DNA of 63,347 nt, counting the filler, from Choristocarpus tenellus KU-1152 (taxonomy: Eukaryota > Protista > Phaeophyceae): NCBI GenBank assembly GCA_964200185.2. It is 12 parts of 12 records of this genome, joined end to end, with 100 filler letters (N's around TTAATTAATTAA, not from the genome) between each part and the next. Parts side by side here need not be neighbours in the genome. Positions count along the whole stretch, not along the records: positions 3,070 to 19,513 come from CAXNAD020000828.1; 11 more parts are not named here. One strand, written 5' to 3'. The notes beneath the pieces were generated by a model. The model was not told the origin of the DNA. It saw only the letters and a program-made list of their open reading frames with translations, and did no database searches. This document shows positions 1-63,347 of this stretch, piece by piece; the first letter of the stretch is position 1; the number at the start of each line of letters is the position of its first letter. Both the position numbers and the translations under genes were made by a program.

Positions 1-286
1 CGCCCCCCCTTGCAACAACCCCCCTTCACTGCGATTAACAACATGGTATGAACAGGCAAGAATCTGTTGGCAGTATATGTCGAATCTTTCTTAATACTGT
101 TAGCAGGAAATATCCAAAGACCATACTACTCCTCACTAATGGTCAGTTTGTAGGGTTAGGGCTACAGAATTCCCCTTAATTGAGATGTGCAACCTGCCCC
201 AAGCATATGTATATATATATATATATATCCCTTGTGTTAGAAGATGCTCCTCCATACGAAATTTTTCCATATCGGGGGTGACCACC

Positions 287-320
<34 letters not shown>

Positions 321-386
321 ATTCTTCTTTTTTAATATTATATAAATTTTATTTTCAATCAAAAAAACAAAATATANNNCCTCACG

Positions 387-437
<51 letters not shown>

Positions 438-1106
438 TTTTGTTTTATTAATCAATAAGAATTTTTAAAATCACCTTTCTAAACAAAAAATCCTCTATTT
501 CATCAAGAGCATCGTTCCGGTCGGAAAGGATTTGTTCCAGCAAAGGGCGATTTCATGCAATAGAGCCAGTCAGCGCCCCCAGACAGTGTGCCCTCTAAGA
601 AAGAGCCCACAGGCAGCAAGTCATAAGAGACGCAGACAATGCCTTTCATTTCAACAATCACATTGTCGCCCACTGATAAAAGTAAGAATCCAAAGATTCG
701 GCAGGCCTCCGATTTCCCTAAAAATCGGAGGTTGCCGAAGACTGAAGATCGGGAAGGGGAGGGGGGGGGATGGCGGGTCAGAACGGTATTGTATGTTGTA
801 CCAATAAGAGTATAACATAAATCCCATCACATATTGCCATCAAGTTCTCTCACGGTCATAATCCCATCACATACCGTACGCCCGAATAAACCCCATCCAC
901 AAAAACAAGATAAAACATCCCTGTGTTTTGGCCGTGACAAACTGTGGTGTTGTGTGACAGTCCCAGATAAGTGTTATTAGTTGGTTTGTGCATTGCGATG
1001 GCTCCCACTGTTATTAGTTGGAATCCCCAAACGATAGGATGGTAAATTGGGTTTCTGCTCTGGGCAAGCCCAATAGCCGGCACAGCCTGAAATACCGTGA
1101 TGAAAT

Positions 1107-1160
1107 TGTGTTGTGTTGTGTTGTGTTGTGTTGTGTTGTGTGTTGTGTTGCGTTGTGTGT
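1107..1160. repeat. (TGTTG)n microsatellite
   Basis: Direct reading; lies in the intron 3' of the exon above. Confidence 0.9.
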
Positions 1161-1174
1161 TTAGTCTTGATTAC

Positions 1175-1276
1175 CTTCTGTGCTCGATACCAGTTGTCCG
1201 CCACACTCCCATCTTGCTGAACTGAGGAGCCCGTGATGATTGGAATCTCCTCCAGCTTTTGGAGGACATCTCCTCC
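1175..1276 (-). CDS. Internal exon, probable cyclophilin-type peptidyl-prolyl isomerase (C-terminal part)
   Basis: Canonical ctgcag|...AAG|gtaa boundaries. 34 open codons, GGDVLQKLEEIPIITGSSVQQDGSVADNWYRAQK, resembling the 'EGxDVxxKIExxP' segment that follows the FGxV motif of cyclophilins. Other exons were not identified. Confidence 0.45.
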
Positions 1277-2527
1277 CTGCAGACGGTATTATGCACGACA
1301 GAAAATAATAATAATAATAATAATAACAGGGTGACAGCAAAGGAGAAAATAAATAAAATGTCCGTCTACTGTCGTAACGTGTATGGATAGTCCAGTAGAA
1401 AAATAAATAAATAAATAAATATATAAATGGTTACCAATAAAATAATCAGGGTCATGTGATGTAATGTGTAGCCTAGCGGACAAAAAAAAAGAAAAAATCG
1501 ACCACGCTTTCTCGACAGATTCAACCACGCTTGCACTATTAATGATAATGCGTATAATCCAGGTCGGTCAGGGCAGGGCTCTAGAGCTCTAGTGTCAGCA
1601 AAACTAGTAGACCAGAGTGTACTCTCAGGCTATTGATGACAGACAAGAAAAAAATATACATCCTCACCGAGGGATTTCATAGGTTCAAAGGGCAGATTCT
1701 TATCTCATTAATAAGAACACCTCATTTCTTGAATGTAATATTTGATGCAATCATATTTAAGGACCTACTCAAGAATCAATTCATTTATTTTTTCCTTCAG
1801 TGGACACATTCAAATAAAGCAGTATGTATCCTGGAACCTTTAGTTGGGGGGCATACTAGGGCTAGGGCAAAGCCCATACACTTCCTAAACATTTAGTAGG
1901 ACCTGTGCCCCACCCCCCAGCTTGCTATGTTGATAGTACTATGTACAGTATATTTCCTAAGACGGTGGAAATCATTGAGAGCTTAACTTCCAAGATCCTG
2001 CATGCTGAAAAATGATGAAGTGATTTCCCCCCCTCTCCCACATATTGGATTTTGTAAGTGTCTTTGTGTACGAATTCCAATTTCTCAAAAAGAAAAGGAA
2101 TCACAATGAAGGTATGGGGGTATGACCCACAGACTCAAACATCAGTAAACACAAAAAGTGTTCTCATTAAAAAAAATCATATGTGTATGCATTCATGGTA
2201 CAAAGAGAGCACACTACTTGTACAAAATCATACATGAGGGGGGGGAACTTAGGAAACATAAGCACCTCTACACATGCACACTCCCTTACATGCCACCACA
2301 AAATGGTACTTATGAGCACAGACCAGAGGAGAGGAGACACACACACATAGAGAGAGAGAAAGAGAGATAGAGAGTCCATCTAGTCCACCTCGGCACTTCA
2401 TTATAAATAAAAATCAATAAATCAATAAATCAATAAAAGTTTGAAATAAAAAAGAACAGGAAAAAAAGTCTCTTAGAACACCACCGTCTTTCTCCTCAAC
2501 AAAAATTAAAAACATTCAAAACTGCAA

Positions 2528-2538
2528 TGTTATTATTA

Positions 2539-2575
<37 letters not shown>
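2528..2575. repeat. (TTA)n microsatellite
   Basis: Direct reading; explains the spurious poly-Leu ORF at 2527. Confidence 0.9.
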
Positions 2576-2577
<2 letters not shown>

Positions 2578-2969
2578 GGAACAGGCACACGCTTGGTTGT
2601 ATGCCTCCATTCTAAAATTGAAGACAAACTGTCTCTATATTTTTATTATTATATACTGTCGAGAGCAACAAGAGCGGTGAGGGACAAACAGCAGCAGTCC
2701 CCCCCCCCCAATTTTTTCTAATAATGATAGAAAAAAAAGAGTTTGTATTGTAGCATACGGTTTTGAATTACTATTATTGCAAGCGCAAAGTGGGTAGAGA
2801 GTCATTACACCCAAGCACCCTAACCCTAACATCTCAACACACCAGAGAGATAAAACGGAAATAAAATAGTAGTATCACAACAAAAAATCAAGTGTGGAGG
2901 GGGGTATCTCACCCGACCCTCGTGAACACCATTACTGCAACATGTTTCCTTCTGGTCTTCAGATAGGCC

Positions 2970-3069
2970 NNNNNNNNNNNNNNNNNNNNNNNNNNNNNNN
3001 NNNNNNNNNNNNNTTAATTAATTAANNNNNNNNNNNNNNNNNNNNNNNNNNNNNNNNNNNNNNNNNNNN
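2970..3069. other. Artificial contig linker (44 N + TTAATTAATTAA + 44 N). Identical linkers at 19514-19613, 22295-22394, 25444-25543, 30247-30346, 35591-35690, 42586-42685, 45694-45793, 53286-53385, 56860-56959 and 59702-59801
   Basis: The same 100-bp string occurs 11 times; TTAATTAATTAA places stops in all six frames, a standard concatenation spacer. Confidence 0.98.
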
Positions 3070-6000
3070 GTGCTGTAGGGACGGGTTAATCAGATCTCCT
3101 CCCTCCTGCCAGAGGCCAAGAGCCACCCCCCGGGTAACCCCCCCCCCCCCCCCCCCCCCAGATACTGTGAGCCAAAGGTACGTCTATAGTCATATTTCGA
3201 AATCACAAAGCTCACAGCCCTCAAAGATCGCAACCAAAGAGTATGTATGATGGAGATTATCACGTCCAGGTCACACTTCAGGCGCAACAAATGACACAAG
3301 AGAGACCACAATTTTGCTACACTTGTACCTCTGAAGTTTGTGAAAGCGCTTGGTGCTCAGATTGACCAAGATGACATTCCAGAAGAGTATACAGCATATA
3401 CTATGAACTAAGCTTCGCTTATAACACTACAGAGATCAGGGAAGAGGTCAGAATTTGGAAATTGCTACAACTGCAACCATTCACTCACTGTGCATCCAAC
3501 ATTGTGCCCTTGCCTAATTTTCTTTGCTTCATGGCCAGAGCTTTTTCATCATGCCAAGTGTGCAGTAAGTGGTTTCATGATGAGGGAAATTCAGGCACAG
3601 GAAGCTGAGGAAGTTGAGTGCACAATCCGCACACTTCATAGTCACATCACAGGACTTCAAGTATCTAACAACACGTTTTGGTCAAAGTGAGGAACAAGTA
3701 CTTCTGCAAACTGAGTGGGTAGCGTAGGCATGAATGCTATCTCGTATAGTATGTTGAACCTAAGGTATAAAGCCCGAACTGGACAAGCATGAAACCTCCT
3801 ACATAAACAAAACCGTAAAGTATGGGCAGGATCCCTAGCCTGCACAATAAAGGTGCATGTGGTTCAGGTGATGTATTTCTGAGGATCTCCCTCTGTTTAT
3901 TATGGTCTATCTATTGATTCAATCTCCCGACAAACATGTCACCAAGCACCAAGGTGCTCATTTGACAATGCAATGCCCTGAACACAGACTACTATCGTTT
4001 CATCACCTCATCTTTTCACAAAGATGCACACAACCAGCCAACGCAACAATTCTATAGCACAAAGTTAACACATTTAATACCAACATGGTAAATTTTACGG
4101 ACACAACGATTGTTCTGTATGTTTTGGAATCGAGTGCTATAGGATGAAAATACTCTTCTGTATATTTTCGTGTGGAGTGTTATGGGACAAAAATATAGTA
4201 TAAGCTCAATCTAATGTGGTACATACACTGTGTGTATTGGACAATTGAGGAGGTACAGGATCCACAACATCAGAGCACATAAGTTTACATGGATCACTGT
4301 CTTAATCACACCGCTGAAATAACGATAAATCAAAGAGAGTCCTACTGAACAAAAGAGTCAATGATATTGACTTGTGTAAGATTTTGTTCCCATGGTTGAG
4401 ATACCACCTCAGACATCGGCGTCTTGGCCACATAGATTGAGGAGATACAATAGCAAGTTGATGTCCCCATGAGCACCACCGACATCACAATCCTACATGA
4501 TTACTGTAAGCAGCTCTGTAACGCCATCCATCCTGTCAACCAGCAGTGCAGGCAAACCAGCAACTCCTACCGCCATAGGTCAGTGGAACTGGAGGTCGTC
4601 AAGGGGTTAATTGCTTCCTTCACAACTTATGCCAGATTGGTGTTTGGAGTGCAATGTGCCTGTGACAAACACAAGTCAGTCTCCCATCCACTGCTCGGTT
4701 GTGCACACTAAGAAAGCAACAGCAAAATAAATATATAAATGGTGCCAACAGTAACACACACTGTTTCTAGTGCAACTCGAGCATGCACATAGGGCAGACG
4801 CAGCAAGGGGAACCTTTTTCAAAATAAACAACTGTACTTGCCCTGCAACCAATTATTCAAAGGGAAATTATTCTGTGACCAGATGAAAGTTTTCGGTTTA
4901 ACTGGAAACACAAGTCCTTTGGCTTCGCATGACACAGATAAAAAAAACCCTTTAATCTAAACACTTGATTTGGTGACAGAAAAAACAAGCTGCATGGGCT
5001 CGTAGCACAGTCTATCCTTGGGTATCCTACACTTGCGGTTGCTGTTTTAAATCGTGACATCTGTATGGTAGGACAATGATATCTCACAATCGGGCTTCAA
5101 ATGAACTGGGGAATATGGAGATGGTGCTATTGTCTGTGGGTGATATGATTTCATCCCCAAAGGACCAGTGGTGCTGAGGGGAGTTGTAAAGCTGGCGGTG
5201 CATGATTCCCTAACAGGCCCTCAGGAACTTGGAGTTGTGCAATATTTACACTGTCAACATCAACCCAAATTTGATGTCTACTTTGATGCTCCTGAGCACA
5301 ACTCTCGACTGCAAAAAAAATATGTATAGAAACAGCAAAAGAGTGAGGGTGCAGGTGCCAGTCTGCTTCTATCAGCAAACAAGCAAGCTCAATGGAGGGG
5401 GGGAAACAGTGCTTCAATGGTGCTGGCACAAAAGGAAACCTCTTGCTAGGTACCACTATGATTCCATTTTTTTCATCTACTCCTACACTGTACCTCATGC
5501 TGACCTTTCCAATTTGGAAGCAATCGAGCAATCACTCCTTTTCCCACTTTCTTTCATTTGCTTCAGCCATCCCCACTACTCAGGAGACTTTCTTCGGCAA
5601 TGGTAATCTGGAATCGATCATGTAGAGGTTCTGAAATATCCCGTATGGTTTCTCCTTCTAACCCAGTTACTACCACTCCATCTACATCCTGTAGTAAGAT
5701 GGACTCTAGGGTTGTTCTGTTGCACATGAAAGTTTATTGTTGTGGATACTTTCGAAGCCCAGTTCAATCAGGCGATTATGATAAAAAACAACAACATGCC
5801 AATTCATTGGTTATGTCATAATCCACATAAGCCCTTATACCGCTTACATACTTGCAGTGTTCCATCTGCTCCACGCTATTTGTGTCTTTCTGGTTGTTTT
5901 ACATATCACAAGTCCTGTTGGACTGGACTTCCAGAAATGCCGCATCGACATTGTGCTATAATATGTCCAGCAGTTTGAGGTCCCAAGAGTCAGGATGACC

Positions 6001-8435
6001 TGTACATTTTATATTTTACCCACTGGTATGAAACCGAAACCCTATATTACACCTCTAGCAACCTCTGCCTTGTAAATAGACCATACTGCAACAGACACCA
6101 CGTGTGCCACAAGTACAAGTACGCTAACAGATGTATTGAATAGTCTGAATACAATTACCAACAAGTCAGAGTCACTCTAGGGCGGATATTTACATTTGCC
6201 CACAATGACATCCACAATAACTAATATAGGCTACTGTGAGGGGAGGGTAAAGGATTCAAGCAGGAAATCAGAGGTGGGCCTCAGATACATGAAATGACTC
6301 ATACTAAGATTGAGGTTAAGGGTTAGGGTTCACGTAGACAAAAAATTAAACATTTTACACTGATATAATAACCCGTGATAAACATTGGGGCAATGGAATG
6401 TTTATCCAAGAACTTTGGTAGTATACATTCCTTTGTATCAGGTGAAGTACAAGCGCCTTGCCAAACGGTCAAGTGCCCAGAACCCCCAAGACTTTGAGCC
6501 AATGTATTCTATGGGGTGTGTGGATTTAGGCCCTTTTGAGAATAGGGGCTCATAATTCCTGCCTGACACCGCCATTCCAATACACATATTGCACGTAACC
6601 CTGACCAGAAGGCTGAGGTTGTAGAAGAGGAGACAAACATTTGTCCATGCAAGTGTTAATCACTCTCCAGAGTGCTAGGAATACATGCACAATAAGGCAG
6701 TCACAGGGGCCCCTTTGCACTCAACAACACTCCCGTCCAAGGTACTATGGTTTCCATTGTTTCTGTCTATCCATATGTACACCATGCGCAGACAGTGCTA
6801 GATTCAGGTCCCTTGCCACCCGTCAACTATTGACAGATTGCTACACCACCCAACAATAAAAACATGATGAGGTGGTTCCTACAATGCCTCGCCCTTCTGC
6901 ACGCTCCTTCCACTCACCGTTCAAGATTATCTTCTCCTCTTACCAGGGCCTCAACCACTCGTCGCATGCCTGCATGGGCTGTAGGTTCATCTTCAAGGAG
7001 GAAGTTGGTCAGTGAGTATGAGCTGATGAATTGCGCCGCCTGTGAGGGGGTGAAGGCATGGTGTGACTGGCATGTGAGACTATATGCTACTCATCACATA
7101 TATGCCTAGTACGTACTATAGTCTAGAAGGTGGGTAATGTGTTGGGGGAGGAATGATGGCATTATGGGTGTTGATATCAGTCAGAAAAATAAGACAAAGT
7201 AGTGCATTTCAACCATTTCGACATCATGTATCTCCATTATTCTATAAGTCTTACACAGTACATGACATGTACCAGACTGCAAACATTGCACCTGCAATGT
7301 GCAACACAAAACTGGACCAAAGTTTGACAGAATGTGACAGTACCCAATGAGAACAGTGCGCATCATTATTACCATATAAGATCTTAAGACAATTTCCTAC
7401 TACCTTGGAGGGGAAGAAAGGAGGGTTACACCCCTGAAGAATGATAAATAGCACCACTCAATTATGTGCTTGAAACCAAGTTAGTTATCTATTGCTGACA
7501 GCAGTGGTATTAGATGGAATGGGTGAGTAGCAGCATTGAGACATATATGTCAACAGTTCAACGAAACAAATTAAGCCGATGTCCAGGACCATGTGCCTAG
7601 CCTAAATATTGACACAACCTTACCCAAATGGCCTTCCCTCAAGGGACAACCACTATCCTTGGTCTTCTCCCCCTGTCTTCTTAACCCCTGTTCCTTACCG
7701 TGACCAGGGACTGCCGAGGGTCTCCCAACGCTTGCATGGCCCTGTCCGCCACCTCCCTCTGCAGCCTCAGCAGCCAGTAAAGCTGATTGCTTTGTCGATC
7801 TCCATGAACACTAACACCTTCAACAAATGAAGGACTATTTGAATGAGCATCGGATCTGCACTCAGGGCCTAACCCCCCTTCCCTTTCCTCGGTTGCCATC
7901 ACTGCTTCCACCCCTTCTCCTGCTCTATCTATTGAGTCCATTGGCATCATGGCCCTCACCCCAGCATCAGCTGTGGCTACACCCCCAAGCTCTGTTATTG
8001 AGGCAAAGATATCTGCAAGCGAAAAAGAGCGAGCAATTTCTTTGAGGTGGTCCAGGCTGGTCTGGTGTTGGGTATGAGGATAACCCTCCAGTGCGGCACA
8101 GAGCCCAGCAAGGGTGGCAGGATGCATTATCATCTCTGTTTTAGTTGTTTTGCACTGTGGTCTCATTCTTAACCTCCTTGACCCTTCAGCGGGATTACAT
8201 CCTAGCTCTGTATCCTGGAGGAAGACCAATTCTTGCAAGGCCTTCTGAGCACAAGAACAGACAAATCCTGCTGTCTTTCATACAGGAGTTGTACACAACA
8301 GATGACAAGGATAGAGGCAGGGAGGGTGGTGGTGGTCAGGGGGGAGAATTTCTTGACCATAAGCATACTGCACTAGTTCTGTACCCGGTGAACATACCAG
8401 GCAGGATAGTGGACATTTAGGGTCGATACCACACT

Positions 8436-8690
8436 GAGTCAAAGTATACGAGAGATACCCAGAGTTGCATTTTAAGGATATTGACAAAAATTCACAAAAT
8501 CGTCTTTGTTTACAGATTATCTGGAGGATACTTTCTGATTTGTGTTGGAAACGTTTCAAACAATACAGAAATCAACGTTCTCAAGTCAAACCAAGTGCTT
8601 CACCCATAGAAATATGGGTGAATTGCAAAAGATTGAAAACTGGCTTAAAATGCAAAATGGCCAAAAACTGGGTACCTCTCTTTACTTGGG
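8436..8690 (-). mobile_element. MITE family B copy (~260 bp)
   Basis: Inverted homologue of 31903-32161; GAGTCAAAGTA terminus. Confidence 0.8.
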
Positions 8691-11451
8691 CAAACTGGTG
8701 TGTGATACACCCGTTTGAAGAAGGGGTGGACTTAAGAAGAGGGCAACAGAGTGACAAGCTAAAGTTGTGATGGTGATCTCAGTCACTACCATATCTATAG
8801 TAAGTCTCTGCCCAAGGGAATTTTCAAGTTTTATGGGGTCTATAGCATGCTAGGAACACGTAAGTACATATTGTTCTGTAGTTGTGAAGAATATGTCTCG
8901 TGTGCCCAACTCTCTGCATGGAGGGCACATAGTGCTTGTAGGCAAGACATTGTAGAAATACTAACAACAGCGGTTCTCTATTCAGTTATTACTTTAAGAA
9001 AATACAACAAACGTTGGGAATATTTTGAACCAAATCACTGTTGCAGCCCTGGATGCCTCTATTATAATAGTGATCCACTCTGTGGATACACCCAATACAA
9101 ATAAATGGTCAAAAAAAAATGCAAGTGGAGAAAGTGATAGATTATGATAATAAAATACAGAATGAATCACAACAATGATTTCTGATGGTCTTTTGTTGGA
9201 ATGAGTTTCATTGACGCATATACACTGTTAGCAATACAACTTGGTAAATTAGAAGTCAATGTAACATGTTGTGGAAAGGGGGACTGTGGATATACTGTAG
9301 TTAATGCACAGGCAATGTACTAGCACAGGAAATTTGGTGGAAGTTTACTACATTTACTGGAAACTTCTAGCTCTGAGGTTGTGATAGTAGAGGAGAGGAG
9401 TTGAGTTCCCCTATCTGTTGTTCTCTCTCACTCTTCTTCTGCAAACCAAAAATATCACACCATAAAACAGAAAGGTCATGCCCTCTCCACAACCAGGGAC
9501 TCAGCTCATGTTTCATTACATACCTTGGAAGTTCTTGAAGTACACACTTCAAACTACATTGTGCATGATCACTTTTTCTCAAAATTTTTAACTGGCATCA
9601 CATTGCACAAGTTCAAACACATATCAAGCAATGAACAACACAAGCAGAGTTGAGCGCCTTTTTGAGATCAAACATTCCCTGCAAACTAAAGCCACCCAGT
9701 GAAACTTAGAGCATATCAACACTAATCTCTTCACACTTATATGCACAAGATACACGGTAAAAACTACTCAAGTACTCTGGAATCCGATTTTGCTCAATGC
9801 ACAACCCAGTTTATGCCGCAAATGTTTTCACCATAATGCTTCAATAGAAAATAGAAAAAAAAATCAAAACACACCAATGCTCAACCCCCAATATTGGAAT
9901 ACCATATTTCAGATGAATACATCAACCCCCCCCCCCCCCCCCCCCCCCCACTGAACAACCAAAAAGTATATTATTGATAAAAAGAATCGACACAAAGACC
10001 TCAGAAACAACAATCACCACAACGTTCCAAGAGCAGCATGATTTACACAACACAAAAAGAGCCCGACACCTCTAGGCATACTCACCCTAGCTTGAACTTT
10101 TGCTCCTAGACACAGCCTTTGCAGGCCATCCATCACATGCATGCAGAGACTCACGACTGCCTCCACCTGCAAGGAGACTTCGCCAACCTCACAAACTATG
10201 GAACTGCCACTGGTCCTAGACCCGACACCCTCCCAGACATCCGTCCTGTTTTGGCCTTTCATCCTGTCCACACTTGTCTCCTCCGTCAGCAACACCTCAC
10301 CATCTGCTGGGCTGCTGTTACAGCCTTGGTCAGTTGGTGGGCATTGTAGAAAAAACTGTGGTTGTTGCTGATGTTGTTCACTAGGATAGGACAAGGACAA
10401 CTGCAGAGATGTGGGTGTGCCAGTGTGGAAAAGTGTCCTCATGCCCCCCACCAAGTCTTTAACCACCTCTGACTTGTCTTCCCCTGTTCTCACCAAGATG
10501 AGCTGGGAATGCACATGTTGCGATAGCAGTAATCCTACAAGTGCCAAGGTATCTTCACCCTTCCCCTTCTCCACCCCTCTTTGTCTACCCCCCTCCAAAC
10601 AGTTCCTTGAAAGAGTGGGCGGATGGTCACATGAGTCTGCACCTACCACTACTGTCTCCTTCCCATCAGAAAGACCAGCAGCACCTCTGGGGCACCTCTG
10701 GCTGTAACTCTGGGCAGCCATTCTGCAGTACCCATGGACCACCCAGTCACCATCAGTCCTATCCCATGACATTTGTCTAACCTCTTCCTCAGTTCTGAAT
10801 ATGGTTTGAGCTGTACCTGAACTTTCAGGCTTTTTTCTGAACCCAGTCCCAACCTGATCCTCAGCACTCGTCCTCCTTCCTACTTTCGAACCATTTGCTA
10901 TTGCGGCTTCCATCCTCACCCTGTCCAAGTTGCCCTCCGCTGGGACTTGAGTCCCATCCTCCAATGTTGAACTTTCATCCCATTCCCACCATGACCTAGT
11001 GGTGACTTTGGGCAGTAAGCGGTACACTTCCTCAAGGAAGAGTCGTCTGCCAGGGATGAGGAACGTGCCAACATGATCCCACCATGTTTCCACACATTGT
11101 TGGAGGAAGCATAGGTGGGTTGATATGGATCGTGGAGTTGGGACATACAGCACATAAACATACACACAGGTTCAGACATACAACTGTGCATGCGACAGAC
11201 ATCAAACTAAAAAAAATAGAACTTCTACTCAATAGTTTACTGGTTTGTGGCAAGAGGTGATAAACAATGTCAAAGATCAGTATTTTTTTATTAGCATTAC
11301 AAATACTAAAGGTGAGCCATTACCTGTATCTAAAAATTAACGATATTTCTATTGATTGTAAGCAATCAATAGAACATCTAGTCTTACAAGTTTCGGTAGA
11401 TGAAGACCACAAGACATAAAATCTTAGCTGAAAGGTCTTTAAAATATGATT

Positions 11452-11746
11452 ATTATTCAGTACCTGATCAGATATTGCCCCACGACCAATAAAAAACTCA
11501 ACATCCACTTCTTTTCGTATAAACTTTTAAATGATTTTATCAAGAAGTTTCTTATATTTGTCCTTTTGATCACCCATCCAATAACGTGGAAGATATTCTT
11601 CAACTATTTTCATACCAAATCAGGCATAATATGTACCAAATATATTTTGGAATGAAATCCATTTACAAAATTTAATGCCAGAGGAAAGACTGCTTCAATA
11701 GACTGCTTCACTGACAAATCAACTGGAATCACTATATTTTACACAT
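11452..11746 (-). pseudogene. uspA: Universal stress protein (UspA family), Rickettsiaceae-type; frameshifted and 3'-truncated
   Basis: Restoring two single-base deletions in homopolymers gives MCKNIVIPVDLSVKQSIEAVFPLALNFVNGFHSKIYLVHIMPDFGMKIVEEYLPRYWMGDQKDKYKKLLDKII*KFIRKEVDVEFFIGRGAISDQVLN. This has the Usp N-terminal 'KNILIPVDLS' motif and the 'PDFGMKxxEdYLPxxW...IGRGAvxDxi' pattern I recall from Rickettsia UspA. The C-terminal ADLIII/LG-S part is missing. Confidence 0.85.
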
Positions 11747-11797
11747 AACCACTATCTCTATCCTACTTTATTAATTTAAACCTAGGAAATATTAAAC

Positions 11798-12133
11798 CTA
11801 TTGCAACGTAGGATATGCCATCTTAAATTTAGAAAACTTTACACTAAAACAGTCAAGAAGTTTTTTTAACAGCATAAATTTTCTAGAAACAAAAATTGTC
11901 AGAACTGCCGCCGTATCTTGATCTTTAGTAGCGTCATGGTACTCATACTCTTGTAGAATAGCCTGATAAAAAATAGGATTACTCCTTGAAAGCAAACATA
12001 ACTTATCACTATTAACTGTTACAAAATTTGATTCACATTCATGTTTCATTATATTTACTAGCTTATCAAGTATCAAACGTAAACGTATCAATTGATACAT
12101 AACATTAAAAGGCTCAATTACTATATTAGACAA
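11798..12133 (-). CDS. Bacterial-type hypothetical protein fragment inside the AT-rich island
   Basis: 111 open codons in very AT-rich DNA, directly upstream of uspA on the same strand. The frame extends upstream through stops to about 12220. No family recognised. Confidence 0.35.
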   Translation of the reverse strand: MSNIVIEPFNVMYQLIRLRLILDKLVNIMKHECESNFVTVNSDKLCLLSRSNPIFYQAILQEYEYHDATKDQDTAAVLTIFVSRKFMLLKKLLDCFSVKFSKFKMAYPTLQ

Positions 12134-12249
12134 TCTGAAGTCAAAATTGATCTTTTAGCGGTTTAACAAAAATTATGCGGCATAAAGTCTTGCTACTTGC
12201 ACTTTATACATTAACCTATGATGACTTTTATGTATCTCTATCAAGAGTA

Positions 12250-12494
12250 CCCTCTATGCTGGTGCTGCATTTAGTTATCCAATAATATTTGCAAATTCTT
12301 TACATATTTTTCCAGAAATAAAAGGAACAGCATCTTTAATTATTGTTAATGTTAGAATGTTTGTTATAGGAATACTTATCAAAATAATTAGTGAAATTTA
12401 TATCAGTAGATTATTTTAAGTAGCAATCGTTATTTTTGTTGGTAACATTATTTACATAATATTTACATTCTATCTATCTTCTAAAAAAAAATAG
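12250..12494 (+). pseudogene. 3' fragment of a Bcr/CflA (DHA1) family MFS transporter, bacterial
   Basis: YAGAAFSYPIIFANSLHIFPEIKGTASLIIVNVRMFVIGILIKIISEIYISRLF*VAIVIFVGNIIYIIFTFYLSSKKK*. Contains the 'sLeiFPeikGtAS' TM10-TM11 loop typical of Bcr/CflA, hydrophobic TM11-12 and a basic tail ending at a natural TAG (12492-12494). One internal TAA at 12417-12419. Confidence 0.75.
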
Positions 12495-15400
12495 GAAGGC
12501 AAAGTTGCAGAAGCATAAACAAAACCTAACTAAAAAGTAAAATTAGTTTTTTATACAAAATTCAATTTAACGTAGAATTAGTAACTAATAAATATACTTA
12601 ATAGCACAAATAACTTTAGCTTAATTTCTATAGATATAAATGAGTTTAAGAGGATATATGTTAAATTATTATGATGTTGTGGTAGTTGAGGAGAGGTGGT
12701 CTTGCAGAATCTATAGATTCCCTGGAAATCAAGTACTGTGGTTAAAATAGTGCTATATTTGAGGCTAGAGACAGGCTTGGTGGCAGTGTTGATACTGAAT
12801 TTGTTTACCATGCTTGGTGTCAACCTACCTCTCATACATGGCAACATTTCACGTACGCACCCAGTAATATTATTATTATTTCAATAATTCTTCACAACAG
12901 TCAGAAAGGCCTCAGAATTGTGGTCAAAAGGTAATAAAAGGAAAGCAATAGACCCCACTTGAGAGGAGACAAACACTGCCGAATAAATATATTCTATGTT
13001 CGCTGAAAAAAGAAGGGGAACAAAAATTCCCTCTTGTCCAATCGAAAATCAGAATATGAGTCAGTCACATTTAGCCCGAGAAAACTGTAGTGTATGCCCC
13101 TATTTGCGATTTTCGGGAAACCAAGTTTCGTAAATTTAAAGACATGGCCAAAGCACTTTTTTTTTCTACAAAGTAGTATGTATTATTTGTCCGTAGATAC
13201 AATTCAATGTCACATCTCATGCATTCTATTTGAGGAGTTTATGTTCCTCATCTGTTCTATTCAGATATGTTATCTACTCACGCCATCTCATTCAGGAATA
13301 TTTCTAGCGCAACGACACAAACTGGGTAACTTAATGTCTGGAGCACCGCCAATCATTTATTCAATTTTATAGAGTGCGGGCGGACCTTTATGGTATGAAC
13401 ACAGTAATGATTTTGTACAAAAAAAAAAATGAGATGAAAGCATCCCTTGTACTGACGGGGTTGGTCTGGAGAACAAAACGTTTTGGCAGGGCGAGACCAG
13501 GGCCAAAAAAACTTACACCCTTGTCGGGCCATGGGTTAACTGCTGGTACAGTGTAAGGCCCCTGTTCTTTTCCATCACTCACACAATAATGTTGATTACA
13601 TAAAGAGCCAAATATGTAGGAGCAAGTCATAACTGCCAAAAAAATAGATGTAACTGTCATTGTGTGGATCGTCACCACCTACAAATATTAAAACATATGC
13701 TGGAACGATCAACCCAGAGCCTTTGCATAAATTTGTCACTCAATTTCTTTGCGTTGTAAATGTCTATGCGTGATGTAGAAATCGGCTACCCACCTTACCA
13801 GCTACGTACGTAGCCAGCTACAACACATAGTCTCAACTCAAACGATAATTTCTGGATCATTCTCCATCGCGTGTACATGAACGTGTATGCAAAGAATATG
13901 CACACAGAATGCGCAGGCAGTGCTCTGCTTCTATGCGCTCAAGTAACCTATGCAATATTTAGGAGAGGGGTATTTCAGAAGCTATTCTTCGCTTCAAAAT
14001 AATAACCCCATAAAAATATGATACTACAATACATGTAGTAGAAGTAGTATCCCAATCCTACCCACACCAAAATAAATACTTTGAAGAACTCTGCTAAAAC
14101 TTGATATCACATAATGTATGCCTACGGTTCCTACCCCAAATCCACCTTTCAAAGCTTGACAATAATAAAGGGTTAAGGGTAGGGCTACGGAGATTTGCTA
14201 ATTGTCAAAGACAAGTTTGATGCAGGCAACATACTCTATGGTCAAGTGCATCAATTCAAGGAAAACAATAGGACCACTATCTTTGGGAATAACAAGTCCA
14301 ACCAATATAGCACCATAAAGTACCACAACGTGGTGGTTCTCCGATGTATCCTGACTCTTGAAACAAAAACCTACGCAATGACAGACACTTCTCCAACACA
14401 CACACATACTCACACACACAAGCATACATCACTACCGGTACAGCAGTTGGATGTCCACTTGAGTTCTCACCTCAATATATATTCGTTCATCATATCCTAT
14501 GGTTCACCCCTTTTCACTAAGCACACTCCCTCACCCCCCTAATTAAAAGATGATATAGATCTTCCTCCTCACAAGTTATTGCTACGGGTCAAACATCCCT
14601 CTCATGAAAAGGAGAGAGAGAGACAGGGGATACCTAACATGCCCTGTCTCCTCTAGTGCCTTGGAATCTCTGTATCTAACACGGCTACTGGTCAACAACC
14701 TATACACCACCTCCATCTATGTCAAAAAATATTCCACTCTTGTAGCAGTGCTCTTGGATGTTAGGCCTAATGCAGTGCTCAGCTCACCAAGGCTTGGAAT
14801 GCATCTCCCCCCATTGCTCTGCCTTGACTGCACCGAGCAAATGTTATTGACTGTCCCAATTCAAATTATCACCAAAAGGTTTTGAGATGACTCATTTGCT
14901 ACACACCAAAAAACAAGCAACCTGATGTGCTACAAAGGCGTCCAGAGTCTTGCTTGGTATGTACTCCAGAGCAATACAATAGTGCGAGTCATAAATAATA
15001 ACAATGCTTATCAAATAACATTGACAAACATTAATTTGCATCTTCTTCTCAACATTTTAATATTACTAACATGAAATATAATGTTGTAGGATTGGGGTTA
15101 CGGTTAGGGTTGTGTACTAAAGTTAAAAGCCCACAGCGCCCCAGAAGCATTCCCAAACAAACCAAATAATTTGATCTAATCAACACTGGCAAGTGCTAGA
15201 GATCTGTAATCTCTAACCCCCCTCCCTCCTGGGAACTCATAATACTAACTTACCGCTGATGGATAGTCCTTCCTGGGCCACTCCAGGCAAAACCTCCAAA
15301 AGGAAGGGTAGACTCTCTCACTGCCCCTGCCTTACCTCGCCATGAAGCACACCCTGCATTACCCCCTCCACTCCCCCTGCTTCCATGTCCCCGTTCCATT

Positions 15401-18400
15401 TCACGGTGATCTACGTGCATGGCCTCAGAAATAAGACAACCCAGCCAGGGGTGCTGGTGAAGGAGTCCCTTTTGGTGGCAAAGGGGGTATAGGTACATGA
15501 GATGATACAGGCATTATTATGTGTGTACATTTGTCATGCACAAACAAATGTGACTCAAAAGGGTATATCTTTATTTATCAACTCTCGCTAACCTCCAACA
15601 TCCATTCCCCCCTCTCCCCACCCCAGTCTTTTCACTGGATCTCCTCATCCTTGTTTGAAAGAGCTAAAGTCAGTAGTTTCTTATCTCAGCCTACAGAAGC
15701 TGGTGTTGGTTGAGCCATCACAAAAAAAAAATGTATGCGAGGTCATACACACCCTTTTGGTTTCCACTTTCTCTTTCTTGAACAACAAAGCATATCATGC
15801 ACCTCAGAGAGTGAGAGAATATTGATGGGACAACATCCATCGAAAAACAAAAAAGGGGGTTACCCCGCCTCCTCCCAATAGAATCTTGAACAGCAGTCAC
15901 AGATTAAGCTGCTCAACCTTGGTCTCAAGGTAATGGCCTAAACAATGAGGAACATACATTATAGCCTTAAAGCAAATTTTGAAAAGATCAAGAAGACTGG
16001 GATATCACTACCCCATTGGCTTAACATGACACACACAGACTGACTATATTTGTGGATATGTTGGTTCTCATGCATGTCCACTACTTCTTTACTATTGAAA
16101 CGTTCTTGGACACATGTTAATCATTAGAACATTGCGGAGCATACATCATAGCATTAGGGCCAAAATATGAAACAATTGAAGGGGATTGAGATATCACAGA
16201 GACGTTAAGGTATCCAATTGACCCTGTTAGACACGCAACCTACTTCTCTTGGTTGCATTGTTGTGTCCATGCATGTCCCCCACTCTCTCAGTCTAGAAGC
16301 CTTGCCCCTGAATGTACAACATGCTCAAAACATAAACAAGAAAAAAAAACTTGGAGGCACTATGCAATCAACATAATTCAAGCATTGTATATAATATTCT
16401 TTATTCAAGTAAAACTAGGATGTTGTAACATAAAGTTACTAATAAATAAAATAAGAACATAATATACTCAGGAAAAATTCATTAGGAAAAAACAAAACAT
16501 AAAACTTACGACCATTTCCTCGTACATAAATATCCCCATTGCATCAAACAAAGGTAGAAGTCCAGTCTTGATTTTGAAATCAACGGGGGAGGCTAAGCTC
16601 AGCCCATAGCAAACCCCAACACGTAAGGTCACAAAGGAGGGGTAAGGTTGATATTGATTTTTGTATGACTCACCAGAAGTTCACTATATATGTATGACCT
16701 TGAATGTATTTTGCGGTTGGGGGAATCACTGTTTTTATTTGGGGGGCGCAACTTGTAGGCACATGACTCTAGAGACCAAAAAAAATGTTGTCCCTGGTCT
16801 ATGGGAAATGACACAGTAAAATAATGCCTTTTGTATATGCCATTTCCCACAGTCCCTTGCTGGGTAGCAGGGTAGCTGTGACTTTTCTCACGCCGTCAAT
16901 TGCACCACTATGACGGTCTCTTCAAATGTTGAGAACACCTCAACCTAGGTTAATGGGGCATGGCATATATACTCCAAGTGTATGTGTGTGCCATACCTCA
17001 CTGACCCAAGCATCATACAGGGGGGTTTGATTTTGCTTGCACCTAGCCCTTGTTGATATTTGGCTTCCTTTGGACTTTGCACCCTCAACAACCAATGTCC
17101 GTCTGTAGTTTGCACTGTTTGTCACTCTCATTGTTCCCAATGCAATCATGTCTGTCTCCAACAACGACAATGTGGAAATTTGAGGCAATTGCGCCAACTA
17201 AAACTAGTGTTGGCGCCTTGTTCCTGTGACTCGCAGTGGACAACAGAAGGGTGCCTGTCAAGGTCTACGTGGGCGCATTATTATCCATGCCGCTTGGTAG
17301 GAGTCAATGTCCAATGACCCACTGACGGAGTGAAAAGAACGTATGACAACTTTCTTGCCCACCTCCAACATCACAATGGGCGACAGGAGGATGTGGAACC
17401 CAATACCACCGTGAGAGGACGAAGTTACTTGGATTGGACTCGGGTGATGCACCACAACAGACTAGGATGTGGTTAGAGCTAGGGACATACTCCCTCACCT
17501 ACACACAGCTGTGCACAACACTCTCTTGCAAAGGAACATCTACCTCACTGTCTTCATGCTGGGAACGGCAGCACAGGTGTTCAATATGAATGTGGTAGTA
17601 AGGGGTTGCCAATGATCTGTAACCGAATATGTCGAACTGTATTATAACAGCAATATTTCAAAATGACATCCTTTTATACACCCATTGATACCAACATCAC
17701 CTGGCACATTTGCTTCTTCAATCAGGCAATCTCAGCCACCTAAATGTGGACACATGGAGCTCAGGGTCATTTGGACACATTAAACTTCTACTTCTGCATC
17801 CACCTCAAACCACACCTAACACCACCTTCCGCACTTCTAGATTGTAAGATATGCATGGTGAATCGAAAAATCAAGGTTGAACTGGACTCATCAGGAAAAT
17901 AGACTAATGAACAAGGAGAAGGATCGAGAACAGATCTGATGCAGAAGCCTATGCAGGCTGTTGAGTCCAGGCAGATTGGGAAAGGATCAAGAATGTGTCT
18001 GACACAGATAAGGCACAAGTCCACTTAGTGAACACCACCCATAAGAGGCATACCAATAGGTTTCAGTGGAGAAAAAACCCAAGTATCACGGAAATATGAC
18101 CCAGAAACCCCTGGTACATGTAGGTGTGGGTAAAGCAAGGAACACGTTTGGGTTTTAAAAGAGCTTTTTCTGCCTCATCTATTAGAGACTGTGTTATGTC
18201 TGTGCTGGGTGTTAGCCTACCAAGGATCCTACTAAAGACAACACCTAATATTTTGCTCAAGACGAGCCTACCAATGTTACTACACCGCAAACATTGCAAA
18301 GGTGGTAACAAGAACTATCCTCCGTTTTGCAAGAGAATTTAATGCACGCAGATAAAATCCATTGGTGCATGGACTCACTCAGATTGCGGAAATGCTCGTG

Positions 18401-19613
18401 ACCATCACCTTACATATATAAGACTTAAAGGGTGGGAAAAGGGGTTACAAACGTCACATGTTGACATGTCCAAGATGTGAGAGCTCTTGCAACAAGCTCA
18501 TTACGATTAGAAAATGGCTTGCCAGTCCTTGGGGTGCAAAAGGAAGGACACAATTATAGACACAAGGGTTCATTCCCATGTCAGACTGGAAAAGGTTTAA
18601 TCACATTGCGATAGCTATGCACTCACAGCCTTTCCCATAAGGCAACTTTGTTATTATCAATTCGGCAGCATTGATGGATGACATAACAAGGAGGTGGAGG
18701 GACTACGTAGAGTGAATGACAATGCATCCTGTAAAGAAATCATATTTGATCAAGGACAAGAGCATGTAGGGGGGACAGGGAGGGGAAGAATAGATGGAGT
18801 CATTCCTCTCATGTTCCCAAAGAGAAAACAAGATGTACAACAAGAACATGCCCCTCTTCAATAGCAGACATAACAAAAAAGGGAGGCATGCAACGCACCA
18901 ATGTCCTGGCCGGAAAGCAGACTCCCCCCATAATAAGTTCATGACTAATGGCCTTACCACCATGTGCCTCTCAATGCTATTTCCATATGGTAAAGCAGAT
19001 CCCACCAGTGCTGACAGGGGGAGAAAAATGTTCCCAGGTGGAAATGCCCAGCACTATTGCAGTAGGAAGATGTGGACAACAAACACCATTCTGCTAGTTA
19101 CTCAAGGTTCGTGCGCTACGCACAATATATCCTCAAGTGTCATCACTTCTTGACGCCTATGTCTAGCACTTCCACGTACGTGCACCTTAATATTGACCCT
19201 AATTCAGCTTGTCAGGTCAACAAAGGGCCAAGAAACTTGCCAGCTTCAAGTGTGTCATTGATGGACCACAGGGTCGAAAGATACCTTGACATGACTGCAG
19301 TTCAGTTTTGTTAAAGAAGCTGCGGTTTCCAGGACTCGAGCATAAAAATTTCATTGATCATTTCCTTGGTAGGATGGAGAGAAGGAGCAAAAGGGGCAAG
19401 CTCATCCACCAGAGCTGGGCAACCTTGCCAACAAACACTTGTTGTATTCTATCTCGATCATCAACACATTAGGCTCAAAGTATCTGGGAGGGGGTGGCGG
19501 CTGTCCATTTGGGNNNNNNNNNNNNNNNNNNNNNNNNNNNNNNNNNNNNNNNNNNNNTTAATTAATTAANNNNNNNNNNNNNNNNNNNNNNNNNNNNNNN
19601 NNNNNNNNNNNNN

Positions 19614-19773
19614 CGTCTGTTTCGGGCGTCCGTTTCGGCCAAACAACTCTTTTTGCTGACATTTCAAATCCGTCACGTGCGACCAAATCACACCAAAAAA
19701 GTGAAAATCGAAAAAAAGGTGAAAAACGGACGCCGACAACCCCCCCAAAAAAAAACTTTGACCCCGGTCCTCC
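19614..19773. mobile_element. Probable DNA-transposon terminal sequence
   Basis: CpG-rich non-coding sequence at a contig edge; shares the GCCAAACAACTC motif with 26538-26550. Confidence 0.35.
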
Positions 19774-20954
19774 GTTAGTACTCACTATCACAGTGCAATG
19801 AGGTTCCTCGCAAAGGAGTGAGAACGAGCGATCGTCCTGACGAAAGCTATTTGGGATGTATAGTGTGTATGTAGGCGCATGGGTCTAAGGAAGTCCGTTA
19901 TATTGCTTGGATGGAGTAGAGTGGTTGATCGGTATATGTTGGGGCACGTTATTACCTTGTAGCATTAGAAGCTTTCTCCATAATTCTTACACTTTCAATA
20001 CTACTACGTGTATATATATAGTTTTCATTGGTTTCCCCCTCACTGCAAAATGTCAGAGGGCATAATAATATAATACTACTACGTAGTGTTTAGTAGATGG
20101 TAGAAAAGTCTTGGGGGCTTACCAATCAGTGTGAACTATACTTTGAGTTCCCATACACCAAACTTAACAAGAACCAGCAAAGCACGTGTAGCACTGAATG
20201 CGGTCTCAATTATCCCAAATCAGATTATGAAGGAATGTATCATCAACCCCGCCTGCCCCCTGCCTCATACATACCACCGGAAGAACTGGGTGCCTGAAAA
20301 GACAGGACTTTGTACCACACTCAAGACAACATCGGAATTGATCTTTGAGACTCAAACTGGTGAACTTTCCTTGTGTTGTTACTGTATATTTTTAACTGTA
20401 ATATGATCATCACAATGTAATAATAGTAGAAATTAACACTTCAACATCAAAAATATCAACAGGTTCTCAAAGTTCAATCACTCGTCTGACAGACACAAGT
20501 TAATAACCCACAGTCCACCATTAAGTTGTCTACACCTGTTACTCATCGAAGAAGTAGAACTAATGATCTTGTGGGATATAGCACAACAACATTATTAACC
20601 CAACCACAGTGACGATCCATATCAAGTAAACTTTGATCAAACCACAAAACAATAGAGTGGTGCCCAGTTGCGCAATAATAACCGATCAATAGTTAAAGCA
20701 AAACGTCAGTGGTTCCGTTTTTGAAAGCCCATACAGAATACTCTGGCATGCCGCAATACATTGTTAGTTGGAAGCTTTCTTGATGACCTAAAGAAAAAAC
20801 AGATGTACCATATCTATAAATCTTTTCGGGCCTCCGAGTATCTCCAAGAAAACTGTCGACACGGTCGAGTCTCTCTCCCCAACACAGAACAAAATTATGA
20901 TGTGATACTTCATGCCGACAAGGTGGAGCGTTTGATATTTCTTCGTCTTAGCAG

Positions 20955-21064
20955 GCACCTCCCTTATCAGGGAGGTGACCAAGTACAAGGAGGAGATAGA
21001 TGAACTGAGACGGGGGCAGAAGGACTCCTGGCTAGTTGAGTCTGCCTTCCAGAAGAAGAATTTG
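20955..21064 (+). CDS. Isolated internal exon, unknown (coiled-coil-like) protein
   Basis: cttagcag|G...TTG|gtcggg; reads GTSLIREVTKYKEEIDELRRGQKDSWLVESAFQKKNL with no stop and G/C-rich third positions. Confidence 0.45.
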
Positions 21065-21269
21065 GTCGGGCAAGCATTGGTCGTTCTATGATGATTGACA
21101 TCTTGTTTGTGAAGGATTTGCAACAATCATAAATCTTACACTAAAGAACCATTCATTGTCGATGAATACATATGTCAGGGACAGGTCACCTTTTTTGGGA
21201 TCTCCAACATTGATGAGGATAATACGCGCGGCCATACACATTTGCGCTCGTCACCTTTTCCAATTGTAT

Positions 21270-22130
21270 TTTTAGAGCTGATCTAGTTATCGACTTGAGT
21301 CTCGCGGAGTAGAAAGACTGCTCTCATCCGGAAACAAACACAGACAGGTTGGTCCTCTCTGTGAGAAGCACGCATACCTTTTCAAAATATAATTTACCTC
21401 GACTGTAATATTTTGCTTTATTATTTATTTTAAACTCTGCACATAACACTTACTGTCCAACTTTTCTGGTTGTCCAAGCACCTTGGAGGCAAGTTGTTGA
21501 ACCCTTCACTATCCCCACAACACTCCCCAAAAGATGACTTCATGTACCAAAGCTGTGGTGATACTGAGCTTCATCCACTCAGATCCCCAGGAGGCATGTA
21601 GGAGACAGGCAGGTCCACACCATATTTTTCACTGTGTTTTCCACCCATTAGCACAGATTTAACTTGGACTAGGGTGGTATTTAGAGCTTATCTATTAGAC
21701 GACTTCAGGATCGTGGGGGAGAAAGATTGCTCTTATATCCAGAGACCTTAACACAGAGTGATTCTATCTGTTTGAAGCATGCACATATTTTTCTGTTCAA
21801 AATATTATTTTTCAACGGGTATAATATTTTACTTGTCTTAACACATGCACATATAACAAACATTTAAAGTCCAACTTTTTCTGGTTGTCCAAGCACCTTG
21901 GAGGCAAGTTGTTGAACAAGAGATGATAGTAAGGGATGAGTTTTTCAACCACTATCCCCACAACACACCCCAGTAGATGACTGATGTATCAAAGCTGTGG
22001 TGATACTGACCTTCATCCACTCAGATCCCCAGGAGGCACGTAGGAGACAGGCAGGTTCATGCCATTTTTTTCATTGCGCTTTCCACCCGTCAACACTGAT
22101 TTAACTTGGACTAGAGTGCCACCTAGGGCT
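21270..22130. repeat. Tandem duplication, two units of ~410 and ~445 bp
   Basis: Shared blocks GTCCAACTTTTCTGGTTGTCCAAGCACCTTGGAGGCAAGTTGTTGAAC and AAAGCTGTGGTGATACTGAnCTTCATCCACTCAGATCCCCAGGAGGCAyGTAGGAGACAGGCAGGT. Confidence 0.9.
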
Positions 22131-22394
22131 GATCACCACTAGTACTCCACCTCCTTTTCATTTTTCATTTACCCTGAGTTGATTCAACCAGTACGTTCAA
22201 AAATAAATAAATCTACCACAGATGGACCTGTCCGACATGAAGTGCTGGCCAGTCACTTTTGTGTTCGCGTTGGATAGAATCCACGCTCGGGGGGNNNNNN
22301 NNNNNNNNNNNNNNNNNNNNNNNNNNNNNNNNNNNNNNTTAATTAATTAANNNNNNNNNNNNNNNNNNNNNNNNNNNNNNNNNNNNNNNNNNNN

Positions 22395-23632
22395 CCGCAT
22401 ACCTCCAAAAAGATATTTCTGCTAAAGGCTTGGTCAAGATATCTGCGTGTTGCTGGCTACGGGGGATCCACAGTCGATACCCACGAATGGGTGTCAGTTA
22501 CACTTCTCTTGATGCTTCAATCGGTGCTTAGCTCAATGCTTGAAACAGCCGATTTCAAAAATTGAGGATGGAGCTTTTCATTGAGGATGGGCTTGACCCA
22601 AAATTGACTGGGATAAAGTGTCGATATGTTTTTTGTTTTTTTACCATCCTCAATTTTTGAAATCGGCTGTTTTGACTTAAGGTTTAATCGAGATAAAAAG
22701 AGTGGGTCATGATGTACTTTGGTGACAGTCAAAGTAATCTATATTTGCATCATCCACCAGAATTCTACAGAATACGAATTTAAAGACATCTGCCAACCGT
22801 TGCATGCGTGTACTCAAATTGCAAATCTTTCCTGCAAATTCTAAGAAATCAGCATTTATTCTCTGTAAGGCTACTTATGTGCTACGAATCTCGTATACTG
22901 GCCACGCTCGCTAGAACACAAAAAGATATGCTGACGCTATTCGCCTTTAACATTTACTCTCAAACAATCGCATTAACAGCCCAACAACAAGCACATACAC
23001 ATGTTCCTTACATGTTCATTAAAAACTTCGCATGTTGTTTAAAAGCTCGGACTGCCAAATTCTTGGTTGACACGTCAACCCTCTGGTTGGCAGTACCAGC
23101 ATAAACACCACGCATTTCTCCTTTTCTAGATAAGTCCCTCAGAACGTGGTGTCGAACATCAATGTGATTTGTTCTAGTAGAGCATGTGGCATTTTGTACT
23201 AGTTTGCATGCACCATCGTCGTCGTCAAATATGTCAATGCAACGCCTAGGAAACTGTGGCTGAATTAACTAAAAAAAAATTAACTCAAAAACACTTCACA
23301 AGAAAAGCAATTTCTGTGCCACACTGCTAAGGGCTATATACTCACTGAGTGAAAATATCTTTCACGGTATGAGTTTTGCCCTGTTTATCCATTTGGGGCT
23401 AGGATCCCATGGGGTTATTTATGACATTTTCCTACTCCAAAATGTTTCGGAGTAGGTAAAATGTGTAAGTTATGAAAAGGTGTTTCCTAAACATAGATAT
23501 TGACACTTCCTAACAAATGCAATAGCCAAGATTACATCAAAATAGCAACATTGAATTTTGACCCCCAAATAGACGCGTCTTTACCCTCTAAGATAATTTG
23601 TCTCACTCTCCATGGAAGACAGAGTTACATCT
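22395..23632 (-). mobile_element. Degenerate Ty1/copia RNase H region interrupted by two insertions
   Basis: VTLSSMES/EYIALSSVAQKLLFL... then DIFDDDDGACKLVQNATCSTRTNHIDVRHHVLRDL (23100-23346 and 23605-23632), and QQHADILTKPL (22395-22460). These match the copia motifs SSTEAEY, DNxGA, KHIDVRHH and ADILTK. Confidence 0.9.
23347..23604 (+). mobile_element. MITE family A copy (~260 bp; TIR GAGTGAAAGTATCTTAGAGGGTA...TACCCTCTAAGATACTTTGACTC), TSD ACT
   Basis: TIRs visible. Removing the element plus one ACT restores the copia reading frame. A partial inverted copy lies at 23646-23710. Confidence 0.9.
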
Positions 23633-25203
23633 CATAAAAACGTCCATGGGAAGCCAAGCCCCAAATGGACAAACAGGGAAAAACTCCTACCCTCTACGAT
23701 ACTTTCACTCACAACTCTTTGTACCTTTGACATAGTTAAATAACAAATAGATTAGTGTTTCTCACATTTGTGACATATTTTACTTCTTTAGGGTTTATAC
23801 TGACATGTGAATAGTTTTCGTTGGTTTTCCCCCCGACACATCTACAAAATCTCAGAGGGCACAATAATATATATATACGTATGAACACTGACTCCTCATA
23901 CCGTTGCTTATCATACCGTTTGCACATTACAACTTGTACTGTACCAAACCAAACGTAAACGTACATGAAACCTATGTTCTATACTTGTATTAGCACAGAC
24001 AACGCAAGGATAACACTAGGCTATTCGACAAGTTAATGATGCAGAAGGTATCGTGGGTGAAACGAACGTGGAGATTGGTGTACACCAAATTCTTGTAGAT
24101 ACCTACAGAGTATGATAATGAGTTGTGTAGTCAGGTGCTCTGAGATGGAGTTTTGGTGGAAGGTATAGCCTGGGGTGGTAGATCCTAATCGCGAGTGTAT
24201 GGGATAATCAGACTCTATGGTTCACCCATATAGTCCACAGACAGATGTTATACTGGAGGCTGGGCCTAGTGTTGGAGGAGATTATATAGAGATGTGTAAA
24301 GCACAGATAGGACAACTGGTTCACAATTCCTATGAGATCTGCCCTTGCTTGGCCTTCTTTTGTGTTGGCTGAAGTACCTGTTGGTATTAACACCACAATG
24401 GGGGTTGGCTAGGCTGACTAGAGATAGGAGAAGGAGGTTGTAAGGGATAGGAGGACCGGAGAGGTGGATCAAGAGATAAACATCTTGGGTAGGGGAAGAA
24501 GGTAGCCAAGACCGATGTTGGAATGTGTGGGGATTCTTGAGATGAAGTACAGGGTTTGGCCCTTAGTTGTGACAGGGCAAGGATCAAGAGTGAAAATGCG
24601 TCTGCAGAGATATAATCTCCAGGTGGTATAAGGACCCTATTTCGTTCAAGATAAAAAGATTGACTAAGAGAGGTAGAGTATTTTGACCTCTTTTTATTTT
24701 CATCATCCACCCAATTTCTTTGGTCATCTACGCAACTGCTCTAGATGTACTCCAAGCGTACACCTTTATTCAGCATTTATTCTATAAGTCTACCTATGTG
24801 TTACTAATATCGTATATTGTTCGCAATTGTTAGAACGCGAGAAACAATGCTCGCACTCTTCGCCTGTCACAAATGTTCATGTTTGCTAAAACATGAGAAG
24901 AAATGCTCGCGCTTTTCACCTGTAACAGTCGCACGTTAGAGGTGAACATAAGTGTGTAGAGCGTAGGTGTCTCTATCCTTGAAGTATGGGCACTTGAGTT
25001 GGTAGAATAAGGGCTAAGAATTAGTCATTTTTTCAATACTTCACAAACGCTGTCTTGACGATTCAACCACCACCCCCACACAACATTTTCACTAAAGGAG
25101 CCTGGGAGCAGTGAAAAGAGCGTTGTACATGTAAGAACTTGAGTATTTGCCTTGGCCTCGGTAGTCGGTAGATAGAAGTGCAGAGAGGGGTAGTGTGTAT
25201 GTG

Positions 25204-25443
25204 GCTATGTGCAGAGATGAAATTGAAAGCTATCTTCGGGACAAGTGCAACAGACGTCAACGTAACATTCACCCACTCATCGTGGCCAACATTGGAATTC
25301 AAATCAATTTTGCCCTACCCTACAATGGGCAGTGATGTGCCGTCAGCCACAGTCATTTTGTGGCCTTGTGGACATGTGGTGAAATCATACATGATTCCAT
25401 TCCACTCAAAAACGAGTGGAAAACCTCCCCCATCATCTATCTG
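25204..25443 (-). mobile_element. Degenerate Ty1/copia protease-region fragment
   Basis: IDDGGG...IMYDFTTCPQGHKMTVADGTSLPIVG*GKIDL...VNVTLTSVALVPKIAFNFIS resembles the copia 'DSGA...VADG..L...G.G...L..V.HVP.L..NLIS' pattern. Confidence 0.75.
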
Positions 25444-25543
25444 NNNNNNNNNNNNNNNNNNNNNNNNNNNNNNNNNNNNNNNNNNNNTTAATTAATTAAN
25501 NNNNNNNNNNNNNNNNNNNNNNNNNNNNNNNNNNNNNNNNNNN

Positions 25544-25856
25544 TTCGCACTGGTTGGTCATCAAATGTGGGGGATGGCTGGCAAGCAGTGACGAAGGGCA
25601 TTCACAATGGTTGGTCATCAAATGTGGGGGATGACTGGCAATCTGTGACGAAGGGCGTTCACACTGGTTGGTCATCACATGTGGGGGATGGCTGGCAATC
25701 AGGGACGAAGGGTATTTGCACTGGTTGATCATCAAATGTGGGGGATGACTGGTAATCGGTGATGAAGAGTATTCGCACTGGTTGGTCATCAAATGTGGGG
25801 GATGGCTGGTAATTGGTGATGAAGGGCATTCACACTGGTTGGTCTTCAAATGGAGG
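25544..25856. repeat. 57-bp minisatellite, at least 5.5 copies (runs off the contig end)
   Basis: Unit approx. TTCGCACTGGTTGGTCATCAAATGTGGGGGATGGCTGGCAATCGGTGACGAAGGGCA. Confidence 0.95.
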
Positions 25857-26739
25857 TAAATAGGAAACCAGGAGAGGAACGGAGAATAGAGGAATGGCAA
25901 ACAAGGAATAAAGTGAGAATAATAATAATCCAGAATTCGTGAGCAAAACAAAGAGATTCCATGGTCTCATTCTGATGGAAGGTCCGCCGGTGGAACCATG
26001 GATGTTTGACAAGGAACCTCAATCGGTATATAACGGTATATGACATACGGCAATAACGATATAAGAACAGACAAACATGCTTTCCACACTTTATTTTTAC
26101 TGAAAGAAGTGAAAGTAGAACAGGAGTGACGGAGTGTGACGTACGTCTTCGACGAAAAATATATATCAATGGTGAATGAAAGAGAAGTTGATCCGAAAAA
26201 GGGATAACAAAACATTAAATGACAAAATAATGAATGAGTAAATTGAATCCAAGAGTAATAGAATCTCAAGACTTGGAACAAAAACAATATGGTCTTGGCA
26301 ATCGCCTCTAGGATCAGATGGGCATTGATAAATTTGGAGGTGATATAAGGCATCTTCATTGGTGATCAGCATGTCAAATTAAACGCAAGATCAAATGGTG
26401 TTCATTGGGGCAAAGAAATCCCGTCGCAAATTACTCTGTGTTGAGTTAGTAAATGCCGAAAGGTTGGATTGAATTGCCAAAAAAATGAAAATCGCTGAAA
26501 ATCGTATCAAGATTTTTTTTGCGTTCGGACTTCTTTGCGCCAAACAACTCCCTATGATCTCAGCTTTAAGTTGATACGCTCGTCACCAATCAACTCGCCT
26601 TACATCACCTCGAAATTAATCAAGATAATTCGACCTCGCCAGTTTCGTTCTTAGAAATACGGTCTGTGCAAGGCTTTCGAAGCTTAACCTTCGCACGTAG
26701 CTCACTACAACGTAGAGTATCCACACATAACTCGGCAAA

Positions 26740-27024
26740 ATGGCTGCAGAAGCTCCTCTGTCGAAGGAAATGGTAGATATCGTGGTGCAGTCTCTTCCTC
26801 CAGGCTTCAAGTTTCAAAGAAGTCTAAGGCTGAAGTCGGGCAGGGTGTATGCGCTGGTGATTGCCGTGTGTCAAGAGGGGGACTCGCGATTGATCGAGTG
26901 GACCAGTCAATCACTGTTGAACAAGAAATCAAAGAGGGGTCACGACTACGACGGAGAGCGCGTATTCTTCCCCAAGGTTGATGATGCGGGCTGGTTGGCT
27001 GGCTTCAGTCTGATGAGCTTTTAG
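26740..27024 (+). CDS. Hypothetical 94-aa ORF in a CpG-rich block, possibly transposon-internal
   Basis: ATG in AAAATGG context and protein-like composition; no family recognised. Confidence 0.3.
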   Translation: MAAEAPLSKEMVDIVVQSLPPGFKFQRSLRLKSGRVYALVIAVCQEGDSRLIEWTSQSLLNKKSKRGHDYDGERVFFPKVDDAGWLAGFSLMSF

Positions 27025-27677
27025 GCATTATAATAAAAGTGGAGCTACAATAACAATGAAGAGTTTAGAGTTACACAAAGATAGATGGGACATTGAGGAA
27101 CATGATTCTTCTTCTCCAGTGAAAAACCCTCGTTCTGGAAAGAAACACCCCTCCAAGCCAGATGCTGGACGAAGGACAGATGGATGTCTAAGTAACTTAA
27201 TTTTAGTGAGGAACATCTCCCTCTCTCCCATCGCACCACAACCAACTCCAACCTATCTATCTAACAATATTAGGAGTGATTCGAGGGTCACAACAAGCTC
27301 TATTTCGACGAAAACTCGACTCCGATCAAAAGTTAGAGCAGGACAAAATCTGTCCTAGAGGCGACTGCCAACATCATATGTATTGTGAGTGGATCATAAA
27401 ATAATTGTGAAAAAGGACAAAGTGACACTGGCTAAGAGTCAATTTCCTGTGTGGGGGAAGAAGTAGAAATCGAAGATCTGTGAAACAGAGGGAAACAAGT
27501 CGACAGGTTCTTCGTTCTGAAGGGGAAGGGGAATAACCACAGGAGACAAAGAAAAGGAGAGAGACAAGACAAGAGGAAGAGCCATCCCTCAGAAGATCAC
27601 TCAGGAAAAGATTGAACAAGTGGAAAGTGAATGGGGGGGGTTGCAAGGTCCCCTCAAACCACCCGCTATTTACTTCA

Positions 27678-27867
27678 GATCCAAAGTATCTGGGGGGGGG
27701 AGAGGGGGGGGGTCTACACCAGGGTGTCTATTTGAACCATGACCAGGAAAGGTGCACTTTCATTATCCATCCGACATATGGAATCAATCAAATCACCCAA
27801 AATTCGCGATATGAAAAAATTGGCCCTGAATGGACAGCCGCCCCCGCCCCCCCAGATGCTTTGAGCC
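27678..27867 (+). mobile_element. MITE family C copy (~180 bp; GACCCAAAGTATCTGGGG...CCCCAGATACTTTGAGCC), TSD TCA
   Basis: TIRs and a 3-bp duplication are visible. Other copies at 28265-28446, 43086-43266 (TSD ACT), 56960-57142 and 57167-57341; fragments at 3139-3173, 19482-19513, 42686-42748 and 59680-59701. Confidence 0.9.
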
Positions 27868-28061
27868 TCAAGCAGATGTTACCTTCTACAAGCAGAAACA
27901 AATATCATATGGATATCAGATATTTCAAGAGAAGTTATGTTCAAGGTAGACGTTCTTTGGAAGGTGGCTCTCACGGATCTTCCAAGTGTTTTTGTGGTGA
28001 AGTCTTGGACAGAGCGTCAGCTAGTTGGTCTTGAGGGTTAGATTGACAGTCTCTGATATCC

Positions 28062-28255
28062 ATGCCGTCTTCATACACAAATGAAATAAATGCTGAGGTT
28101 GGTAGGTAGTGATGTCCTTGTCGTCTGCGTACACGAATGAAATATGTGCTGACGTTGTAAGTAGTAATGCCCATGTCGTCTGCGTACCCAAACGAAATTA
28201 GTGTTGGAGTTGTAGGTAGTGATGTCCAAGTCGTCTGCGTGCACAAATGAAATAG
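28062..28255. repeat. ~55-bp tandem repeat, ~3.5 copies
   Basis: Unit approx. GTCGTCTGCGTACACGAATGAAATATGTGCTGACGTTGTAAGTAGTAATGCCCAT. Confidence 0.85.
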
Positions 28256-28264
28256 GCGCAGCCT

Positions 28265-28446
28265 GACCCAAAGTATCTGCGGGAAGGGGGGGGGGGTCTA
28301 CACCAGGGTATCCATTTGGGTCCTAACCAGGAAAACTGCACTTACATTATCCATCCGACGTATGGAACCAAATCACCCAAGAATCGCGACATGAAAAAAT
28401 TGGCCCCAAATGGACAGACACCGCCCCCCCCCCCAGATATTTTGAG
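28265..28446 (+). mobile_element. MITE family C copy
   Basis: Homologous to 27678-27867. Confidence 0.85.
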
Positions 28447-28735
28447 GAGGTCCCAATGATGTGCTCATCATAGGGATCAGCAAGGCTGTGTGTTGTGTCA
28501 AGGGTGGCAAAGAGGGTAGTGAAGGGTCGAGGTTCCAGGCACAGAGGGACTTGTCGGAGGGCAGTGGTGGATTTGGTGGGTGTTTGGACCTCATGATGGC
28601 CATGGGTGTGTTGAGTTCGGGAGTGGTGGGGTAAGGTATGGGATGCCCAGCAAGGAAGACAAGGGTGTTTTGAGTGACAACCTGACGTGGTGCACTGGAA
28701 TTGAGCTTGAGTGGGTGTGCTTGGGGGTGGTATGC

Positions 28736-28994
28736 GAGTGAAAGTATCTCAGAGGGTACGAATTTTTCCCTGTTTGTCCATTTGGGGCTTGGCTTCTCAT
28801 GGGTGTTTTTGTGACATTTTCCTTTTCCAGAATGTTTCGGCGTAGGCAAAAAGTACACGTGATGAAAACGCATGTCCGAAACATAGATATTGACACTTCT
28901 TAACAAACACGATAACCAAAACTACATCAAAATCGTAACATTGGATTTTGACCCCCAAATGGACGCGGCTCTACCCTCTAAAATGCTTTGGCTC
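28736..28994 (+). mobile_element. MITE family A copy
   Basis: Full-length homologue of 23347-23604; flanked by ATGC on both sides. Confidence 0.9.
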
Positions 28995-30520
28995 ATGCGT
29001 TGGATTGGACGTAATTGAGTATATGAAAATGATGGGTGGATTTGTCTGTGACGTGTGTGTGTGTGGGAGTGGTTGTGGGTGGTATTTTCGTTGATAGTGC
29101 AGCTGATACACATAAACACCACCGGTAGATTAGATAATAGGATGGAGAGTCAGTGACAGATATATAGTATCTGTACTGACTCATAATGTTGATTGATTTT
29201 TATATCATGTTCAAGATACAATTTCTATACTTAAGACAAGTAAATAAGTGATTCATAGTAAATTAGTGTGGACAATTACAAACCCCACACTATAGAAACA
29301 ATAATGGTAAGTCTAGGGTATAGTCTCACCCACGTAGTTAGTCAGAGGAATTGAGACCATAAGGCCCCTTGTGATATTATCTTTGCTTATCTACATCAAG
29401 TTGTTCGTTGTCCTTCATTAAAGCACCAAAGCCGTGGGTCCAGTGTGGGATACTTCAACATGGTATGTCGAGGGAATGATGTTGTTGGAAGTGAGGAGAT
29501 GGTATAGTTGTGGTTGAGTGAAAGATGGGAAGACGAGGTTGGTTTTGGAAGGAAGAAGGTTGGGTGGATCTGGGGTGATCAGTGGTATGAGGGGCCTGTG
29601 GATGGTAAGCTGTACGGAGCTTCTGGGTGAATGGGTTGAGTGGTAGGATAATGTGTGGAAAGGTAAGGGTAAGCATGGGCGGTGGTCTTGAATCGGTTTC
29701 GTAGTGGGTAGGGAGGGTGAGATTTGTTGGGACGACAGTGGGGCTGAGTTCCTCGTCTTATTGTTTGACATATCAGTGGTGTTAATGTTATGGGTTTTTG
29801 AGCACTTTTTGTGGTGTGCAGGGGGGGGGTCCTGAGCAGGTAAGGAGATGTGTAGGGCAGTAGGGTGGGTAGGTGAAGTCGGGAGGGTAGTGCTGGGATT
29901 GTTAGGGTCAGTAGGTGGCAGTGTTAGGAGACAGCGAGAAATCGAAGTAGTACAAGGTGCCCAACATCCTAGTGGAATGTGTGTCTTGACATTCAGTAGG
30001 TGGGGGTGATGGGAAATCACTGTAGTCCAACCAGTAGTCGCCATAGCACATGTAGAGTACAAATAACGACCAAGTCCAGGTATCAGCAGGATAGTGAAAG
30101 TGGAGTGGGAGATCGTGGTGATGGGGGGGGCACCGCAACAGTCCAGTAAAGATGGCTTGCCAATGTGCAGTGGGTCAAAGAATCTGGGGTGGTGGTGGTT
30201 AGTGAGGGGGCGTCCATTTCGACTCGGACGCCCCCTCACTAACCACNNNNNNNNNNNNNNNNNNNNNNNNNNNNNNNNNNNNNNNNNNNNTTAATTAATT
30301 AANNNNNNNNNNNNNNNNNNNNNNNNNNNNNNNNNNNNNNNNNNNNAAGACAGACTACACCTTGCAACCACGTCGGCACAATCATCAAGTGTCAGGTACC
30401 CTGTGGCTTTGCCTTTATGTGAACCTCCAGCAGCAGAAATGGCGACAGAAACAAGAGCAAACAGAGATGACCCACACACAACAAGAAGTTGATCAGGGAA
30501 TACTTGAGGTACAACAAATT

Positions 30521-30554
<34 letters not shown>

Positions 30555-31902
30555 CTAGGTTATCAGAAGCAAGACAAGAGCTATTTCCACCTTACCACCC
30601 CCGCCCCTTACTTTTTGATAGACCCACACAGAACCTATAATATGGTCCAGACATCTCAATTACGGTCAAGTCCACTGGTGGTCTTGATTGCTTCGGAAGG
30701 CAATCGGTAACTGATTCCAAACCCTGGAGGACTCCAATAAACCCTTCATTGATTGCTTCTGTATATTTTGCTCTGTTTATGGTGAGGCCATCTTTGTTTT
30801 CGATGCCTTGTTAAAAAATATCATTAGAGCTAGTTGACAGTGGCACTGGCAATATTGAGTACTGTACCTTTTCCCATCTGCCCTTAACCCTGCAATGGGC
30901 AGGACAGAAAAAATGACAAAACGGTTAATGAGTGGCCTGGTACACACCAATAATAACGTGACTCTTGCTTTATGACTAAATTTTTTGTGTCATATCAACA
31001 AAGAATTCTTCCAGACAACAGACATTTTAAAGCTAATGTGCTCAAGCATTCACTGGACAATGGGCAATGCAGAGGAGTTGGGCTAGAGTTTTTCCCAAAC
31101 AACAGGAATTTCAGACCAAACTTCCCCAAAGGTTGTCCTGGAAAATTCCAAATAACCACATATATTACAGAGCTAGTGGTGGTCATAGTATACTAGACAA
31201 CGGGTATTTGAACAAGTGTTGAGGACATTATTATTTTTTCATATCACAGTTTCTTTCTTCTTCCATAATTCTTCATTTATTCCTTTTCTCTTAACTACGA
31301 CCTCTGCCAATAATTTTGAAAATATCAATTTAATGTCTGCAATGGTATCAATTGAGCAAATAAATAGCTGCAGGCATTGTTGTACACAACAGATGTTATA
31401 GGGCAACAGGCTCGAGTTTTCTGGACAAGATGTTCCAGAGCAAACAATGCTAGGTGTTGTCCCCAATAATAGATAATGCACAGAAGATTAGTGCTTGACC
31501 ATGGGCGCTGTAGTACAAATGGACCAGGGTGTTTACGGAAGATAGAGGAAATAGAGTAATTGTCCCTTGGAATGCTTTCCTGGAAATGCATGATGCGGAG
31601 CAAATTACCATTTCAATGTCAATATATGGCTAAACATTCTAGACTAGAGCTAGTGTTGACCATTACATTATCCTGGGTGTGAACTGTTTAGGTATTAGTA
31701 GCTATGGAGCTTTGCACTCAATGACCAATTACAGGGGGCGAAAGATCTTCACTGAAACTTGCGACGTACTCGATATAAGCCAAAAAGTACACCCATACAT
31801 ATCGGCATAGATCACATCGGCAAGAAATCGATGTTCTGCATGCAGTCAGCAAGCTAACTACTTTCTGTGCATGAGGATTCAGTAGCAAATATACGTACAT
31901 TA

Positions 31903-32161
31903 GAGTCAAAGTAAACGAGAAGTACCCAGGTCTTGGTCATTTTGCATTTTTAGTCTATTTTTTGATCTTTTCAATTCACCCATATTTCTATGGATGAATT
32001 TCAAAGTCTGACTTGAGAGCGTTTATTTCTGTACTTTTTAGAAACTTTCCGACACGTTTCAGAAAATACCTCTACATGTTCGTTAAAAAAGCCGAATTTT
32101 GCACAACTTTGTCCGCATCCATAAAATTCAACTATGAGTACTTCTCGCTTTACTTTGACTC
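31903..32161 (+). mobile_element. MITE family B copy (TIR GAGTCAAAGTAAA(G)CGAGAAGTAC)
   Basis: Near-perfect TIRs of ~23 bp; homologues at 8436-8690 and 57870-58058 (partial). Confidence 0.9.
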
Positions 32162-32280
32162 TCGTGTAGACTCTGTGTTTCCCCTTGCAAAATTTGTACC
32201 ACCAGGTGACAACATGTTGAAGTAGCCCCTTCATTCTCCCTCTCTTTCTCTCTCTCTCCCTGATTTGCAACGTGAAATAG

Positions 32281-33441
32281 GTTGCCTTGCTGCAAGAGTT
32301 GAGTGAGCGATCTCTCATGGCATCAGAAGACAGAGACACTCCACCATCCATGCCTGCCTGCTGGGACATCTACTCTTACGAGGAGGGATCAGGTGAAGGA
32401 GAGGGTGGAAGTGCCAGTGGTAAGTCCTTGGTACCGTACTGGCACAATCCCAGCACTGGGGAATCAACATGGACAGATGCAGCCACGTTTGTGAACGAGG
32501 ACACAGGCACTGGCATCACTGTGAGCCATGAGAGCAAGAATGAGAGCAATGAGAGGGAGGGTGGTGAATTGACAAATGTGTCTCCGTGGATTCGGGAGTG
32601 GAGTGAGGAGCAAGGAACATTCTATTACATCAATAGTAGCACAAGTGAGTCATCATGGGAGCTCCCCCCACACGCAAATGTGATTGGCACGTCTAGTATT
32701 GGTCCTGAGGAGGAGGCGGGGCTGGTCGTCTCACGATGGGTGCAGCAGTGGAGTGAAGAGTACCAGGCATTTTACTACGCCAATATTGGGACAGGTGAGT
32801 CATCATGGGAGCTTCCCCCACAGGCAAGCGTCAAGGATACGTCTGGGAGTGGCATTGAGGGGGGAGAAAGTCTGGTCGTCTCACCATGGGTGCAGCAGTG
32901 GAGTGAAGAGCACCAGGCATTTTACTACGCCAATTTTGGGACAGGCGAATCATCATGGGAGCTCCCCCTGCAGGCAAGCGTTATGGAAATGTCAGGGCGT
33001 GGCGTTGAGGGGGGAGAAAGTTTGGACGTCTCACAATGGGTGCGGCAGTGGAGTGAAGAGCACCAGGCATTCTACTACGCCAATTTTGGGACAGGCGAGT
33101 CATCATGGGAGCTCCCCCCACAGGCAAGCATCAAGGATATGTCGGGCAGTGGAGTCGAGGGGGGGGGAAGGCTGGTGATCTCACCATGGGTGCAGCAGTG
33201 GAGTGAAGAGCACCAGGCATTTTACTATGTCAATTTTGAGACAGGGGATTCTGCATGGGAACCTCCAGCATTATCAGAGGGGATTAGGCAAGAAGATAAT
33301 TTTGTGGGGAGTCCAGGAATCATTTTCAAGGAATGTGCAACTGGGGGTCAACGGAACTGGGACAGTGGGGGGGTATCATTTTATTTTAATGAGAGAGGAA
33401 ATCGTGTGTTCTGTGTCCCCAATAATAGGGTTAATCCTTAA
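32281..33441 (+). CDS. Large exon encoding six WW domains (five in a 50-aa tandem array)
   Basis: Repeated W-x(2-3)-W-SEE-x-QAFYY-x-N-xx-TGESSWE-x-P matches the WW consensus. Acceptor aaatag| at 32280. The true 3' end may be a donor near 33372 rather than the stop at 33441. Confidence 0.85.
   Translation, partial: VALLQELSERSLMASEDRDTPPSMPACWDIYSYEEGSGEGEGGSASGKSLVPYWHNPSTGESTWTDAATFVNEDTGTGITVSHESKNESNEREGGELTNVSPWIREWSEEQGTFYYINSSTSESSWELPPHANVIGTSSIGPEEEAGLVVSRWVQQWSEEYQAFYYANIGTGESSWELPPQASVKDTSGSGIEGGESLVVSPWVQQWSEEHQAFYYANFGTGESSWELPLQASVMEMSGRGVEGGESLDVSQWVRQWSEEHQAFYYANFGTGESSWELPPQASIKDMSGSGVEGGGRLVISPWVQQWSEEHQAFYYVNFETGDSAWEPPALSEGIRQEDNFVGSPGIIFKECATGGQRNWDSGGVSFYFNERGNRVFCVPNNRVNP
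32578..33267 (+). repeat. 150-bp coding tandem repeat x ~4.6 (WW array)
   Basis: Exact 150-nt periodicity of GGAGTGAAGAG...TCATCATGGGAGCT. Confidence 0.95.
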
Positions 33442-34379
33442 TTGGCAGCATCTGTGACATTCACACATATGTGACGGTAGCTGTACTTAGGTAGAATTAT
33501 AGATAGGAAGAAATAGTTGACATACAAGTCAGCAGTGCCAGAGTGCAGGTCGGAGAGGGCAGAAGGATTTCGAGATGGTGTAGATACAACGGACGTGGCG
33601 AAATGGTGGTCCTATCCAGCATAGTAACCACTCAGACACGGCAGTGAGCCCCCTTTTCTACTGACCAGACACTCTCACCGCATTCCTTGCTCTACATTGG
33701 GGTCTATAACAGTGGTATTGTGGTAGTTCTCCGTACACGGCATTGTGAGCATTCACATCGCACCATTACATGCTGCACAAGATATTGTTTACATAGGAAA
33801 AAGAAAGGCACAAATAGAAGGTAAGGGGCAAAACGCAACAGGTAGGGTGACATGGAGCTCATCCTAGATGTATTTCGAAAATAACTATTGTGTCTGTAAT
33901 AATATTTAGTTGACTCTAAGCACTCTTCGTGGGCTGAGTTCATCATGAAACTCTATACCCAGTCATTTCTTGAGTCAAAATCTTCAGTGCACTGGAGCAT
34001 ACCTATGCAAACGCCCTTGAAAGAATGGAGTCTAATTCCGCTACGTTTGACATAACCAGAGTGAGTTCGCTTGCAGAGAAGCAGCGGGGAAGACTGGACA
34101 TGGGACGGAATGAATATAGTCAAGATTTGGGATCACTACGCCATCATTGTGCTCGACATGAGGGTCTGCAGATTCATGTGGACCCCTGAAAAAGTTGGAT
34201 GTAGTCCCACCTTTCTTAACAAACTTTGGTTAATTCTTGTACTATACATATGTCATCAATGTAATTTCCAAAATACTTTTGTATCATATACAAAAATGTA
34301 CAAAACCTGTTCGTGAGACCCAATCATCTGCCCGCACATTTTTGTAGAAGTGGCAAAGAATGGTATACCTGTACCGTTA

Positions 34380-34474
34380 GGGGCCAAAAACAGGTATAGT
34401 GCAAAACTTGCTGGATAATGGGCCCTCGGTCTAGAGGCCCCTGCTAAAATTGTGCTATACCCGTTCTCGTCCCC
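34380..34474. repeat. Small fold-back element (~25-bp imperfect inverted termini)
   Basis: GGGGCCAAAAACAGGTATAGTGCAA ... TTGTGCTATACCCGTTCTCGTCCCC. Confidence 0.5.
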
Positions 34475-34832
34475 AAGTTGACAGGTAAAATACTCGAACA
34501 GACTCCTCCAACTGAAATGGGGATCGCTAGTATACAGGCAGAGTCAGAATACATAGATGTTAGTTGGTAAACCCATAAGTGTTCTTGTGTATGAACTGAT
34601 GGATAGGAATCGATTATATTTTTCCAAGGTGCTTGGAGGATGCTACTCGCCCTCCCTCTTCAAAAGTAATCGCCCCTCTACATTATTTGGCGACAGCCCT
34701 ATGTTTATCATTCCTATCCATACATCTGCCAAGGGATATTTTAACATAAACATCCTTGTTGTCTACTGTTCATGTCGCTCACCTGCTTCCGACCACATTT
34801 TTCGTCCAATTGTGTACCAGTTTTCGCCCATT

Positions 34833-35086
34833 GGAAGTATCTTAGAGGGTACATTTTTTGCCCTGTTTGTCCATTTGGGGCTTGGCTTCCTATGTATTTT
34901 TAATTACATTTTCCTACTCCAAAATGTTTAGGAGTAGGTAAAATGTATACATTCTGAAAAGGTGTGTCCGAAAAATAGATATTGACACTTCCTGACAAAA
35001 ACGATAGCCAAAATTACATCAAAATCACAACATTGGATTTTGACTCCCAAATGGACGCGGCTCTACCCTGAAAGACACTTTGGCTC
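34833..35086 (+). mobile_element. MITE family A copy
   Basis: Homologous to 28736-28994; left tip eroded. Confidence 0.85.
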
Positions 35087-35373
35087 TCAATAGAAATAAC
35101 AAAACAATCCTCTCTTCTCACCTCACATTCACACGTTCCAAAAACTCATCCTCATTGCTAGACAACAGTCGAACGGTCGTTCCAGCAGGAACATTCCCTC
35201 TTGGTAGGAACCATTCTCTCATGCAACAGTAAACCTCGAAAATCAGAACATCACCAAGCAAGATACAAATCAATTAGTATGTGGATGAGAATTTGGAAGG
35301 AGTGTGATGTATGGTGGGACAGAATGACTTGTTGTTCCTCCAACTATTCTAGTTGGAGATAAAACGGGTATAG

Positions 35374-35590
35374 TGTGAATCTTGTGAGTCTGTGGCGGCA
35401 TGGTTCACTCAGGCAAGGGTGGTGAAGAGAATCACCGCGAAAGACGGACCAAACGAAAAAGGACGAACCGTGACCGAGGGTACGAGGTTAAGGTTGGACA
35501 AATGCAAACCTTGGAGTGATGAGCATCATCAACGGTGGGGCTTCATCACAACCAGTCAAGACGTGAGAACAAAGTGGATCTTCCATGTGT
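35374..35590 (+). mobile_element. LTR-like interspersed repeat (TGTGAATC... start)
   Basis: Homologues start at the same TGTGA at 45628 and, inverted, at 44298. A second repeat ending ...GGGATGCTTCCCTACCTCCTCACA (44390-44427; inverted at 43340-43580 and 45272-45520) could be the TCACA end of the same LTR. Confidence 0.55.
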
Positions 35591-35813
35591 NNNNNNNNNN
35601 NNNNNNNNNNNNNNNNNNNNNNNNNNNNNNNNNNTTAATTAATTAANNNNNNNNNNNNNNNNNNNNNNNNNNNNNNNNNNNNNNNNNNNNAAAATATGTT
35701 TTTTTTTCTTCAAGCCGTATCTCAAACTCCAAAAACAAACAAAACGACCGTTTCAAACAAACAACCCCCCCCCCCCCCCCCCCCCCCCTCCAACTCCACC
35801 CGAGAGTTCACAC

Positions 35814-38800
35814 CTGTCAACAAAGGCAGTTTCATCATCAGCAGTGGTGAACAGTTGGGCAACTCGAAGCTCGAGTTTTGCCCGTTCTCTGAACATGTGA
35901 TGAAGGTGATGGCATAATTGGGATATCAAAACACTTGCTTGTTTTGGTTTACTGAGTGCTGTATTTCTTGCCATTCAGTGCGTTACAAGGAGGCTCAATC
36001 CTCTAAAATGAATGCCACAGCGCGTGTACTACGCTACCAAGAGGTTTTCCTAGCAGAGATTCAAGTGATAAGCCTGAACATTCCGAAAAAATGTATACAC
36101 CACCGATGATGTAGAAAATCCCTAGGGCATCTGACAGATCAGCATGACTCTACAGACACCACAAGTATATGAGCGGAGATAAAGCACGGGCATTTCTTGT
36201 TTTTGTCCTCTAAAACTATTTCCAACAGGGTCTTCATGCAGCATGCCCTTCCTTCCACCCCTTCCGTCCTCTCTGTACTCACTCACATCTCCCCCTGCCT
36301 CCGCTGTATTGTCTCAATGTCTTCCTCACTTGTCCTTTCAAATGGCTGTTCACACCCCTCTTCCCTACAATCAGCGCTTGCTTCATCAGTAGTTGCTACT
36401 TCTTCTGGAGTTTCACCACCGTCTCGCCCATCATCCTCTGCTGTCTCCTCAAATTCCCGATTGTCCAGACCCTCGATTGGCTCATGCGGATCAGATCTAC
36501 CCTTGTTAGCAGGTAGTTGGCCCAAAATGAGGGGACATCGAGATAAACTATTTTTTTGCTTCTTTTCATTCATGTAAAACTAGCGTACGAGTTGGAGGTG
36601 AGAACTGTTTGCCTGTCCTGCGTACCACAGTACAATACACCTGGGATAGGGCTGTGTGTAAGTGATATTCTAATGTGTTTCTAATGTGTGTGGGGCACGG
36701 AAATTGTGAAAGTCTAGGAGGAACAAAGGGCTATCATAGCAAGAAGAAGGAAGGGGCAAGGTTGGAATGTGTCCCTACTGATGGTGAGGTTGTATGCATT
36801 GAAGTATGTCTAAAGTATGCTGATGTGAACGGGTTAATACTCTTCTGCCGGGGAGGTAAATCATGGTATATTGGACAGGGATCATGGTGCCATGCACCCT
36901 TCGGGTTGGGCTTGTCCAGTATTGTTCTGCGATGTTGTCTGTAAGTTCTTGCTGTCCGGATTCTCTAAAAAGAATCGATCATTATCATGAAGATGTATGG
37001 TTTGCATATTGGAATAAGTGTGTAGGTCGGTTTGGTGATGGAGGTCATATAGTCATTTCCATGTAGAAAGGAAGGCGGAAGAACAGCAACCTGTTCAGGG
37101 AAGAAAGGGGGGGGGGGGGGNNNNNNNNNNAGGAAAGGCACCTTGTTCAGGGGGGGAGGGGGGGGGGGGGGAAGCCTACCTGTCTCCATCATCATCTTGT
37201 TTGCTGACTTGGAAGTATGGGTTTCTGTTTCTCTTGTGAGTGAGACCTTCGATTCGATCTCTCTCCATCAATGATCTGAGGGCAATCGCAAGTGCCCTCT
37301 TCCCTACAATCTTTTCTTCCTTTGCTAGCTTCACCAAGTCCTCCTGAGGAGGATGTGTTTTGTTCTATAGTTTGACTATTGCTGAAGAAAAGAGAAAAAA
37401 ATGCCGAGGAACAAGAGTGTGCGCATCCCTAGGGATGATGCAACGGAGGTGCCACTGTAGGGCAAGGTTAGAAGCATTGGGACAAGAAGCAAGCACATCA
37501 GAAGTGTGATATTCCTTAGTACAGAAGTGACCAACCTCTGGATGTATGTGGTGGGCAGTGCGGTATAGTTGAGGGCTACCAGAGGGTCAATAATCCCAAC
37601 CCGCAGGTGATCGAGGATGGTCCGTTTATGCCAGGTTGCACATTGAATACCAATGACAAAAAAGGCTCAACCGTGCACCACACTGCTATAAATATTTGAA
37701 ATGGTATTATGTGTCTCTAGCAACCATTTTGGTAACCAATTACTGCTCCATATTTACACTAGTCTGACATATTATGATATTATGAAAACACATTAACAAA
37801 TTATTACTGTGTAGGGTATCTCTCTGATGTGGAGGTTTCTTTTGACAGCCTTCTTGTGTGTTCTGCTGGGAGACAATAATATATATAAAGGTGAGTACAA
37901 AGGAATCTTTCCTCTCAACACAACGTCATTCCACCTAAGGTTTTGAGCAGGAAGACAATTATGACCAGAAAAATAACCCCCAATACACGAGACAAGATTA
38001 GAGATGCTATCAGAAGCCTGAACGGAAGAGTGCGAGTGAAAGGCTTCTACTTCAAGTGTAATCATTAAATACGTTCTAATCAATACCTTTGGGAAAAACT
38101 GGATCTACTTTGTTCCCCAATGAAGCCAATCCTCTCTAAATTTCTCATATCGTCACAATATCGACAGTTGAAGGCACTCCTAATACTCTCTCATCCAGAA
38201 CAGGAATATCATGGTGTCACACAGAGGACTAGAAGCTTCAAGGTTGTGCTCATAGTCCCTTGCAATAAGCACTCACCTTGGTGATTACAGTGAATCTGGT
38301 TTGTTCGCTACCCTCTCCACTGCTTGTCAGTTTGATAAGTTGATCGAAGGCTGCTTTTGCCTTCGGGCATCCAGGCTGCTCTGCCAGGGTTGGATCGCGC
38401 TGTCATCTTTACTCCGAGTCGGCAAGGGCTTAAGGCGGCAAGGAAACCACTTCTTCGGCTGAACGCATTCCATTGAGTTCGACCCTTTCTATCTATGCTC
38501 TAGTTTGACCAACACTTATTCCACCTTTCCTACACCTGACGGTTAGGTAGGTTGAGAGACAGTATGCAATTTTCCCTTGATTCTTGAATTAGAGACCCAA
38601 GTTTAAGTCAACGACAGCTGATGGATGATACCCCTCTTCCTTTTCTGGACAAACGATACTCCATAAGAACATTTTGCGAAGATCATCAGCTCGACAGAGC
38701 CGACTCGTGCTACTGATCCTTCTATTTTTTGGTCATTCACTCAACATACTCCTGTAACTACACTTCTGACCTGAGGTTCCAATAACATGGTGAAGGTTCG

Positions 38801-39007
38801 CCACTGCTCAACCACCGCTCTCTCCTTGGCCTCAATTGGATTGATGGGTTGAAAGACTGGCACAGGGCCTCTGCGCTCTGTTGGCGAGGGCACGTGGCCC
38901 CCAACATATCCATTGCCAACCTCTGGCTCAGGGGACGAGGGCGAAGATGGCACGATGAGTTGACGACTAGAAGCCGTACGCTCGAGGGACGACTGTGGGG
39001 ATGGCAT
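35814..39007 (-). CDS. Unknown protein, 5 exons (39007-38771, 38399-38277, 37343-37180, 36496-36287, 35888-35814), 3'-truncated by the contig end
   Basis: All junctions are GT-AG with compatible phases (0, 0, 2, 2) and no stops. Ser/Pro-rich N-terminus, a helical segment FTVITKEDLVKLAKEEKIVGKRALAIALRSLMERDRIEG, then an acidic linker. Confidence 0.75.
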
Positions 39008-39385
39008 GATGATGAGTTGAGGCTCGCAAGTCGCAAGTCGCAAGTCGCAAGATGTGACTTGAGACTGAACGACCCCCCTGAGCGATAGGGATTGAGGGTT
39101 TGTTTATCTAAGTTACGACATATATGGAGGTAGAGGGTTGTGTTCCGTTGCAACTTGTTGAACAAAGTCAGAACTCAAAATCCATACAATATGAAACGAT
39201 ATCCTAACCCTTCGTCACTACCGACAAACTCACTCCCTACCGACCGCAACTAGGGTTAGGGATAATTTGTGAACATCATCGATCACATGCGCTCCTCCAC
39301 ACCAACGTAAGCACAGTAGTCAGTACATCACAGCTCCAACGAGACACACTTCCTTCTACCCATCTTTAGTCACCCCTCTACAACT
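39008..39385. promoter_or_regulatory. Bidirectional promoter / 5' UTR region between the unknown gene and FBA
   Basis: Only 378 bp between divergent ATGs; CpG-rich; contains (TCGCAAG)x4 at 39024-39051 and the telomere-type motifs CCTAACCCT (~39203) and TAGGGTTAGGG (39251). Confidence 0.65.
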
Positions 39386-42300
39386 ATGAAGCTTGTGATG
39401 GCTCTCTCCACTGTCAGCGCTGTGTCTGCGTTCGTGGCACCCGGCCAGTTCATTACGTCACAGGGAAGTGCTGCCCCTAGCAAGTCCAACTTGCGCATGT
39501 CCCTCGATGACTACAAGACTGAGCTGGCCGCCACTGCCAAGGCCATCGCTAGCCCCGGTGGGTGTTTTAATGTTATTAGCGTGTCGAGAGATGTCCTAAT
39601 TGGGTTTTCCATCGATGAGGTACCACATTTTCGCTGATACATGCGATTATGGGGTGATATTTCATGCCGCTTCCGTAGAGATTGCCCGTCAAACTTCAGC
39701 GTTATATTTAGGACCCAAGGAGAAGGTGTGCTCTTCGTACGCCATCGAGACTAAGCCTTCAATGGATGGTCTAGATTCCTGATATGGTAGAGAGTTGCAA
39801 TGGGTTGATAAGAGACCTTCCGTTCGAAATCCGAGGATCTGATAATGAACTTCGTTCTCAGTCATCCATCCCCAAAGATATCTTCCTAATGCAGCACTTG
39901 CAGTCCTTCTTTCAGTTTTGGCTAGGTCCTTGGACCTTCCATGTCGGATTCGAAGTGTTGGGTCAATTTGGCATAATTTGTGGACTGTGTAGCTGCATGA
40001 ATTGACGTTTCTTGCTTCGTACGAATGTGCGAGATCTACTCTCAAGTTATTGGATCAAATATCCTTCATACTGGTTGTTCATCCTGGGCTTCAGGACCAC
40101 TGCGTTTCTTCGGTCAATGGAGTTGGGTCCGGTACGCACGGGCTGCGGACACAATAGCCTTAGGGTTAGGGTTAGTTGACTACGACCGAAAGAGCGCATG
40201 TATCCTCCACAGCATAACACACCCTCCTTAATAAAACTAGCGTTGCCTATTCCCTTCTTTCCGAATCTTCAATTCCCCAGGTAAGGGCATCCTGGCTGTG
40301 GACGAGTCCACCAACACCATCGGGAAGCGTCTGGCGTCGATTGGCACAGACAACACCGAGGATAACCGTCAGGCCTACCGCGGTGAGAAGAATCGATGGT
40401 CAATCCAGGGACGCTATTCCATATTAGAGATAGCAAAATGAGGAGCGTTCAACTTTCACGACCTCCGCAGATCTGGAGGAAGCATTGTCCGCACCCTGCT
40501 ATTTACGGTTTCCAACTTGCCTCAGATTATGAAAGAATCCCCCCTCTTCAGAGATAATGATAAAAAGAGAATCTGCGCAAAAAGCGTGTCTTCTGAACAA
40601 GTCGTTGTCTTTGCTCTGTAATTCTCAAAATACAAAAAATGACTAGATGCACTTTAAATGTTTCATCTTGGAATGTTATTTTTCTCACGACTTAGGAAAA
40701 TATTTGCTTTTTCTCTTTAATTAGAACTATCTTGTGCCAACAGAAAAATTCTCTTCGAAGGTTGCTTTATAAATCTGTCTTTGCTTTGGTTCCTGTTTTC
40801 TTATTTTTCTTTCTAAACAATTAGGTCTGCTCTTCACCACCCCTGGCCTTGGAGAATACATCTCTGGAGCCATCCTGTATGAGGAGACTCTCTTCCAGAG
40901 CCACGCCAATGGCACCCCCTTCGTAGACTGCCTTAAGAATATCGGTGTGATCCCTGGTATCAAGGTAAGAAATGATCTACTATCAATATCGTTTCACTGA
41001 CTGCATGGGGGAAAGGGTAAATACAGTGCAACTTCCTGATGCTTGCCCTCTATTACATAATTTCTGTTGGGTTCTTTATATTTAAGATGAAAGGGAAATT
41101 TCAGTATGGGATCAGTAAAAAATGTGGCTTTGTACCTGGTGCAAATTGTACATAATACTTTCACCTGAGATCTTGCGTAATATTTCTCTTTTTCCATAAG
41201 CTGAATGAACAAATGTTTCTATGTACCCTCTCACTTACATTTGGTGTAAAGTTTAATGCAATTGTGGGATATTGTTAATGCATGTTAAATGATTGTAAGG
41301 AACATGCCACAAGTGTAGGAGAAAATATGTTTTGAAGTTCTTTGTCTTTAAAGTAATATCATGTTACACAGGTTCTTCTGTTAATAAAAACGTTTATAGA
41401 TTTTTTCGTAAATGTGACGATCATTTCCTTTGCAGGTGGACACTGGACTTGTCCCCCTCCCTGGAGCACATGAGTGCGAGACCTGGTGTACTGGCCTGGA
41501 TGGCCTTGTGGAGCGTGCAAAGAAGTACTACGCCCAGGTTAGTAATGTAGAGCACCATGTAGTTGAAAATAATTATTGGTGGAAAGTAAAGGGGTATCAT
41601 ATATGACCAGACTTGCTCAAGGAAGCTCAAGGAAAAAAAGTGTGGTGAGAGATCATGTCAACAACTGCAGTGGTTGTACTAGTGATGTGTTTTTTAAATC
41701 TAATTTTGATTGATCAACAAATATTGTAAAAACTGTTGGATTGATCATTCATTGTCATTGTGCACAATGAGAACTGCGGGCAAATGTACCTATTGAAGAG
41801 TTGTTTGGAGATGCGATAGTAATTTTGTCTTCTTGGGGTGCTGAGGTTGGGTCTGTGTTCGCTTTGATTGGGTACTGCTCGTCGATGGGGAAAAATGAAT
41901 CAGGAGGGGTATATTCTTCTGCTGCAGTAAAACAACTCACTGTCTGTGATTTGTTTCCTCCGTTCAAGCTTCGAACATCATGTACAGAGTTTAGCCATGC
42001 TTAGGTACTTCTTGATGCAACAACACCTAAAATAGGTCCGGAAAAAGTGTGATTTATAAATGCAAATTAGATCAAGGTTGCAAATTATTGATGGCAGGCG
42101 CAGTAGTGTAACACATTTTTCATCTTCCTAAATCATATCAGGGTGCTCGCTTTGCCAAGTGGCGTGCGGTGCTTCAGATCACCTCGGATGGTGCCCCAAC
42201 CAACCTCTCGATCCAGGTAAGACTCTGCTTGCCATCACCCATACAACAGGAAACATAATATGAGTATTGATGTGTACATTTCTTTGACAAAAAGTCAAGG

Positions 42301-42582
42301 CATGTTTCATCCTACATTGAGTTCCTTGCAGTAAGTTGGCGTTAATGATTTCCAATGTTAAATCATTAAGAAAAAACGTACAATTTAGGTCCCTTTAATT
42401 CGTTCAATCTCTGCTGCTCATGACCTGCCCTTTACCTGCCTTATTTTGGAACAAACTAGGAGAATGCATGGGGTCTGGCCCGGTATGCACGTGCTGTGCA
42501 GGAGGCTGGCCTTGTTCCCATTGTTGAGCCTGAGATCCTTATGGATGGTGACCACAACATCGCCACCACTGCCGTTGTACAG
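39386..42582 (+). CDS. FBA: Class I fructose-bisphosphate aldolase, plastid-targeted; exons 39386-39557, 40281-40382, 40825-40964, 41436-41537, 42142-42216, 42460-42582; 3'-truncated by the contig end
   Basis: The spliced product has the class I FBA motifs [52 protein letters not shown] and [16 protein letters not shown]. The N-terminus [15 protein letters not shown]|FVAP is a signal peptide + ASAFAP-type transit peptide. Confidence 0.97.
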
Positions 42583-43085
42583 GTGNNNNNNNNNNNNNNN
42601 NNNNNNNNNNNNNNNNNNNNNNNNNNNNNTTAATTAATTAANNNNNNNNNNNNNNNNNNNNNNNNNNNNNNNNNNNNNNNNNNNNAAAAATCGCGACATA
42701 AAAAAATTGACCCCAAATGGACAGCCACCACCCCCTCCCGGATACTTTCAGCGTGTCAAGTCTGGTTTCAGACAGATTGTTGCCCGTCACAATACAAATG
42801 GAAGGGATGCATTTCAAGCAAGAGACATTGGGCAGGTGGGCAAGAATGGACCTGGCAGATTATTTGGGATGCTTCCCCAAGTCTCCGTCCACCTTCATAG
42901 GGCTAAGTTAGAAGGATGGCAGAGTGTACATATCAAGGGAGATATATTTTCTTATTATGCCCTCTGACATTTTACAGATGTGTCAAGGGAAAAGTTGACG
43001 AAAAGTCAATTCAATTTCAGAACCCCTGAAAACGCAACAGCTATTATAAATAAAAAAAATATTTTTCTATCATCAATTTACTACT

Positions 43086-43266
43086 GACCCAAAGTATCTG
43101 GGGGGGTGGGGGGGGTCTACACGAGGGTGTCCATTTGGACCAAAATCGGGAAAAGTGCATTTGCATTATCCATCCGACGTACGGCGACCAAATCACCCAA
43201 AAATCACGATATGAAAAAATTGACCCCAAATGAACAGCCAAACCCCCCTCCCAAATAATTTGAGCC
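43086..43266 (+). mobile_element. MITE family C copy, TSD ACT
   Basis: act|GACCCAAAGTATCTGGGG ... TTTGAGCC|act. Confidence 0.9.
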
Positions 43267-44429
43267 ACTTTACTACCAGCTATGCCACACCACTCTCCTC
43301 CTATACCTCCAACCTAGCTTAGCCCTACACCCCAGGGCGGGGAGCTAGGGAAGCATCCCAAGAATTTGATAGGCCCCTCCTTGCCCATCTCCCTGGTGCC
43401 TCCAGATTAAAACGCACGACACGTCTCGATAGAGCCACTTGTGTTGCGATGGACACTATCTGTAGTAAAACGGATTTGACAGCTCCTTTCCTGCTGTAGC
43501 CTCCCACCCCTCTCCCCCCTACCACATGCGTAGCCAACTCATCCAGAAAAGTTTCTTCTTGCTTACCAACGCACTCGAAACTACAAGGGAGATATATTTT
43601 ATCATTGTGCCCTCTGACATTTTACAGATGTGTCAGGGGAAAACCAATGAAAAATCATTAGAATATCAGAACAACTTCAAAAAGAGTAACAGTTGTCGTA
43701 AATGTGAAAGACATTTTTCTATGGTCTGTTTATTGTTGTATTTTATTATTATGCCCTCTGACATTTTACAGATGTGTCACGGGAAAAGCCAATGAAAACT
43801 ATCCACATGTCAGAAAAATCCCTAAATATTAACAGTCTTCATTAATGTGGAAAACATTGATCTATTTACTATTTTACTACCAGGTATGCTGTACCTACTA
43901 CTGTATTGTTGTGTGATGTGGAAAAGAGTGTTTCTCGTTAATATATTGTTTGTCCTGTATGCCATATACCTACATACCGATTGAGGTTCTTTTGAGGTTA
44001 ACTTCAGTTCAATTGTGGCGGATCTTTGGAAGGATAGGTTTCCGTGACTTCCTGTGATGTCTGTTCTTGAGCACGTCTTCTGAAGACGGATGTCCCACCT
44101 CTTAGGGGTTTATTTTCTGAACCCAACCCGACCTGTGATCCTCTCCAATGCCTCGGTCCTTGTCCTTGTGTCCAACCTCAACCTCATCCTCTTCTTTGTG
44201 GTTTGTCTTGGTCCGTCTGATCCCTTTTGGCTAGTGATTCTTGTCTTCGCCACCCTTGCCTGGGTGAACCATGACCCCACAAAATCACACGATTCACAAT
44301 GGTTATTCTTTAATTGGTAAATATTTTAGGGAGGTATCTTATTGATAACAACTACTATCGCTTTATCTACAATGGCAGTAAACTCCTTGTCGATTAGACT
44401 CTTGGGATGCTTCCCTACCTCCTCACACT

Positions 44430-44691
44430 GAGTGAAATTATCTTAGAGGACAGGAATTTTGCCCTGTTTGTCCATTTGGGGCGTGACTTCCCACGTTTTT
44501 TTTATGGCCATTTACCTACTCTGAAATGTTTCGGATTAAGTAAAATGTATACATTATTATGAAAAGGTGTGTCCGGAACAAGGATACTGACATTTCCTAC
44601 CAAAGACAATAGCCAAAATTACATCAAAATCGCAAAATTGGATTTTGATCCCTAAATGGACGCGGTTCTACCTTCTAAGATACTTTGACTC
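44430..44691 (+). mobile_element. MITE family A copy
   Basis: Both TIRs present; flanks act/cct. Confidence 0.88.
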
Positions 44692-47564
44692 CCTGGCCCC
44701 TGGCACATCTGCAAAATGTCAGAGGGCATAATGATATAATCAGTTTTGGTATTGGTTTTCCCTCTCCCTCAGAGTTCGTATTTGCAGTATGTCAGAAAAA
44801 GTGTGCATATATTGCTATACGTTTCTTTTACAGTCATGGTACTACTAACCTGCACAAACTCTATCACTTCTATATTTTTATTTTTAATATTATGCTCTTT
44901 GACATTTTCCAGATGTGTCCGGGGAAAAAAAATATTTTCTGCTGTGGTACAACCCCTTAAAGAACTTAACAATCCTATAGAACGAGGAATAAAACATCAA
45001 GTTCCACTTTGTTTATATACTTCTATTTACATATTACTGTGCCATTGACAATTTGGTCATGTGTCACGTAAAAGACCACATCAACATCACAACGACCCCT
45101 GGAAAAGTAACAGTTGTAGTAAATGTGAAAGATGTCTCTCTAAGATCTACTCCAGAGTATTTACTATCGGAACACCAGCTACACTACAAATACTCCCTTA
45201 AAGCTTGGAAATCACAATGTTATTTGGAGATCGCTGCTATGCATCCAACTCAGTTTAGCCCCACACAACCAAGCGAGGAGGTAGGGAAGCATCCCAAGAA
45301 TCTAAAATTCCCCTCCTTGCCCATCTGCTTGGGGTCTCCAACATAAAACGCATAACACATCTCGAGAGAATCACTTGTGTCGAGAGAGACACTATCTGCC
45401 GTAAATGGGATTTGAGATTCCCTTTCTTGGTATAACCTCTTGTCCCTCTCCCCCTTACTGCTTGTGTAGCCAGCTCATCCAGAAAACTTCTGCTTGGTTA
45501 CCGAGGCACCCAAAACTTGCCACTGTGAAGGTTTAATAAATCCTGTGAGAAATAGAACTTGGACCTTCAAATACCCCACCCTCCACCTTTCTCTTTTATA
45601 TAACTCTACCAAAAGTCCAATAGATTATGTGAATCGTGTGATTCTGTGACGGCGTGGTTCACTCAGGCAAGGGTGGTGAAGAGAATCATCGGGNNNNNNN
45701 NNNNNNNNNNNNNNNNNNNNNNNNNNNNNNNNNNNNNTTAATTAATTAANNNNNNNNNNNNNNNNNNNNNNNNNNNNNNNNNNNNNNNNNNNNGTGCTAT
45801 TCGCGTGTAACAAACGTTTGCACTTCGTTGAAATATAAGAAGAAAAGCTCGCGCTATTCGCCTGTAACACTTATGTCCCCTGTCCTGGATGAGTACGCAC
45901 GACAAGCAGTACAGATTGGTATAGCGTAATGATTGCGTCTTGCAGAATGAACTTTCCTTAATGACAACCAATTCAAAAAGCCTTAAAATACACAATACAA
46001 CAGCCCACTCAAGATACGCAAACATACTTACATCACACAATCACGGTGAAGATAATTTTGTTGACTACAGTATTATTTTCGTTTGATGCCATGGCCCATC
46101 GTCTACTAGTATTGCAGGAGGTGGAGCTGCGGAAGGAAGCATATCTGCCTTTCATCACGAGAGTAAGTGGAGGAGAACGAAGTTTGAGATATATCGTGTC
46201 CAGAAGACGACGACATCCCACGTATTATATATATGCGTACTACTAAGTGTATTACGTCAATTTTGTTTAGGACTTACGATGTGTGGAGTGGAAACCGAAC
46301 CCTGGAAGAAATGCTCTGATGTCAATCCACCATATGCATACACCACGACCCAAGCTGAAGACAGCTTACACGACTGTCCCTCACTTACACTTGAATGCTG
46401 TCGGGGTGGTTCAGAAGTTGTTGACAGCGGTAACCTGCGTGGATGCAGGGGGTTCTATCCCCTTCTACACTCCACTTTCCTTACAAAGATGTGGTTTCCA
46501 GATTGCTAATTTCGCATGGAATACCCAACAAATCGAACTCCTGTCTACTATGCTGTTGACTTGCCTGAGTTACATCAACAAAAAACAGGGCAATTTTTGA
46601 GGGAGTTGTGGGAGTGGTGGGAGTGGTGGGAGTGGTGGGAGTGGTGAACTTAAAATGTGAGAAGGAAGGGAAGGAGTAGGAAGAAAAAATAATAGTAGTA
46701 GAACAGTTAATATTAACACTAATAGATTATATCAATTTAATGTATGGAGGAGTGTAGTGTAAACACTACCTTCAACCAGTGTGAACATTATCTATGTATA
46801 ACTATTTAATTCTTGACTAAGAATATGTATATGATTTGTACCTATTGTAAAACAGGATTTGTGGGTTTGGAGGTTGGATTTATCTGCAATACTACTATTA
46901 CAAATATGTTTGAAGCAAGTTGGTTTGATTATAGATAGGTTTCAAAAATTTCAAAAATCAATATAATATTACTTCCACAAGTATGCTAATCTTTGTATAG
47001 GATATAATATATATTATTATGCCTTCTAACATTGAAAATAAATTGTTTGTTGGCGTTTTATCACCTTTATCAATTGATTTTTTGAGGATTAATTTTCTTG
47101 TTCAATTATTTCAATTGGAAATTATGTTATATTATTATGCTCACTGACATTTTGGAGATGTGTCAGGGGAAAACCAATGAAAACTATATACATACATATG
47201 TGAATATAAAACAAATTATTGTGTCGAAGTTTCTCTGAAGTGGTTGAGATGATGGTATTAAAAAAAAGTCTGACGTATATGTGTGCGTCACAACTCAGAT
47301 CTATCACTAAAATTATTGAAACTATGTACTATTTATTAAATCTTTGGATTGGTCCCTCTTGTTCTAATAATCCTCATATAGAACAAAAATACTAAAAAAT
47401 AGAAGGAAACGGCACTATCATAAGTCCTCAACTGCTACTGATGTTCTGCTCTTCTTGTTTTTGCAGCAGACCACACCTTCTAGCATGCTCATGTAGTGTA
47501 TGGAGTAACAAAGAAAGGAGCTGGAACTGGCTCGATAGCTCAAAATGTAGTTTAATTGTATACC

Positions 47565-52907
<5,343 letters not shown>

Positions 52908-53481
52908 AGCGCAGCTAGTGATCAGGCGATTGTTTTGTCAGTGTTTGGTGCGTGTCGGTGTTGATGAGGGAGTGTACGGTAGGGATTTTTTTTTCTTTCT
53001 TAAAATGTATACATTGGGCAGAGCACGATGGGAGCGAAAGGCTTTTTTTTGTGTAGGTTTGACAAACAAAAAGAAAATCCTAATATTTTCGTAAACCGTT
53101 TTTGCAGCTCGCTTTGGCAGGAGCCTTCCTCCTCCTCGTTCGTTTAGAATTTTTTTTCTTGTACGACAGTTTTTTGTTGTTTTATGTTGGCGAGAGAGTT
53201 GGAAAGGGGGAGGGGGGGGGGGGGGGGGGGGGGGTTTTTTTTGGGTGTTGTGGGGAGGGAGGACGCGGTCCTCCCCCCCCCCCCCNNNNNNNNNNNNNNN
53301 NNNNNNNNNNNNNNNNNNNNNNNNNNNNNTTAATTAATTAANNNNNNNNNNNNNNNNNNNNNNNNNNNNNNNNNNNNNNNNNNNNGGATGGGGGGGGTGG
53401 GGGGGGGGGTGGGAGTGTTAGGTTGATGTCAACAATTGCAGTAGCCCTAGGAAGTCTTGCTTCGGTCCAAGTCTGACTCAC

Positions 53482-54021
53482 CTCAAAGATGTTGGCTATC
53501 TCTCGCTGTGTGCGTTCCGGCACATCCCGCAGAGATTTCATGTGGTCAAACCTGGCGGTATTGGTGTTGGGAAACACACGGGAAAAAATTGTGAGATTTT
53601 TGTTCCTCGTCAACCTCTTCCCCTTTCAAGCTTTGGTTTAGGGATATGGGTTGGGAAATATTCTGAACATAGCCCCCCTCTAATAACAATGTGTCGGGTG
53701 CTCTTCCGGCAAAAAGATTGGATCCTGTTTGTTCCATTGTATCTTGATTAATTCCATATGTGAAGAAGTGAGTGAGTTATAGGGAAGAGATTCAGCTTCT
53801 ACCTGGGATCCTTATCTGGAACAGCCAAGACCTTTTCGTCCAGTCCCTTCTCATCTTCTGTTGATGCCCATACCTGGGAGGGGAGGGGAGGGGGGGGGGG
53901 GGGGGGGGGGAAGGGGGAGAAAAGGGGGGAAAAAGAAGAGGAGGGGAAAAGGGTAATTTTTTTTTTGAGAAAAGGNNNNNNNNNNCGGGCGGGCTCAGGT
54001 CATAGGGGCGGGGGGGGAGAG

Positions 54022-54060
<39 letters not shown>

Positions 54061-55320
54061 GAAAGAGGAAGCAAAGGAGGACATAGCAGAAGATGGGAAA
54101 ACGGATATATTCTCTTTGAGGAAATGAGTAGTGCACAAGGTGACTTCATAATCGCGAGGTTATGCTCAAGAAGATCAGGGCCTAGCCTAGGGTGCAGGCA
54201 ATGTTCCAGAATTGAATTGACAAACAACACATGTGCCAGATGTGAGCAGCAAAGGGGTGGGAAAAGTCGTAATGTTTACCCATAACCATGTAACCAAGCG
54301 GGCAGATATCCACAATTGACCCAGGCTGCAGCGCTGATGTCACAAGAACCAAAACGTCCTGCATTGTTTCAGAGATGGTACGAAATAGGGAGAAGTGTGA
54401 GAATTCGTGGGTGTCCGTACATTGTAATCGAGTGACAAGTCTAGAGAGATTGGATACGCTTGATGTACTTGATATTCCCAAAAGATAGACACATAGAGAA
54501 CAAAATGTACGAAAACATATGTACTGCTCTTGGCAGGTGTACGTAAAACACTGAGAAATATCTTACCAGAGGATCGCCATCTCCGCACAGTGTCTGGGGA
54601 ATGAACCCGTAGTAAAGTGGGTAAAAGATGGAGTTGTGAAGTACACGGTCGAGCTTTAGCATATTGATCTCGTCATCCCACTCGTACTTCATGCACGACT
54701 CCTTGGACAGCTCCACAAAGCAGTTGCACTGGTTGACATAGACATGGAAAAGGAGTGAGGAACTTTCTATTGGGAAATGCAGGTTAAGGCAATTCTCAAC
54801 TAAACCAGTAAAGGGTGCATCTTGCCTTAGGTTTCTAGTTGAGCTTTATTTGCAGGCCAATGAAGTTAGAGCGAGGACATAGGTACATGGGTCACACGTT
54901 CTACTTCCCTTGTACAAGTTCCTTAAAAAATCGCAGCCTCTTGCGCTTCTTGCGGCTATCTCACCAATCGAGGAAAGTCATCTCCGATGGGAAGGGAATA
55001 TGCCCCAAGGCAACTTGCCTCCACCCCGACCAGATTATCTTCACCGGCAAGAGCTTCCATCATTCCCCCCACAAAATCATAGTCCACTACTGTTTCAGTT
55101 CGCTACTTCCAACCTATAGACCACGGGGAAAGTCAAATGCGGGCACTAAGTGGGTGAGAATTCTTCACTAGGGACAAATCTCGGAAGTTCACTCTAAACG
55201 GATCATGATTACGCACCTGACGAATAAGATACGATAGTCTATGGTTGCAACACATCTTACCTTTGTGCTGTTTGGCGCAAGCAGGCCGAGCCCATCCATG
55301 AGGTCGAGAGAGAAATCTCG
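53482..55320 (-). CDS. PPA: Family I soluble inorganic pyrophosphatase; exons 55320-55261 (tentative), 54728-54567, 54358-54280, 53857-53803, 53551-53482; both ends incomplete
   Basis: [14 protein letters not shown]...KLDRVL...[15 protein letters not shown]|DVLVL...[25 protein letters not shown]...EIANIFE; contains the DxDPLD signature and conserved K, E, R, Y and D residues. Confidence 0.95.
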
Positions 55321-56014
55321 CTGTGGGTCCTCGACTAACCGCAATACCTATCTTTCGACCAACTACAACGAAGTTCATGGTGTCGATATATAGCTGCTGA
55401 ACTCCTCAACTACAGAGAAGAGATCGCCTCTTTCTAACCTCGCTGCATTATTTGTTTGCTAGAGTCAGGGAGCCAGATTGGGATAACACGATAGAGCTCT
55501 AGATTCACGAGAGGAGATGTGGGTGGGATTGGGAGGGAATCGTTCCAAAAAAGTATTTGATTTTCCTTGAAACGGATAAATCCATAACGCCTTCCACTTG
55601 ATTGATCAAACACATGCTCTGACTGACCCAATACTGAATTCAACTTAGGGTTACCTGTTATGTTTACTTATCAAATGGGACCATAGTAGGCGCACATTGT
55701 CCATCATCAGTGCGTCGATGCCGAAAAGGCCATGGCCGCAAGCGCCAGCAGGAGCTGCGCTGACTAACCTTGTATGGAGTCTTACTATTGGAGTATCGGC
55801 CTTCCTTACACCAACGACACTCTTGGTAATAAATGGCGGATGCCCACGAGCGAGGATGGGAGAAAGGGAAGGTCAGCGACAGCGAGGAGGCGCAAGCGGG
55901 TTAGATTTCAGCATATCTTCGTACTTGCCCAGAAAGTTGGTGAGTTTTGAAAGTGGATGTGGTAAGAACCAAGTTCTCGTCTAGAAAAGGTGAAATTGAG
56001 GCTTGGTCCTGATC

Positions 56015-56859
56015 ATGAGGAGTAGCAGGAGATCGCAGGTAAGACCCTGATATGCAACTGTTACTTGGACCTGAAAAATTAATGGTACATTCCTGTGTAA
56101 ATGGTAGTACTGCATCCTGATACTATTTGGCAGCTTTTATCGATGATATATCTATCCTTGTGTTTCCGTCTTTCAGCAGTTTGCTTCTCTGGGTGCTGTA
56201 GACAGACCCCTATTCCAATAAGCAGTACATTTACATTCACATTAAAGTTGATGGCATCATAGGACATGGTTTTGCCAAATAGGATGGCTTGTGAGGTGCA
56301 GGGTGCCAATCTGACACAGGACCATTTTTCTGTTTGGATTCGGGACAATGTCGAGGTTTGAAGGGAACTGCCGCAATGCCGTTCAGGGAGCGCAGGATGG
56401 CCGCTATTGTAACTAGGGTGATCACCACGGGTGGGGAAACACCCACCCGTGTAAGAGACAAGGAGTCGGAGGAAGGTGCATCATCCAGCGGGGAGGTACA
56501 TGAATGGTCACATGAGTACGCCTCCCTATGGTTGCCTCAGGCCCATGTACTTACTTATCTGTGCAATTCTTCATTCATCGTGTGACAAATATATACATTC
56601 CAACACTTTCTTAGCTTGATCTTGCCCAGATTTTTGTATTACTTGACCTTCTCAACCCTTGGTTGGTCAAGGGGTTGGAAAGTAGACAAGGCAAGAAATG
56701 AAATATAAGGTGTATGAGTAGGAAACCCTCCTCCAACAACCACTCAGATCTGGCCCTCTATCCGCAGGAGTCGCCAGTGGGAGGTGAATCGTCGGCACCG
56801 TCGGAAGACCGGTGGCAGGGATCTGGAGCAAAGGATGGGGAGGGGGGGGGGACAAAGGG
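56015..56859 (+). CDS. Possible 5' exons of a gene divergent from PPA (56015-56038, ~56283-56495, 56767-56859)
   Basis: ATG...CAG|gtaaga, ...GAG|gtacat and ccgcag|GAG are phase-0 compatible, but the middle exon has an early in-frame TGA with the most obvious acceptor. Confidence 0.3.
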
Positions 56860-56959
56860 NNNNNNNNNNNNNNNNNNNNNNNNNNNNNNNNNNNNNNNNN
56901 NNNTTAATTAATTAANNNNNNNNNNNNNNNNNNNNNNNNNNNNNNNNNNNNNNNNNNNN

Positions 56960-57341
56960 AAAAGTCTTTGGGGGGGGGGGGGGGGGAGTCCTACACCAGG
57001 GTGTCCATTTGGACCCTAACAAGTAGAAGTTCACTTACATTATCCATCCAATGCATGCAACCAAGTTCATCCAAAAATCGTGACATGGAAAAATGGGCCC
57101 CAAATCGACAGCCGCCACCCCCACCCCCAGATATTTTGAGCCATCTTCACATCAGAACTATCAACTGACCCAAAGTATCTGGGGGGGGGGGGTCTACACC
57201 AGGGTGTCCGTTTGGACCAAAATCAGGAAAAGTGTAGTTACATTATCCATCCGACCTAATGCAACGAAATCACCCAAAATCGCGACAAGAAAAATTTGAT
57301 CCCAAATTGACAGCCGCCACCTCCCCCAGATACTCTGGGCC
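56960..57341 (+). mobile_element. Two adjacent MITE family C copies (56960-57142, 57167-57341)
   Basis: Both are homologous to 27678-27867. Confidence 0.88.
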
Positions 57342-57869
57342 ATCTGTATCTCCTATATTGGTTATTCTTTTTCTGTGGTTGACTTTACCCCCACTTAGAC
57401 TTTGAGCTCACTCTGTGTGTATTAAGTCTACCTGATGCACATCTGGATGCCAAATATTCAGGGTTAAAACATCTACATGATCCCTTCTTCACAAGGTGCC
57501 AAGCCTCTACTCAGAGCATGTGTCTCTTCCTTTTTGAGCGTCTCAAGGAATACCCACAACTTTGCAGCAAATAACCTCTGACTATGAACAGCATGTCACT
57601 TCATCAGAACAAATGCACCGGTGCTTCACCGCACCATGACACCCCTTCCCTACCAACCAGTCACTTCACAAGAAAGAACGATTCATTCAATTTCAGGTTT
57701 CAACATTGGTCTGCTGACCTTACATTATTGGGACGTTGTGTGTTAGGTGCTACATCTTAAGCAGCTGCCTCTGCCCTAAACAACGAGTCCCTGACTGCCT
57801 TACAGTTATCTATTGTTAAAGTTTCAGGGGAAACAGACATAACAAGGCATCCCTAGATGCCATCCTTTC

Positions 57870-58058
57870 TTAATTCACCCATATTTGAATGGATGAAGTT
57901 TTAAGTTTGAAATGAGAGCATTAATTTCTTTATTGTTTGAACTTTTCATAGGGAGTTCAGAAAAAATTATTCGCACATTCATAAGAAACCTAGATTTTCC
58001 ACATATTTTTCAGTATCTTTAAAATGCAACTTTGAGTACCTCTCGTTTACTTTGACTC
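57870..58058 (+). mobile_element. MITE family B, partial
   Basis: Right part homologous to 31975-32161, ending GTACCTCTCGTTTACTTTGACTC. Confidence 0.8.
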
Positions 58059-58268
58059 CGCAGAAAACCAAAGGTGAGATACTTTAAGGTTATCTGAGGT
58101 GTCAGCAGATGTACTTGATGTTACCACCCACGCGATGACCTTTTATCAATACTCGACATGGCTGATGCTTGACCTACAATGATATCACCTAATATGACAA
58201 AATTGTTGGATCATTGAGGGTTTTGGAGCACAGTACACCACGGATCAATGGAGACACGCCCAAGTTGA

Positions 58269-58527
58269 GAGTCAAAGTATATTAGAGGGTAGAACCGCGT
58301 CCATTTGGGGGCCAAAATCCAATGTTGCGATTTTGATGAATTTTGGCTATCGTGTTAGTTAGGAAATGTCAGTATCCATGTTCCGGACACACCTTTTCGT
58401 AATGTAAACATTTTACCTTCTCTGAAATGTTTCGGAATAGGTAAAATGTAATAAAATAACCCGTGGGAAGCCAAGCCCCAAACGGACTAACAGAGCAAAA
58501 CTCGTGCCCTCTTAGATACTTTCACTC
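58269..58527 (-). mobile_element. MITE family A copy (inverted), flanks TGA/CGA
   Basis: Both TIRs present; the 3-bp flanks differ by one CpG-type transition. Confidence 0.88.
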
Positions 58528-58559
58528 CGAACGAACACTATCGTGGTCAGTCTGTATGT

Positions 58560-59260
58560 TGCACAATGATCTCCGCAGGTATTAGGTCGACGGGGTATTG
58601 GTCAAGGCGGTCTTAAGGGGTAATCTTTACTTTTCGGATGAAAGCATAAATTTTCTCAGTGACCCATCTAGTAAAAGTATTCACATCTTCCTTCAGTTCT
58701 TGTCGGATATCGGTCATACAGCGGAATATTCTATCCATAGGATTTGGGACGGAAAATCCCTTAAGGATGGTGGTGATGAAATGTTCCCTCAAAGAAACAC
58801 TATGGGTCTCATAAAATGACTGACCCCTACCCTGGTCAACACTTGTACCACAGGGAATTTGGTGTTGGGAAAGGCGTATACACACATCCCCTAAAATCTG
58901 GTCGTAAGTTGCCAAGTGTGACTAGGTGCACAAACTGATGGTTAACCATCGTTATACCTCCCACTCAAGTGTGGAAAATTGTCAACAGTTTCTCATTGGA
59001 CACTGGGGGACAACCCTGTTCTTCAACATCCTAAAATGCATAGGAGTTGAATCTTTATGTCAAGGGTTGGTTCGGCGAGATGGGCTTGATGGGTTCAGGG
59101 TGACTTTGACTCATCTTCATGATGTTCAGCGTATCTGCATGGCAACATTCACCAATCTTGGTCATGATTCATCCTGCCAATGGCCTCATCAACTATCCAC
59201 TGTGCATACTGTAGTAGCCAACGTTCCAAGTTGATTCTGATGTTCAACTCCGGGGTGATG
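58560..59260 (-). mobile_element. Possible decayed retrotransposon gag-like region
   Basis: LREHFITTILKGFSVPNPMDRIFRCMTDIRQELKEDVNTFTRWV resembles the gag 'L..l.Q...EsV..f' major-homology-like segment; broken by stops. Confidence 0.35.
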
Positions 59261-62200
59261 TTCTCTTGTCCTCTTGGTTGTCCACTTGAACGCCTGCCAA
59301 GACACTGTATTGGTTCAGACCCAGGTCGCAGACAGGGTCTTCCCTCAGCTACTGCACCTTTGCCCTTTCCTGTTCAAGTGAGCTACCGGAGGTACCTTCG
59401 TCCAGAATTGTGAGCGCTGGAGTTGCTAGAGGTTGGATATTACTGGTACCCCCCTTCTTTCCTTTTTCAGTGGTAGCGTTGGCATTCTGCTTCTTCTTAC
59501 TGCGTTTCGCTGGCACCTTCTGTTGGGGGGTTGTTGTTGACCCACTTTGCTCGGTCTCAGGAACTCAGTGTTGTCAGTTATGTTCCTTTTCACATAGATT
59601 AACCCCCAAACCACCTGAGTGCGAATACTACTGTGAAGTGTCAAGGCTTGTTGGTTCTCTTATAAGGCAGGGCAATCAAGACCCAAAGTATCTGGGGGGG
59701 GNNNNNNNNNNNNNNNNNNNNNNNNNNNNNNNNNNNNNNNNNNNNTTAATTAATTAANNNNNNNNNNNNNNNNNNNNNNNNNNNNNNNNNNNNNNNNNNN
59801 NAAAGTATGAGAATGGGGGGAGGGGAGGGGGGGGGGGGGGGGGGTCCCAGGCGTGGGGAGGGCGATAATTAGGGCACATTTGATTTGTGCTTTTTGTAGA
59901 GGAGTCAGTCGTAGATAGAAATGGCAATACCAGTCATTCCTTCCAGGAAGAGGCAGACTCGTTTATAGGGTGTTTTGCTGTTGGGGGTAGGACTCTTAAT
60001 ATGGGAGGGAAGGGATCTCATCAAGTGAGCCTAAGTAATCGAGAGGTAGGTAGGTCTAGAACCTTTCTCATTCTATCTAGGCCAGCTTTCCCCTAACCCT
60101 GTGCATTTCACTCCGTTTCATTGGTTTGTGTGCACAGTAGTGTACCATGTAAAATAAATAGTATTGATATTCCCCCCCCCCCTTTTTCTTTTTTTTTTTT
60201 ATCAACTCACCTACACCCTGGTCCTTCACCTCCCTTTTTTCTGCGATTCTGATAAAATGGAGTGCTTTTGGTTGTGATCTTGTTACATCCTTGAAGTAAG
60301 TAATAGGCAATTCATCTTGGGGAAATGGTTGCAAAATTACTCTGTGATGTGGACTTTGGGTTTATTCAGTTCACCTGGTTCCAGGGGCTTTACCCTACGG
60401 AAAGCACTGATGTATGTATAGAACGATCCACCTTGCTGTTGTGATTTTATTGATGAATTGATTTGTCCCAATACGTACCCGCTAACTTAGCTCCAGCCTT
60501 AATTAACTACATTTTTTTTTTCTTTCAGGTGTTGTGGTCGGCGGTGATGGTGTATCTAGGATTCCTCCACCTGTTCTCCTTGTACAAGTTTGTTGTGTGC
60601 TGAGAGGGTAAAAAAATAAAAATAAGTGTTTGCGTGTGAGTGTGTGAGTGTGTATTTGTATGTGTGCGTGCGTTCAGCCTTGTATTGGCTGAGATGGGGC
60701 CTATTGCCATAGGTATTTTGTTGGGTTGATGAGTCAGAAAAATGTATAAGAGAGTAGTATTAAACCAAGCAATTGAACAAAGGAGATCCGGTGGACTACG
60801 CCCAAAGGGGACAGGGGATGAGGAGGCTGTGATGTTGGTGGAAGAAGACCCAGGAGGAAGAAGGGGGGGGTGCATATTGCAGTGCTTCATGTGTGTGTGT
60901 GTGTTGTATTTTTTTGTCTGTGGAGGTGGTGGTATACAATTACGAAGGCGTGTGTTTAGTGTTTTGGTTGATCAATTGATCGTCGGTAGTACTGCATTTG
61001 TTGTCAAGAACAAAGATAATCACATGCATGGCAAAACAGCAAGTATGTGCTTGTTGTTTTTTTTGTGTTTTTTTTCTTTGCAAGATAAGGTGTCTTGCGC
61101 GTACGTACTCTACTTGCACCATCCCAACAACATGTAGGAACTGTACCTTGTCGGCGGGGGAGGGGGAAACTGGTTGGTCTGAAGGGTTCTACAGGAACCG
61201 GAGAGGACTTTCGGTAATAGTGGTACAATTATTATTGCGTAGTATTTTTGGTACTGTCTTGTTTGTTGGACCACTGTTGGTGATGATGCGCGCTGCATCA
61301 TTTGCTACTCTCTCGTTGATATCGAGGTGTGAGGTGGTGCTGAAGTAACACTACCGTGTTTACTGTAAGCCAGGGGATACTACTTGAGATTGGGTTGCTC
61401 AGATTTGTGTTGGCTGAACTATGGTGTTGTTGCACTGGTGATCCGTGATTGTGTACAGCGCTAGTGGCAACGTACTACTCACGCCATCGTTTAGGGGTGC
61501 TTGGAAGAGTTCCTTGCGCCTAGTACTAATACACTGGGCAGGCTAGCGTATGTCAGGGACATTCGACTTAGTTTGCGCTCAGTATCCTCAGCAACCAATC
61601 TTTGTTGTTAGCGGTCTGGCATTTGTTTTCCCCTTTGTTTGCAGCCGTTGCAGTGTGATGAGGTCCCTATTGAGGTGCGAGGGAATGGAATTTGTAGGCA
61701 ACATTTCCGACAAAGACTCATCTTGTCGTCGTGTGCTTTCCGACACTGAAGATGGACAATGTGAGGGTGCCACACAAGGTCTACGTTGGCACATGGGGGT
61801 AAGGAATCGATTTCGTTACATCTTCGAAAACGTTGGTGATGGGATCTGTGGCAGGATCCTCTAACTACAACTATGACTGATGAGTTGGGAGTGTGCTCTC
61901 TGTGCTGTTGCTGTGTTTTTAACTTGTCCAAACAATTTTAGGGTGAAGATGCTCTTCCTTTATCTCCTGGGTATATCTCTTCGAGCACCATCTTGGTGTG
62001 TGCTTGGCCCCCTGCACTTCACTATGGCCATGGCTTCTTTTCGTTTTGTCTACAGCATTCCACCACCTTGAACGGAAGTCCAAGTAGTGCTTGCTCGATA
62101 AACATTTTCCATCCTGTCAAGTGGTCGTGATCCTGTGAAGTACTCCTCCTGTGCTTACTCACAATAAATTTGAGCTTTCTGCAAACGGTTTCTCACACAC

Positions 62201-63070
62201 CCTGACTGAGGTGTACATGGGTAAGAAGATGGGGAGGGGCTGTGTTGGGGGGAAAGAGAAGCTCTGGCAGTTCGCAGCTATGGTAGTATTTTCTGCAGCA
62301 GTACCAGGAGGGGAAAAGGGAGCAGGGAGGCTGTGGCTGGGTATCAAGGGTGACTGACCTATTATGCCAGGGGGGATCTGCCGGGGCAGAACATAAGGAC
62401 AGAACACCCTTGTTAAATGTACGTAAGTGATGTAGTATGTATGTGTGATGTGGGGTCTGTACGTAACTTCAACGTTCAAAGTGGGTAACAGAGAATTCTA
62501 AGCTACTGAAGGCATCACATACCAAGGGCTTCCCAGATAGCATAAAATCAAACATATCACGTTCTGGACCAAATATTTACCCTTATCAACAGTAATATTT
62601 GGCAAATTGGTTGGACTAGAGGTATAAGGGAAGGGTGGGGGGTATCTCACAAGAGTTGCTACAGATATGGGAATATCCACGGCTTTTATTCGAGCAGCAG
62701 CTATTAGCCTGTTCACTGAATTAGTCCGAGGAATCACAAACCTGTGATCAACAGGCGGTTTGAGGGAAAATTGAGACAGGCGTAACAATGACACTGACAA
62801 AATACAAGACCAATAGGGTACATGAAGAAATACTACTCAGGTGTAATGTAGGAGGGAAAGGTCTCAATATTGTGTATCTCTGCTAATAAGAACGGCAATC
62901 AGGAGGACAATCCAGAACTAATTCACTACACTATTAAATTCACCTGATATAACACAATGTCCACAACAAGCAAACTTCACAGACAGGGTAAATGCGCGGG
63001 GAACAAAGAAGAGGGAATCATCCAGAAAATAAAACTGTGAAATAATTCTCATACCGACACTCGAACTCGA

Positions 63071-63347
63071 AATACCAGTTTCAAAGACTGGGGTGATAAC
63101 CATTTCCCCACACGAGACTACTAATTCAGCCGATACATTCAACATCTTTTCACGCCTCACATCTCAACTTTATAGGGTAAAGGAATACCAGTTTCAAAGA
63201 CTGGAGGGATAACCATTTCCCCACACGAGACTGTTACATTCACCTGATACGTACAGCACGGTGTCCACCCTCACATGTCAAGTGTATGGGGTAAAGGAAT
63301 ACCAGTTTCAAAGACTGAAGGGATAACCGTTTCCGCACAGGAGACTG
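63071..63347. repeat. 113-114-bp tandem repeat, at least 2.4 copies (runs off the window end)
   Basis: AATACCAGTTTCAAAGACTGG.G.GATAACCATTTCCCCACACGAGACT recurs at 63071, 63184 and 63298. Confidence 0.9.

Follow-up and report, generated by a model that had tools for sequence, protein, structure and literature searches.

Gene remnants in an AT-rich island

In the assembly of Choristocarpus tenellus KU-1152 (GCA_964200185.2), the contig CAXNAD020000828.1 carries pieces of three bacterial genes inside an intron of a host gene. The contig takes up positions 3,070–19,513 of the window, i.e., of the whole 63,347-nt stretch of DNA that was analyzed, and all coordinates count along this window. X1, X2 and X3 are sequencing runs, used as Logan contigs. 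The features recognized were:

8275–10085 (−): neighbouring host intron, GTGAGT...AAG (X3 record 14, with its loose end placed at 8245–8274)
10086–11046 (−): expressed host exon of 961 nt with a 320-codon open frame (X3 record 14; ORF 10014–11165)
11047–15253 (−): host intron containing the island, 4.2 kb, GTAAGT...CAG (1903-nt X3 contig, depth 95)
11202–12675 (.): whole Rickettsiaceae-derived island (GC profile, Markov LLR, tetranucleotides)
11202–11319 (−): AT-rich tail 3' of the Usp stop codon, presumed donor intergenic DNA (30% GC)
11320–11747 (−): uspA-type (UspF/G-like) universal stress protein pseudogene (tblastn, DNA alignment)
11748–11797 (−): TAXI–Usp intergenic spacer (DNA alignment; ATAGAGA..ATG context common to Rickettsiaceae)
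11798–12169 (−): TAXI-family TRAP solute-binding protein gene fragment (Pfam NMT1_3; phmmer, ortholog HMM)
12170–12236 (.): junction zone, donor pieces head to head, both 5'-truncated (pieces on opposite strands)
12237–12494 (+): Bcr/CflA-type MFS efflux transporter gene, 3' end, ~residues 303–398 (E 3.6e-18)
12495–12675 (+): very AT-rich tail 3' of the MFS stop codon (21.5% GC)

The original prediction of a sharp-edged AT-rich island within a host contig was borne out. The G + C content was 27.8% in the island against 43–44% around it (44.4% in the left flank and 42.6% in the right). The assembly background, from 19 other sampled contigs, ranged from 40 to 46.5%, with a lowest 1-kb value of 32.4%. 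In a host-versus-Rickettsiaceae Markov likelihood scan the maximal segment, 11202–12675, reached 84.3 nats and the next-best segment of the contig 11 nats. Sampled host contigs gave 5–14 nats, bar one exception, which was another rickettsial patch. The tetranucleotide frequencies of the island correlated with those of Rickettsiaceae (r = 0.956) better than with those of the host (r = 0.541), while the flanks were host-like both in GC and in tetranucleotides (r = 0.94–0.95 to the host genome). As predicted, no gaps or N were present at the junctions, and no repeats or target-site duplications were found around the island.

The Usp remnant extended over the full gene, from start codon to stop codon, but was broken by a 1-nt deletion after codon 3, another 1-nt deletion at ~11619 and an in-frame TAA at 11527–11529, and its 3' third was diverged and shortened. 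A truncated and broken uspA had been expected here; the breaks were found, the truncation was not. Against intact Rickettsiaceae orthologs the summed tblastn E value was 1e-32, with amino acid identities of 75–85% for residues 4–43 and 55–65% for residues 44–97. Of 130 Rickettsiaceae species genomes, 57 gave a match at the DNA level, with an identity of 76% at best (over 301 nt, locus L047). An Usp ortholog matched the NCBIfam UspF model with E 2.6e-19, below its cut-off (69.8 vs. 166 bits), and Pfam PF00582 (Usp) is listed for intact Rickettsiaceae orthologs in precomputed annotations; the broken pieces alone gave no match with Pfam/NCBIfam. Judged from its sequence, the remnant is a pseudogene of the UspA superfamily and not a member protein. 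The tail at 11202–11319 had no match by blastn or tblastx in 60+ Rickettsiaceae loci.

Directly upstream of Usp and on the same strand lies the C-terminal part of a TAXI gene, which the original prediction had listed as an unknown ORF among the bacterial gene pieces. With an HMM of Rickettsiaceae orthologs, profile positions 202–294 matched at 11795–12064 (iE 3.8e-20), and positions 78–99 matched weakly at 12104–12169 (iE 0.0026). About 100 codons were lost between the two matched parts, a stop was found near 12155, and ~35% of the gene was present. A phmmer search of the ORF against 1.84 billion proteins matched P0001 (E 7.6e-10), P0002 and P0003 (Rickettsiaceae MAG protein). Intact TAXI orthologs passed TIGR02122 (142 vs. 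84 bits) and PF16868; the 111-aa ORF alone had no match in Pfam/NCBIfam. In almost all Rickettsiaceae loci examined, e.g., L028, L029 and L033, TAXI is followed by Usp on one strand after a short spacer, with both genes intact, so that the unknown ORF could be refined to a TAXI fragment in conserved synteny with uspA.

The third piece, on the plus strand and hence opposite to Usp and TAXI, agrees with the predicted broken 3' end of a Bcr/CflA MFS gene. Of what would be a full-length 12-TM protein it comprises only the last ~95 codons, with one in-frame stop at 12417–12419. It had 43% identity over 81 residues to ORFs of ~400 aa in five Rickettsiaceae genomes (E 3.6e-18 locally, ~1e-11 per genome), and over positions 12259–12352 the nucleotide identity was 77–80%. 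Matches were found in 38 of 130 Rickettsiaceae genomes vs. 10 of 401 sampled Alphaproteobacteria, those 10 all having small genomes. One of two orthologs scored against TIGR00710 (cut-off 200.9 bits) passed with 202.4 bits and the other lay just under, with 190.2; both passed PF07690. The zone between the TAXI and Bcr pieces (12170–12236) had no significant match on either strand. Downstream, 12495–12675 had no match, and the RDD gene that follows bcr in relatives was not detectable there. In related complete or near-complete genomes (G003, G004), bcr lies 160–190 kb from TAXI–Usp, which makes the island a mosaic of two donor pieces, in keeping with the patchwork of the original prediction.

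Donor clade, decay and further fragments in the assembly

For all three gene pieces the best matches were in Rickettsiaceae, namely in Megaira-group genomes, with up to 85% amino acid identity. All 25 loci found with the Usp profile were Rickettsiaceae or Rickettsiales, including Ca. Megaera venefica, and the best nucleotide identities were to the clade containing this species. In the tree, built on ~240 aligned residues, the island fell on a very long branch inside a 31-row clade with Ca. Megaera venefica (SH-aLRT 95), and an AU test marginally rejected its placement with the other main clade (p = 0.048). The island had no match with plastid or mitochondrial contigs of the assembly. Sequence comparison and phylogeny agree on the Rickettsiaceae donor of the original prediction, Ca. 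Megaera being Megaira. As far as sequence comparison goes, the island is bacterial in origin and probably comes from the Rickettsiaceae clade that contains Ca. Megaera venefica.

The terminal branch of the island was 0.99 long, vs. a median of 0.083 in the tree. Its distance at second codon positions was 0.09–0.14, vs. 0.01–0.07 (up to 0.10) among most Megaira-clade bacteria compared, which amounts to ~6–8% extra substitutions at these positions. The decay probably came after transfer. Since pseudogenes occur in Rickettsiales genomes, some of the breaks could predate it.

The island is present once in the assembly, where a search for second or intact copies of it, or of Usp, TAXI, SDF and Bcr, turned up fragments only. 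No clear bacterial 16S was found in the assembly; the matches were plastid, mitochondrial or a mitochondrial-gene copy, plus one weak 57-bit match on contig C3948. Contig C13979, with 97% identity to the mitochondrial SSU rRNA, is likely a NUMT. Since contaminant sequences may have been filtered out of the assembly, its lack of a symbiont genome does not show that the culture was symbiont-free.

A scan for further Rickettsiales-like islands was positive: other short, stop-ridden Rickettsiaceae fragments lie on at least six other contigs. They derive from unlinked donor loci and have identities of 56–97%, the upper value being that of a patch on contig C10 to an extant MAG. This range suggests a long or repeated association. 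Tentatively, and with somewhat more doubt than confidence, we propose that Megaira-group fragments number tens to thousands in the nuclear genome and arrived in at least two waves of transfer, the island belonging to an old wave and the C10 patch to a recent one. If true, the scale would resemble that of the large transfers from Wolbachia to insects, here in a brown alga, and the fragments could serve to date and follow the association between Rickettsiaceae and an early-diverging lineage of brown algae.

Host intron and continuity across the junctions

The host is a stramenopile, as predicted: organelle proteins match exactly those of the brown alga C. tenellus. Host exon and intron sequence was recognized on both sides of the island. 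A spliced contig of X3, whose splicing marks the run as a probable RNA library, joins 8274|10086–11046|15254 at GT-AG sites and skips the island. At the joint across the island the contig reads 11047|15255, where one ambiguous base gives the canonical CT..AC on the plus strand. This RNA-like contig splices across the island, which is therefore placed within an intron of 4.2 kb whose gene is expressed. The exon 10086–11046 had no Pfam match and no homologue was found.

A 9561-nt Logan contig from X1 covers 9960–14200 and with it both junctions; X1 may be the source data of the assembly itself. The left junction is also bridged by contigs from X2 (11115–12171) and X3 (11140–11290). For the right junction, X1 is the sole run with a bridging contig; in X2, contigs break off at 12674 and resume at 12691. 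Mean depth of the X2 contigs was 5–7 in the island vs. 6.5–8.9 in the flanks. All of this support consists of assembled Logan contigs instead of raw reads, and a single study produced the three runs. In place of the read mapping proposed with the original prediction, independently assembled contigs span the left junction in three runs and, in one of these, the right junction too, with contig mean depths that look host-like. The island is physically continuous with expressed host DNA and intronic.

One alternative is a misassembly in which reads from a live Megaira-type symbiont or a contaminant were fused to an algal contig. Brown-alga genome projects have yielded Megaira-group bacteria (PMC10132079; preprint 10.64898/2026.03.27.714854), the C10 patch is 97% identical to an extant MAG, and one run alone bridges the right junction. 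We nevertheless hold such a chimera to be very improbable. A second assembler (Logan) reproduced the junctions, the genes are broken and truncated, the best DNA identity among 130 Rickettsiaceae species genomes is 76%, and the assembly is without an intact copy. Further, within one intron, the island is flanked on both sides by sequence that is spliced out of the transcript.

Even less probable, in our estimate, is that the island was co-opted, e.g., as an intronic promoter, alternative exon, polyadenylation site or non-coding RNA. The RNA-like run X3 does cover 11140–11894 at a depth of 4–13, with 0 at 11965–14100 and ~3 in other parts of the intron. This coverage is 4–14% of that of the exon and could come from unspliced precursor. 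The sole surviving open reading frame is the 111-codon remnant of a truncated gene, no Rfam match was found in the island, and no spliced joint involves it.

Origin of the island and comparison with known systems

Taken together, the donor clade, the broken genes, the intronic position and the bridged junctions support the predicted genomic fossil of a Rickettsiaceae infection in a stramenopile alga. The island is very probably a non-functional fossil of Megaira/Megaera-group DNA that moved from an endosymbiont to the nucleus. The donor would have been an obligately intracellular Megaira/Megaera-group bacterium living in cells of the C. tenellus lineage, its DNA being released most likely by bacterial lysis. 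Two unlinked chromosome pieces, [TAXI'-uspA] and ['bcr 3' end], would have been fused in head-to-head orientation and, most likely through end joining, ligated into the intron of a nuclear gene at a double-strand break. Under neutral drift the insert would then have gained frameshifts, stops, deletions and substitutions, keeping the AT-rich oligonucleotide signature of the donor.

A real integration could also have occurred with no infection of the algal lineage, the DNA coming from an epiphyte or parasite that was itself infected, arriving as free DNA or being carried by a viral vector, or it could already have been pseudogenised in the donor. Pseudogenes do exist in Rickettsiales genomes, as noted above. 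Rickettsiaceae are obligate intracellular bacteria, and brown algae do not feed by phagotrophy; the simplest source of DNA within reach of the nucleus is therefore a bacterium resident in the algal cell. Brown-algal genomes have taken up giant-virus DNA (PMC11890097), but no viral genes were seen beside the island. Several more fragments, drawn from unlinked donor loci, lie dispersed over the genome, the pattern to be expected of a resident bacterium, and the intact state of TAXI–Usp in almost all Rickettsiaceae loci examined argues against pseudogenisation before transfer. We therefore regard these routes as unlikely, and infer that a Megaira-type bacterium once lived inside cells of the C. 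tenellus lineage.

On that reading, the decayed intronic insert is direct evidence, at the genome level, for such a bacterium in germline cells of an early-diverging brown alga. Such an endosymbiont-to-nucleus DNA fossil is apparently unreported for brown algae, where Megaira-group Rickettsiaceae have so far appeared in sequencing projects only as co-assembled bacterial bins. The case is also relevant to annotation and decontamination: composition-based filters would either discard host contigs of this kind or let through bacterial-looking fragments, which then escape gene-based HGT screens; such screens leave out singletons and pseudogenes, as in the Phaeoexplorer pipeline.

The closest parallel is an insert of ~9 kb in Volvox (16S, murB, ddlB, ftsQ), with several intact ORFs and 88–92% nucleotide identity to a known endosymbiont, which its authors read as a trace of past endosymbiosis (2015, PMC4324946). 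In both algae, DNA of Megaira-related Rickettsiaceae is found in the nuclear genome, apparently without the bacterium, with truncated and rearranged genes and donor synteny partly kept. Unlike in Volvox, the C. tenellus island is 1.5 kb long with all genes broken, its best identity to sequenced relatives is 76%, its location is intronic within a gene that is expressed, and its host is a stramenopile.

Nuclear Wolbachia transfers (nuwts) were reportedly described in arthropods and nematodes by Dunning Hotopp et al. in 2007. They range from <1 kb to whole genomes and are mostly pseudogenised, often mosaic and in many cases intronic. The island shares these last three traits and a donor from the endosymbiotic Rickettsiales, while the donor belongs to another family and the host to another kingdom. 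For nuwts the route into the germline is obvious; any cell of a filamentous alga can potentially act as germline. NUMTs and NUPTs, the nuclear inserts of organelle DNA, arise when fragmented DNA is captured at double-strand breaks by end joining, with unlinked pieces concatenated, and then decay neutrally. The mosaic of unlinked pieces is alike in the island, as are, most probably, the capture by end joining and the neutral decay, but its donor was not an organelle.

Megaira-group genomes, and Phycorickettsia in eustigmatophytes, have been described as bacterial genomes beside the host genome, and the parts of these papers available to us report no nuclear integration. Since the bacterial group and, broadly, the host group agree with the present case, an earlier infection of C. 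tenellus is plausible; here, unlike in those cases, the bacterial DNA is decayed and lies inside the host genome.

Composition and edges of the island

The contig C828 (16,444 nt; contigs of the 164 Mb C. tenellus KU-1152 assembly are given as C plus a number) occupies window positions 3070-19513 and carries a sharply edged AT-rich island. The G + C content of the island (11200-12675) was 27.8%, versus 44.4% in the left and 42.6% in the right flank. Nineteen other sampled contigs had 40-46.5%, their lowest 1-kb window being 32.4%. A third-order Markov likelihood-ratio scan (training sets: the sampled host contigs versus Rickettsiaceae loci) gave 11202-12675 as the best-scoring segment (84.3 nats), nearly the same interval as the 11200-12675 of the original prediction, and the runner-up in C828 scored 11. 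The sampled host contigs scored 5-14, with C10 as single exception. The tetranucleotide correlation of the island was 0.956 with Rickettsiaceae and 0.541 with the host, while the flanks correlated at 0.94-0.95 with the host, as any host contig does.

As predicted, the junctions were gap-free, with neither N nor gaps at the edges. No inverted or direct repeats were found flanking the island. Transposon-like carriage was rejected, terminal inverted repeats and target-site duplications being absent. A NUMT or NUPT origin was rejected as well: the island had no match elsewhere in the assembly, organelle contigs included, and the organellar best hits that the prediction had set against a rickettsial source were not seen.

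Junctions and the surrounding host gene

The host, predicted as a stramenopile alga, is a brown alga: plastid CbbX and mitochondrial Nad7 matched Choristocarpus tenellus records exactly. The plastid cbbX gene was on the plastid contig, which also had an inverted repeat; the mitochondrial contig had the permuted 5S rRNA family.

The junctions were examined on Logan contigs over 9700-14200, from three public runs (X1, X2 and the RNA-like X3) of one organism and one study. In X1, a single 9561-nt contig covered 9960-14200 with two differences and bridged both junctions. An X2 contig (11115-12171) crossed the left junction; the right junction was not bridged in X2. The depth of the X2 contigs was 5-7 in the island and 6.5-8.9 in the flanks. 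A contig from X3 (11140-11290) also crossed the left junction. On these contigs, junction-spanning sequence was recovered on the left in all three runs and on the right only in X1. Both flanks were single copy in the assembly, and a search with both found no haplotig with an empty site. The right flank had short dispersed repeats at 12884-12940 and 13027-13084 (81-82% identity to contigs C425 and C7438), at which the X1 and X2 contigs branched, with loose ends at 12880, 12919 and 12951.

A 1903-nt contig from X3 (depth 95) covered 10086-11047 and extended into the sequence of 8245-8274 and 15255-15284. The skipped stretches were edged by CT..AC on the plus strand, that is, canonical introns on the minus strand (GTGAGT...AAG and GTAAGT...CAG), so the flanks are part of a spliced, expressed minus-strand host gene. 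The island is located within a 4.2-kb intron of this gene (11047-15253), which bears out the predicted host exon/intron sequence on both sides. The gene was strongly expressed and spliced, with long open exons; the 961-nt exon had a 320-codon open frame. Searched separately, the exons (10086-11046 and 7684-8274, minus strand) gave no Pfam domain, and a search of 5.8 billion clustered proteins, limited to a length range, found no homologues. The gene may be restricted to this lineage; alternatively, it may be a non-coding RNA whose open frame arose by chance.

In X3, the depth was 4-13 over 11140-11894 (the left half of the island, with the Usp gene and the beginning of the TAXI fragment, see below), 0 over 11965-14100 and 95 in the adjacent exon. 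The coverage of 11140-11894 could reflect precursor RNA or a cryptic transcript, or else an uneven sampling. It is also the one hint at a co-option of the island, the remaining intron being at 0.

A chimeric assembly is a very unlikely source of the island. The junctions were independently reproduced, the island had a host-like depth and an intronic position, its genes are pseudogenised, and the searches of the assembly found no intact donor.

Gene remnants and their donor

Three gene remnants were recognized in the island:

11747 to 11320, minus strand: universal stress protein (Usp) gene, complete from ATG to stop, broken
11798-12133, minus strand: TAXI-family fragment, immediately next to Usp on its upstream side
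12237-12494, plus strand: Bcr/CflA fragment, with an in-frame stop at 12417-12419

BLAST against plasmids and an Rfam search with the whole piece gave no match, and Pfam and NCBIfam found nothing significant on six stop-free pieces of the island. Their shortness and decay put the pieces beyond the reach of these profiles, so homology was shown through intact orthologs.

The uspA gene had been predicted as truncated and broken; it is broken, but not truncated, since it spans ATG to stop. For residues 4-43 its amino acid identity to Rickettsiaceae Usp was 75-85%, for residues 44-97 it was 55-65%; the nucleotide identity to the best genome was 76% over 301 nt. Three breaks were located: one nucleotide is lost from the A-run that follows codon 3, another at about 11619, and an A-to-T change creates a TAA at 11527-11529. 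The 3' third was strongly diverged and shortened. A weak Usp-like match at 12676-12741 (E 0.05-0.1) was treated as chance.

The second remnant, predicted as an unknown ORF, is indeed an ORF and could be identified as TAXI-family with phmmer and an ortholog HMM. The 111-aa ORF gave no match in a word-indexed protein search. An exhaustive phmmer search of 1.84 billion proteins gave five relatives (best E 7.6e-10, 44% identity), three with Pfam NMT1_3 and one from a “Rickettsiaceae bacterium” MAG. An HMM of the Rickettsiaceae orthologs matched 11795-12064 at profile positions 202-294 (iE 3.8e-20) and, weakly, 12104-12169 at positions 78-99 (iE 0.0026). With matches to these positions only, the fragment lacks the first ~77 codons and has a ~100-codon internal deletion. 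The intact Rickettsiaceae orthologs belong to the TAXI family of TRAP solute-binding subunits and score 142 bits with TIGR02122 (cut-off 84).

The third remnant could be aligned with ORFs of ~400 residues from five Rickettsiaceae genomes, at their residues ~303-383 and with 43% identity (local search E 3.6e-18, about 1e-11 per genome); this alignment and the stop at 12417-12419 agree with the predicted broken 3' end of a Bcr/CflA MFS gene. The matching ORFs are Bcr/CflA-type MFS proteins (TIGR00710, 202.4 and 190.2 bits versus a cut-off of 200.9; PF07690). Of 130 Rickettsiaceae species genomes, 38 had a gene of this type that the piece matched; in an even sample of 401 Alphaproteobacteria there were only 10, every one a genome of 1.2-1.9 Mb. 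A weak tblastx reading of 12205-12318 as antisense of an SDF 3' end was rejected, the plus-strand Bcr scoring far better. The island ends, 11202-11319 and 12495-12675 (the latter 21.5% GC), gave no match, and in the 12495-12675 tail the RDD gene, located after bcr in relatives, was not detectable.

In almost all Rickettsiaceae loci examined, an SDF symporter, TAXI and Usp follow one another on one strand with short spacers. The island keeps the TAXI-Usp order, plus a conserved spacer motif ahead of the Usp ATG. In relatives bcr is far from TAXI-Usp (~190 kb in the complete chromosome G004, ~163 kb in G003), so the island consists of two unlinked donor pieces. An MFS gene 3 kb from Usp in one Rickettsiaceae locus (L028) was ruled out as source of the MFS piece. 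Both pieces are 5'-truncated and meet head-to-head somewhere in 12170-12236, TAXI-Usp on the minus and Bcr/CflA on the plus strand, the patchwork in both orientations that had been predicted.

A Usp profile search of 185,579 species genomes retrieved 25 loci, all from Rickettsiaceae or Rickettsiales, Ca. Megaera (Megaira) venefica among them. A tree was built from Usp concatenated with the C-terminus of TAXI (44 rows). It placed the island in a 31-row clade (SH-aLRT 95) that also holds aquatic MAGs and Ca. Megaera venefica, and outside a ten-row clade of Rickettsiaceae with mostly complete genomes. The Usp loci and the tree support the predicted Rickettsiaceae donor. Forcing the island into the other clade cost 28 log-likelihood units (AU p = 0.048), a marginal result for a group picked after the tree. 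The terminal branch of the island was 0.99 changes per site (median 0.083). At codon position 2 its distance to the Megaira-group was 0.09-0.14, and distances among the Megaira-clade bacteria compared were mostly 0.01-0.07, at most about 0.10. The excess of ~6-8% fits relaxed constraint.

Rickettsial fragments elsewhere and origin of the island

Intact Rickettsiaceae genes of the two donor regions were used as queries against the assembly. No intact copies of these genes were found; short fragments only were present, on other contigs.

Fragments on other contigs (gene; position; match; in-frame stops)
Bcr; C360:14942-15202; residues 10-96, 74% aa; one TAG
SDF; C6805:2328-2537; residues 281-350, 87% aa; none
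SDF; C2390:8941-9093; residues 2-51, 56% aa; one TAA
BamA; C2688:5992-6303; residues 434-536, 65% aa; TGA and TAG
CutA1-region DNA; C9353:4407-4618; 76% nt
DDE transposase; seven contigs; 23-84 residues of 307, 35-78% aa; stops in several

The bcr/SDF/bamA/cutA1 set, with a further short fragment at C11894:1649-1867, comprised pieces of 150-310 nt (56-87% aa or 72-84% nt identity), several with in-frame stops, and neighbouring donor genes were absent from their contigs. Fragments of a bacterial IS transposase (DDE_Tnp_1_3), related to one of the Rickettsiaceae genome G004, were located on C4425 (8515-8619), C1642, C20054, C8225, C9596, C2658 and C362, and further ones were found by DNA on C13, C3999, C538, C21771 and C20833. 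The transposase DNA matches were 79-95% identical, several at contig ends, and none of the pieces was intact.

The unrelated 49-kb contig C10, which alone among the sampled host contigs scored high in the likelihood-ratio scan, had a rickettsial patch at 1665-2245 (27.9% GC). Within it, 1992-2197 (206 nt) was 97% identical to the Rickettsiaceae MAG G063 (JALZUG01, isolate g1_MAG_00005), 89% to G003 and 82% to G004, and the adjoining 1908-1992 (85 nt) matched a separate locus of the same genomes, 158 kb off in the complete G004. Like the island, the patch is a mosaic of two pieces, and a much younger one. An 83-codon open frame in it had no Pfam match. Two weaker AT-rich host patches, taken as controls, had no match in Rickettsiaceae genomes. 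These fragments and the C10 patch, reached through donor-region genes and sampled contigs, are candidates for the other Rickettsiales-like islands that the prediction proposed to look for across the assembly.

A 16S search of the assembly gave only the plastid and mitochondrial genes, a 97% mitochondrial copy and a weak 57-bit match on C3948. The copy, 369 nt at C13979:642-1009 with 97.3% identity to the mitochondrial SSU rRNA, was on a separate 4.6-kb contig of nuclear-like GC; it probably represents a NUMT or else a variant mitochondrial sequence. Beside the plastid 16S gene, C1:41043-45538 had a 1-kb window of 13.9% GC and a 176-codon ORF with asparagine/lysine-rich, TPR-like sequence.

We consider it highly probable that the island records a past transfer of endosymbiont DNA to the nucleus and is now a neutral fossil. 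A Megaira-group bacterium living in the algal cell would have supplied fragmented chromosomal DNA, the pieces of which would have been concatenated and ligated into a break in the intron; the insert would have decayed since integration. The transfer may also have taken an indirect route, or the breaks may be older than the transfer.

Broader precedents are nuclear Wolbachia transfers, NUMTs and NUPTs. Our literature search gave no relevant paper joining Choristocarpus and Rickettsia. The string “Rickettsi-” is absent from the Phaeoexplorer paper, which includes C. tenellus and in which the HGT screen leaves out singletons. Megaira-group bacteria were reported from genome data of Nemacystus decipiens (PMC10132079) and Ectocarpus sp. 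(preprint 10.64898/2026.03.27.714854); in the available portions of these two sources, what is described are genomes of bacteria rather than inserts in the nucleus. The nuclear DNA of Volvox carteri carries a rickettsial insert of ~9 kb (PMC4324946), which is the closest precedent.
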